Source of the DNA: Haliotis rubra
Taxonomy: Eukaryota
Length of the DNA: 64,000 nucleotides
Direction: 5' to 3'
Assembly: GCF_003918875.1 (NCBI RefSeq)
Contig: NW_025766989.1
Span: 930,001 to 994,000, forward strand
Part shown: one piece after another, positions 1-64,000 of the stretch
Numbering within the stretch: position 1 is the first letter of the stretch
Layout of the letters: each line of letters opens with the position of its first letter
Notes under the pieces: generated by a model
The model's input: only the letters and a program-made list of their open reading frames with translations
Told to the model about the DNA's origin: nothing
Databases searched by the model: none
Made by a program: the position numbers and the translations under genes

Positions 1-1346
1 TTCTACAATGTGCTTGGTCTTTCAATGACAGGGGGGATTCGATTGGTTTAACGGTTCCCGACCAAGTCGCCAACATATTTATCCCTTTGTCTGGGAATTT
101 CATCAAAGAAATGATAACTTTGATGTCAAGGAAATCGATTTTTGGAACGCACAAAAAATCCACACTGTAATAGCAAGCATGTCTGCCAATAGGTTGGCAT
201 ATTTTTTACCCACGATCTGTTTGGCTAATCGGGTGTGCCATCTACATAATTACAATTTAATTTGATCTCACTGAAAATGACAGTGTGATTTCAGTAAAAT
301 TATGTTTGCGTCAAATAGCTTCCGTATTAACGAAAATGTAATCCCGTAAATCGGTTTTCTTTATATAATTCTTCAGCTTTTATTGTAAGGATAAAGAATA
401 ATTGGCATTTGGCATTGATAATAGTCTTGGTTTTATGCACTTGGTTGCGAAGAAGTAATTGTTTCTGTCCTTCTAGGGATGCTCTGTGGGTTTCGTTTGT
501 CTCTCAAATGGGCATGCTCGTTTTAAACGATGACTCATGTTTGAAATTGTTTGTTTGTTCCTGAATACCTTGTTCTGTTAAGCAGACTCTGGTTTAAGGG
601 GTTGTGGGAGTGGATGGGTGTGGTTTTAGGGGTGGAGTGGCAGGAGAAAAAACATTGCACAATTGCCACCAAAATACGTTTCTTTCACTCCCTAAATAAT
701 TCAAAGAAATTATTATTATATGAAAGTTCCTCTTTACTACGAAATAAATTAGTTATCATATTTTCCGCGATTTCGGCTGACGCGGAATAAAGACTGAATT
801 ACGGAAACGACTTTCAAACCGGAACTACAATCTCGAAAGGGATTTCCCTAACCTTGCAACATTTGAAATATTTTCTAAAAATAGAATCGGGTACACCATG
901 TAACCGACAGCCCTACAATGACGAGGGGCTCTGTTACGAATTAACAATAATCAATTAAACAAACTTTCCTAAGGAGAATAATTCATTGCCGTGCAGTCAA
1001 AACAACCAGACATGATTTTATACTATTTGGTATTGTTATCTTTCGGTAAATGCGACAGAATTGAAAGATAATTATCCCTAGGTGGTACTGTGCATTAAAT
1101 GTTAATGTCGACACAATACTTCAGATTCGTTCATGTCGAAGACCACAAGCAAAGTCGAAAGTACAACTGGTTAAAGTGACGCCAAATGCGCTACTATTTG
1201 CAACACTGGATATATTATATACACATGTGAAGATGCTGAACATTGACTAGGTTCATCTGAATATGCTTTATTGAAAGATTTCAATTTCTATTTGAAATAG
1301 ATGAACATCAGTTTCTTCTTTGAACGACATTTAGATCTGATGCACA

Positions 1347-1431
1347 TAAAGGCGAGAATTTTTTGGATGTCGACTTCTATATTTTGAGTCGACGATGAAG
1401 GAGTAATAATATACATAAATTCTCGCCTTTA
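1347..1431. mobile_element. Small inverted-repeat element (MITE-like) in the NK1 intron
   Basis: Perfect 15-bp inverted repeat taaaggcgagaattt (1347-1361) / aaattctcgccttta (1417-1431), with an inner gtcgact/agtcgac stem. The AGG...CCT ends inside degenerate TTAA resemble Kolobok termini. Confidence 0.5.
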
Positions 1432-1552
1432 CCAGTTTCTTCATTTTACACTATTGCATCTTCATGTCCATTGGGTCTTGTATTAATTAATACAATTTCA
1501 AATAACAACCATTTACCTTACAACAGAGACTGAACGATTTATCAAGTGATAA

Positions 1553-2128
<576 letters not shown>

Positions 2129-2769
2129 CAAAGAAATCACTTTTCTGGATTGAACTGATTGAACTGATGCTAATTGGGAATGATCACGTGACAGCTGATA
2201 AGAACTTTATCAAACGTGGTGAAACAGTGACAATTGTTCATATCGTGTAAAACGTTACACCCGATATGTCTTACCTCAGATGTTGAATATCAAACATTTG
2301 AATATGTAATGTTCATAAGTGAAAATGGCAAACCTGATCACACCAAGTCTCGTGGCGACAAGCCATGCGGCGCCAAGTCTCGCCAAGAAGGGACTGTCAA
2401 ACATTTATTCGGTCCACATGACCAGTGACACACATATGTATAAATGCATTACGTCATTCGTGGACATTGTGACGTCATAGTTGATCTTTACGCCGTGTTA
2501 TGTTTTGCTTTGCAATGAAATGTCTTCCGTTGACCGTAAATACGCCCATTATTGCTATTGGCTGATATGGGGCGACATATTTAATTTTCAGAATGTACAG
2601 ACAAATTTGAAATCTAAGTATTCGATGTACAACGAAATCAACGATTTGTCGTTCAGTCAAATATTCTGTCCCGTTATTGTACATGTCTAATATATATATT
2701 ATTTAACAAAGGTGCTTTTTGTGTTTATATTATTTCTCTGGTGTTTATAATGCGAAATATATTGTAGAT

Positions 2770-2810
2770 ATTAAAATACGTTCTGAACATATATCTTCTC
2801 TTGCTTTGTG
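2770..2810 (+). terminator. Candidate polyadenylation signal of NK1 (3' UTR ~2129-2790)
   Basis: ATTAAA at 2770-2775, CA about 13 nt downstream, then a U/GU-rich tract (tcttctcttgctttgtg, 2794-2810). Not confirmed by transcript data. Confidence 0.5.
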
Positions 2811-4380
2811 AGAAATATTTTGAGAATTTGTAAAACATTTATGCGACAAGGATCTCTGCATCACATCAAACAGTTACATATGTAGAAATGACACTGATGA
2901 ACATATTAAGCGAAACGGGCTTTCGTTTAGGGCGTTTTTGAATCTGTTTTTTTATTATTTTTTGGTTTGTTTTGACGTGGTAATGAGTTATTAATTATCC
3001 ATGACGTGTTATCCTCTGCATCATTACATATGAGATGGAAGTATTTACACTGTCGTAAATCATATTTTGATTCACACCCAACTATCTGGTAAAACGACAA
3101 CCTATGGCCTTTGAAACGATAAACTCGATTTAACTTTTGCCTTATCGATCGAAAGAAACGTGGTGTTAAAACTGACGTGACTAACTGGTAAATTACAATT
3201 ATCCGGAATATAGATTGGACTGGCATCTGTTACGTTCATGTGTTTATACTAATAACGTTAACCTTACGTGTAGACCTTCATTCGAAAATTTAAACAAAGG
3301 CTTGACCATGGAACATAGTTCGCGAAACATATACTACGCAAGAACAGTACTATTATTGATACAAAATTATAAAATGATGTTAAACCAGTATTTCACATTT
3401 TAGAAAACTTACATCTAAATAAAAAGCTATTTTTTAAACTTGACAAAAATTCAATAATTATGAAGAACCGATTAAATCGATTGTACGATTCTGGCTAAAC
3501 AATAAGCATGTGTCTATAAATAGCTATTAAATAGTGGCACTAATGATTATTCACAATAAGGTAAGCTTTTGCATCTGGTGCAGCTGTGGTAAGTCTGACT
3601 AATATGCTGCATCAGTTTGTGGCTAATACTTATACATGTGACCACCAGAAAGAATATTTTGAATTTTCCCCTTCTTTTTTCTGTGGAAACTGCTCGTATT
3701 ATGTGACTAAAAAAATTATGAGAGTTTGGCTCCATCCCGCTTTCGACAAATACTACAGGATAATTCCACAAGAGCCCGTATTTAATTTCACAAACTGTAC
3801 ATAATGAAACATTGTTGAACGTTTTTATCGTCCCAATCAGATACCGGGAGTGCATGTAAGTTACAAATAAGCGTTACGTATAAAAATGTAAGAGTGAAAT
3901 TTCAACATCATATATGAAAAATAATCATTCTATTTCCGTTATACCTTGGTCCAGTTTTTAAACTGGCTTATGATTAATTATACAGTAGTAAACATAATCG
4001 CAGTGGCTTTAAATACACTACCGGGCAAAAATACGATACCGGAAAATTAGATTTGATCACAAAAGTACAAATGTTAAAAGTGTTTTTAGTGTGTAATCAG
4101 TCGCCCAAACGCTGCAAACGTAACTTCCCAAATGATACCCGTAATGCTACGTAACTGTCAAAATCATCCATTTCTTGTTTGTATAATTTTCAACCACAAT
4201 CAAACATGGTTGTGTACTTCACTGTGGTTGATAACGTGAGCATTCAAACATCTTTGTGGAGCATGTCTACGAAGGTTTCTCGCAAACATGATTATTAGTT
4301 TATTAGCGTGGCGCTATAGCTAAGTTTAATTTTGTTAATATACATGAGTAAACGGGGAATTCCCACATGTCCACAAATCG

Positions 4381-5023
4381 GAGTCGTACGAATATGAAAA
4401 TGACTCTTTTTATTGTTTTTATGTAGATACGTACCAGGTAATAGAGTTCTAACATAACCTCAAACGTCTTTACTAGAATTTGTATTTTGTCCACAAGACC
4501 TTACCTCAAGAAATCAAATTTTGGTTTTTGGGCAGTTTAAAGTGTCAGATATAGTACGATTTAGTTTTCAGGAAAATTGATTACGAAAACATGTTATTGT
4601 TTCGATTGCTTGTTTGATGTTTAACGCCGAACTAAGCAATATTGCGATATAGCGATATGGCGGCGGTCTGTAATTATTCGAGTCTGGACCCGACAATCTA
4701 GTGATCAACATCATGAGCATCGATCTACGCAATTGGGATACGATGCCATGTGTCAACCAAGTCAGCAAGCCTGACCACCCGATCCCGTTTGTCGCTTTTT
4801 ACGACAAGCATGGGTTGCTGAAGACCAATTCTAACCCGGATCTTCATGGGTAATTTTCGCAAAACTGGTATCAACACTATTTGATAGTAGTTCATGACCA
4901 CATGCTTACGATAACATAGAGTCGTGCGAATCAGAAAATGACTCTTTTTATTGTTTTATGTAGACATGTACCAGGTTATAGTGTTCTAACATAACTTCAA
5001 ACGTCTTTACTGGAATTTGTATT
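4381..5023. repeat. ~105-bp local direct duplication (4381-4485 and 4920-5023)
   Basis: gagtcgt.cgaat..gaaaatgactctttttattg...aaacgtctttact.gaatttgtatt is present twice with few mismatches. Confidence 0.85.
4606..4851 (-). mobile_element. SINE family B (headless V-domain-type)
   Basis: Matches family consensus acccgtgaagatccgggttagaa...cttgtcgtaagaggcgactaa...gctggaatattgctgagtgcggcgttaaac on the minus strand. Confidence 0.9.
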
Positions 5024-5040
5024 ATATCACACAGTCTTCT

Positions 5041-5303
5041 GAGTGAGTGAGTGAGTTAAAATTTAACGTCACATCGGCAATATTGCAACCATATCGTGAC
5101 GAGAACAGTTGATATCAATAAATGTATACCGTAAAAACCTGTCATCAAAGGACAGTAAAACAACTAGAATATCACAGATATACATGTAAAACTAGTAATT
5201 AAGTCTAAAACATTCTAACTATGGGGGACAACATAATATAAAAACAGGCAATAGATCGCCAACAACTGAAGGTAGATCACCATACTAGGGACCATGGGGA
5301 ACG
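5041..5303 (-). mobile_element. Retro-tail family E (5'-truncated retroposon, possibly a LINE 3' UTR)
   Basis: (ACTC)n tail plus the shared 3' stem-loop; TSD cagtcttctga at 5032-5042 / 5304-5314; homologous to 40467-40790 and 44573-44853. Confidence 0.8.
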
Positions 5304-6233
5304 CAGTCTTCTGATTCGTTCAGAAAGATGCGACTGCCCACCAGTTACATTTGAAAATAATTCTACAATCCAGTACCTAGGAGCTACAAATTAAAGGCTC
5401 TGTTAAAGGCAGAATCGATTGTACGATCTTGACTATATAGCATGTGTTTGTGAACCACCATTGACGAGACGTAGTCAGCTGTGACACTCGCTCCAAATAC
5501 ACATGCATATGCTACCTACGACGTGTGAAATATACACTCAACAAACACATAAAGAAAAGCTGGAAAAGCTACTCTTGAACAGAACTGATTTCTTTTTGAA
5601 ATCACGGCCGTCTTATTTTTCACTCTTGTGGCTGGCGTGAGCGCTTCGTGCTGAAGACAAGGTTGATTACCAATATGAGCGAAAAGTGTGAAGCAATTTG
5701 TTCGTGTCCCCCACGGTAATATTCCTCGGTTATTGTTAAAAACGAGGGGAAAGAAATCACTCTCTTATTTTGCCCATAAACCTGTAGTGAGTTTATGACC
5801 AGGAACATATTACTACATTAAGCTGCTTAATAATCTACCTTGCCTAAAAGGGCTTGCAAGGAACGAGCCTGACTCAGGAGAGCCAGAGGAGCCGCAGATC
5901 AATAATATCTAATCATTTATTGGCCATCAGTTGACGGGATATTAGCATCTGCCATGAGCAAATGTCTAAATATTTAAAATTTTGAGACAGTTTTTTGTCA
6001 ATTAATGTTTAATAGTTTTTTCCGTTTTCTTTCGACTCGAATGAGTGGAAGCTGTTAAACAGCACAGTTTATAAAAGTCCAATTGTATCACGGTGACCTG
6101 TAAAAGTCTGACCGGGCAAGCTAGTGGCTGAAAGCATGAGCATCTATTTAAATGCAAAAGGAGACCCAGTGAGACGGAAGAACCTGAAGCAAGGGGAAGT
6201 CTACATCTGCTTCATTTGGTCTTCTGCATTACA

Positions 6234-6395
6234 GGGGCGGGGGGGTAGCCTAGTGGTTAAAGCGTTTGCTCGTCACGCCGACGATCTGGGTTCGATTCCC
6301 CACATGGGTACAATGTGTGAAGTCCATTTCTGGTGTCCCCCGCCGTGATATTGCTGGAATATTGCTAAAAGTGGCTTAAAACCATACTCACTCAC
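6234..6395 (+). mobile_element. SINE family A (tRNA-Asp-like head, ~160 bp)
   Basis: A box tagcctagtgg, GTC anticodon-like loop (ctcgtcacg), B box ggttcgattcc, tail stem-loop and (ACTC)n. Confidence 0.92.
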
Positions 6396-6852
6396 TTGTG
6401 CGTTAGAGCGAAGGAATAACTGCATCATAAACTAACGCTTAGTCTTTCAGAATATGAAAATTAGATGGTGACAAATAGCGCCATTTACACTGAAAAGCAG
6501 CCCTGGCGAAATGGTAATTTCATGAACTTGAGGATGGTTTAGACTTGCTTCATCTGGGGATTTCTCATTTCAGAAATGAGTGGGCGGAAGCGAAAATGGT
6601 CCAGGGATTGATCACAAACTAAAGGGAACATTTGATCGTGGCATACGATTTCAAAGAGGGTCATGCGACTCTTTCTCAGAAGTTGTTTGAACAACGTTTG
6701 ATCAACATCACCCAAGGCCCCAGGAAAGATTTCACAAGGGCTCATGGTAGACAAGAAGAGGACAGTTCCAAATTTGTCGCATCTGTGACAAATAAAACGC
6801 CAGTCCTGTTTCGATTTGCATCAGATGTTTGTTTTTCTCAAGTGAAAGCTTG

Positions 6853-6950
6853 ACTTGCCCTTGCATGTGTTCGTGACGGGTGTGACCGGTAGGACAGGAT
6901 ATTATCAACTATTCGCGAACACAGGATTTAATCACTAATTAATAGTGATT
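6853..6950 (+). repeat. Old dispersed repeat family F (other copies ~20985-21075, 21705-21785, 53015-53102, 57228-57332)
   Basis: Shared core gcgggtg..accgg..gg.cagg....gct.acc.tttcgcgaacacc.g.tgtcatcacta...tagtgat in five diverged copies. Confidence 0.7.
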
Positions 6951-7071
6951 TGGGCCATTATATCTTTGTGGACCATATGCTAATGAAAGAATTATACATA
7001 CTATCATATACAGACAGATAAAAGAAAGTACACACCCACGTTTGATGATGTCTACAATTGAATGAACAAGA

Positions 7072-7240
7072 GTGAGTGAGTGAGTGAGTTTGGTTATGCG
7101 CCGCTTTTAGCAGTATTCCAGCAATATCACGGCGAGGGTCACCAGAAATGGGCTTCACACATTGTACCCATGTGGAGAATCGAACCCGGGTCTTCAGCGT
7201 GACGAGCGAACGCTTTAACCACCAGGCTACCCTACCGCCC
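7072..7240 (-). mobile_element. SINE family A
   Basis: Full-length copy with a 13-bp TSD tgaatgaacaaga (7059-7071 / 7241-7253). Confidence 0.95.
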
Positions 7241-7271
7241 TGAATGAACAAGAACTGGCTCGATGGTGATG

Positions 7272-7425
7272 TACAGTAAACTTCGTTTATACCAAGCACG
7301 CTTATAACAAAATAACGGATAAAACGAATTTCTTTTTTCCGGAAAATCGAAATGCGTATAACAAACTGCGGTTGTCACGAACTTAAAGTCCCTTTGAGTT
7401 CGTTATAACCGTATAGCCTACTCCG
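7272..7425. mobile_element. Decayed Tc1/pogo-like MITE
   Basis: TA-CAGTAAACTTCG start, repeated ttataac(g)aa motifs and inverse gttcgttataaccg near the right end; related to 17042-17313. Confidence 0.5.
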
Positions 7426-7516
7426 TTTGAACCGGATATACTTTCGGCAGCATTTCATCGACTGTTTCCAGCGGAGTGACGTTTCGAGAATATGTTTCAT
7501 TGTTTGGTCCAAACGG

Positions 7517-7736
7517 TTGGTTGGTTGTTGTTTAACGCCGCACTCAGCAATATTCCAACTATATGGCGGCGGTCCGTTAATAATTGAGTCTCGATCAGAC
7601 AATCCAGTGATCAACAGCATGAACATCGATCAACGCAATTGGGATACGATGACATGTGTCAACCAAGTCAGCGAGCTTTTACGACAGGCATGGGTTGCTC
7701 AAGGCCAATTTTAACCAGGATCTTCACGGGTGTATC
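7517..7736 (-). mobile_element. SINE family B
   Basis: Family consensus with a small internal deletion; TSD tccaaacgg (7508-7516 / 7737-7745). Confidence 0.9.
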
Positions 7737-9930
7737 TCCAAACGGAGTAAAGTTCCTTTACCTGACTGTTCGTGTATGAGGTATGAGGCTGATGGACATA
7801 ATTGTTCACTGACAAACTCGAACCCCGTTAATGGCCTCTGATGGCCTTGGTCGAAACCAGTAGGAGTACATGTCTTTTTAAATTTATTCTAAGTAGGTTT
7901 CATTTCAATATTTCCGTTGCGGTGCCATGTATTTTCCTTAACCGCATTATGTCTGCCTCAGCATATACGTACACTGTACTATTCCCCTGCATGACGAGGA
8001 TGGTTCACACGCTCACTAAGAAGGTAAACATTCAAAGGTGTGATAACCACACATAATCTTAATACATTATATTTTTTAAGTAACGTTTTTCTATCCAAAA
8101 AGGGGAATGATTTTCTGGAACTGTCATCGTTCTAATTATAGACGAGGCTCCACGGAGGCGAAAATCCCACGAATTGTACCCAATAATCAAATAAGGGTAT
8201 TAAAATAATTAGCATGGCGAAATCAATTTCTCTGGTCGTAATGGAAAGCGATACAAGTAATTTTATTTCCCGGTTAGTGAATAGCCACCTCACATTATCG
8301 TGTTCGGGGAGGCAACGATTGTCCGCTTATTAATGCTTACAAGTTGATGTTTGGCGAGCACAAACAGGCTGGTGATTTCTGTCACTATCGTCAAAGCAGA
8401 ACCATCAAAGCCGTTTGCAGGGGCCGTTTAGGCTACACTTAGCTGTAACGTTGGACGTTAATGGTGTTAGGCTTGTCGTGTGAGCAGTATAATTGCTGAG
8501 CGATGGCATGGGCATTGCGAGACCCGCCATTAAGCGTGAGTTGTCTTTCGCGAGCAGGTGCACAAGAAAGGCCAAGGGCTTTGTGTGCCACGAGCATGAT
8601 GCTTAGTCCCAACTGGGTCTCCCACGAGGGAATTCCCACACGAAGAAGTTAGAAGCCCTTGATAATCAGGAGAATCAGGATGCATTGTGAGTTGGTATTG
8701 TCTCATAATGGCTTTTGAAAGAGAGAGGGGCAGCATGTCTTCGTGGCCATTTTTCTTGACGTTTCATTCTCACGGCTAACTGGCATTTGGTCCGAATGAG
8801 CGCGCCTCAATTGTATATTTATAATCCGTTAATTAGAGTTGTCAGTCTCCAAACGTTGTTAGCATGTGGCAATGGCTTGCTTTAGTCCCCCAAAGTGGGA
8901 TCTCCTATTATAAATAATAACAATGAGCATTGTCTTTAGAAACAACGAGCCGTCTCCTCGAAGCTCTTCATCCGGGTACTAGCACATGGTGGCACCGACG
9001 GTTTTCATAACAGGTCACGTGGTTTCTAAACCTGGAACTTGATTCCACTTAAAGATTATATGAATCATATGCCGTAGTGACGGCTGAAATTGTTAAATAA
9101 TTTGACATGAAATTATCAATCTTTCTTCAGTGTCAATTTCAAAGAAATAGAAGATTAAATATTGTGAAGTTGGGTGGAAACAAGGTACTTTAATATGTAG
9201 CACAATAAAGGACAGGTTATTATAATGCAGCAAAAAAACGTTCCATCATAAAACAATTTCATTAAGTGTTAACTTTGAGAACGTTTACAATGGCAAATTC
9301 TAATTTCTTAAATTAATTCATTTTTACATGCAAAACCCTGCATTCGTCGTTGAGTACACCATTACTCATCTTTGTTGAAAAAGCTGTCTGTATTAATTTC
9401 ATATAATAACACACAATGGATTTGGCGTTAAAATGTTCCACCTAACTAACCAAGCAAGTAATAGCATAACTTATGATTATGGATTAATAACAATGAATTT
9501 TAATGACTGAAGAGATATTTATATACTTATTGTTTATACAATAATACTTTTTGCCATCAAAATATGAATGTGTATGGCCGTTTAAAGAACACAACATATG
9601 AAGGTAAAATGTATTTGTGAAATCATTCCGAAACCTCACCTCAAATCTACTCAGCTTAAATTTACTAAATCGTCAATCTATTTTCATCTTTAGAAACTAG
9701 GAATGAAGAATACGTTTGTTTTGATTTCTGATGCAAATATAGAAGCTGGGGATATTTTAGTGTACTGTCGATGATTCGGATGCAGTTGAGAAAAATAATA
9801 AAATGAGTTCTGTAATGATCAGTCAACAAACAGTTTAAAAAAAATATAGACAAATATTGTTATATATGTATACATATTTATGCAAGGCAGATCGTAACAA
9901 ACATTACCTTTATAAATCCTCTTGCCAAAA

Positions 9931-10435
9931 TTGATTGATTGATTGTTGTTTAACGCCGCACACAGTAATATTCCAGCTATATGCGGCGGTCTCTAAATAA
10001 TCGAGTCTGGACCAGACAATCCAGTGATCAACATCATGAGCATCGATCTACGCAATTGGGATCTGATGACACGTGTCAACAGAACAGGACAGAACATAAC
10101 AAGCTGTTATTACGCTCAGGCCGGGACACTCGGCAGAAGAGGTACAAATATACAGTTGAGAATGCAAGAATGGTTTATAAGGAAGTTTGTGCAGTTTTCA
10201 TGATAGTGAAAAATATACACAGTTTGTTTTAAAACACTAATTCGTTTACAGTTAAACAATTCGTTAAATCTTAAAACACTGGGTTTTTTTAACATAATGG
10301 TTTGGGATATAAGTTTTCCGATGATGTTTGATGAAAGGGCAGTGAAAAATCAAGTCAGTGAGCCTGACCACCCGATCCCGTTAGTCGCCACTTTCGACAA
10401 GCATGGGTTACTGAAGGCCAATTGTAACCCGGACC
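9931..10435 (-). mobile_element. SINE family B split by a ~270-bp unrelated insertion (10081-10349)
   Basis: Consensus ...gtgtcaac|caagtcag... is interrupted: left part 9931-10080, right part 10350-10435. Confidence 0.8.
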
Positions 10436-10667
10436 GGACCATAGTGCCTTTTAAAATAAATTCCCACTTAATTTGCGTACATAAATGTGGTAGGGCAACA
10501 TTTTAACTTCTTCACTGAAATGTATTAGTTTGAGCTGCTTGCTCATCAGACGGTTGAGACAGGTTATCAATGAATGATCCGAGCTGTTGTAATAGCGTCC
10601 TGGCGTCTTCATCCTCATGGAACACTTGTAGTCCCCAGTCCAGACTGACGCTCCATTTAAACTGAAA

Positions 10668-10846
10668 GAGTGAGTGAGTGAGTTTAGTTTTACGCCGCAC
10701 TCAGCAATATTCCAGCTATATGGCGGCGGTCTGTATGACATGTGTCAACCAAGTCAGCGAGCCTGACCACCTGATCCCGTTAGTCGCCTCTTACGACAAG
10801 CATGGATTACTGAAAATCAATATTCTAACCCGGATCTTCACGGGTG
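10668..10846 (-). mobile_element. SINE family B, internally deleted, (ACTC)n tail
   Basis: TSD ttaaactgaaa (10657-10667 / 10847-10857) directly abuts the acccgtgaagatcc 5' end. Confidence 0.9.
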
Positions 10847-10879
10847 TTAAACTGAAAAAGTAAACCACGTGAGAAGCAA

Positions 10880-11435
10880 GCTTCAGATCTTGTACCTTAC
10901 TTAAATATAGACTGGTTTCATTTAGGGATTTAGGAAGTTCTCAGTCAAAGCTTATGCTTAGTCTCTATACATATATAATTATGATAGAAACAAATAAAAC
11001 CATTGAAAGTAGAAAAGGAAACCCAGTGGGAAAGATGATTCAAATCTTGTACCTTACACGAATATAGACTAGTTTCATGTAGGGAGTTTGCATGACAGAA
11101 AAGGCCTTCGTCTGGATTTATGCTTCGTTTATAAATGTATATGCTTGTGATAGAAATTAACACAAATAACTAAATTTAAACTGAGAAAGGAAACCCAGTG
11201 AAAAATGATCTTCAGATCTTGTACCTTACTCAAATATAGACTAGTTTCATTAAGGGATTTTGCATGACAGGAAGTTGCCCAGTCAAGTCTTCTGCTTAGT
11301 CTATCAAAATATATACAATTTTGACAGCAACATATTATAGTTACATTCAAACTGAATGGGGACGCAGTCAGATTCAGATCTTGTACATCATACAAATCTA
11401 GACTACTTTCATTTAGGACTTCTGCAAGACAGAAA
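10880..11435. repeat. Diverged tandem repeat, ~160-170-bp unit x ~3.5
   Basis: ttcagatcttgtacctta...atatagact.gtttcat recurs at ~10882, 11039, 11211 and 11373. Confidence 0.85.
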
Positions 11436-11596
11436 GAGGCTGGCCGGAAGGAGACGTAATATTGTTCATCGACTGCGAGACTTTCCAGAGACCAGACTTG
11501 CCAGAGGCGAGACTTTCTAGTTCGGCTATTTGGAAGGTAGCTCTATTTCTTCAAAAGCCAGCGCTCCCCCGATAGCCAATAAACTTTAAACCTTAA

Positions 11597-11890
11597 GATC
11601 CAGAATTTATTGAAATCAAAATTACATAATTCGAATGAAAAGGATTGAATCTATTTTCACATGATGAATATTAATTTGTTTGATGAACACTGCTAAGTCT
11701 CGACAGTTAGATTGCCCATTTTGCAACGATGTTTACTTTTTCTATATGAGCTTCTGCTCCTCCGACACTAAATAAGCTTGGCTATGATCCAGAATTTATC
11801 AAACCTAAATTGGAGAAGAATGAATGGATTTTCACATGATTACTGATTTGTTTGATGAGTTCTGCTAACTGTCGACGGTGTTGCAATGAT
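11597..11890. repeat. Diverged direct duplication (~190-bp period)
   Basis: gatccagaatttat...ttttcacatgat...atttgtttgatga...ctgctaa...tcgac at 11597 and 11786. Confidence 0.7.
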
Positions 11891-12278
11891 TGTCCATCTA
11901 GCCCAATGACCATAAGGCAATTAACATGTGGAAGATAGCAAGATTAATTATATGAGGCATAATCTGAGGCATATATTAATCCAGGACAGAAGACTTTCAG
12001 AGTGAAATTTATCATCCTTGTCTCGTCGTTAATTCCATCCAAAGGAATGTCTGTCATCCATTTTATTATGACAATACAGACCACTGGTATAACTGAAGTT
12101 GGTCCTGCCAATCCACCAGCTCTTTGGAGACGAAACGCGAATATATGCTGTTTGTACACATAGTCTGATTTCAAATAATAAGAATGGGAATGAGCAGTCT
12201 ATGAAGTCGGATCATGATGTATCTACCCACATGTAGTGCCTATATACACATTATAGAACACACTTTATGGATAACAAC

Positions 12279-12310
<32 letters not shown>

Positions 12311-12584
12311 TAAAAAATAAAAAAAAATAGAAAGAAGTTGTCATCCATAAAGTGTGTTCTATATTGTACTTCCCAACTTCTAAAAATGCCACTCAAAGAA
12401 GTTATATACACATTCTGAAAATCAGACAGACAGCATATGCAAACTGGGTAAAGACCATAACGATCCCACCTACCTAAAACACCACGACCAGTCCGATACC
12501 CTCCGCCCAACGCCTCTTGCACATTTTATATTAAGTGCAATGAACACACCTACCCATCATCTCACACCTCACGTCCCGGACGTA

Positions 12585-12640
12585 CATGCACATACACACC
12601 CACACACACCCACACACACACACACGCACACACAACCAAC
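12585..12640. repeat. Imperfect (CA)n microsatellite (poly-A tract nearby at 12285-12328)
   Basis: Seen directly. Confidence 0.9.
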
Positions 12641-14385
12641 ACCGCACCTTGTACCCTCCCTCCAGCTAAAAGCACATTGAAGGTCCTCCGAACCAGCAGA
12701 ACCAAATAGCAGCAAAGAAGCGCAATATCCTAAGATTACCATCACAAACCATTTAAGGCTATACATACGACACCCGGTGTTGACAAAGCGGTTGAGAAAC
12801 CGGACACCCCGACCTAGAACCCGTAATATACATAATGCCATGCGAAAGCAATAAACGTCCCGAACTGTCCACGAATACCACTACCCACTCATCTGCCAGC
12901 CTTGCTCCCTCTGGACCCTCATGTCGCCCCCAGTGTCCCTCCCTTCCCCTCCCACACAATATGTTACCCTTTCCTCCTTCGAGCCCCTTCCGAGTCTCTT
13001 ATCTACCCCCTCCGAGCCTCAATATGCTCCAAAGCCTCCTTGCCCGCCTCCATCCTCCATCCGTCTCCTTGCCTCACTGGCTGCTGATGCAAGCAATTCC
13101 CGCTGGGCAATCTCCATGTCGAACGCGTGCGATAGGTCAAACGGCTAACAATTTGATCAACAGTCAATTGTTACCGAAATTAATTGGCCAATCGACTCAT
13201 TAGACCGCTTAATTCAAATCGGAAATTTAGCGTTTGTCCTAGTAACCATTTGCCGCTCATGAGCGTCCGGTGTGTCAAATTGCTATCGATCCTTGACGTA
13301 ATGGCGGCAACGTTAGCTCGTGGCCCTCGCTTTGCTCCGGCTGATAATCACGCGCCCGATAATGGGGAAAAACACCGTCGCACTTTGTGTCAGGAGCGGG
13401 GTGTTTGATAAGGATTTTCTCCTCCGGGGATTGTGAGCGGAAGAAGATGTTGTGTTCGATTTCCTTTGTGAGTTAACATGGTATACACTTTGCAAGATGG
13501 CCACGTCTCCACAGCTTGGTAATGGCGGGTCAGCGACTTGCAAACTGAATTATGGTGGGCCTGAAAATATGGGGACCGGTCTAATCATTTTAATAACCGG
13601 TTCGATAGGGATGATTTTATCAGATGAATTTTTGAAAGCTAATAGCATAGCATTAGCATGGTTCTTGAGATAATGCATCTTCCCAATTCGGGGTGCATGT
13701 GAAGAAATGGTTCCTGATTTTTCGAATTCGAGGTGCTGGAAACTTCCAACTTTTTAATATCTTTTAGAGTAAATAAAAGCGACAAGATCCTTACCATACA
13801 CATCAGAAATATTTGCTTTAAACAGATTGTGTAATTCCCGCTGCATCACGTACATGGTCAGTTAGACGCGAAATGGCGAGCATATGCTGCCCCGTCACCT
13901 TGATGCATAACATGACGTCGACCTTGACCTTAAACCGCGCCGTGTCCTACCGACAAATGAAGTTGGTGAGTATGTTTAACGCTGCTTTTCAAATACTATT
14001 CCAGCAATACGACAGCGTGGTCACATTGAAGGGGATTAGACAGTGCGACATCGGTGACGAGCAAACGTTTCAACCTTCTGGCTACCCCACCGCTCCATTT
14101 GAAGTTAGTGAGTATTATGTGTTGTAACAGTAACAACTAAATGTGACAATGGGGCTCACAACGACGACTCAGGTCATGACTTGTATTGCTTTTGGTAAAA
14201 GAAATGAACATCAACGCACACAATCGGTTCAATTCGGAAACCAAGCTGCTGTCTGGAGTAAAACGCTGAAGAAAGGTTCTCCGACCACGTCGCCAATACC
14301 CGATGTCGTCCCAGTCCCTTAAGAGCTCTTATTGCTGGTGGGTGGGCGGCGTGTGTAATGGAGGTGGGTGTGGGTTGTGTCGGTC

Positions 14386-14436
14386 TGGGGCGTGGGGCGT
14401 GGGGCGTGGGGACATGGGGCGTGGGACATGGGGCGT
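14386..14436 (+). repeat. (TGGGGCG)n 7-mer repeat, G-quadruplex-capable
   Basis: Seven G3-G4 runs separated by 3-4 nt loops. Confidence 0.85.
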
Positions 14437-15159
14437 GAAGTTGTGGGTAGTATGACCAACATGGTAAAATTACCAAGTATGGGTGGAGGAACCTGTTTAG
14501 TTCACATAGGAAACGAATGTGAATGTCAATGTGACATTGTGTCAATACCCATCCCATTTAAGTAGATACAATCATTTCATCAGTGTACCGACTAGCCCTA
14601 CTCTACTGTATGTACTTATACCGTCTATAAGGAGCCCGTGACATCCCGGGACATGACCCTGTTAGTATCAATAGATCCATCTCTACCCTCACTTCTGCCT
14701 ATTTCTAGATCACAACAACGGTAACATATAACTTAAACGCATTAGAATAGCCAGTCTTTATTATCTGTCGAAACAGATTTCATCAGCGTAAAATGCAAAT
14801 AGCTGTGACATTTTTATGGATATTATAAAACATGTTTACGAGTTCTAGATTAACCCACAAAGCACCAACACGTTCGTTATTGAAGTTGGAGTGTGTTTTG
14901 AGGGAATTGCTATAATAAGTCACTGTTCGAACCTAATGCTACATTATGTTATATTCATATGGCATGGGGATTACATAATGTATATGCCAGAGAGTGAGTA
15001 TGGTTATGTACTGAATATAATTATGTACTGGAAATGTGCCTTTACGAAAAGCATGGGTTACATGAAATCAATTGTAACCGGATCTTCACGGCTTAGTGTG
15101 CGTGCATGCATGCGTGTGCGTGTTAGTGTTCGGTCTGACCTACTTAACATATATTCCTT

Positions 15160-15320
15160 GTAAGATGCGACTGACGGGATGGTGTGGTTAGACTCGCTGA
15201 CGTGTTTGATGCAGATTGATGCTCATTATATTAACCACTGATTTGACTGATCCAGGCTCGATTTGATGACAGACTGATGTCATAAAGCGGGAATACTGCT
15301 TTGTTTGGCGTTCAACAAAG
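15160..15320 (+). mobile_element. Old diverged SINE family B copy
   Basis: gtaagatgcgactgacgggat...ctcgctgac...gattgatgctcat...ggaatactgct...ggcgttcaac aligns with the B consensus. Confidence 0.7.
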
Positions 15321-15736
15321 TGAGTGAGTATGGTTTTACGCCTCTTTTAGCAATATTCTATCAATATCACGGCGGGTGACACCAGAAATGGGGTTGGTCC
15401 CTGTCTGGCGATCGGTATTAATGGGTACAACAAGGACTGGTCGGCTCGGAGTCAGTATAATGTGTCTGAGTGGGGTATTCATGCTTCACTGCGACATGGT
15501 ATCTCAGTGGGCTAGCACTATGAAACCTGTCTAAGGGCTAGTACAAAAAGCCGCGCATACACATGCACACGCATGCACGTCGTCATATGAGCGAAATATT
15601 CTCAAGTACGACGTTAAACCCAGTTTCACCTCACCTCACCAGAAATGGGCTTCACACATTGTACCCATGTGGGAATCGAACCAGGGTCTTCGGCGTGACG
15701 AGCGAACGCTTTAACCACTAGGCTACCCCCGGCCCC
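15321..15736 (-). mobile_element. SINE family A, interrupted by a family C insertion
   Basis: TSD cgttcaacaaag (15309-15320 / 15736-15747); the two halves are contiguous once the insert is removed. Confidence 0.92.
15393..15636 (+). mobile_element. SINE family C (Meta-type), 5'-truncated, nested in family A
   Basis: Core ggactggtcggctcggagtcagtataatgtgtctgagtgggg...gctagcactat; TSD caccagaaatggg (15380-15392 / 15637-15649). Confidence 0.92.
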
Positions 15737-17041
15737 GTTCAACAAAGACCTAAAAATAAGAGTACATACTTTTGATGATAATTTGACAAGAACGTGTAGG
15801 CAACTATATACGTCTTAAAGCAGTGGTCATTTTTACCATGCCCTACAATGTAGTGTAACATTCATAACTGAAAACGAAAAAATACACACGGATAGAACTT
15901 TGAAATGAGCATCAATACATGGAACTGTTCGATTCCATCTGCCAGAAAATGGTAACTTTACGAAGGCATCTTACTCTGAGGGCCTCTGTCATTGAATAAC
16001 ATCTGCAGCACTATTAATGGCTGTTTTGACGTTTTGACAAAAGAAATGAGATTCATAGAAAAAATATAGTGTTTAATGGCAGATAATAAACGAAATTGAT
16101 TTTGCAAGCTAATGCCTCCTTCCTCCATCTCAGCGTTAATCCATGGGTTCCTGCTTCCGATGGCCATGTTTGCTTGTCGCTATAAAACTCCCTCGTCATT
16201 ATTTAAGAAGGCGAGTTTGTGGCAGGTCATTAACGGTATTTTCCGTCCGTTTCATGAGGAGTCCTACTTTTAGTACATCATAAATCTGACACGGGAAAAT
16301 AAAAACGAATATGGAGATGATGTGCTGATTAGCGTGTAATGAAGACGATTTCAGTTTATCTCAATTCCTAGAGAGTCGCGATCGACGTCCATCTATTGCG
16401 AGCTTAAACTAGAGTCTTTAGCGTCGCTCAGAGGATAAACATAATATGAAACATAAATTCCGTAATTTGGCTGTCAGGAGAGTGATTCCAACGATTTAAA
16501 GTTTTTATTTCTCAAACGTAAACTGGTAAATGGCTTTTTGATCGATCCACTTCAACTAAGTGTCTTGTTAAACACTATCAAATTCCGCGTATTATGCTCA
16601 GGTCTACTTAAGGCATGTTTACCTTCTTCTAATGTCACTTTATTTCTACTGAAACACACGATTCAAATATACACTGGTAATTTAGAGGTAAAGATTTTAC
16701 AATGTTTCTCTGTGAATCCTGATAAGTAAACGTATCATTTTGAACTATCGGAAAGAAATGTTTTCTGTACATAATGGAAATGAAAGAAGGCATTTTGATT
16801 AACCGGGAATCGATACACGTTCAAGGAATGCAGCATTGTGTGAATCACTGGAGAGTGCTGTATATAACATTTACATTATATCTTTTTTACGATGATATAA
16901 TTTTGTCTCCTTTATACGGCTTTCAATGCAGCGTTAAATATTAATTCTGCCATACACGTGGACAATAAGTGAATCTAATAGGCTCGTCAGAGGTTTCAAA
17001 TCGTAACAACAACCTCCAACTCCAACGTTTGCATCACCATA

Positions 17042-17313
17042 CTATAATCTACGTTTGTAACGAACATGTTTACAACGAACTGACGGATATTACGAAATAG
17101 TTTTGGTCCAGGACCTAGATTTTCGAAGCTCTCTTAGCGCTAAGATAGTCGTACGTTAATGTTAATGTATGGCACTTACGACTATCTTAGCGCTAAAAGA
17201 GCTTCGAAAATCTAGGCCCTGGCCTTTTGCTGTTTGTTTCATTCAGTGAACTACGGTTATAACGAAGTAAAATCAGTGGATTCACTGAAATTCGATACCA
17301 CCGTAGATTGCTG
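17042..17313. mobile_element. Decayed Tc1/pogo-like MITE hosting a younger palindromic MITE
   Basis: TA flanks; left tactataatctacg versus reverse complement of right tacagcaatctacg; internal taacgaa motifs. Confidence 0.6.
17112..17218. mobile_element. 107-bp palindromic MITE (PIF/Harbinger-like)
   Basis: ~43-bp near-perfect arms (g.cctagattttcgaagctctcttagcgctaagatagtcgta...), short spacer, flanked by CAG/CTG; near-identical copies at 62579-62686 and 63170-63276. Confidence 0.88.
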
Positions 17314-18739
17314 TATACGATTACTGTGGTGATATGTCTATAAAGGATCTTCTCATTTTGCTTCATTTCGAGCATCTACCATTCGGAACCTTCTCCCCTC
17401 CAGAACTGAAAGGTTCACCCACTCTCTCATCTAATACAAAACACTACGACCTGGTATGAAGTGTGCTCTTAATACCACGCCTTATATAATATTAACTCTT
17501 AAGCGCAATGAGCATTGACTTGTAAATTAAATTTGATGCAATCCATATGAAATTTTCCGTCTTCGTTATATATACGTTGAGGACAAGAAACACGCCAGAA
17601 ATCGACTAAAGGAGTCTATTTCACAAGGAACAAAGGAGAGCTTGAAAGATGGAATTGTCTGTGTCTGTGTCGTCATATCCTTTGCGTTACAATTACAGTT
17701 ACATCTTAAACTACAACTTTCAAGCTTAAACTACTTTCACAGATATGACCATTGGATGATGGTTATAATGCAGTTGAGCTGCACACTGAAATTGACTGAT
17801 ACAAAGATCTGGAAAAACAAAATGTTTTAAGAAATGAAGCACCACGTTTTGTACCATTGGTATTGGTGATTGCTCAACAAAGATCGACAAACCCACTGAA
17901 AACATTGGCCCATTCCGTTCACTCAATATTTTAGCTAACCTAAAGAGTTAGCGTTATGATGTGTCGTAGTAGAACAGTCAAGTCTAAAGTTGACCTGGCT
18001 CCTCTTTGAAAAACCCAAAACAAAAGAAAATCTAAAACAACAGATGTTTATCTCAAATGATGCTAAGTTATTGATGTACTTTGTTTCTTCCATTAGCATG
18101 AAACGTAGCCACGGGTAGATAAAATGAAATTTTCAACGGATAGTCACCCCTATTTTCCCAGGAATGGCTTGTTGCTGTAAAATAATGAAAATGGTAATGA
18201 AAATTAACTACCCCCACGCGATAAATAACTTGTAGATATTACCAACATAAATATGTGTCATAATCATGAGGAATCTCTGATAAGAGTAAATGGTCCTTTG
18301 TCAAGATTATATGACGCATTCAGGGACGTCACACTGACGTCTTTACCGATGTCAAACCTCTATGACGCCTTCGTTAACGTCCACTATATCTTGACCGTTG
18401 ACAACCTACGCATGTCGTTTCAAGGACAAGAATGTTATGGATGTTACTTGGGTATGAACTGGATTGTGTGAAATCATATCTACATCATATTGCTCAGTCA
18501 CAGAACTAATTTGTAAATTCTAAAATGTTGCTTGGCTGTGCACACATATTGTAGGTTAGCTGAAATTATATTGGACTAAAGTTTTAAACGTTTAGTTCTT
18601 CCCACTTGTTTTTAGTCAGAGCACAGACGTCTTACAAAACTATCCCATTTGTGAAATGTTCAGCTTTCTAACTCAAATATTCCTAAAACAGTTCTGACAA
18701 ATACTTCTTTTGTTTACAAATACTAGTAACACAGGAAGT

Positions 18740-18890
18740 GCTGTCACAGGATCCTATCTAGTCTGTCTCACAGTCCCTGAACCACATTATTTTCCCCAAT
18801 GCTTAGCCCTCCCTGCAGTGCTAAAGCCCTAAATGAAGCAAGTCTAGATTTCCTCAGGAATCTCTGGTCTCACTGGGGCTCCTTTTCAAT
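18740..18890 (-). repeat. Unclassified dispersed repeat; inverse copy at ~25860-26050
   Basis: Reverse complement gaaaaggagccccagtga...cctgaggaaatctagac...ttcatt.aggg.tt.ag.a.tgcag...gactgtgagacaga matches 25861-26046. Confidence 0.75.
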
Positions 18891-21800
18891 TTAAATGGTT
18901 GTTTTTGCTACTATCACAATTATATGTATTCAGGGACTAAACGTTAGTCTAGATCCTATCGTACTTACATCAGATTGATAACGATAATGTCAAGATTAAA
19001 CCCTTCGCTGATGTGTCTTATTATCAACATTTCATCAACAATTTTCATTATTGGTGATGTTATCGGTCCACAAACTGAAAGGTCGTTATTGTGTAAGGGT
19101 AATTACAGTAGACACCGTCAATCCAAAATTTATTTGGCTGATCAGTTCGACGACTCGACCCAAAGTGGTAGCCTTGAAATGATATTCTTATATGTTCATG
19201 AAAGTATATTAGGAAACTTTTTCAAATGTGGTATGAGCCATTACTCTTTCTATGAAAATGTCGATACATTAAATGCTCAAAGTGATAACGAAACGATTAC
19301 TTTAAATTGTATCATATCACATACAATCATTCAAAATGGTTGACACACTAAAGAATTCATGAGCGATAACTTGGTGCAACGATTATTTGGATTAGCTAAT
19401 AAATCACTCATCTAGATACTCCCTACTTCAAAACATAAAAAGTCAATAAAAACAAAAACGAAACAAATGGAAATATTTTACACGTTTTCTGAAAACCCAT
19501 TAAAATGATCATCAGTGAGATGGTCAGCATCAATCATGATTTAAAATTCATAAGGATTAAATACAAAGACACTTCTGTTCTTTAAAACAAGAATAATATT
19601 TGAGAAGAGTTTAAAAAACAGTTTTTTTAAAAAAAATTAAGAAACAAATATTCCTTAAGCACTGTTTTCCACTTAAGAATCCGTCTCTCGGTTTTGTGGC
19701 TATCATTACCGTGTTAGATATTGCCTAATCTTAATAACTAGTTATCTCAATAATTTAGTGTGGCGTTTTACAACTATATTGATAACCACGCAGTTACTGA
19801 AAGTGGAGTGACCAATCATCGTGGAAGTGATTTCAACTAATGTCATCAGTTTACATTAAGTCGATTCTTCTTTAATCTTGCATTTTTACGTAGTTGAACT
19901 GACATGACGAAGCAGTAGCTCACAATATTATCGGAAACAAATTGCCTTTTTTTCCTTGGCAAATAGCCGTGAATTCTCTTGACAGATCATGACGAATTCG
20001 TTTCATTTTCTCCGCGAAACTGTTCAACCGCTTTTGACGAATGGGTTCGAATTTTCCCTGCGAATGGAATTATTTTGATAAAAGCGATTTATATCATCAA
20101 CAATTTTCCATATTAAACCTTTGGGATTGCTGTCTTTGCCTCGATCCAATTTTCGAATTCGACCCCTAATTTTTGGAAGGAACACGAGATAAACTTTATT
20201 GTGTCCCCAAGTGACTTCATGGTATAGAAGAAGTGACCTGGGCCACCAATTTGCCGATAACGCCACGAATCGCCCAACGTACTTGGCGCAAAGCGTCGCC
20301 ATTATGCGCCCATTACAGTCAAAAGCGGGCCCAAATCGTTTTGAATTTGCTCCCCTCTGCTCCTAGATGGTATCAAATAATTAAGCTTTTGTTTGGGTTT
20401 ATAGGCTTAGAAGAGCGTTCTGGTATCACCCAATAATCTGCCACCATCTTCCGCGCCCGCACTGTCCTGAATAGGATACGTTCACAGTTTAAAAGGTTTC
20501 TCGGCGTATAAATGTGCAATTTCGGTGTAAGAAATAGAAAGATGAACTGTGGTTATTTCCATTAAACTCTTGCCAAAGAATTATAGGATATCATACAGTT
20601 TGGATAAAAGGTGAAAAGTCTTGCTATTAATTCCAAGTCCAGAAACGTAATAATTTTACTCTGTGTACTTCACACTTGCTCTTTCGGAGCGGACCGTATC
20701 ATTCCTGTGGAATTAGCCCTCTCGTCATGATCTCTCGATCATATACTGGCTGATAAATAGAACACAGAAAAGTTTCGCTGATGGTGAGTTGCAGCGCTCA
20801 ATAGATTACGTATATAGATAACTCATGTATCTTGTCAGCATCTTTCCAAGCTTTTTAAGTCAGAGAAACATCTTTTTTTTTTAAGTTCGGAAGTTTCTGT
20901 TTTTGGTTATACTTGCTTGAGTCTGTAAATCAGTTCTTAAATTTAATTTTTATTTAACTCTTTAGCTCTCCTGTTCAATCATGAATAACTTCTGTGACCG
21001 ATGGAGAAGCATACGCTCACCTATCCCGAACACCTGTTATCATCACTATTTGAGAGTGATTCCTAAACACAGGCCGATATAGTTGGAATCGTACAACTGA
21101 CTACTTGGGAAGCGATATCCTATGAAAATACGATCACCGCTTATATTTGGATACGTCTGAGAATTACGCTTTCTATTAATATCTATTTCAAGTATGTATT
21201 TTCATAAGAAACACAATCCAATCAACAAGAGCATTCATTACAAGAACATGAGCATACATTCGTTTACCTTCCCACATCAAATTTCTCCATGCCAGTTTAG
21301 TTTCCGGGAGAATGAGAGAATATCACATAAATAAATGCGACAAAACCTATTCCATATTCATTAGAAATCCTTCCTGAACTGAACGATTCCGACTACCACT
21401 ATATCAAGAGCATTCGTTTATGAATGACTATCAAACAACGATAATACAAAGCGTTTGTTCTAATGTACATTAACTGCAAACTATAGTCACAAATTTGATG
21501 TTCCTTTCTTTTAAGATAGCCCTGTTTGATTCTATAATGTATGTGTTGATCCAGATTTCTTCATGTAATATATGCATAGATACACCATTTGGGGAAATCT
21601 GTTTTAGGAAAAGGACCAGTTGTCTTTAAAATTTATATCGCAGACAGTCTGACGAGTGTAATATTATCTTCGAAGAAGTTCTTCAATTGAACCGTTAATG
21701 TAAACAACAGCCGTTCAGGATATGCTCGCCTTTTCGCGAACACCTGGTGTCATCGCTATTTCATAGTGATTCATAAACACATGCTGTGTCATCGGATCGC

Positions 21801-22305
21801 ATGGTAACAATCATTGGATTTGTCTGGTTCAGACTCGATTTGTTTACAAACAACATCGTACAGATATAGTACTGCTGAAACAAATATAATACTCACGATA
21901 CAGTCACAATTGTACAATCGACTCTGCTTTTAGCAGAGATTTCTTCTGGATGTGGAAAGGGTTTTGTCGCTTCTATTTGGCTTATGTCCTTATTTCAAAA
22001 GTATCACCAATCCTACAATAGGACAGTACAGGGTGTGACAACAACAAGAAGATTCCAATGAAGGTTTTAAGCTTGAGTTATCCTTACAGGATTTTATTCA
22101 TGATAAAGCTTTCGTAAATACTTAGCTTCTGGTGTATGTGATATCACATTTACCTTATCGCTGCCTTAAACAATCGACCTCGGACCTGGCAAATCTTTGA
22201 TCATGAATGAAAGAGATGTCAGGATTTTATGGCACACATTATATGAATATTATTGTTGCATAATTCAATTGACGTACTTTGTGCTTGTACAGGAATAACG
22301 TACAG

Positions 22306-22853
22306 CTTAAGAAATATATATGATTCATTACCAATTTAAGAAATATTTCTGATTCATTACCAATTTAAGAAATATTTCTGATTCATTACCAATTTAAGAA
22401 ATATTTATGATTCATTACCAATTTAAGAAATATTTCTGATTCATTACCAATTTAAGAAATATTTATGATTCATTACCAATTTAAGAATTACCAATTTAAG
22501 AAAGATGATTCATACCAATTTATGATTCATTACCAATTTAAGAAATGTTTCTGATTCATTACCAATTTGAGAAATATTTATGATTCATATTTATGATTCA
22601 TTACCAATTTAAGAAATATTTCTGATTCATTACCAATTTAAGAAATATTTATGATTCATTACCAATTTAAGAAATATTTCTGATTCATTACCAATTTAAG
22701 AAATATTTATGATTTATTACCAATTTAAGAAATATTTATGATTCATTACCAATTTAAGAAATGTTTCTGATTCATTACCAATTTAAGAAATATTTATGAT
22801 TCATATTTATGATTCATTACCAATTTAAGAAATATTTATGATTCATTACCAAT
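22306..22853. repeat. AT-rich minisatellite, 29-bp unit (aatttaagaaatattt[a/c]tgattcattacc), ~18 copies
   Basis: Direct tandem units with a few truncated copies; no spacers. Confidence 0.97.
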
Positions 22854-23348
22854 TATATTAGATTATATTATTCAGGAACAATAATACATAAGCAGAACAC
22901 ACAGAGATTTGTGTTTGTTCTTCCTGAATACTAATCTGAGACAAATGGTCTTATTGCTATTTGACTGAATATCCATCATTCGATATCTTGTTTGTATTAA
23001 CCTCAATATTAAACTGATGATATTTCATAATATGCATGTTTCATAATCACAGGAAACAAATAGCTATGATGAGCATAAGCGAGTGTTATCAATATGATTA
23101 TCTACTTGTCTTATATGTCAATGAACAGAAAGTGGAAATATGCATGGAATCAATATATCTATGGAGTATTATAGTACAATTGATATATGTGAACACGATG
23201 TTATAGGAAATGGTTAATACATTAATGGGTACCAAAACAGTAAATGTAGAAAAGAACTCAAAATAATTCAGATTTCATGAAATATACGAATTCTGTCCAG
23301 GGTATAAAGGCTCCGAGTGACTTTTTCTCGCTCAAGACGAAAGGAACA

Positions 23349-23735
23349 NNNNNNNNNNNNNNNNNNNNNNNNNNNNNNNNNNNNNNNNNNNNNNNNNNNN
23401 NNNNNNNNNNNNNNNNNNNNNNNNNNNNNNNNNNNNNNNNNNNNNNNNNNNNNNNNNNNNNNNNNNNNNNNNNNNNNNNNNNNNNNNNNNNNNNNNNNNN
23501 NNNNNNNNNNNNNNNNNNNNNNNNNNNNNNNNNNNNNNNNNNNNNNNNNNNNNNNNNNNNNNNNNNNNNNNNNNNNNNNNNNNNNNNNNNNNNNNNNNNN
23601 NNNNNNNNNNNNNNNNNNNNNNNNNNNNNNNNNNNNNNNNNNNNNNNNNNNNNNNNNNNNNNNNNNNNNNNNNNNNNNNNNNNNNNNNNNNNNNNNNNNN
23701 NNNNNNNNNNNNNNNNNNNNNNNNNNNNNNNNNNN
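23349..23735. other. Assembly gap (387 N)
   Basis: Run of N. Confidence 1.
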
Positions 23736-23910
23736 TATGAATTAGCACCGGTCTTTGGAAGATGTGTGAAAAACACGACTGGTACAAGAATGGGTCACTA
23801 ATCACATGGGACGTGGCTTGTTTATGGGACAATTGTATAAACATTTAACACCAACCACATACCTAACATGATTACAGCACAGAGTACACGACTCTCGTCT
23901 GTGGGACAAC

Positions 23911-24010
23911 CTGTCTCATAATGTTCACCATTGTGTCTCATAATGCTCACTGCTGTGTCTCGTAATGGTCAGTGCTGTGTCTCATAATGCTCACCAGCAT
24001 CTCTCATAAA
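23911..24010. repeat. 22-bp tandem repeat (gtgtctcataatgctcactgct) x ~4.5
   Basis: Seen directly. Confidence 0.85.
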
Positions 24011-24231
24011 CATGGAAGCGAATGTACGTGCCGCAAATGGAGATGGGATTAATGTGATTTATATCATACCAAGCAGAATATCGAACAGGGGCACACTCAG
24101 AAGCATAACAACAGATAGGATTGGTATTTTTGTTGTTAATATTTCATTTTTCATTCATTCGATCATTTTCAGCTTCCTTTCATTTTGGTCATTCAATCAA
24201 TTCTTCGTAATTTATTCATTCATGTAGTTTA

Positions 24232-24778
24232 ACTTTCATCATTCATCCACTTTTCCTCATGTATTCTTTTAGATATAATTTCAATACTTATCCACTTTTC
24301 ATCATTTAGTCATTCAGATATAATAGTTTTCATCATTCATCCACTTTTCATCATTTAGTCATTCAGATATAATAGTTTTCATCATTCATCCACTTTTCAT
24401 CATTTACTCATTCAGATATAATAGTTTTCATCATTCATCCACTTTTCATCATTTACTCATTCAGATATAATAGTTTTCATCATTCATCCACTTTTCATCA
24501 TTTACTCATTCAGATATAATAGTTTTCATCATTCATCCACTTTTCATTATTTAGTCATTCAGATATAATAATTTTCATCATTCATCCACTATTCATCATT
24601 TACTCATTCAGATATAATAATTTCATCATTCATCCACTTTTCATCATTTACACATTCAGATATAATAGTTTTCATCATTCATCCACTTTTCATCATTTAC
24701 TCATTCAGATATAATAGTTTTCATCATTCATCCACTTTTGATTATTTAGTCATTCAGATATTTAGTTTTCACCATTCA
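24232..24778. repeat. Minisatellite, 49-bp unit (cattcagatataatagttttcatcattcatccacttttcatcatttact), ~11 copies
   Basis: Unit starts at 24311, 24360, 24409 (period 49). Confidence 0.97.
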
Positions 24779-26976
24779 CTTGTTGGTTTTACGTCATTGG
24801 TTGATCGAGTAATCAATTCATTGATTCTTTTGTTGAGGGCTGGAAATGTCAAATCTCAATGTTGAGAACATCTTGAAACACGAAATCACAATTATCGGAT
24901 ATGTTCTTTTATGAAACCATTTGCTTGTTCCCTTGGACGTTATGACATAGTAACTGATGTATTGTGGCTGAAATATGAGAAAATGGTGATTTAAAAAAAA
25001 TTCTATCTGTCAGCAAATCCGCGAACCCATATATATTTCAACATATGTCGTCATACATATTACACAGCAGAAGTATTGGAACACCCGATTTTCAGGGAAA
25101 AGGTGGAGATCATGTTCCCAATCCCTTTCACGTTGTGAAAAAAATGTGTTAAAATGAAAAAGTATTTCATATTAATATAGTTAATCCGCAACATTTATAA
25201 TACAGTACGATTGGGAAAATCATGTGATCCTATACTTCTATTGAATACAGTAGATTCGAATCGCTATTATTGGGTTGTATTACAAGGGGATAAACGCAGC
25301 AGTTGGAACAGTGAAACAAATGCACGTGCGGTACCTGATGAGTGTTAACTTAGGCCAGCTCTACTTGATCTCGGTGTTTCATTTAATGTGCATACACCCC
25401 TGTAATACATCCAATAATAGCTATTTAAAACTATGATCGTTTGTTAAACAACTTTTATCCTAAGTTGAATAAAAACTCTGAGATTTTAATGTTCAATTGG
25501 CAAGGTAAAATTATGAGGATTCGCATTCTTAATTTCACTTTATTCGATTTACTTTTTTGTTTAAAGTGAAATTCATCGGAACATTCTCACTGCAAACAGA
25601 CTATAGTGTGTTGTCGTAAAACTTCAAAGAGGTCGTAAAAATTTCCATGCATGCTTTATGTTATTTACTCATTCAGACATACAGCATTTTTATCACGGCT
25701 CTGAGTAGTTCAATATTGTCGTGTCTCCTGGGGATTTTTTCAAATTTTCAACATAAAAAACCCCCATAAAACATGTTTCTCAACCAGACATATACTGACC
25801 TAGACTAACGATTAGTTTGTGAATATTTATAATTTTGACAGAAACATAATTCCACATAGATTGGAAAGGAGCCCCAGTGAAATGGGAAATTCAGAACCTG
25901 AGGAGAATCTAGACCTTCTTCATTAAGGGTTTCAGTATTGCAGAAAGGACTGGGCGGAAGGGTTTCAGTATTGCAGAAAGGACTGTACTTGGCGGACGTG
26001 CAGGGAACATACTTGTATAGCCCAGATCAGAGACTGTGAGACAGAACTGAATATGCTGACACAAATGTTACATCGACCAGTCCTTGTTGTACCCATTAAT
26101 GCCGAAGACAGAGAACGATGACGCAACCGGGGATGTGTTCAGTTCAGAGAGAATGCTGACAAAAATGTTACATCAAGTGTGTCGAAGACAAGAACGAAAG
26201 TGTGTTCAGAAACATGGAAATCTGTTTATTATTTGTCTGTCGTACACACTGAAACATCGACAGATTTTACACAAAGGATCATTCGCTGGGTTGAAGTCGG
26301 TAAAACACGTGGAAAATAACAAGTAAACAGTCTTAGATTGCATGCCTTTCGTTATGCGAAACAAGTGTTAGTGCGCAAACTAGACCGATAAGATACATAT
26401 TTCTGTGTATTTGAAAAAGTGTTGTTTTGTGGGATATGCCTCGCTTAGGAAACATGTCACATAAATGTACTCATTATTTGTTTACGGAAGCTTTCTACCC
26501 GTTCTTATTTTGTACCATTGTGATTGCAAAGACACAAGTCGGAATCTTCTAATCAGATAGGTGTCTTCGCTCTTCACTGGGACCCCCAACATCGACGAGC
26601 GTTATCACATATCCCCAAGAGATGTTCGATTAGGCTTGGTTTCATCTCCCCCACAACGATGTTACCTGAGAAGCTCACGAGACCTGTGCAAACACAGCTT
26701 AATTACAGGTGTCAACACACCCATAGATTAGCATGAGACAGGGAAGTGGATTTGCAGTAGACAACGATGGTAATTGGAGACAACGGGAATGATGAAGTCC
26801 GTTCGTGTCTTCCTGAATATGCAGCTTGCCACTTTGATGATTAAACTGAATGTTATTTGGAATATATTTCTTGAAAAATTATTATATTTTTATGTGAGAA
26901 GGGGATAATCGTTCGGATATTGAGAGTGTTGTAATATTTACATTGAATCTTTTCAAAAATTAATCAACAGTCAACA

Positions 26977-27216
26977 CGCCCGTGAAGATCCGGGTTAGAA
27001 TTGATCTTTAGCAACCCATGCTTGTCATACGAGGTGACTTACGGGATCGGGTGGACAGGCTCGCTGACTTGGTTGACACATGTCATCGTATACCAGTTGC
27101 GTAGATCGATGCTCATGCTGTTGATCACTGTTTTGTCTGGTCCAGTTTCGATTATTTACAAACCGCAGCTGTATAGCTGTAATATTGGCGAGTGTGGAGT
27201 TACAACAAACAAACAT
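26977..27216 (+). mobile_element. SINE family B
   Basis: TSD acagtcaaca (26967-26976 / 27217-27226); begins cgcccgtgaagatccgggt. Older B and A fragments follow at 27250-27480. Confidence 0.92.
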
Positions 27217-27532
27217 ACAGTCAACAAGGCTTAAAACAACATCCGCGGGATAGGCGACTAACCGGATCGAATAATCAGGATCAGTGACTTGGTTGATACA
27301 AGTCATCGTATTCCAGTTAGGCATGTCGCTCATGATGTCAATCACTGGATTGTTCCTGACTCAACAATATATAGACCGCTGTCACATATCTGGAATCCGA
27401 TCATCGTACACAGGTGGGGAATCGAACCCGGGTCTTCTGCGTGACGAGCGAACCCTTCAACCACAAGCCTACCCAACATCCTGTAATTAATGTAAAAATG
27501 TCATCCAATATGGATTCTATGTTGATGAGGAT

Positions 27533-27991
27533 GGTGAGGTGAGATGAAGAATATTTCGCTCATATGACGACGTGCATGCGTGTGTATGTGTATGTGCGGC
27601 TACTTGTACTAGCCCAGACTTAAGCTGGTGTTAAAGTGCTAGCCCACTGAGATACCATGCCGCAGTGAAGCATGAATACCCCACTCAGACACATTATACT
27701 GACTCCGAGCCTCCAGTCCTTGTTGCACCCATTAATGCCGAGCGCCAGACAGGGACCAAACAAGTACAATATTTTAACACCCATAGATTAGCATGAGACA
27801 GGGAAGCGGATTTGGAGTAGAGAACGATGGTAATTGGAGACAACGGGAATAATGAAGCCCGTTCGTGTCTTCCTGAAATATGCAGCTTGGAATGATGAAA
27901 CACGTCTTTTGGTATGACGCGGCCGGGGATCGAACCCGCGACCTTCCGCTCTCCGGGCGGACGCTCTAACCACTACAACATGGAGGCGGTC
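27533..27991 (-). mobile_element. SINE family C (Meta-type) carrying a ~123-bp templated insertion
   Basis: tRNA head at 27920-27991, Meta-type core 27650-27778; insertion 27779-27901 copies 26717-26828. Confidence 0.92.
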
Positions 27992-29794
27992 CTGACGAAA
28001 ATGGTGTCAGAGGCAGATAATGGTGTATGGTTACAGGATGAAGACGTATAACTGACCACAGGCAGGACACCGACCTAATGAACGCAAACAAATGGACAAT
28101 ACATGTCACAGGAGTGAACTACGGTGACCAGGGTCATTTAAGAAAATAATGAATTCATTTAGGCTCGGAGGTAACTCTACGATTGTAGGAAATAAAGTCC
28201 TCAGTACAAAAGGACATTTGTAAAAAAATAGCGTTAAAAAAGTCCTTTTGTAGTAAAAACTGATTTAGTTATTTATTTGACAAGTTTGACATCAAACATT
28301 AAAAACAACGTAGCAATCACATATTACGACTATGATTAGATTTTTAAATTGATGTTTGGTCTTTTAAACGACATCTAAAAATGCGATTCGTTCTTCCACA
28401 ATCACACTTAAAATTCAGCCATTTCTTTATTTTTTAATTAACTGTTGTGCTGTACGGTATTGATAATTTAGTTTGCGGTTTCTTGTGTCTGCATTTGCTT
28501 TCCAACAGCTGCCCAGTTTCAAAATGAATATTCTAAAAATAAATACAGGAAAGTGATATTTTGAAAAATCCTTGAGACAACAAAGTAATGTAAAAAATCT
28601 CGCACTGAAGTTACGACGGAGTGCCAAAATGCATTCAGAAAAGGGATTACAAGGACTAAAGTCAATATGCCCCCACCCCAATTTAATACGTAAATGGGTT
28701 TCTGTCCCCAATATCTACTATGATTTATACTTGATAAACTTTGAACATCGCGTCAAATAGGCTCCATCTAATGTCGTAATTTGATCAAAGTGGCATAGAT
28801 GGGAAAACGACTAACACTCATTTATCCCTCAAATCATTTCCCGGAATAACGGGTCTAATTGATTCATCCCATTTTGACCGTCACGCACCTTCTTCAGACA
28901 TGTATGTTTATAAGGGTGTCAAAATAACCCTCTGTTGTCAGGAGCTTGGCCCGGACTACTGATCTGGGATAATCGGGTATGTCGGGTGTCGATCACGGCG
29001 CCATGGGTGTTGACGTGCTATCATAGACATAAACAAGGGTATTGCTGTCTGCTTTTTAATCTTCACGCCTTAATTATCCCCTGTCCTCTGATGCTAGAGC
29101 ATCTTCCCCACCCGGCGTCGCTCAGTCTCCCTCGCCATGTTAACACGGGTGTCGTTTGACCCCTTGAACAACGCACGTATGTAACAAGCCTTCTGATTGG
29201 TTCGTAAGGACTAGGCGGCAGTGTACCTGAAGAGGTGTTGTTTGTCCGCTGTATCACTCCGCGCGCCCGCCCTTGCGGAGAGCCTTTCACCGTTGAACCT
29301 GTTTAGTGGCCATACCCTCAGCTATTGTTCAACTCACGTGCTCAAGGTGTACTAATATTTGGGGAGGATGCGGGGACAAGTCATTAATTGGCGGGGAGGG
29401 AAGGTTAAATATATCATAAGAGACGTTTGGGGAGCTAAGCAAAACACTACGATTGGCCAAAACCCTGTTGGGTGGCGGATGGGAAGCAATTCACGACATG
29501 CCATAAACTGTCAAGATTCATTGTTACACTACGCTATTACGACGGCTTTTGGTATAAGTAGTTATGAAGCTGTGATTGTCACGTTACCCTTGACCTTTAA
29601 CCTGTGTCAGTAATACGCATGCTTGATTGAGTTTGTAATGGATTAACTTCAATTTACACAGAATGTTGTTGTAATCACAGAACCTGAATGGTTTCACTGT
29701 TGTCAATGTGACTGTTGAACTGTGCTGAACCACACAAAATGTTAAACACATGTTCCAAGTTCATTAGGCATGTGAAACGAGTCTTCTGTATCCT

Positions 29795-29960
29795 ACAAAT
29801 GCGGGTTAGAATTTGTCTTCAGCAACCCATACTTGTCGCTAGGTGGATACTAAGGGGGTATGTCGGTCAGGGTGGATCACTTGGTTGATTCACGCCATGG
29901 TATTTAACTGCGTGAGTTGATACTCATGATATCAATCACTGGATATGTAGAATAATGCTG
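29795..29960 (+). mobile_element. Old SINE family B with an expanded A/C-rich tract downstream (to ~30145)
   Basis: gggttagaatttgtcttcagcaacccatacttgtcg...cttggttga...atcactgga. Confidence 0.7.
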
Positions 29961-30361
29961 ATTGCCCCCCAAAGAAACACACACAAAAACAAAAACAAAA
30001 ACAAAACAAAAAACAACAAAAACCCAACAAAACAAAAAATCCCACCCACACACACAATAAATTCACCCCAATCAACGACAACAAAAATATCCCACCCCAA
30101 CCACAACAAAAATAAAATAAAATTAAATTAAACAATTCCAAAAACACCCTCTCCGACATAGAGGTGCCTATCGGGTTACGCTTAAAGCTATGGGTATATT
30201 TGAGGTAAGGTGAAATGGGGTGTAACATCGCGTTCAAGATTATTGCACTTACAGAGCGCCATACAGGTGTGTGTGAGTGATTGCGTGCTTACGTACGGAC
30301 GTATACTTATTTTATAGCGCACGCCTACTGAGTAACCAACACAGTTTATCATGGAGACTCA

Positions 30362-30522
30362 GGAGCGGTACTATAGCCTAGTGGTTATAGCGTTCGCTCC
30401 TCACCCCGAAGACCCGGGTTCGATCCCCCACATGGGTACAATGTGTGAATCCCATTTCTGGTGTTCACCGCCGTGATGTTGTTGGAATATTGCTAAAAGC
30501 ATGCTCACTTATACTGACTCAC
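30362..30522 (+). mobile_element. SINE family A
   Basis: A box, B box and family body; followed by a decayed family C fragment (30525-30620, minus). Confidence 0.85.
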
Positions 30523-30730
30523 GGAGACCCACTCAGACATTATATTCCCACTCCAACCTGACAATTCCTTGTTTGATCCCGAGAATGCCGAACATCAGGC
30601 AGGGTAACAACAAATACCATCTTCAAACGGGATTTACCCATGGACTTAGGCTCTGAAGGCAATCACTCTATCCACAAGTCAAATGCTCCTAAAGAAGTAC
30701 TGTCGATCCAGGGGTTGAAGTTCGATGTAA

Positions 30731-30860
30731 CTGACTGACTGAGTTTGGTTTTACGCCGCTTTTAGCAATATTCCAGCAACATCACGGCGGGGGACACCAG
30801 AAATGGGCTTCACACATTGTGCCCATGTGGGGATTAGGAACGCTTTAACCATTAGGCTGA
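30731..30860 (-). mobile_element. SINE family A with internal deletion
   Basis: TSD gttcgatgtaa on both sides (left 30720-30730; right immediately after the element). Confidence 0.88.
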
Positions 30861-31586
30861 GTTCGATGTAAAGGCTTACTTGCATGCTAGGATCCGCTGA
30901 TCGTACTAATTGTGATAGTTACTTTGTCTGCATCGTGTCCGTGTCTCTAATTTGAAGTAGAAAAGACTTTCATACTGAATGTTTATTTGTTAAAACGTAT
31001 GTTACAGTTTAACATTTGTAGCAAACATACTTAAATCACGGCATGTTCGTATGAGGTGGCAGTAAGGCACGGAGTGACGCAGGTGGACGGCGTCAACAGC
31101 TTTGTTATTGCCAACGCATAATGTATAACGGGCATACAAACACAGTGACATAATCGAATCGACAAGCGGATCCTGTATATAATATAAGGGACGCAACTCT
31201 ACAGTATTAGTTTTTAGAGAACGGTTTTTCCATTTTTGTCTGATCTACTTATTACGGAACGAGTTCTTACTTTTCAGAGATGAAATAGTGATAACTTCCG
31301 TTTTTAAAATACAACTATAGTATGAAGACGATTGGTTAATCATCTCATTTGCATAGCTCGCACAGCTAGTCATTTGATCTGTTGGGCGCGAAAAGACCTT
31401 TATATGTCCAAGTCGCCCTAGAACCGGAATACCATACCTTACCGTTAGTCTTTGACTACATGATCACTCTGGCGAACAGGGACGCGGGTCTGATCTCACT
31501 TAACAAAACACAATGTGCAAAACTTCTTCTTTAAAAAGTATATTTCCTTATACCACACATAACTCCTTACGTTGCCTAACATTACA

Positions 31587-31960
31587 GGGGTGGAGCGCAG
31601 TAGTGCAGTGGTAAGGCGTCTGCCTATCACGCTGAAGACCCGGGTTCGATCCCCGGTGGAGGCACCTAGGTTCGGGTCCCGAGGTGGGCACATTTGCGTA
31701 GTATCCGTGGACAAGATACTTAGATCCACATTGTCTTAGTTCACCCAGCTGTAAAATGGGTACCCGTGAGGATGTGCTGGCAATGTGAGTGTTTAGTTCG
31801 TTGCGCCTAACAGGCAGCATGGCTGTATACTCCCCAGGGAGTTGAAGAATTATCGGAAAGTACGATAGTGTCCTATGAAAAGGGATAGTAATGTACGTAG
31901 CGCCGTGAGCAGGCAATGTGCCTGGATATGAGCGCCATATAAGCGGACAATTACTATTAC
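31587..31960 (+). mobile_element. SINE family D (CORE-type, tRNA head, L2-like tail)
   Basis: A box tagtgcagtgg and B box ggttcgatccc. Segment gtatccgtggacaagatactta...ttagttcacccagctgtaaaatggg aligns with the recalled CORE domain (gtgaccttgggcaagttactta...ctcagtttcctcatctgtaaaatggg). Tail agcgcc.tgag...gcgccatataag...(tta/c)n. Confidence 0.85.
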
Positions 31961-34900
31961 GTTGCAGATGCTGTGTTCCTTTTATATGACTTTATGCATG
32001 CTCCGAGAAAAATGATATAAATATTTAAAAAATTATAGCCAGGGGATGAAACAAATATATCTATTACAAAGTATATGGGTACCTCTGAGGTTATAGGCTA
32101 AAATAGACGAACATGATACAGCTCAGGTGTACATTTCACTGTCGTGAAGACAATTTAACCCTGGCACAGGCTTGCCTAACATTACAGGTGAGGGCTAGAC
32201 AATATAATAAACAACTTTAAAAACAATTGAATTTAAACAGATGATATTAAATTTCAACTTCTATAAAAAATGTGTGAAATATTTCTTAAAATAAAATAAA
32301 AGTACTTTCAAAGTATTATTTAATTTATTCCACCAAAACTTCATTTCTACAAAATGTCATTAATTAACCTTCAGCAATTCTTAACTACCTCGACCCTAAA
32401 TTGACCTTTCATGCAACCCATACAGAGATATGTACAAATGAAGAACATTGAAGCAGAAAGGGTGGCCTTTGAGGCTTTGTTACTATAACAACGGTTCCTG
32501 GCAACTAACAACTTTTTTTCAAGTACTTCATAAAAGGGCACCAGCAAACATGGGTTGTATTGCTCTTAGATTAACCTTTCTATACCTCTCATCAAAGCAG
32601 CCTCCAATTCTACGTAAATCTGAGGAATATTACAGGAAAGACGGCAAAAACGTTAAATATAACTCATTAGCCCCATCTCTATAAGCAACCATTCTCTAGT
32701 TAACAAAACTCTTCAAACATAAAATCCTGAAAGCGTCAATACTGCTTACAGGAGGTGTAGAAATTATCAATAATATTTCATTGGGAATTACTAATTGGCC
32801 ACTTTCCCCAAACTCTTCATTGTAGCAATTTCGGTGCTATTCACGAACCTTAGACACCAAACACTTGGCTTGCCTCTTAATTTCTCAAGAACCTTATGAT
32901 CGACGGCCTAACTAGAGTCAATTAAGAGCATGGTATCTCTCGTGATGTGGTGTTCCCAAGATGGGGGGCGAGGAACGGATGGCTGAGTTCGGTCAAACCT
33001 CTTTCCATCCTCTCGAAACATGTGACAAGGGCCAACACGGGACGGGTGAATTTCAACTCATTGTCATCCCAAAGACATTGGAGTCAGAAGGATCAATTTA
33101 GTCCGCGTTGAAAGATCATTCAATTCCAGTTGTAATTGAATTCACATTTGGAAACCTATTTAAATCCAATCAGAGGAAGGACGACAGTTCTATGCAAGCG
33201 AGAAACGGCGATTGAGAGATAATTCCACTCCTCTTCATCCCTTGCTCTCGTCTACCTGTACATCACAAGACCTCTTCTCACGAGAAGTTAGTCATTTTAC
33301 ACAGAAAATATTTATTCAATTGATTCGCGAGCCTCTCCGACATTTTAGTTGGTTTTTAATTATGTCTGAATAAAATGTTTGATGTTCACTTGAGCCTGGA
33401 ACAGAAGTTCTATTCTTCGCGATGCCCCGTCTCGGCATCTTGAGGCAGTTTAACATCGTTACAGGGTGGTGTGTTTTCCCCTCTCTCCCCCTACAATGTC
33501 CACACCCGCGGGGGACAGGGAGCACAGAATTAACGCTCTTCTTGCCCCCTTTAGAAAACACGTCGGATCCAAATTGACGATGAGGGCCTGTGAACGGTAT
33601 CCATACGCCTTTCCATCTTGAAAGGATGATTGCCCGAGGAACGATTAAGACTTTCCTTTACATGCTTTTATCAACTGCGTATACGTTTCCTTGCGTTTCA
33701 ATGCGCCTGTTAAAATTTAAATAGCTACTAGATTGCTGGAAAATGTCTATTTCTCTAGCAAACAGCAAAAGTAAATCATTTCGAGGGTACCGGGTGAATA
33801 GATCAAGGGGTTTGGATTTATGAGTATTTTTTGGAACAAACATAATTATGGTTTGGAATTGAGTTTTGAACTTGTTGCAATCAGTGAAAGACGTTAAAAT
33901 GATTAAAGAACTCGGAGATGCTACGGGGCTTGAAAAACGTCCTGGTAATTGATGATTTCGCTGTTATCGTGCCCCTTGTAAATGGGAAATATACGGAAAT
34001 ATGTTCATGTGATCATTATCATGGAACTTGCAACAAAATAATGATCTGGATATGATCAAGTGGAACAACAGTACAACTATCTAAACGTTTGCCCGTGTAT
34101 ATTGCATTTTAAGACACTTCTAAACACCATGCCATGAAATCACTTGTCTGGTCATCGGGTTCAGGGTCAGACATTGGTCAGCGATGGTCAGTTGGACAAA
34201 TGATATCCATTCAGTGTGACCCATGAACAACGAAGCTTCCTTTAAGGAGGGCAACTGGTCGTTTATTCAGTGTATTTAACATTTTCTAACAGATATTAAA
34301 TCTAAATTGCCGAACAAAAGAAAGTATAAACTTGAACAACAAATATTATCAAAATGTTAATAAACACTGAAAAAGTTCCAACAAATACATCAATACCGTA
34401 AAAGTATTTCTTGTTTAATTCAAATTTAGACACCATAGTGTACTTTCTTTTGTCCGGCTGTATATCTATAGGTTATTTCATCTAACTTTTCAAACGAGTT
34501 ATCTAAAAAAATAAACCAGTACTCATCATTGTTTAACCAAGTATCATTAAAACGTACCAAACAATCCTATGTGTTGCTTTAGAATTCCGGGAACAAATGG
34601 ATAAAATGATACCAATTTCTTATTGCCCTCAATTTCATTACACTGAAGACGCCATAGTCTTATGACATCGGACGAGGTTACAATGCAGTGACGTCATAAC
34701 TTATAGAATTAATAAGTATTATGTAAAATGGGAATGAAGATACATTTTGATTGGTACTTTTTTTTACAGATTATGACTATTTCACATTTTATCCTTGATT
34801 CTCGACTCATCGCTTCATGTATTATATCGTTGAAGGGGATGAGTACAAGATCATACCACTAGTCACCAGAAGATCGACATTTCTAGGTATCGACTACGAT

Positions 34901-35013
34901 TGGGTTTCATATTATCCTATTTGCTTTGATATACTGAAAGCATGTGTTACACCTTAGCACTTTAATTCGTTTCAAAACGAGAAAATATAGCTCAGATACC
35001 ATTACATATATTC

Positions 35014-35304
35014 CCCCGACCGCGTCATACCAAAAGACGTTGAAATATGGTACTTGTTGGTCCCTGCCTGGCGCTCGGCATAAATGGGTACAACAAGGAC
35101 TGGTCGGCTTGGAGTCAGTATAATGTGTCTGAGTGGGATATTCATGCTTCACTGCGGCATGATATCTCAGTGGGCTAGCACTATAAAACCAGCTTAAGTC
35201 TGGGCTAGTACAAGCAGCCACACATACACATACACACGCATGCACGTCGTCATATGAGCGAAATATTCTCAAGTACGGCGTAAAACCCAATTTCACCTCA
35301 CCTC
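35014..35304 (+). mobile_element. SINE family C, 5'-truncated
   Basis: TSD acatatattc (35004-35013 / 35305-35314). Confidence 0.93.
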
Positions 35305-35706
35305 ACATATATTCAATGTCTGAAAAATTGCCGATATGACTATAAATTCTGACTCACTAAAAAGTATTCAAACGATCTTCCCTGGAGAAACAAAATGACG
35401 CTTGCAACGTTCAGTCCTAAGGATCAGGCTGCATGTTCAGACGGCTGTGGGGGTAGCCTGATGGTTAAAGCGTACGCTCGTCACGCTGAAGAATATTGAG
35501 AAGCTTGAATATTGCTGAAAGCGGCGTAAATCAATACTCACTTATTTAGACGGCTAGATAAAATGTACACTGACGATATCAACCCATGAGAATGATCAGT
35601 CGCAGCTCAAGTCAAAGAAAGTTAAAACCCTGATGTTAGGCATCGATGTACATGACGGCTAGATTCCATTTATCATCCTTATTTTTTTTTGTTTCTGTTT
35701 ACAGTC

Positions 35707-35870
35707 GGGTAGCCTAGTAGTTAAAGCGTCCGCTCGTCACGACGAAGGCCCGGGTTCGATTCCCCCCACATGGGTACAATATGTGAAGCCCATTTCTGGT
35801 GTCCTCCGCCGTGATATTGCTGGAATATTGCTAAAAAGCGGCGTAAAACCATACTCACTCACTCACTCAC
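35707..35870 (+). mobile_element. SINE family A (a deleted A copy also lies at 35443-35543)
   Basis: TSD tctgtttacagtc (35694-35706 / 35871-35883). Confidence 0.94.
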
Positions 35871-36789
35871 TCTGTTTACAGTCAAAGTCAAAGTCAAAGG
35901 ACAGCTGACTAGCCTCAGCATCATCAAAACTAGTGATGTCATTTGTTTTTGATGTCATGGTAACCGATGACATCATAACGGTCTGCAAACATTCAGATGA
36001 AAATTCATTGTATCGAATTCTTAGCAATATCTTGAAAAGTCGTTTTTTGATGATAATTATGATCATCAGATGCCAATCAATTATGATATCCTACTAATGT
36101 GGATATTAGCTGAACAATAGCATGTTATCAGATAGTCGTCGGTATTCAATGCATCCTCTGAATTACTGATGCCCGTAGGATTTAACCAATGCTAGATCTC
36201 GTGATATACTGGATTCATGCAAAAATATAGACATGAATTCAATGCATTCAAGTTGCAATGCATTTAAATGCATGCTTAGGTATGATAGATAATCATTATC
36301 TTAATCTTCATTAAGTTTTAAGGACGTATTTGTGATGCTTGAAACCTTAACGATGGATAAAGTGGAACGGAGACATATTCTATGACGATCGATACATGCT
36401 GGTTTCTCGTGTTTGACAAAAGAACATTTTGTTAACAGAACTGAGACGTTTTCTGAGAAAAGAATCAGTTCTTTCTTTCACTTTGATCTTCTGTTTCGGT
36501 CCAAGGATATATTTATAGTGTGTGAAACTTATCGACATTTGTATTACATTCTTTCAACATTCCAGAATTTGTAGTTTATTTAACACAATTTCAACAAGAC
36601 AGATTTTTTTCATTTTATGGCCAGGCGTTCCTCGGCTTAGTTGACGTAAGAATAAGTGTGTACCTATTCGCTTTCAGAAATGTTTGAGACATATGACGGT
36701 GAAGGGGGCATTTGGAAATAAAAACCCATCTCAACTCCATCCGCGTGAGAGCGTCCAACGAAAGCTACCAATGCGCGAACACACATTTT

Positions 36790-37043
36790 TGTTTGTTTGT
36801 TTTGTTTTGTTTTGTTTTGTTTGTTGTTTAATGCATCATTCAGCAATATATTATGGCGTCGGTGTGTAAAGACTCGAGTATGGACTAGACAATCCCGTGA
36901 TCAACATCATGAGCATCGACTTACGCAATTGACATACGATGACGTGTCAACCAAGGCAGCCAGCCTGACATCCTGATCACTTTAGTCGCCTCTTACGACT
37001 CTTGAGTTGCCGAAGACTAATTCTAACCCGGATCTTCACGGGT
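36790..37043 (-). mobile_element. SINE family B with (AAAC)n tail (partial family A follows at 37200-37309, minus)
   Basis: Family consensus ending at ...ggatcttcacgggt (37043). Confidence 0.9.
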
Positions 37044-37549
37044 AACATATTCCTGAACTAAATGTTGAATAGAAGTGTGGTAAAATGGAGACATGTTGAC
37101 GAATGAATATTATTTTTCATTACCTTATTGTTTTTACTTTGATATTTACTGAACGGTCCATGTCCCTGTAATAGAAATGCGTTCTAATTTCATCTTGATC
37201 ACCGCGAGGGACACCAGAAATGTGCTTCACACACTGCACCCATGTGGGGAATCGAACCCGGGCCTTCGTCGTGACGAACGAACCCTTTAAACACTGGGCC
37301 ACATCACCGATCCGTTTCAAGAGAGGCACATCGATTAAAATAGATCGGTTGAATACATTATTTTTATAACATTCAAAGGGTTATATTTATTGCCAATGCC
37401 ACATGACCCATGTTATATGATAAATATTGTAACATATTTCAAGGAATCTGTAATATTCAATTTGCGATGAGGCAATGCTTCGAAGTCTCTCATACAGGTT
37501 CCATGTTTAAAACAGACCCATTTGACATCTCCATTTCAACGATAGCAGC

Positions 37550-38370
37550 CAGTACTGGTCCCATTTTAAGCCTGTACCCATCCGTTTTTCGCTCTGTATT
37601 AGTCTCCTTTTCACCCCGTACTCGTCTCCTTGTCACCCCGCACTCACCACATTTAGACCCCATACACATCTGCTTTTCAACCCGTGCTCATCTCCGTTCC
37701 TCCCTCTCACAGTCCCCTTTCCCCCTGTACACATCCCCTTTTGGTCCCGAACACATCCTCTTCAGCCCGTACTCGCCCACTTTTCACCGCCTTTATACCC
37801 AATACTCGTCCTTATTTCAGCCTGTACTGATTTCCTTTTCAGCCCGTACTCACTCCTTTTTCACCCAGTGCTCATCTCTGTTCCTTCCTCTCACAGTCCC
37901 TTTTCACCCCGTACACATCCCCTTTCGGTCCCGAACACATCCTCTTCAGCCCGTACTCACCCACTTTTCAGCCAGTACTCACCCACTTTTCAGTCCGTAC
38001 TCACCCACTTTTCAGCCCATACTAACCCACTTTTCAACCAGTACTCACCCACTTTTCACCGTTTTTTTGCCCAATACTCGTCCTTATTTCAGCCTGTACT
38101 GATTTCCTTTTCAACCCGTACTCACCTCCTTTTCACCCTGTACTCATCCCTGTTCCTCCCTTACACAGCCCCTTTTCACCCCGTACTCACATTTTCACCC
38201 CGTACTCACCCCCTTTCCACCCCGTACTTATCTCTATTCCTCTCTTACACAGTCCCTTTTCACCCAATACTGACCCCATTTTCAGCCATGCGCATCCCTG
38301 TTCATCCCTTACACATAACCTCAGTCCATTCAGATCCCCTTTCCATCCTGTGCTCGTCCCTTTTCAGGTC
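37550..38370. repeat. Diverged C/T-rich minisatellite (~22-bp unit cccgtactcacccacttttcag) with higher-order duplications
   Basis: Recurrent ttttca[c/g]cccgtactc; blocks 37690-37790 ~ 37870-37970 and 37770-37930 ~ 38040-38190. Confidence 0.9.
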
Positions 38371-40466
38371 TGATTATCAAACTCGAATTATTGTATTGAA
38401 CTTTAAACATACCTATATTCAGGGAATTAATGTTGGTCTAGATGCGTTGTATCACTTAATCCAGCGACAAAATGTGAAAGCTCTTAAAAACTCTAGAGGA
38501 CAGGAAACACGTTTGTTTATCTATAATGTCTTATAGTGTTAATACAAACTCGTTAATCTTCAGCACGTCTGTCTTTGTTGATTAGAGCCAATGAAGACTA
38601 TTATTTATGTTACTGTTGCCATGGACACCGGATCAAGAAGCTGAGATGAATGACAAGTCCATCCGCGTCTTGATGCAACTCTTGATGCAGCTCTTGATTC
38701 AGCTCACGCGATCATTTAGACTCTTTTATAAAATTCTACATCTGCACCATCAGTCGTGCCGCGTAATCATCCACAATGAGTTAATTAAAGTCGCTTTTCC
38801 AAAACACCCATACACCATTCTCCACGTCTGTTTACTTCATCACACGCCATTAAATAAACACAAGGAAAACAAAACGTAAATTTTCGGAATATTTAAATCA
38901 TTGTGTGGAGACCTAATGGTCCTCGACCTTGAAACATGGCCAACAACTGCCTTTCATAAGCACTAACGTTGCCGATTTTACTGAACAAATGTTGTTTAAT
39001 TAGCTTCAATAAAGGAAAGAGCAATTTCTTTCGGGACTGTTTCCGGGGCAAAGGTCAGGTCAGGAGTTTCGCGCCCTTTCTTTATAAGCGTAATCAGCCG
39101 AACACAGACATTTGAACACAATGACGGTGTGAGGAGACTACAATTGTACGTCTCAGAACGCATAAAGCGAATGGAGAAATTAATGTTCGTAAGCGGAAAG
39201 AAAACGATTAGGCATTTACGTCCGATAACTCTTACGGGCCAATTAATTGTCTGCAGATTTTCTCTATGGAAGCGAGATTTCCTTTATTGCATTGTCAATA
39301 ACTGTTGGGTTGATCCGGTCTTCGATCCGAGATAAGGCCAAACTGCCCGGCTTTTAACAGAGAAGCATGCCTTGACTCCTAAATTTCGACTCTGTGTTAA
39401 GGAGAAGTTGCTCCCAAATATTGCCTATTCATTGAGCTTGAGAGAGCAGGCACAGGTTTGGTAAGATGAAGGGTTAGCGGAGACAACCCCCTCATCAGAG
39501 ACGATTGAGATAATATTTACAGAGCAATGATCCCGTTTCCGACTCTGACAAGGCGCACAATTCCGCACGGAGCTAATCGAAAATCAATCGAACACTCGCC
39601 CCTCGCGATCTTGTCGAACTTCCTCTGTTTGCAGCAAGGGAGATTATGCCCCGCTGCGGTTGTCTCCCCTCGATTTCCCTGAATCATCCGTGAAGCTGCC
39701 TGGCTAAACGTGTGCTCTTCAGGTCAATGCACATTTGTTTTATCATTCTCATCTACAACTTGACGATGTTATGAATGGGCAGCTTTGGGACATAATCCCA
39801 AGTGGTTATGCATTTGGGGAGAAGCTTTTAATGTGATTATTATGAAGTGAAGCAAATGCGCTCTCTCCTTTTATTCAACAAAGTAATCAACTCAGAAATT
39901 AGACAAACGGTCGTGTTTTATCTTTCATTATTTCACATTATTGTGTTCATGGGTTTTGAGGTATGAGTTTCAGAAGATGGGATCATCTTTTACGGATATT
40001 TGCCGACTTAAAACCCTTTATTGTCTTCTCTGGGTATTATCCCCAACAAACAGTTGGGCCCGGCATAAATGCAGTTTTCGGACAAAAGTAATTTCGCGCT
40101 GCGTTTACCCACAACATGGCCGATATCGTTAGCGTGCATTGTGTTGGGTAAGACTGACTACAATGAATAGTGACAAAACCTATTTGTGAGCTTTCATGGA
40201 ATAAAATTATATCGTGTTTTTTGTGTCAGCCGGGACAAAAAAAGTAGTTCCGAAACAATCATGTTTTGTCGGCACAGTCGTTCACATCGCCGCTTTTCGC
40301 TTTGAAGAGTTGTTTCCCTTGAACGTGCCATGAACGTTTGATCCTATGTTCGAATCTCATATGTAACCTGAAAACGGTTTAGGTTTGCAACATCAACGTT
40401 ATGTCTGTGATTGGGATTTACCAATGGGGGGTCATTGTTGAAACACTGCACTTTCCTCGAAGATAA

Positions 40467-40790
40467 GTGAGTGAGTTAAAATTTAACGTCACCTCGTCAA
40501 TATTTCAGTTACGAGATAAGTTTTGCATACATGATAAATACATGAGTTAAAAATCCAGTCATCAAGGGACTGTAAAATAACTAGAGTATGACAGCTGGTG
40601 TTTGAAATTCGCATGTAAATGTAAAACTATGTTACTGACGAAGACAAGGCGATAGGTCGCCAACAACAACAGGCGATAGATCGCCAACAACTGAAGATAG
40701 ATTACCACACTACGGACCATGGGGACTGACAGTACCTTTGCTACCTGCATGGACCCTAGCTGCATTTACATCGTCCCTTCAGATGTTGGC
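40467..40790 (-). mobile_element. Retro-tail family E
   Basis: Aligns with 5041-5303 (atagatcgccaacaactgaag.tagat.acca.acta.ggaccatgggga) and extends further 5'. Confidence 0.8.
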
Positions 40791-40857
40791 GAATATGATA
40801 AATTTAGCCAAGGACTGAACGAACGCATATTCTACGAATAAATATGTGGTAGAAATA

Positions 40858-40984
40858 TACTCATGCCAATAATGGTTGTCACCCCCTTCAATTTCTTTTA
40901 TTGGAGAGGGTGTGTGGGGTTGGGGTGTGGGCTGTGTGTGGGGTTGGGGTGGGGAAGGGGTGACAACCATTATTGGCATAAGTA
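40858..40984. mobile_element. Tc1/mariner-like MITE with G-rich interior
   Basis: 28-bp TIRs tactcatgccaataatggttgtcacccc / ggggtgacaaccattattggcataagta (1 mismatch) in a TA context. Confidence 0.8.
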
Positions 40985-41297
40985 TATATACACTTTGAAA
41001 GACGTTGTCTTATGTACCCTCTCAGGAGGACAATAATGTAACTCGAACATGAAGCTGATAGTCTTGGACGGTGGTGTGGGTTACACCATGCTCACTTACT
41101 TTTGTCTCTTTCGGTTTTGGACATATGGCCATAACAAGTTTATTTCTAATGGAAACCTCTATACTTTATGATGACCCAATTCTGATTCATTTCTTCCAAA
41201 CAACTTCATTGATTACTCATTTCTATAACACTGAGCCATGTTTAAGACGGTCTTAAGGCCTCACTCTCTCTCTCTCTGCCTGTAAATAAACTATGGG

Positions 41298-41629
41298 TGA
41301 AATGGGGTTTAAGGCCGTACTTACAAATGTTTCGCTCATATGACGACGTGCGTGCGTGTGTGTGTGTGTGGCTGCTTGTACTAGCCCAGACTTAAGCTGG
41401 CTTTAAGCTTTTATAGTGCTACCCTACTGAGATACCATGCCGCAGTTAAACATGAATACCCCACTCAGACACTTTATACTGACTCCGAGCCGACCAGTAC
41501 TTGTTGTACCCATTAATGCCGAGCGCCAGACAGAGACCAACAAGTACCATATTTTAACGTCTTTTGGTATGACGCGGCCGGGGATCGTACCTGCGACGCT
41601 CTAACCACTACACCTCTGAGGCGGGGTCC
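41298..41629 (-). mobile_element. SINE family C
   Basis: TSD aataaactatggg (41285-41297 / 41630-41642). Confidence 0.93.
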
Positions 41630-44174
41630 AATAAACTATGGGCTGCTGAAACGTTTTGTCCAACCATGTACTAGAGCTGATAATTTTTTCCTGTTTAATT
41701 TTGTGTTCAGCAACAGCGCCGTTTGACAATCCCTCGTCATAAATCCGTCAACACCCCATAGCCTACGGTGCGTCCCCATTAGCTTTTAATTCTTGCTCGG
41801 TCTCCGCGTCAAACTACACTGTCTGTCTTCAACCTTCGCTGACCGCTTACCCTCGCCCCATTTGGTAATACCTCATGGGGAAGAATTAGAAAATTAAAGA
41901 AAATACCACCCGAGTTTGCTCACATTCATTCCTCGTGTAAATCGATAATCGTTTACAGAAACTTCACATTTTTAATAGGTGCAACATTAATTTGTTTTGA
42001 CTGCTCACTTAAGCAGCAGCAGAATGATTGAATGCAAACACGGCGTCACCACGAGTTCCACAGGAAAAACACTCACAAGCCAAATCGTATTACCTTCTAG
42101 TAATACACAAACACATTTGTCACTGTCATTATATCAATGAATATTTAAGATAATTTGACACTTCGTACCTGTGAGCAAGTGTTTGTTGTACCAGAAAACA
42201 GACACAATAAGATTCTACAAAGAAACAGGTAAATAGATCTGCAATGCGTAAATATAATTCATCCAGTTTCTCGGTCATTTGAATCCTTAAAGTTCAGGGA
42301 AGTCACGAAATATTTGTTCCGTATGTTTGTCATGGGAAATTTTATGTTTAAATGCATATTGTGCTCATTTGAAACACATCATTGTATTTTAAGGAATAAA
42401 ATAGTTCACTCATTGTTTTAACGCCAAACCTTGAAGCATGTTGAAATTCCGTTTGAATAAAAAATATATGTTTTCTATATCTTTGATTCAAAGCTTTAAT
42501 ACGGATCATATTAAAGCAAAATATTTTTAAATTGACATACCCAGTATTAGCTTACAGTATTGGAGATTTGTCCCGACCTCATAGTCTTTCATATGGACCT
42601 GTGTTTCCGGTTATGTGTTTTTCAACTGCAGAAATAACACCCTCCCTTGCCCCTAAAGTCTCTCCCACACTCTCCAGAGGGTCTCAACATTGTATCATAT
42701 TAATGTAACAAGACTCCTGTTTCATCTGGTCGAAATTTGCTGTTCTATTTTACCTGACAAATAAGCATGTTCGGGGCAACACTCGCCCTAGCAGACTTCT
42801 TGTGTACACGAGAACTATACATCAAGACTCGCCACCATGTTCTGGACACGTGTTCCGCAACGCGACCGAAGCCGATAATTTGTCCAACATTTTGCGCTTT
42901 TATACTGATAGCTTTCACGTTTTAAAACATCTTGGAATAAAAAGCAGGTTCTTAGTTTTCAAAGATATCATTCCCATACAAAAAGTCGGAAGTTATGGAG
43001 TAAACCGTGGCCGATAAGAATGCGCCATGTTGGATTCAGCTGTCATCAATCGTGGCTGGGTTGTTCCAGTAATTGATGCGTTATTGACTGAAACTGGACA
43101 GAGAATTGTAACAATACCCTAGAAACTAAAGGGATGCTTTCCCAAGATTTGAAAACACTTGCAAAAATAAGTTTTGTCTGTTATTGGCTTGTGTAGCTGA
43201 GCTTGATACTCCGTCTGGAAGTCGAGTCGGTCGGGGCTCACCGCGTGTTTGTTTATTCCGCGTGCTTAAGTCTCGTGATACGGAAATCACGCGCGAAATG
43301 GCAACTAATACGAAACTTGTACTAGTTTGATGTTTCGTTTTGAGCAAGAAATTGGCGTTTTATTTGGGCACGATTACTTCCGTTCAAAACCGGAGAATGG
43401 AGCTACTTTTAAGTATTTTTTGCGCCCCTTCTCTTGATGTTATGGAAGGTCAGTGGGGCCACTTTTGAAACCCTCCTGAAAAAATAAAGACATTATCAAA
43501 CATAAGTGTGCGTAAGCACGTGGTATAACATGATATCATAGTAGCCCATGGATATGATACCAAATCGTTGAGGTTTGTTTCGCAACTCAAGAGGTGTTGG
43601 GAATCTGGGACAGAAAGCCTAAGACAAACGTGGAACAGGAGACACATGTTACCCATGTATTACACTGTGTACAATTAAACCTTGTTAGCTCGAAGTCGTT
43701 GGAAATTTCACCAAATCCGTATTTATAGAAATGCGGAATACGGAATGGGGTTGTTAGAACACAGCGTCAGTTTGGAGTCTGGAGTGACTGTTCAAAATCA
43801 TACCAATGTAATACAATGAGTGTAAAACAGATTTAATTTTGGTATACTTATACAAACTAAAAACGATCAACCAAAATTCGAAGGACAAGGAAACAGGTTA
43901 AGTAATAAATATTTACCCGTATGACTTGGAATAAAGACTGTGAGAAAATGACTGTTTAAAATCATGCCTAAATACTCTGAAGAACTTGATTGGAATTCTG
44001 TGGCCATGTTGTCAAATATCATTTTGTCGAACGTTTGCAAAAGCCTCGAAAAAGCCTTTTCATAGTGTATCTAGTGTCTGTTGCGGCTGACGTTTACAAA
44101 TTCACAATAATACATACTAATCGGTCCAATATTTAGCATGTAACAAACTCAGTTTTATTGTTTATTTGAACCGT

Positions 44175-44430
44175 AACGATCCAGGTCAGGACTGGTCCTT
44201 AGCAATCCATGCGTGTCTCACCTGTTAAAATCTGAATTATGATGTGGTCTTCAGGAACCCGTCTTAGAAAGTAACAAACGGGATCGGATGGTCCCGTTCG
44301 CTGCGCACATTCCTACACGTTATTGAATCTAAACTGCGTTTCTGAATGTTCATGATGTCAATCATTGGATTTCCTGTTTCAGATTACTTAAAGGATGAAG
44401 TCATATAACTGGCGTATTGCTGAGTTAAGC
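44175..44430 (+). mobile_element. Old diverged SINE family B copy/copies
   Basis: ttagcaatccatgcgtgtc, aacgggatcggatggtc, catgatgtcaatcattggatt, tattgctgagt. Confidence 0.6.
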
Positions 44431-44572
44431 TTGAGAAACGGAAGAACAGACGCATTTGGTGCAAGTAGACCATGTTCACCACAGCGTAGGTGAACCTACT
44501 GATTGGCAACCCACAAGCATTCACTCACTTACTCTGGAGTCAACTGTTTTCTATTTTGTTCTCTTCGGGAAT

Positions 44573-44853
44573 TGTATTGTAAGTCCCCATGGTTCCTAGT
44601 ATGGTGATCAACCTTCGGTTGCTGGCGATCTATAGCTCGTTTTTATGTTGTACTGTCCTAATCTGAAATCCAGTTTTAGAGATAGATGTTAGTTTTATCT
44701 TTTATGCCTGTGATATTCTAGTTGGTTTTACTGTCCTTCGTTGACAGGCTTTTGGTGATTTACATGCATTTATAATGAAGTTAAAAACTTGTTTTAGTCA
44801 CGATATGGCTGATATATTGCCGACGTGATTTTAAATATTAACTCACTCACTCA
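44573..44853 (+). mobile_element. Retro-tail family E
   Basis: TSD ctcttcgggaat (44561-44572 / 44854-44865); ends gtcacgatatggctgatatattgccgacgtga...taa...(actc)n. Confidence 0.85.
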
Positions 44854-45640
44854 CTCTTCGGGAATCCCTCCCACTTCATGCTAGGTCGAGGTGGAAAACT
44901 GTTGAACCATGTCTTAAACCAGCCCACTTATCGACGTCTTACCTATTATCAACAGCTATCAAACGCCACCTTATCCTTTCCTTTGAAAATTCGTTCTTTG
45001 TGCCTTTAAGTCTGAGTTCATGTATCGTCGTATGTTTTACACTGGAGCTTTCACAGTTGACGTAGTCGATAGTCGGATGGAGTTGAGTCGACATCATGTC
45101 GTTGTTTGTGCTAATGATGGTATTTTTTCGGTATGATCACAGTGGATAGTATTTGTCTTTACCAACCAATGCTTGTCGTAAGAGGCGACTGACTGGATTG
45201 GGCATGTTACGACGTGACATCATTTAAAGCGATATATGGAATTCGAGATTACAAGGGTTTGGGTCCTGATCAACAGTCGGTCGTTGGTGAGTTAAAGTAT
45301 CATTATATTACTAAAACGTTGTGAAACATTGTGGATGTTTAAGAAAACGGAATGTCACACACTCCGTCCCAATTACTTTGCCAGCGCTTTCTTTAACAAA
45401 CGGCCATTGAATGAATCAGACTTGGACGATAACAAGCTCGGAAACATTTCCCCAGTGGACGAGGAAAAACAAACTACGTGGCGAGAAACACATGGACAGA
45501 GTCTGCTTCAGCAGTTGTTGAATTACATGGGAACTTTGCAGTTGAATTACGTGGAAACTTTGCATTTGGATAGGGGCTGTCGCAGGGTTACTGTAGTTTG
45601 GCAAAGCATGGCGTGAACAGCAACAACAACAACAATAATT

Positions 45641-48250
45641 ATAGATCTGATTAAGTACGACTCTCCGTGTTGGGCCGAGATAGCGTCGACTTAATCTCCT
45701 GGGTGGACTTAATCTTCTGAAGAAGATGTATATCGCCCAGGTAGGGCTGATCCCAAAGCCATAGGTACAACTTGGTTTCAGAAAGCCACGAAGAAACAAA
45801 TGGTTTCAACTCCACAACCCTAACAAACCACATTGGAGATGGGACTTACTCAAGAACGGAGTAGAGAACCCGCCCAAGAATGTATTGGAAAACAACTAAA
45901 TCCACACTTCTTGATTTCTTTAATTTATCAAATTCTGGATTCCTTAAAACCAAAGTTAAAAATTCCGACTGACAGAAAAAGAAAGTTGGGCATGAAAGGT
46001 CAAAATAGACTGTTCAAAACTGATAATAGGCTAATTGAATGCAACCAATGGAACTGGCATGACAAGACCACCATGGATTCGAGTGAAAGTTTTTTGAAGC
46101 AGTTGTGGTCTTTACTCGACAACTGCAACCTTGAGGAACCATTGGTACAGGAGTACAATGACAGGTGGTTATTTTTGTGTTTCATTGAAGCTGATTGCCT
46201 GCAAAAGAACTGAGTAATTAAAAAGTACAAATCTAATAAGGCCTGGTGGTATTGGAAACCGATATTGGAAGCTTTTCCTTTTCAGCTGCGACAGAATGAA
46301 ATCGTGTTTAAACCCATTATGTCAGTCGGATGTGCGAGTTGATACGCTTTGCCGACACTCGGAAACAATGATGACGCATGTGAATAAGACCGATTCCTGT
46401 TCAAAGTACTTCGCAGTTTCATTTCCCTCATGAATACAGTGAATGTTCTTCCTAGGTTATGTAAAAGTCCAACAATGCTTCTCCCTATTCTGCCATACAG
46501 ACCCTGAAACAAATTTATCCAAGGAAAGCCCATGCAAATCTAGAATATGTGGCAAGTCTAGATTTCCACAGTTTCTGAAAGTGAAGAAAGTCTCTGGGCT
46601 CCTTTTCATTATATTTTATGATTATAATTTAGAAACTTATACTCTTTTCTGTAAAATATGTTCATTTCAGAGACTAAATGTTAGTCTACTTGAAGACATG
46701 CAAACGTACCATCGTCACCTCTCAATGTGTTGGATAGAAAACAGAAAAGCTTAGGATTCACTGGAATATATTGACCTCCCCTACCATGTCTTGTTTAACT
46801 CAAGTCTTCAATGAATTGCTGGTCAGCTCAACTTGAGGTCACTGGAACATATTGACCTCCCTGAACAACGTCTTGTTTAACTCACGCCTACAAAGAATTC
46901 TGGTCAGTTTAACCCGATATGCATTTGGCGGGTCAGAAAGTGGATTGTTTATTATTGTAGGAAGGTTATTACCCAGGAATTCTTCAGAACAGATCACCAA
47001 CACATCTTCCTGACCTACCTACTGGATGACGTTGAACCTATTGGCAGGGGAAAGCCTTACTGGAAAAAACAGGGCCTTCGTGTCTAGTCCTTTTCAATGA
47101 CATCGGTATGTCCTTCGGGCTCAACAAGTGCAACATTCTCCATCATAAACGTGGCGAGATAGAGGAGGAAGGATCAGTCCAATTGATTGGCTGAGGAATT
47201 ATTGGCCATCTCGCGGAAGGTCAGGCGTATACGTACCTAGGGATGCAGGTTAGAGACAAGCTCCAGAATGACCATGTAAAGGATAAACTTTAGGCAGAAT
47301 ACAAAAGTTATGTAGACTTAAGAAAATCTGGAGATCAGAGCTGAATGCTCGCAATAAAGTCAAAGCCACAGACAAATATGGCCCGCCAGACCTCACATAT
47401 TCTTCGATGTTAGTGATTGGACGAGTATCGGCACCATCAGACAATAGATGCCACCACTCTCGCCTTTCCCACTGCCGTTTACATTTATCAAATTTAAAGG
47501 GAGGGCGTGGTTTGCTTGACGTGGGGCGCTTTATGACAGATATATATTCTGCACTTTGGCATTGGTATATTTGACTCATGATCCTCTTGTGGGACATGTT
47601 AAAACAACATGATGACAACCAAAATTAACGATCAAATGATGGTGGTCAAAATCTAGGTGTCAGTTTTGACCTTAGTGTGGACGGAAGAAAAATTAGTGTC
47701 AACCAATCGAAATGCCATATGAAATCAGCACACACTCTCTGAACGACCACTGCATCGAGTTTATGTGTTGTGTGTTGAGGAGAAGAATCACTTGGATAAG
47801 GTCGGCTTGCCTGAAAAGTGAAACAGAAGGCTTTCCGTTTGCTGCGCAGGATCAGTCACTTCCCATTCGTAACCGTCAATGTGTGATTTTACGTCAAAAT
47901 GTAAATATGATATGTCGATAAGGAAGTTAACGAGACTGCCCAGCGCATAGTCAGTGGATGTCCGGCGTTGGCCCAAACACGGTGTTTTAAGCGACATAGT
48001 TGCATGGCTCGGCTCTTTTCTAACCGTTTTCGCCTTGCTTGTGGTGCCGAGGAAACTGACAATTATAGAATTCTTACAGGCTTTAGAATATGTTACACAG
48101 TTCAGGAGAAACATGTTAAATACTGAGAGTTGGCTTATCCCATGTACCATATTGTCCAGCTCCCCACTGTTCTTGGTGCCCCAGGTTTGGTACTCGGATT
48201 TGCAGAAGGTTGCAATGTTGGTAGGTCTACACATACTCCGAAAAGTGCGG
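45641..48250 (+). mobile_element. Decayed, internally deleted R4/Dong-clade non-LTR retrotransposon (RT + CCHC + restriction-like endonuclease)
   Basis: Ordered motif remnants across frameshifts: QNRLFK (~46001), LLED..HRHLSMCWIENRKA*DS (46686-46760), YLLDDV (~47016-47033), DIGMSFGLNKC (47099-47131), YTYLG (47228-47242), KIWRSELNARNKVKA (47323-47367), RLHLSNLKGGRGL (47476-47514), LKSETEGF.FAAQDQSL (47811-47861), ETAQRIVSGCPALAQ..KRH (47932-47997), EKHVKY*EL, PTVLGAPG and LQKVAM..LHILRKV (48199-48247). The 5' boundary is approximate. Confidence 0.88.
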
Positions 48251-48312
48251 GTGCCGGTGCGGGTGCGTACCCCTGTACCCCCTCTCTGAATCCACCCCTG
48301 CACCGGCAAAGA

Positions 48313-48444
48313 CTGCTACTGCTACTGCTACTACCTCCATCACCACTACCACTTCTATTACTGCCATCACCTGCACAACTACTAATACCGCCACCGCTAC
48401 CGCTACAACAACCGCAATCACCACCGCCGCCACTACAACAACTA
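48313..48444. repeat. Cryptic trinucleotide microsatellite (CTA/CCA/CAA/CCG mosaic)
   Basis: 3-nt periodic C/A-rich tract; explains the spurious poly-L/P/G/S ORFs. Confidence 0.85.
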
Positions 48445-50076
48445 AATTCCATCTAATCGCTTGTATTAATTAAGCTAGTTATATATTTGTGTGACGTACG
48501 TGCGAGATCATATCAACATCATATTACTTACATGTCGATATTCATAGTGATGACTAGGCACAAAATGATGCATTAAAAATAATATGCTTGGTAATCACAT
48601 CAATGACACAGTAATCGATTCTGAATCTTTCCCTTGTTGTTTGGGTCTTTATGTTAATTTTAAGAACCCAGCATATCTGTGTCAAACGACCGGAATGACA
48701 CTTATCATATATCCCATACCTCCGTTGTGAGAGTCAAATCCTGTTCAAGTAGACTCGAATATGTCTAAAATGTGAAGAAACTTGAGCTATTGTATACATT
48801 TATTAAAGCTCCTGGGATCCTTTTTGAAAACGAAAATTGCCCCACAAAAAAATATGAAAAATCGATAGGTCCTTAAAACTAAGAAACGAATGCAACAATG
48901 CGTGGATTTTGTTAATGTCATTGTGAGTAATGCTATTTCCACAATTATATATATGCCGCTTTAAAGATGAAGAGCGTTGTAGCCTATATCTAAGGTAAGA
49001 TCGGAATTTTTCTTATTAAAAAAAGCGACAGCAACATTTCCATGATCATAAAAATCGCCCATACAAGCGAAGTCCACGAGCCACCTCATTTTGCAGCCGT
49101 CTACTGAATAGCTCCTCTATTTCGCATTTGTTGATCACATACTTACCTGAATTCCGAAAACATCTACTAAACGGATTTACAAAGTGCAAACAACTTCCAC
49201 ATGGACAAATACTTCGGACTGAATCGGTCGCTCGTGTTTGACGTTTGAAATATGCCGTTCCCCCCAAAAAACCTTCCATTGTATTTCGCTCTAGAAAAGT
49301 CAGGCTAATTCGCTGAATCACAAAGATCACCTCCGTCACCGGTACTCATCTATTGGCAACGTATTTTACGAATTATCAATGATAGGGTTCAGGTGCGTCG
49401 AGATGCGCGTGTTTTGATGACGTCACGACATCCCAGGAGACACAATGCTTCTTCACCTTTTCTCAACCGGTTCTTTGAAGAACTAGATAAACGTGTAAAC
49501 AATATGCGTTTGGATAAATGTGGAAGCAATATATTGTCTTGAACTGTGTTTATTTAGCAGATATTACTCGTCTTTAGATGTGTTTAAAGATACAACGTCG
49601 ACGCATTCCTTTGCATGTTATGTGTTTAGCCCGTGACCTGAGCCTTTCCTTGTTCTTGCACAGCTTACGATTGTAAGGCCACATCTCGATCAGAATTCTT
49701 CCTCTCACGAAGTGATTCATGCCAGACTGCTTGTAAGTGATTGTAGGACATTGTTTGTGGTCCTGTAAGCTATTAATAAGCCGTAAAGAACGCGGATGAT
49801 GATGCGCCAAGTCTGGGGAAGCTGTCACCGTCACTGAAGCGGCCGCCATTACGCTCCCAGCCACCATCTTTGAATACATATGCTCCCAAATCGGCCACTT
49901 AAAAGCTCGCAAACATTTGTTTGAAAGGTTTAGAGTCCCAATGTGTTTGTGTTTCATCTTTTAGACAAATCTTGTAACAATTCAGGCAAATTAACATCGG
50001 CCCTGGTGTAGATAAAAGAGCAGGGGCTCAACACTGCATACTTCGTAAATGTCGGACACCACGTGAGAAAATACAA

Positions 50077-50090
50077 GCGCCCCCTATCGG
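50077..50090 (-). promoter_or_regulatory. Candidate CTCF-like site
   Basis: Reverse complement CCGATAGGGGGCGC is close to the CTCF core CCASYAGRKGGCRS. Motif match only. Confidence 0.4.
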
Positions 50091-50871
50091 CCCGCAGTCC
50101 CGATAACTACATCCTGAAACCGGAAAAATGAATCGGCCATAATTGTTAAAAGCTTCAGTGATCGCAAATAGCACATGCTAAGTTAATTTAACGAGGAAAT
50201 GGCGTTCTCTTGTGGCGCGGGAGAGAGAGGAGGGGGTTCGCCGAGACACACGGCCGCAATCAGTCAGCATTGCGAGGTCTGGGTTCGAATCTGTGTGAGT
50301 TGGCCTCACGCTAAGTGAAGACTAACCGGAGAAATAATTCGTGTTATTCCACAATGATATTCCGGCGCTCCTGGAATACCGGGTTTCTTTCTAGAGGAAA
50401 CTGTTTCAAATTCCACGGCGTGTTTCCCATGCGATAATAGAAGGCTAATGTTCGCTGCATTTCACAACCTGGGCCGTCTTCGTAAACCAAGGAAGAAGAA
50501 AGAACGACGGTTAACGCACTACAGCCTCGTTCCACTAGCCAGAGAAATATAAAAATGTCTTTCGGTATTAACACGTTGGTTTATTGAGCTAAGTTGTGAA
50601 CAACGAATGGGCAAGAAACTTGGAAACAATAAGCGGGCACATTTAATAAACATTGAAATAAATACGCTATAATTCGAGACATATTGATGGTAAAACACGT
50701 TGCTTCATCGCATATATGGATTAGATTTGAAGGTTTTTTTTTGTTATCACATGTATTATGTTAATTAAAATTATATCCCGATTCATGATCTGCCTGTTTC
50801 ATTCAGTGATATCGTGATTCATAATTGGCATGTTAGATTAAGCTATGTTAGATGTGCCTCTTTGAGAGGAG

Positions 50872-51213
50872 GACCGCCTCAGTGGTGTAGTGGTTAGAGC
50901 GTCCACCCGGAGAGCGGAAGGTCGCGGGTTCGATCTCCGACCGCGTCATAAAATATGGTACTTGTTGGTCCCTGCCAGGCGCTCGGCATTAATGGGTACA
51001 ACAAGGACTGGTCGGCTCGGAGTCAGTATAATGTGTCTGAGTGGGGTATTCATGCTTCACTGCGGCATGGTATCTCAGTAGGCTAGCACTATAAAACCAG
51101 CTTCAGTCTGGGCTAGTACAAGCAGCCGCACATGCACATACACACGCATGCACGTCGTCATATGAGCGAAATATTCTCAAGCACGACGTTAAACCCAATT
51201 TCACCTCACCTCT
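50872..51213 (+). mobile_element. SINE family C, near full length
   Basis: A box tggtgtagtgg, B box ggttcgatc, Meta-type core, tail stem-loop and (CACCT)n. Confidence 0.94.
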
Positions 51214-52206
51214 TCACATTTCAACTGTAACACAAATTCTGATTAAACTTAGCACTTCTTCGCAAGAAAAGGACGTATGTGGACATGAACTGTTTCAAAT
51301 GAAACCTGTAATCAAAATCCACTGCTGAAAATTGAGCTGTCTGTTATACAGTAATAATGTGTTTAGATATCAAACACATGTTGGACATCTTTAGACAGAA
51401 ACGTGTTTGGGGCTGTGGTTAAGCTTTTGCGTGTGTATGTTAGCATGGAATCCCAGTTGCACCAGACAAAAACAGGTTGCATCCTGGCCCCATAAACTGA
51501 TCAAAGTTGAAACATAGATGCTGAACACGTTTAAGCTATAAACACACGATGGGGACGATGCCCTCGTTGCATACAGACTGCATCCTGAACATATCTCGTT
51601 TAAAGCCCTACACATGTCAATAGCTTGTATTTCATCACATGTCAATAAAACATGAGTTTTCTTAAGTAATAAAAATATGTCGCTAGGTGTTTAATTCTAT
51701 TTTTCAATTTTCCAGCTTTGAATCTTTAATCACAGGGTTATTTTTTCAACTTTCTTTCGGTAAAAGAATATATTCGCGTTGAACACGAGAATAGATTTCT
51801 CGCCGTCACTTTAAGAAAGAAACTGAAGAATAATAAATTAAGCATTAACAAAGGAAGCGTCACTGAAGTCAGCCTATTGTTCAGATGACGTAATGTTATC
51901 ACTAAGTGACGTCATATCGTACTGCTCTCAACAGTTCAGGAATGATAAGTATGCATGTATATCACTGAAAATGTAAACAGAAGCATAGACAGTTTGTGGA
52001 ATTATTTATAATAAATTCATGTCATGTGTCAAGGATACATATGTCATGGCATGGAATAAACTAGACCCGGGAAGATAGTTCAATGGTATGGAAACTACTT
52101 AACTGACAGATACTTCTCATTTAATAAAATAAATCGTCCAGTTTCCATTCGAAACGTCTCTAAATTCTATAAATCTTCGGATAAGTAATATTCCTTCCAA
52201 ATGTAT

Positions 52207-52559
52207 GGGGCGGTGGGGTAGCCTAGTGGTTAAAACGTTCGCTCGTCACGCCGAAGACCCGGGTTCGATTCCCCACATGAGTACAATGCGTAAAACCCAT
52301 TTGTGGTCTCCCCCTGGTGCTGGAATATCGCAAAAAGCGGCGTAAAACCACACTCACTCCAAATATATATTTTCAGATTTTTATTATCGAATAATTTGCT
52401 TGAAAACAGATAGCGGCGGTGGGGTAGCCTAAGGTATACACCGTTCGCTCGTCACGCCGAAGACCCGGGTTCGATTCCCTACATGGGTACAATGTGTGAA
52501 ACCCATTTCTGGTGATATTGCTGGAATATTGATAAAAGCGGCGTAAAACCATACTCACT
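52207..52559 (+). mobile_element. Two adjacent SINE family A copies (52207-52359, 52413-52559)
   Basis: Each has an A box, B box and tail. Confidence 0.92.
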
Positions 52560-52732
52560 TGATAAAGATACACACAGAATCGTGTCTGCAACAGATCCAA
52601 TTGAATCTGTTTTACATTCGACTTATTGTTAACACCAAACATACGCTATGTTGTAAACAATAACTGCTTCTTTTCCATTGTTACCGTTATATTTTAACAT
52701 TGAGCCATCGTTTGGGATTTCGTCACTTGTGA

Positions 52733-52898
52733 CTGAATGACTGATTTTGGTTTTACGCCACTTTTAGCAATATTCCAGCAACATCACGGCGGGGGACACC
52801 AGAAATGGGCTTCACACATTGTACCCATGTGGGGATTCGAACCCGGGTCTTCGGCGTGCCGAGCCAACGCTTTAACCACTAGGCTACCCCACCGCCCC
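52733..52898 (-). mobile_element. SINE family A
   Basis: TSD cgtcacttgtga (52721-52732 / 52900-52911). Confidence 0.94.
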
Positions 52899-53195
52899 AC
52901 GTCACTTGTGAATGAGTGGTTGTTGGTTAACGCCTCACTCAGCAATATTCCAGCTGTATGGCGGTGTGAATGGGTGACATTGCTTCAATCTTGGTTTCGG
53001 AATTATCTTAAGACACATTTCGTGAATGCGGGTGCTACCGGAGGGCAGGGTGTGCTTACCCTTTTCGCGAACACCGGGTGTCATCACTGATATTCAGTGA
53101 TCCATTCATATATTCTGTTTCTGAGAATGGTTAAGACTGGGTGTTCTTTTGCACCAGCATTTGATATTGAATAATTTGTTTTTTTACACATTGAA

Positions 53196-53564
53196 GTGAT
53201 GTGATGTGATGTGAGGTGAGGTGAAATTGGGTTTAACGTCGTGCTTGAGAATATTTCGCTCATATGACGACGTGCATGCGTGTATGTGTATGTGCGGCTG
53301 TTTGTACTAGCCCAGACTGAAGCTGGTTTTATAGTGCTAGCCCACTGAGATACCATGCCGCAGAGAAGCATGAATACCTCACTCAGACACAGTATACTGA
53401 CTCCGAGCCGACCAGTCCTTGTTGTACCCATTAATGCCGAGCGCCTGGCAGAGACCAACAAGTACCATATTTTAACGTCTTTTGGTATGACGCGGTCGGG
53501 GATCGAACCCGCGACCTTCCGCTCTCCGGGCGGACGCTCTAACCAGTACACCACGGAGGCGGTC
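53196..53564 (-). mobile_element. SINE family C, full length
   Basis: TSD tgaagtgatgt (53192-53202 / 53565-53575), overlapping the tail repeat. Confidence 0.95.
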
Positions 53565-53651
53565 TGAAGTGATGTAGTTCATAGACTTTCCACTTTGGTG
53601 AATGGGTTTTGGTATGGATATACTGTAGACAGTCTAACCGAGAAGTAATGG

Positions 53652-53873
53652 CTGATTGGCTGGTTTGTTGTTTAACGCTGCACTCAGCAATATATGGCGG
53701 TTGCCTGTAAATAATCGAGTCTGAACCAGACAATCCAGTGATCAACATCATGAGCATCGAATCTACGTAACTGGGATACGATGACATGTGTCAACCAAGT
53801 CAGCGAGCCTGACCACCCGAACCCGTTAGTTGCCTCTTACGACAAGCGTTGGTGTTGCTGAAGACCAATTCTA
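53652..53873 (-). mobile_element. SINE family B
   Basis: Family consensus, ending ~20 nt short of the usual 5' end. Confidence 0.9.
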
Positions 53874-54068
53874 GAAATAATAGGATTCACGCCAATGAGA
53901 GTTGGCACACCGTAATTAGAACGAAGATCTATGCAGTAACTGCGGCGGCTGACACGTTTCTCCTCGATATTCTCTCACCAGTGAAAGACCCGATGAAGGA
54001 GCCAGGGAGGCAACAGATTTTGGTCGAGACAAACCAGTGAGTGACAGTATGAGCATCCATGCTTAGGA

Positions 54069-54128
54069 GTGAGTGAGTGAGTTATTAGTTAACGTCACAT
54101 CGGCAATATTGCAGCCATATCGTGACGA
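54069..54128 (-). mobile_element. Family E minimal insertion (tail stem-loop + (ACTC)n only)
   Basis: TSD ccatgcttagga on both sides (54057-54068 / 54129-54140). Confidence 0.9.
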
Positions 54129-54401
54129 CCATGCTTAGGATAAATTACCACGCTCACAAAAGTAATCAAATATCAACGGATCTGGAACAGATAAACCCAT
54201 GGTCGAGAGAGTAAGTATTGCAGCCCTTCGTTAGATTATCATGGTGCATCTTACAACTTAGAACTGATCTGTCTATACTCGAAGTCACTTGCGACCTACA
54301 ACTGTTCCCATCACTTTCAATAAGCAGTGTCTGCTGGACCACAATTGGATCGAAAGTGGGATTCGAACCCATAGGGACGCAACTCTGTACAGGGAATGAT
54401 A

Positions 54402-55370
54402 TTCAGCTCAGTCCAGTTAAACCTCAAGTATGGATGAGGATATTCGTCTCGCAGTTTATTTAGCACGATCCAGTTAAGTCTTAAGCATGGATGACAATAT
54501 TCGTCTCTCACTAATATTTAGCTCAGTCCAGTTAAACCTCAAGTATGGATGAGGATATTCGTCTCGCAGTAATTGTTAGCACGATCCAGTTAAGTCTTAA
54601 GTATGGATGACAATATTCGTCTCTCACTAATATTTAGCTCAGTCCAGTTAAACCTCAAGTATGGATGAGGATATTCGTCTCGCAGTAATTGTTAGCACGA
54701 TCCAGTTAAGTCTTAAGTATGGATGACAATATTCGTCTCTCACTAATATTTAGCTCTGTCCAGTTAAACCTCAAGTATGGATGAGGATATTCGTCTCGCA
54801 GTAATATTTAGCACACAGATTTAAGTCTTAAGTATGGATGAGAATATTCGTCTCTCACTAATATTTAGCTCTGTCCAGTTCATCCGTAAGTAAGGATGAG
54901 GATATTCGTCTCTCACTAATATTTAGCACTATCCAGTTCAGCCTTAAGTATGGATGAGGATATTCGTCTCTCACTAATATTTAGCTCTATCCAGTTCAGC
55001 CTTAAGTATGGATGAGGATATTCGTCTCTCACTAATATTTAGCACTATCCAGTTCAGCCTTAAGTATGGATGAGGATATTCGTCTCTCACTAATATTTAG
55101 CACTGTCCAGTTCAGCCTTAAGTATGGATGAGGATATTCGTCTCTCACTAATATTTAGCTCTATCCAGTTCAGCCTTAAGAGAGCATGTGGCTACTCGTC
55201 TCACACAAATATTTGGCATGATCCAGGTTTACCTGTAGTATGCATGCGGCTGTTCGTCTCACACCATAGTTTCGCTCTATCAGTTACTCGTCTCACACCT
55301 TTAACCAGTACTACCCAGTTTAGCCTGAAGTGTGCATGTGGCTGTTCGTCTTACACTAATGTTTGGCACA
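54402..55370. repeat. Minisatellite, 58-bp unit; 116-bp dimeric higher-order repeat at left, monomeric at right, decaying after ~55180
   Basis: gctc[a/t]gtccag starts at 54406, 54521, 54637 and 54753; alternate units begin gcacgatccag. Confidence 0.96.
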
Positions 55371-56250
55371 ATCAATTTTGGATACAAGTTCACACATGCC
55401 TCTTCAAAACCACTAATGTTTGACGATATAAATTTTACCCAAAAGAATGAATGTGGCCATTTGTAACCCTTTTGTACTTGTTCATTCTTTATACTTGGTC
55501 ATATACTACGTATATAACAGCTATATGCATATTTCTGGCTACACGCAACCTAGACCAACATTTAGTCTCTGAAATGAACATATTTTACCAAAAAGTACAG
55601 TTCATAAATAATAATCATAAAATATCAGGAAAAGGAGCCCAGAGACTTTCTTTATTTTCAGAAACTTTGTAAAACCGTGGTTAGCTAGGCTTGCCACATA
55701 TTTTAGACTTGCATGGGCTTTCTTGAATATATTTGTTTCAGGGTCTGTATGACAGACTAAACGGAATCCTATGTGAAGTTATCCACTCTAGCTTAGGAAT
55801 GGAAATAGTTCACCTTCATATGTTTGGCGTGTTATTTTCCATCCATGTGATCTCTATCGGGTTGTTGACGCATAATGTGTATGACCGGCACTTTATCAGT
55901 GGCGACACTTGATTGTAAACCGGAAAATCTGCGTTTTGACTGAACAGTTCCTTGTTTCAGACGTCAACAACGCCCTCTTTGTCCTAAGTATCGGAACTAC
56001 TTCGCAATATACTACCAACAATGGTTGACATATCACAAAACTATCCATGTATACTGACGAGCAAAAGAAACTACACCATAACAAATTTTAATAAAACTCA
56101 GAATTATGTTCTCATAAAATGAAACATAGAATACAACAGACACACGTGCAGCTAAACACCTTGCTTTAGTTCACTGAATTTCCAAAGACTTTATTTGACA
56201 AATTTGGAAACGCTCGTGCAGCATGATCGTTGGATGGATTTGGGTATACA

Positions 56251-56701
56251 CCGACTGACTGAGTTTGGTTTTACGCCGCTTTTAGCAATATTCCAGCAAT
56301 ATCACGGCGGGGGACACCAGAAATGGGCTTCACACATTGTACCCATGTGGGGATTCGAACACGGGTCTTTGGCGTGACGACTGACTGACTGACTGAGTTT
56401 GGTTTTACGCCGCTTTTAGCAATATTCCAGCAACATCACGGCGGGGGACACCAGAAATGGGCTTCACACATTGTACCCATGTGGGGATCGAACACGGGTC
56501 TTTGGCGTGACGACTGACTGACTGACTGAGTTTGGTTTTGCGCCGCTTTTAGCAATATTCCAGCAACATCACGGGGGACACCAGGCTTCACACACACCAT
56601 CGAAATGGGCTTCTGACTGGACATTGTACCCATGTGGGGATTCGAACCCGGGTCTTTGGCGTGGCGAGCCAACGTTTAACCACTAGGCTACCCAACCGCC
56701 C
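56251..56701 (-). mobile_element. Head-to-tail trimer of SINE family A inside a single TSD
   Basis: TSD gatttgggtataca (56237-56250 / 56702-56715); junctions at gtgac|gactgactg. Confidence 0.93.
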
Positions 56702-57574
56702 GATTTGGGTATACAACAGCTCCTAGTGTTCATCAAAGCATAAGATGTGATAGACAAGCTGAGGGTAGTATAGCGTCGGGCACTGAATGAGGTGATCCGC
56801 CGTTTTTCGAACTCTGCAAGACGTGTGTGGGCATGTCTTGGGGGAATGAGTGAGTGAGTATAGTTTATTATATATATTCCAGCACTGGCACAGAGGGAAC
56901 ATCAGATTTCGGTTGCACGTGTTTGGTAACCACGTGGAGAATCAAACTCGGACTTTCGACTCGATAAGCAGACGCCTTAAGCTCAGAGTTACCCCACCAC
57001 CAATTACCTTGTCTGGGTACCAGTGGGAGACACCGGGTGCAGTCCAAATTGACACTATAGCCCTGTCCTTGTCCCAGTGGTCATTGAATCCATATTAATC
57101 CATACCACTACGGACTGTCATGTCATGTCATGTCATGATAGGAAACGTTACATTAAAAACAAATATCATCCTGTGTTTCCGGTCACGCCTCATATATACT
57201 TCAGGAAAGTTCAACAGGTGAACGATTGACTAGCCTTTGCATGTGTTTATGACGGGTACCACCGGTGGGGCAGGACACGTTACCTTTTCGCGAACAAATG
57301 ACATCATCACTATTGGAGTTATAAACACATGGTAATGTCAAAATCGTGTAACTGACTGCACGTAACAGAGGTTTCTCATTGATGTGGAAAATCTTTTATT
57401 TATGTATGATTCGACGGAAACGGTACCGATAGAAATGGATTTCATGAGACGACAAATGCAGGGATCAGCAGGACAAGACTCTAAGTCTTGCTATCTGTCG
57501 TTGGGATTTATTACTTCAGCCAGTGGCAAGTTTGGGATTTATTCCATCAACGCGTCTTAGACCAATTTACAAAA

Positions 57575-58273
57575 TAATACCGGTTAACCGGTATATTGCA
57601 ATTCGATATATACGATATATTGCGGTACACTTTTCGCAAACCGGTTCACCCGATATGATCGGTAATTTTCGTGATATTGTCAAAACTACTAATAACATTT
57701 GTATTTCCTTTATATTATTAAACATTAATAATTTTGAGAATGTTTATTGGTCATATAATTGCATTTGCGTGACTTTTAAACCATATAAATAAAAAATATA
57801 GATTGATACCGGCACTCGTTGTAAGGATAAACAAACCAAAATGGCGGACGCCGCTGCAGACGCTTTTTCTCGAGTTCAACACTTCAGAGCGGAGTCTTCA
57901 ATTAGGAAACATTTTCAATTGACCTCTGGTACAATACCATCTGAGTCCTGACAGCGGCCAAAGGAAAGGAAACAGTAATTTCATTACCTTAAACCGTGTA
58001 TTATACTTTCACAATATATTGCAATACATATTGTAATACGCCAAGGGGTTATCCCAATACAATGGCGGATCCAAGGGGTAAAACCAAACTCCTTAAGGGG
58101 TTCGGGAGTTCGACCCCCACCCCCAAATGACTTAAGACCACATTGAAAAACAAACATTTGCGTTGGCGGAGCCGGGGGTTCAGGGTTTAACCCCACCCAC
58201 TTTTTTCTCAAAATTCCTGGATCCGCCCATGCAATATATCGCAATACGAAAATTTCGACAATACCTAACCCTA
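57575..58273 (+). mobile_element. Non-autonomous hAT-like element (left end not resolved)
   Basis: Right end ...tacctaaccCTA; inverted subterminal tattgc/gcaata motifs; ATG at 57841 reads MADAAADAFSRVQHFRAESSIRKHFQL, resembling the start of a BED finger (S.[VI]W.HF). Confidence 0.6.
58060..58231. mobile_element. GC-rich MITE nested in the hAT-like element
   Basis: TIRs caatggcggatcca / tggatccgcccatg; apparent 5-bp TSD caata. A related single end lies at 48248-48300. Confidence 0.7.
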
Positions 58274-58796
58274 TCACTCACACAATCTCAACTTCCAATG
58301 ACGAGGGCTCCAATACCAGGTTCGCTGGGATTACGATTCTTGGTTTGTCAGCACTATACCCTTGCACACGGATTTCACCCAAGTACTATTCTTGTAAACA
58401 TAAGCATTAATCTAGGATTCCCTTCCACAGTTTACTGACACGTCGATATAGGATTAGTGAGTAAGTGAGCATGGTTTTACGTCACATAGGACATTAGGAA
58501 TGGGCTTGTACCACAGCGGGAACCTGAACTCAGTGTTAAGAGCGAATGCTTGAACCTCCAGAGTCACCATCTCTCCCCGTTATAATGGAAACAGTGCGGT
58601 GAAAGGCTGCCTTCAACCAACACTCTGTAATTCCACAGGAGCCTATTCTACAAACGTTTCCATGTCCATTCTACATTACCTAAGTTATATATGCGAATAG
58701 ACCCGTGAAAATCCGTATTAGAATTATTAAATGAATAAATAAATTAATATTAAAACAGATTATATTCAAATATGAACTCTATACCTTACGAGACAT

Positions 58797-59260
58797 CCGT
58801 GAAGATCCGAATTAGAATTAGTCTTCTCAGCAACCCATGCTTAAGAGACGATAAAGGGGATCGGGTGGTCACGCTTGCTGACTTGGATGACGCATGTAAT
58901 CGAATATCAATTGCCTAGATCGATGTTGATTGTCTGGTCCAGCCTTGATTGTTTAAGGACCTCTGCCACATGAGTGAGTGAGTTTAGTTTTACGCCGCAC
59001 TCAGCAATATTCCAGCTATTCCGGCGGTCTGTAAATAATCGCGTCTGGACCAGACAATCCAGTGATCAACAACATGAGCATCAATCTGCGCAACTGGGAA
59101 CCGATGACATGTGTCAACCCAGTCAGCCGAGCCTGACCACCCGATGCCGTTAGTTGCCTCTTACGACAAGCATGGGTTACTGAAGATCAATTCTACCCGG
59201 ATCTTTTTCACGGGTATAGCTGGAATATTGCTGAGTGCAGCGTTAAACAACAAACAGACA
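58797..59260 (+). mobile_element. Older SINE family B (+) interrupted by a younger family B (-) at 58971-59215
   Basis: Host reads ...ctctgccaca|tatagctggaatattgctgagtgcagcgttaaac once the insert is removed. Confidence 0.88.
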
Positions 59261-60473
59261 TAATATTCAAACGTCAAACAGGAATAATTGTTATTTAGAT
59301 ATACATGTACATGTACATGTTCTCCATGTCGCGAATTACGTAATGAGTTCTGTGGACCAAGCTGCATCATGACCGGTCGGCTCAGATCACCGGATAAGAA
59401 CACGATACCACGTTTATTGTCAAAGTGTCTTCGTCGCTGCAAATACACACTAAAATCATTAATTAAACCCGACAACGAATGACAATTAGAAGACAGCACG
59501 ATATTTGTAGGCGTCAATTAAATTGTCGACGCCCCACAAAGAACACTATGGAGACGAAAGGAGGGTCAAAACGGAGGTGAGAGAAAATGGCGGCAGTTTT
59601 AGAAGGCGATATAAAGGAATGGCAAAGGTGTCTAAAGTAGATGGTATCATTGACAGAGGCAATCTCTCGCCAAGCGAGAACAACATAGGGAGATTGAGAT
59701 ACAAGTCCTATTATTGCTACATAGCTGACGGGCTTGAGCGATACCCCATACAGCCATGTTATTCTAGGTAGCACTATTAGCCCCTGAATGACGATATATC
59801 TCCACTAAGTAGCCGTTTGCGGGTAATACGATTCTTCTTGCGCAGATAATGAGTGATTACTGAGATTTCTCGCTTCAAAATTACCGCTTAGGGCCCTGAA
59901 ATGGAATTTGAAAATGATTGCTTGCTTGTGCGATTCGTTCGTTGCTGTGATTCCTCTGCCCCAACCGCCAGAGGCTCCCTGGAGGGGGTCGGGTTTCCGG
60001 ATTGATACGCAGCTACAAATTAGAACTGTCAGACATGGTCAAATGGAAGCACTTCTCGTTTGTCCAAGTATTTCAACAATGAGCAATAGAGTGTTGATCG
60101 TTATACCTCATCTTTATCAGTATGTACCGTTATGCAGGGCCCTATGTGTTGAGTGAGTGAGTGATTATACCTGCTTATCGCTGCATCAACAATCTTGCAG
60201 GTATTTGTGCATATTACTGTCTTAGTGTGATGATGAGATGCAAGATGTTGGTGTTCAAGATTCTTGCACTCACTCATATAAACACACTTGCATGCATATA
60301 TATGTGTGCACTTGTTGCTGTTTGTACTATCCCGGAGTAATGCTAATCTAATAGTGACACTGAAATACCCTTACTCAGTTTAACATGAGCAAACCACTCA
60401 AACCCATAGACCCGGCTGACAGTCCCTGTTTTATTCCCGAGCGCCAGGCAGGGCAACAACAAGTGCCATCTTG

Positions 60474-60766
60474 TAGAGCTGTGACGATATATCGTAGTAT
60501 CGATAATCGTGATACGTTTTCTGACAATAAATATATCGATACTTTTTTTCGTATCGTGATATGTATCGTTGACCTTAAAATTATGAATTTTCACTAGAAA
60601 TTGACGGTTATGTCAAAATTTACACTGTTACTTGTTATCAAAATACACCTTTTTAAAGAAAATAACTAAAGATAGCATATCGTGATATGCATCGTATCGA
60701 ATCGTATCGTTCCAAGATATCGCGATACGTATCGTATCGTGAAATTTCTGTATCGTCACACCTCTA
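60474..60766. mobile_element. hAT-superfamily MITE (293 bp) inserted in an old family C SINE
   Basis: TIRs tagagctgtgacgata / tatcgtcacacctcta; perfect 8-bp TSD ccatcttg (60466-60473 / 60767-60774); many subterminal tatcg/cgata motifs. Confidence 0.93.
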
Positions 60767-61326
60767 CCATCTTGCAACGTCTTTTGTAATCGACGGCGAC
60801 GACAGCGATATTGTTATCAATTATAGCCTTTACTCAGTCATGAGGGTAATTATAAAATAAAGGGAGATAACTGTATATGGTAATTAAGCCACATACGCAT
60901 AACTGTAGTCAGTGTTGTGTGAATTGTTTTATTTTGAACTTTGCTTTTCGTGTTTCCTCGATCTCTTAATACCATTACCCCCATTCTACCAATGCAGATT
61001 CACGCGAGTACGCAGCGAAACAAGCACCATTCTTTAATGTCTTTTGATATAACGTGGCGGAGGATCGAACCCCTACCTTCCACTCGCCAGGTGGATGCAC
61101 CATCTACCAGACCAACGAGGCAGTCTATAAGAATTTATGAAGAGAGCTAAGTTTACCTTGTTCTGCTTCGAAACCGCGTTAACTCGGATACCAAAGATAG
61201 CTATAAAACTTTATCGGAATATTTCGTTTTTGACAATGAGCATGACTTAAAATATCAACGTTGAACAGTTTAACAATGTTGTAGTTATAAATAACGATTA
61301 TAAGTAGTTTTGTTACAGCACTGGTT

Positions 61327-61754
61327 TGGTTTGTTGTTTTACGCCGCACCCATCAATATTACAGCATTGGTTTGGATTATTGTTTAACTGAGCAATATTA
61401 CAGCTATATGGTGGCGGTCTGTAAATAATCGAGTCTGGACCAGACAATGCAGTGATCAACAGCATAAGAAAGAGGATATACTGTGGACAATCTAATCGAG
61501 AAATAATGGTTGGTTGGCAAGATGGTTGTTTGACGCCGTACTCAGCAATATTCCAGCTATATAGCCTCGTCTGTAAACAATCGAGTCTGGACCAGACAAT
61601 CCAGTGATCAACAGCATAATGAACGATATACGCAATTGCGATACGATGACATGTGTCAACCAAGTCAGCTAGCCTGACCACCCGATCCCGTTTGTCGTCT
61701 TTTATGACAAGCACGGGTTGCTGAAGGCCAATTCTAACACGGATTTTCAAGGGT
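61327..61754 (-). mobile_element. Compound SINE family B (full copy + 36-nt spacer + partial copies)
   Basis: Three tail segments; flanked by tttgttacagca[c/t]tggtt (61309-61326 / 61754-61771). Confidence 0.85.
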
Positions 61755-62078
61755 TTGTTACAGCATTGGTTGGCCAATATCCACACCAATGATCTGAAGT
61801 GTAAACGCTGGATTGGAATTGATAAAATTTCTACTAAAACATATTTATCAGCGGGGCACTGTCCACTTCGTTTCAACACATGTATTGATAAATCTGTCAT
61901 GGACAAACAGTTCTGTTTCTACATCTGGACAAACACTTGGATGGGTAGTGACCGAGTACGGTCTTCAGCACTGGATCAATTAACACTTGACCAGAGGGCA
62001 GCGAAAAGGTCAGTGCAAACCCGTTCACAGAAAGGTTTAAAGAGATCTCAGGAAAACAAGGAATGTTACAAACAGTTT

Positions 62079-62229
62079 GGGACGGTGGGGTAGCCTAGTG
62101 GTTAAAGCGTTCGCTCGTCACGCCGAAGACCTGGGTTCGATTCCCCACTTGGGTACGACGTGAAGGCCATTTCTGGCGTCCCCCGCCGTGAATGTTGCTA
62201 AGAGCGGCATGAAACCATACTTACTCACT
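62079..62229 (+). mobile_element. SINE family A
   Basis: A box, B box, tail. Confidence 0.9.
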
Positions 62230-62578
62230 CAACGGTAAACGTACATCAGACGTCTCGCCTGGGGTGTAATATCACAATTTTCAGAAAGAAGTGGATCTAA
62301 GTGTGAATTTTGAAATGTATATTTGCTTGTGCCCGGCAGCTGTTCCAACCCAGAACCATCACGGGAGTTGAGTATTTGCTTTAGCACCACAGACGGAGAA
62401 TTAGCTTTCGGCAGTGCTACCATGACGAGATCCACCACCAACCATTCCATTGTGGAAGGCACTGTCTTCATGTGAGGCTTGTGCAACTCATTAAAAGGGA
62501 CAGTTCATTTCAAATATTTCTGTCTAAAACAATGGTTTATGATTTTATCAAATTAATCACTTTATTTCACAGGTACTG

Positions 62579-62686
62579 GGCCCAGATTTTCGAAGCTCTT
62601 TTAAGCGCTAAGATAGTCGTAAGTGCCATACATTAACATTAACTTACGACTATCTTAGCGCTAAGAGAGCTTCGAAAATCTAGGCC
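62579..62686. mobile_element. Palindromic MITE (copy 2, spacer inverted)
   Basis: CTG/CTG flanks (62576-62578 / 62687-62689). Confidence 0.9.
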
Positions 62687-62734
62687 CTGGATCCAATTTG
62701 CAGAATATTTTGTAGTCTCATGTATATCTGTCTT

Positions 62735-62894
62735 GGGCGGTCGGGTAGCCTATTGGTTAATGCGTTCGCTCGTCACGCCATAGACCTGGGTTCGATTCCC
62801 CACATGGGTACAATGTGTTAAACCCATTTCTGGTGTACCCCGCCGTGATATTGCTGGAATATTGTTAAAAGCGGCGTAAAACAATACTCACTCA
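62735..62894 (+). mobile_element. SINE family A
   Basis: TSD ctcatgtatatct (62717-62729 / 62895-62907). Confidence 0.93.
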
Positions 62895-63169
62895 CTCATG
62901 TATATCTAACAAATGTAAATACTTATTTGGAGTTTTGGCGATTTGATTCATGGAGGATTTGTTTCAGCTGAACCGCTTTACCATTTAAGAAGCATTAACA
63001 CCAACAAAAACATAAAAAATATTTAAGAAGTTCTAATCAACATTATTTTTGAAAGCTAAATGAATTTATAATCCAACACGGATTTGTCAATGGCGATTGG
63101 TGGATAGACGAATAAAGACAAGAATTCTGGAATATATCAGCTGCGACGAGTCCTACATTTGTATCTCTG

Positions 63170-63276
63170 GGCCTAAATTTTCGAAGCTCTCTTAGCGCTA
63201 AGATAGTGGTTAGTTAATGTTAATGTATGGCACTTACGAATACCTTAGCGCTAACCGAACTTCGTAAATCTAGGCC
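63170..63276. mobile_element. Palindromic MITE (copy 3, more diverged)
   Basis: CTG/CCG flanks; same arms and spacer as 17112-17218. Confidence 0.88.
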
Positions 63277-63339
63277 CCGAAGTTTATCACGGGTATGCGT
63301 TTTACAACCAGCATGTACTGTGCTACCCATCGTAACTAT

Positions 63340-63581
63340 CCGTGAAGATCCGGGTTAGAACTGATCTTCAGCAACCCATGTTTGTCGTGAGAGGCAACCA
63401 ACGGGATCTTGTGGTCAGGCTCGCTGACTTGGTTGACACACGTCATCGTATCCCAATTGCGTAGATCGACGTTCATGCTGTTTATCACTGGATTGTTTGG
63501 TCCAGACTCGATTATTTACAGACCATCGCCATATAGCTGGAATATACCTGAGCGCGGCGTTAAACAACAAACAAACAAAAA
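63340..63581 (+). mobile_element. SINE family B, full family length
   Basis: TSD ccatcgtaactatcc (63327-63341 / 63582-63596), overlapping the 5' cc. Confidence 0.94.
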
Positions 63582-64000
63582 CCATCGTAACTATCCAAGA
63601 TAGTAATGGTTCCATACGTCATGCCACAGAAGTGCCTATTTTGGAATGAGGAATATTTTTCTCCGTTTTAAGCAATATTCAAGGTGAAACAAGGTGCGTA
63701 AGGGGCATATTTGTGTGGAGTCGATCCCGGGTGTTTGGCATCACGGATCAAAGCTTTATCTACGAGCCCTAAAAAACTTTCTTGTAAAACAGTAATATTA
63801 TTATTGTTTCTCGCAATAAAAGGAACACTCTCTTGAACATCTGCCTTTTTTACAAAGCAATGAGAGATTATCGCGATATTTACGCATTTTATTTATTGAA
63901 AAAAAAATCTTATCAGTTTGAATATAAGAGTTACCAAAGTGGATTCTTCGATGTTGATAGAATACAACGAGAATACAATTGGCAACAGACGACAAGTGAA

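What the first reader, a model, noticed from the sequence alone, without database searches (positions are those of the whole stretch)
63339..63377. Headless SINE family whose copies begin at a predicted H-type pseudoknot
Seen: about ten family-B copies share essentially the same 5' end, (a)cccgtgaagatccgggt: at 4851, 7731, 10845, 37043, 59215 and 61754 on minus, and 26978, 58701, 58797 and 63340 on plus. None carries an A/B-box tRNA head. In four (7517, 10668, 26977, 63340) a TSD lies 0-6 nt from this end, so the end existed at insertion. The first 33 nt fold as S1 ACCCG/CGGGU enclosing UGAAGAUC, which is complementary to GAUCUUCA after an A-rich linker (UAGAAUU): a classical H-type pseudoknot. 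Variants GGUCUUCA, GAUUUUCA and GAUCUUUA keep pairing via G-U, though these are also simply common transitions. Known: TPRT truncation normally gives ragged 5' ends, and a structure that stalls RT would stop cDNA at its 3' side, not its 5' edge. Inference: the RNA 5' end is set before retrotransposition, e.g. by a 5'-3' exonuclease block (xrRNA-like) or cleavage, which would let a promoterless element be carved out of host transcripts.
Basis: partly seen in the sequence, partly recalled or inferred. Interest (0 to 1): 0.78.

Follow-up and report, generated by a model that had tools for sequence, protein, structure and literature searches.

The report
Fixed 5' end of abalone SINE
Thousands of copies of a short jumping gene in abalone start at exactly the same base, beside a conserved RNA hairpin, so its RNA has a fixed start; nothing I could test shows that the proposed knot-like fold creates that start.

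Summary
The sequence facts hold. A 228-nt tRNA-less SINE with a microsatellite tail starts at (G)ACCCGTGAAGATCCGGGTTAGAAT. That is 10 hits in the window against 0.1 expected, and 7,590 exact 24-mers genome-wide. Upstream DNA is unrelated. Target-site duplications of at least 11 nt end within one base of position 1 in 21 of 26 copies. The same boundary appears in runs under four organism labels.

The RNA end therefore existed before insertion. Partial-head-plus-full-element insertions inside a single duplication, which fit template jumps, point the same way.

The interleaved complementarity is non-random (43 of 20,000 shuffles). Only the hairpin S2 has comparative support. S1 is one of three competing partners for the terminal CCCG, shrinks to 3-4 bp in a sister lineage, and shows no covariation.

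No Rfam xrRNA or ribozyme family matches. The head lacks an HDV-type catalytic core. About 28% of copies carry an extra 5' G.

The element fits the published abalone "LP-SINE" class, meaning a LINE-derived head. I could not fetch the partner LINE, so membership is untested. Earlier notes of this scan describe what appears to be the same head on other DNA of this genome, as a cut-down LINE ribozyme. My exact-match hunts found no such parent.

The xrRNA or cleavage mechanism remains speculation.

The parts
63338..63581 (+). Full-length copy of the tRNA-less SINE ('family B'). Consensus positions 1-228 lie at 63338-63565, followed by an (AACAA)n-type tail to about 63581.
   Evidence: consensus 3-228, 92% identity; head model 92 bits
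63325..63341 (+). 5' target-site duplication ACCCATCGTAACTATCC. It overlaps the first 4 element positions (microhomology, or a copy 2-4 nt short).
   Evidence: 17 nt, 1 mismatch
63580..63596 (+). 3' target-site duplication AACCATCGTAACTATCC.
63338..63342 (+). S1 5' strand. This copy reads ATCCG; the consensus is ACCCG. It is also the 5' strand of the alternative closing helix with consensus 64-68.
63343..63350 (+). S2 5' strand TGAAGATC.
63351..63362 (+). Loop of the S2 hairpin, CGGGTTAGAACT (consensus CGGGTTAGAATT). Its first 5 nt are the proposed S1 3' strand. The loop resembles a tRNA T-loop/B box with C replaced by A.
63363..63370 (+). S2 3' strand GATCTTCA.
63384..63398 (+). Hairpin D of the head domain (consensus 47-61, GTCGT/GCGAC).
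63401..63405 (+). ACGGG (consensus 64-68), the alternative partner of the 5' CCCGT in the minimum-energy fold.
63522..63565 (+). 3' stem-loop plus GCGGCGTTAAAC module, shared with tRNA-derived SINE families of the same genome. It is probably the LINE recognition tail.
4619..4851 (-). Full-length family copy; the head ends at 4851.
7530..7731 (-). Family copy with an internal deletion; the head ends at 7731.
10687..10845 (-). Family copy with an internal deletion and (ACTC)n tail. The TSD ACTTTTTCAGTTTAA ends 1 nt before A1.
26978..27202 (+). Full-length family copy with TSD ACAGTCAACAC(G).
36826..37043 (-). Older family copy (82% identity).
58701..58725 (+). Isolated 25-nt head fragment, 70 nt upstream of the next copy.
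58795..58971 (+). Family copy, 3' truncated by the neighbouring inverted copy.
58987..59215 (-). Full-length family copy.
61528..61754 (-). Full-length family copy.

Best explanation
The site is the true 5' terminus of a very abundant tRNA-less SINE of abalones.

Shown:
- Its template RNA ends at (G)ACCCGUG.
- The element is mobilised by target-primed reverse transcription.
- Its 3' stem-loop and tail are shared with several tRNA-derived SINE families.
- Reverse transcriptase usually copies the 228-nt RNA to its last bases, which is why copies share one 5' end, as in any SINE.
- The first 33 nt contain one hairpin with comparative support: S2, 7 bp, with loop CGGGUUAGAAUU.
- The second stem of the proposed pseudoknot (S1) is only one of several mutually exclusive pairings of the terminal CCCG.

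Inferred, most likely:
- The roughly 70-nt head is a portable module of the kind described as the LINE-derived 'LP-SINE' head.
- It fixes where the RNA starts by directing transcription initiation at a purine (G at -1 or A at +1), possibly by RNA polymerase II with a cap.
- It does not act by stopping an exonuclease or by cutting itself.
For: Fixed end:
- 10 window hits against 0.1 expected.
- 7,590 exact 24-mer heads genome-wide.
- 32 of 66 unselected copies start at positions 1-6.
- TSDs of at least 11 nt end at -1, 0 or +1 in 21 of 26 copies.
- More than 1,000 contigs in one run, and hundreds in another organism label, break at the same base with unrelated upstream letters.

Physical RNA end:
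- L030 carries head 1-43, then G, then a full element inside one TSD.
- Dozens of independent junction types use CC/ACCC microhomology.

Heterogeneous purine start:
- G at -1 in 3,206 of 7,590 heads.
- In TSD-bounded copies the single extra base is G in 6 of 10.

S2 hairpin:
- 94% of cells are paired in 56 copies.
- The two main subfamilies differ by U-A versus U.G at pair 12-27.
- The sister (ACTC-tail) lineage has G.U and U.G at pairs 11-28 and 12-27.
- A metagenome relative has G-C and C-G there.

Known class:
- TSD-flanked SINEs with a roughly 68-70-bp LINE 5'-UTR head and tandem-repeat tails are described in Haliotis (PMC4758252).
- The predicted head domain here closes at nt 68.
Against: - No promoter motif was identified. 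There are no A/B boxes, and I saw no initiator-like motif at the start (inspection only).
- I could not retrieve the partner LINE or the published LP heads, so homology of this head to a LINE 5' UTR is untested.
- The extra G could equally be a non-templated addition by the reverse transcriptase.
- The interleaved S1/S2 complementarity is unlikely by chance, so some higher-order fold may exist.
- Earlier notes of this scan say the partner LINE family defines its own 5' end with an HDV-like ribozyme. If so, RNA processing is a live possibility for its SINE.
Confidence: 0.55

Rival explanations
1. The first 33 nt fold into an H-type pseudoknot that sets the RNA 5' end after transcription, either by blocking a 5'-3' exonuclease (xrRNA-like) or by cleavage. 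A promoterless element would then be carved out of host transcripts.
For: - The interleaved complementarity is rare in shuffles (43 of 20,000).
- The end lies at the 5' edge of the structure, which is where an exonuclease block would leave it.
- In runs guessed to be RNA, 28-33 contigs run from the element into unrelated upstream sequence.
- No promoter was recognised.
Against: - No sense-strand hit to any Rfam xrRNA or ribozyme family at E up to 10. The only xrRNA hit is on the opposite strand at E 0.67.
- S1 shows no covariation and shrinks to 4 and then 3 bp in sister sequences, while S2 is kept.
- The 5' CCCG has competing partners, and the best nested fold uses 64-68.
- Loop 1 is 0 nt.
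- The end is heterogeneous, with G at -1 in 42% of copies.
- The contigs cannot show RNA ends, and their RNA status is a guess.
Confidence: 0.12
2. Dead-ribozyme relic. The head is a cut-down copy of the P4-less HDV-like ribozyme that heads the partner Nimb/I-type LINE. S1 corresponds to P1, including a G.U pair if the extra G is counted, and S2 corresponds to P2. The P3/L3 core and the catalytic C are lost. The SINE start would then be inherited from the LINE's cleavage site.
For: - The strand order is the outer pseudoknot of the HDV fold: S1-5', S2-5', S1-3', linker, S2-3'.
- G(-1).U19 would give the G.U pair typical of the HDV cleavage site.
- The linker AGAAU resembles J4/2 CGAAU with C changed to A. 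These three points are inspection against my knowledge of the HDV fold.
- Earlier notes s1-339689 and s1-349420 reached this reading on other DNA of the genome. They are leads, not independent evidence.
Against: - Exact-match hunts for a longer parent that shares the SINE's P1 or P2 strands found only SINE variants and one unrelated repeat.
- The Rfam drz-agam-2-2 model found nothing in the genome.
- I never saw the LINE sequence.
- The same loop also resembles a tRNA T-loop.
Confidence: 0.2
3. Beheaded tRNA-SINE. The family descends from a tRNA-derived V-type SINE (RUDI-like) that lost the A-box half of its head. What remains begins in the anticodon-arm/variable-loop region and carries a dead B box.
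For: - GAAGATCCGGGTTAGA matches GAAGACCCGGGTTCGA of the co-resident tRNA-SINE at 14 of 16 bases, reached by 7 of 2,000 shuffles.
- The two families share the 3' 43 nt.
- Several tRNA-SINE families in the genome carry the same stretch.
Against: - The match is short and was noticed after the fact.
- No copy with a longer, A-box-bearing head was found in 360 kb, and upstream letters show low agreement across more than 1,000 contigs.
- The invariant B-box C is A in the master sequence.
Confidence: 0.13
4. Master-gene model. One or a few source copies sit behind external promoters that happen to start at this base, and the head has no role in defining the end.
For: - No internal promoter was recognised.
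- Copies look like neutral decay of a few consensus types.
Against: - At least two lineages with different tails and internal duplications keep the identical first 8 nt and the hairpin.
- The family is present with the same boundary under four organism labels.
- S2 changes in the sister lineage keep the stem paired, through wobble and then Watson-Crick pairs.
Confidence: 0.12

Closest known systems
LP-SINEs of gastropods and bivalves (Matetovici et al. 2016, PMC4758252): Hdi_LP/Hmi_LP in Haliotis
   Same: - No tRNA, 5S or snRNA head.
- TSD-flanked, with terminal tandem repeats.
- Found in Haliotis.
- A head domain of about 68-70 nt; the predicted closing helix here ends at nt 68.
- An ACTAAA hexamer before the (CTCA)n tail in one subfamily, which the paper mentions for the Haliotis/Ostrea LP-SINE tails.
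   Different: I could not align this head with the published heads or with Nimb-17_LMi, I-3_DR or RTE-9_CPB, because those sequences are not in the text held. Identity with Hdi_LP is therefore unproven. The paper treats the head as a putative promoter and describes no fold.
V-SINE superfamily / RUDI of molluscs (Luchetti et al. 2016, cited in PMC5804259)
   Same: A molluscan SINE whose 3' part (GCTGGAA...GCGGCGTAAAAC stem-loop) resembles what I recall of the V domain. RUDI is reported from Haliotis discus.
   Different: RUDI elements have a tRNA-related head with A and B boxes. This family has none. The V-domain identity rests on memory and was not tested.
HDV-like ribozymes at the 5' ends of non-LTR retrotransposons (R2, RTE; L1Tc/NARTc Pr77)
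   Same: A structured 5'-terminal module whose first base is the element's first base. The P1/P2-type pseudoknot topology is shared. NARTc is a precedent for a non-autonomous element sharing its LINE's 5' module.
   Different: There is no P3/L3, P1.1 or catalytic C, no Rfam hit, and no parent ribozyme sharing its strands. As an HDV-type ribozyme it would be inactive.
Exoribonuclease-resistant RNAs (flaviviral and plant-virus xrRNAs)
   Same: A compact pseudoknotted structure whose 5' edge becomes the RNA's 5' end.
   Different: Known xrRNAs form a ring around their own 5' end through a three-way junction or a loop-to-3' pseudoknot.
Sm-alpha SINE-like elements of schistosomes with a hammerhead ribozyme (my knowledge)
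   Same: A short retroposon family thought to be processed from longer transcripts by an RNA element of its own.
   Different: Sm-alpha carries a recognisable, active hammerhead. No known ribozyme motif is present here.

Membership tests
SINE (non-autonomous, LINE-mobilised retroposon) | Short, high-copy, dispersed element flanked by variable target-site duplications | tested here: met
   228-nt consensus. 7,590 exact heads genome-wide. TSDs of at least 11 nt in 26 of 58 copies against a 2.5% decoy rate.
SINE (non-autonomous, LINE-mobilised retroposon) | 3' tail shared with a partner LINE | tested here: inconclusive
   The 3' 43 nt and stem-loop are shared with at least three other SINE families. 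No LINE carrying it was found in the 360 kb I held.
SINE (non-autonomous, LINE-mobilised retroposon) | Internal RNA polymerase III promoter from a tRNA, 5S or 7SL head | tested here: not met
   ARAGORN finds no tRNA in the window. Rfam gives no tRNA, 5S or 7SL hit. There is only a 16-nt T-arm-like stretch with the key C replaced by A.
LP-SINE (PMC4758252) | First 68-70 bp homologous to the 5' end of a Nimb or RTE LINE 5' UTR | not testable with these tools
   The published sequences are in figures and are not held.
LP-SINE (PMC4758252) | TSD-flanked, ends in short tandem repeats, lacks a small-RNA head, occurs in Haliotis | tested here: met
   The abalone identity of the genome rests on earlier scan notes and on assembly size.
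H-type RNA pseudoknot | Two interleaved stems | tested here: met
   S1 is 1-5/14-18 and S2 is 6-13/26-33 in the consensus. 92% of cells are paired in 56 copies. Such an arrangement occurs in 43 of 20,000 shuffles.
H-type RNA pseudoknot | Both stems maintained in evolution (covariation) | tested here: inconclusive
   Copies show nothing beyond shuffles. S2 is kept through wobble and then Watson-Crick changes in sister sequences, while S1 drops to 4 and 3 bp. 36 copies with a mutant S2 5' strand are mostly uncompensated, as expected for dead copies.
H-type RNA pseudoknot | Loops long enough to cross the grooves | tested here: inconclusive
   Loop 1 is 0 nt and loop 2 is 0 nt. The fold is feasible only if U6-A33 opens. 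Loop 3 is 7 nt. This is sequence inspection judged against established stereochemistry.
xrRNA | Match to a known xrRNA family, or a ring-forming fold around the 5' end | tested here: not met
   No sense-strand Rfam hit. The only hit is antisense, at E 0.67 and 15 bits against a gathering score of 50.
xrRNA | Stops Xrn1 in vitro and leaves a 5'-monophosphate end in vivo | not testable with these tools
   All public runs offered were contigs, which cannot show RNA ends.
HDV-like self-cleaving ribozyme | Nested double pseudoknot with P1, P1.1, P2, P3/L3 and a catalytic C in J4/2 | tested here: not met
   Only P1-like and P2-like stems exist. No nucleotides lie between the S2 5' strand and the S1 3' strand, so there is no room for P3/L3. 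The linker UAGAAUU has no C. No Rfam hit.

The most novel reading that the evidence does not exclude
The conserved 5' hairpin and terminal GACCCG form a portable RNA module that defines the 5' end of a promoterless SINE after transcription. It could do this by stalling a 5'-3' exonuclease. It could also do it by presenting the terminal strand as a substrate that the partner LINE's HDV-like ribozyme cuts in trans. Either route would carve the element out of host read-through transcripts.
Probability: 0.1. Interest if true: 0.85.

Novelty: new variant of a known kind. Interest (0 to 1): 0.38.

Why it matters
SINEs are defined partly by their internal polymerase III promoter. A family with many thousands of copies that lacks one raises the question of how its RNA gets a start.

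If the head is a LINE-derived start module, abalone offers a very large natural data set for working out what that module does. That includes an apparent record of reverse transcriptase jumping at the RNA's 5' end.

If the RNA end were instead made by processing, this would be a new way for a parasite of a parasite to live without a promoter. As it stands, the finding adds a fold prediction and end statistics to an already described class. It does not reveal a new mechanism.

Tried and rejected
1. Partner LINE.
   - No reverse-transcriptase-like ORF exists in the 360 kb I held.
   - The ORF next to a tail at window 53084-53554 proved to be a tRNA-derived SINE.
2. The Rfam drz-agam-2-2 model against the whole genome gave nothing.
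3. Exact-pattern hunts for a longer ribozyme-like parent sharing the head's strands.
   - These returned only SINE variants and head duplications.
   - GACCCGT...ACGGGTT found a repeat with about 25 copies. Its internal similarity to the head is not significant (372 of 5,000 shuffles). Its continuation is not HDV-like. Rejected.
4. The viral-contig scan gave one chance match in a phage gene.
5. Our-findings look-up by sequence was blank.
6. Sequencing runs: only Logan contigs were offered, and the RNA status of the runs is a guess. No RNA 5' ends could be read.
7. The Ruminski 2011 paper on LINE ribozymes is not held, and no supplement is held for PMC4758252.
8. The complex prediction, structure and protein searches were not relevant.

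Compliance: no stretch of N was filled or looked up (387 N in the window).

Full report
**What is at the site**

Window 63338-63581 (+) is one copy of a 228-nt retroposon with an (AACAA)n-type tail. It is bounded by a 17-nt target-site duplication at 63325-63341 and 63580-63596.

58701 is only a 25-nt head fragment, and 15076(-) is a further fragment.

The window lies in a 1.378-Gb, 2,855-contig assembly. Earlier notes of this scan call it blacklip abalone.

**Is the common 5' end real and genome-wide?**

Yes.

- Thirty best genome matches nearly all begin at (G/A)ACCCGTGAAGATCC, with unrelated upstream DNA.
- I also took a sample not chosen by the head: the window, the flanks of those loci and 200 kb of random genome. 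There, 66 family copies reach the 3' end and 32 of them start at consensus positions 1-6. The rest are truncated or interrupted at scattered positions.
- The exact 24-mer head occurs 7,590 times in the genome.
- I laid public contigs from four organism labels on the locus. Depth rises at 63332-63344, and 28 to 1,125 contigs per run break at 63340. The upstream letters agree only 0.37-0.44, apart from a final GAC or AAC.
- No longer, tRNA-headed version therefore exists as a common form.
- TSDs of at least 11 nt (2.5% in decoy pairings) occur in 26 of 58 full copies. They end at -1 (10 copies), 0 (7) or +1 (4) relative to A1.

**The end belonged to the RNA**

Besides the TSDs, many insertions read [partial head][full element].

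- In L030, head 1-43, a G and a complete element lie inside one TSD.
- The contig runs show recurrent 'goes back' joints from consensus positions 41-49 to 1-5, with varied filler letters.
- Genome patterns show dozens of distinct junctions, often at CC or ACCC microhomology. They also show a tandem array of 44-nt head units at G000:C1713:443345-444126.
- This pattern is what a reverse transcriptase would leave if it reaches or nears a physical 5' end and resumes on another template. That reading is inference.

**The end is not a single base**

G precedes A1 in 3,206 of 7,590 exact heads (42%). The other three bases are each near 20% in the listed sample.

If flanks contribute about 20% G, which is my assumption from an AT-rich genome, roughly 28% of copies carry an extra 5' G. 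In TSD-bounded copies with one extra base, that base is G in 6 of 10. The possible causes are a start at either purine, a copied cap G, or non-templated addition. I cannot separate them.

**The head**

ARAGORN and Rfam find nothing in the window. An E up to 10 scan of a near-consensus copy gives only an antisense, non-significant xrRNA hit and a snoRNA hit. So there is no tRNA head and no known ribozyme or xrRNA.

Positions 7-22 do match the variable-loop/T-arm stretch of a co-resident tRNA-derived SINE at 14 of 16 bases (7 of 2,000 shuffles). That SINE also shares the last 43 nt. The B-box C is an A here, so the stretch is at best a relic.

**The fold**

- The S1 (1-5/14-18) and S2 (6-13/26-33) complementarity is present. 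It is rare in shuffles of the first 40 nt (43 of 20,000).
- The 44-nt head alone is not unusually stable (z -0.69).
- In the full RNA the minimum-energy fold pairs 2-6 with 64-68. That closes a domain of three hairpins: S2, a weak 33-45 hairpin, and 47-61.
- Helix 2-6/64-68 adds about 7 kcal/mol to the nested fold, and S1 alone is worth about 6.
- The loop GGGUU (15-19) can also pair with AACCC (36-40).
- With both junction loops at 0 nt, the H-type knot needs U6-A33 open.

**Covariation**

Among 56 copies, neither the pseudoknot nor the nested model exceeds shuffled controls convincingly. This is expected, because dead copies decay neutrally.

- The two subfamily-defining changes in the head keep pairing: A27/G27 opposite U12, and U35/C35 opposite G43. 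Two cases prove little.
- A covariance model built from the heads found diverged relatives.
- The sister lineage has an (ACTC)n tail and a duplicated hairpin D. It has G.U and U.G at S2 pairs 11-28 and 12-27.
- A metagenome contig (L053, PEAW01035849.1) has G-C and C-G at those pairs, giving a perfect 7-bp stem.
- In the same sequences S1 falls to 4 and then 3 bp.
- Thirty-six genome copies carry the mutant 5' strand GGCC. Most of them (31 of 36) still carry a common 3' strand, GATC or GGTC, and only 2 carry the matching GGCC. So there is no compensated subfamily in this genome.

My reading is that S2 is a selected hairpin and S1 is unsupported.

**Comparison with known elements**

Matetovici et al. 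(PMC4758252) described TSD-flanked SINEs in Haliotis, Littorina and oysters. In those elements the first roughly 68-70 bp come from the 5' UTR of Nimb or RTE LINEs. They called them LP-SINEs and suggested a promoter role, possibly with polymerase II.

This family fits that description in every feature I could test. I could not compare sequences. The tail module resembles what I recall of the V domain, and RUDI V-SINEs are reported from Haliotis.

Earlier notes of this scan, made on other DNA of this genome, describe three things:

- a 58-59-nt P4-less HDV-like ribozyme heading a Nimb/I-type LINE;
- a roughly 70-nt module after it that heads a SINE;
- an abundant SINE whose head is a cut-down ribozyme.

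By inspection the head has the P1/P2 strand order of an HDV fold, a possible G.U first pair and an AGAAU linker. It has no room for P3/L3 and no catalytic C. My exact-match hunts for a parent sharing its strands found none. This is a weak test, because a single difference would defeat it.

**Verdict**

The proposed mechanism (xrRNA-like block or cleavage by this pseudoknot) has no support and some evidence against it.

The most economical reading is an already described class of LINE-headed, tRNA-less SINE whose head fixes the RNA start. That head has one conserved hairpin. The chemistry of the end and the parentage of the head remain to be measured.

Noticed in passing
L030:1647-1770 (-); G000:C1713:443345-444126; window 58701-58812: Many insertions carry a partial head (consensus 1-13, 1-25, 1-40 or 1-43/49) directly in front of a full element. 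In L030 both lie inside one TSD. Junctions often sit at CC or ACCC microhomology. One locus holds a tandem array of 44-nt head units. This looks like reverse-transcriptase template jumping at the RNA 5' end.
   Followed up: partly
Genome-wide; window copies at 4851, 10845, 37043 and others: The base before A1 is G in 42% of 7,590 exact heads, about twice the share expected. Roughly a quarter of copies therefore carry an extra 5' G, which could be a start at -1, a cap-derived G or a non-templated addition.
   Followed up: partly
window 53192-53560 (-) and 52927-52964 (-); tRNA-SINE copies such as window 52320, 52521 (+): At least three tRNA-derived SINE families share the 3' stem-loop and ...GCGTTAAAC/GCGTAAAAC module with this family. 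One has a stem of different sequence (CGTCGTC/GACGACG instead of GCCGCC/GCGGCG). This agrees with note s1-347424 on this window.
   Followed up: partly
L043:202-858 (+): Six tandem units of about 90-95 bp derived from consensus positions 133-221 of this SINE. This is a satellite-like array born from the element body.
   Followed up: no
window 1568-2128 (+): An ORF with a clear homeodomain (Pfam PF00046, E 2.5e-22), probably an exon of a host homeobox gene.
   Followed up: no
G000, about 25 loci, for example C668:256283-256325: A repeat beginning GACCCGTGGGGGGTTCGTACCCAATTCCGTCGCAAGACGGGTT. It contains a CCGTC-GCAA-GACGG tetraloop hairpin. It was found only because of my pattern, and its similarity to the SINE head is not significant.
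   Followed up: partly
L052 and L053 (PEAW01029925.1, PEAW01035849.1): Two contigs of the metagenome collection hold relatives of this SINE that start with the same GACCCGT. One has three copies of the hairpin-D segment and a fully Watson-Crick variant of S2. The source organism is unknown.
   Followed up: partly
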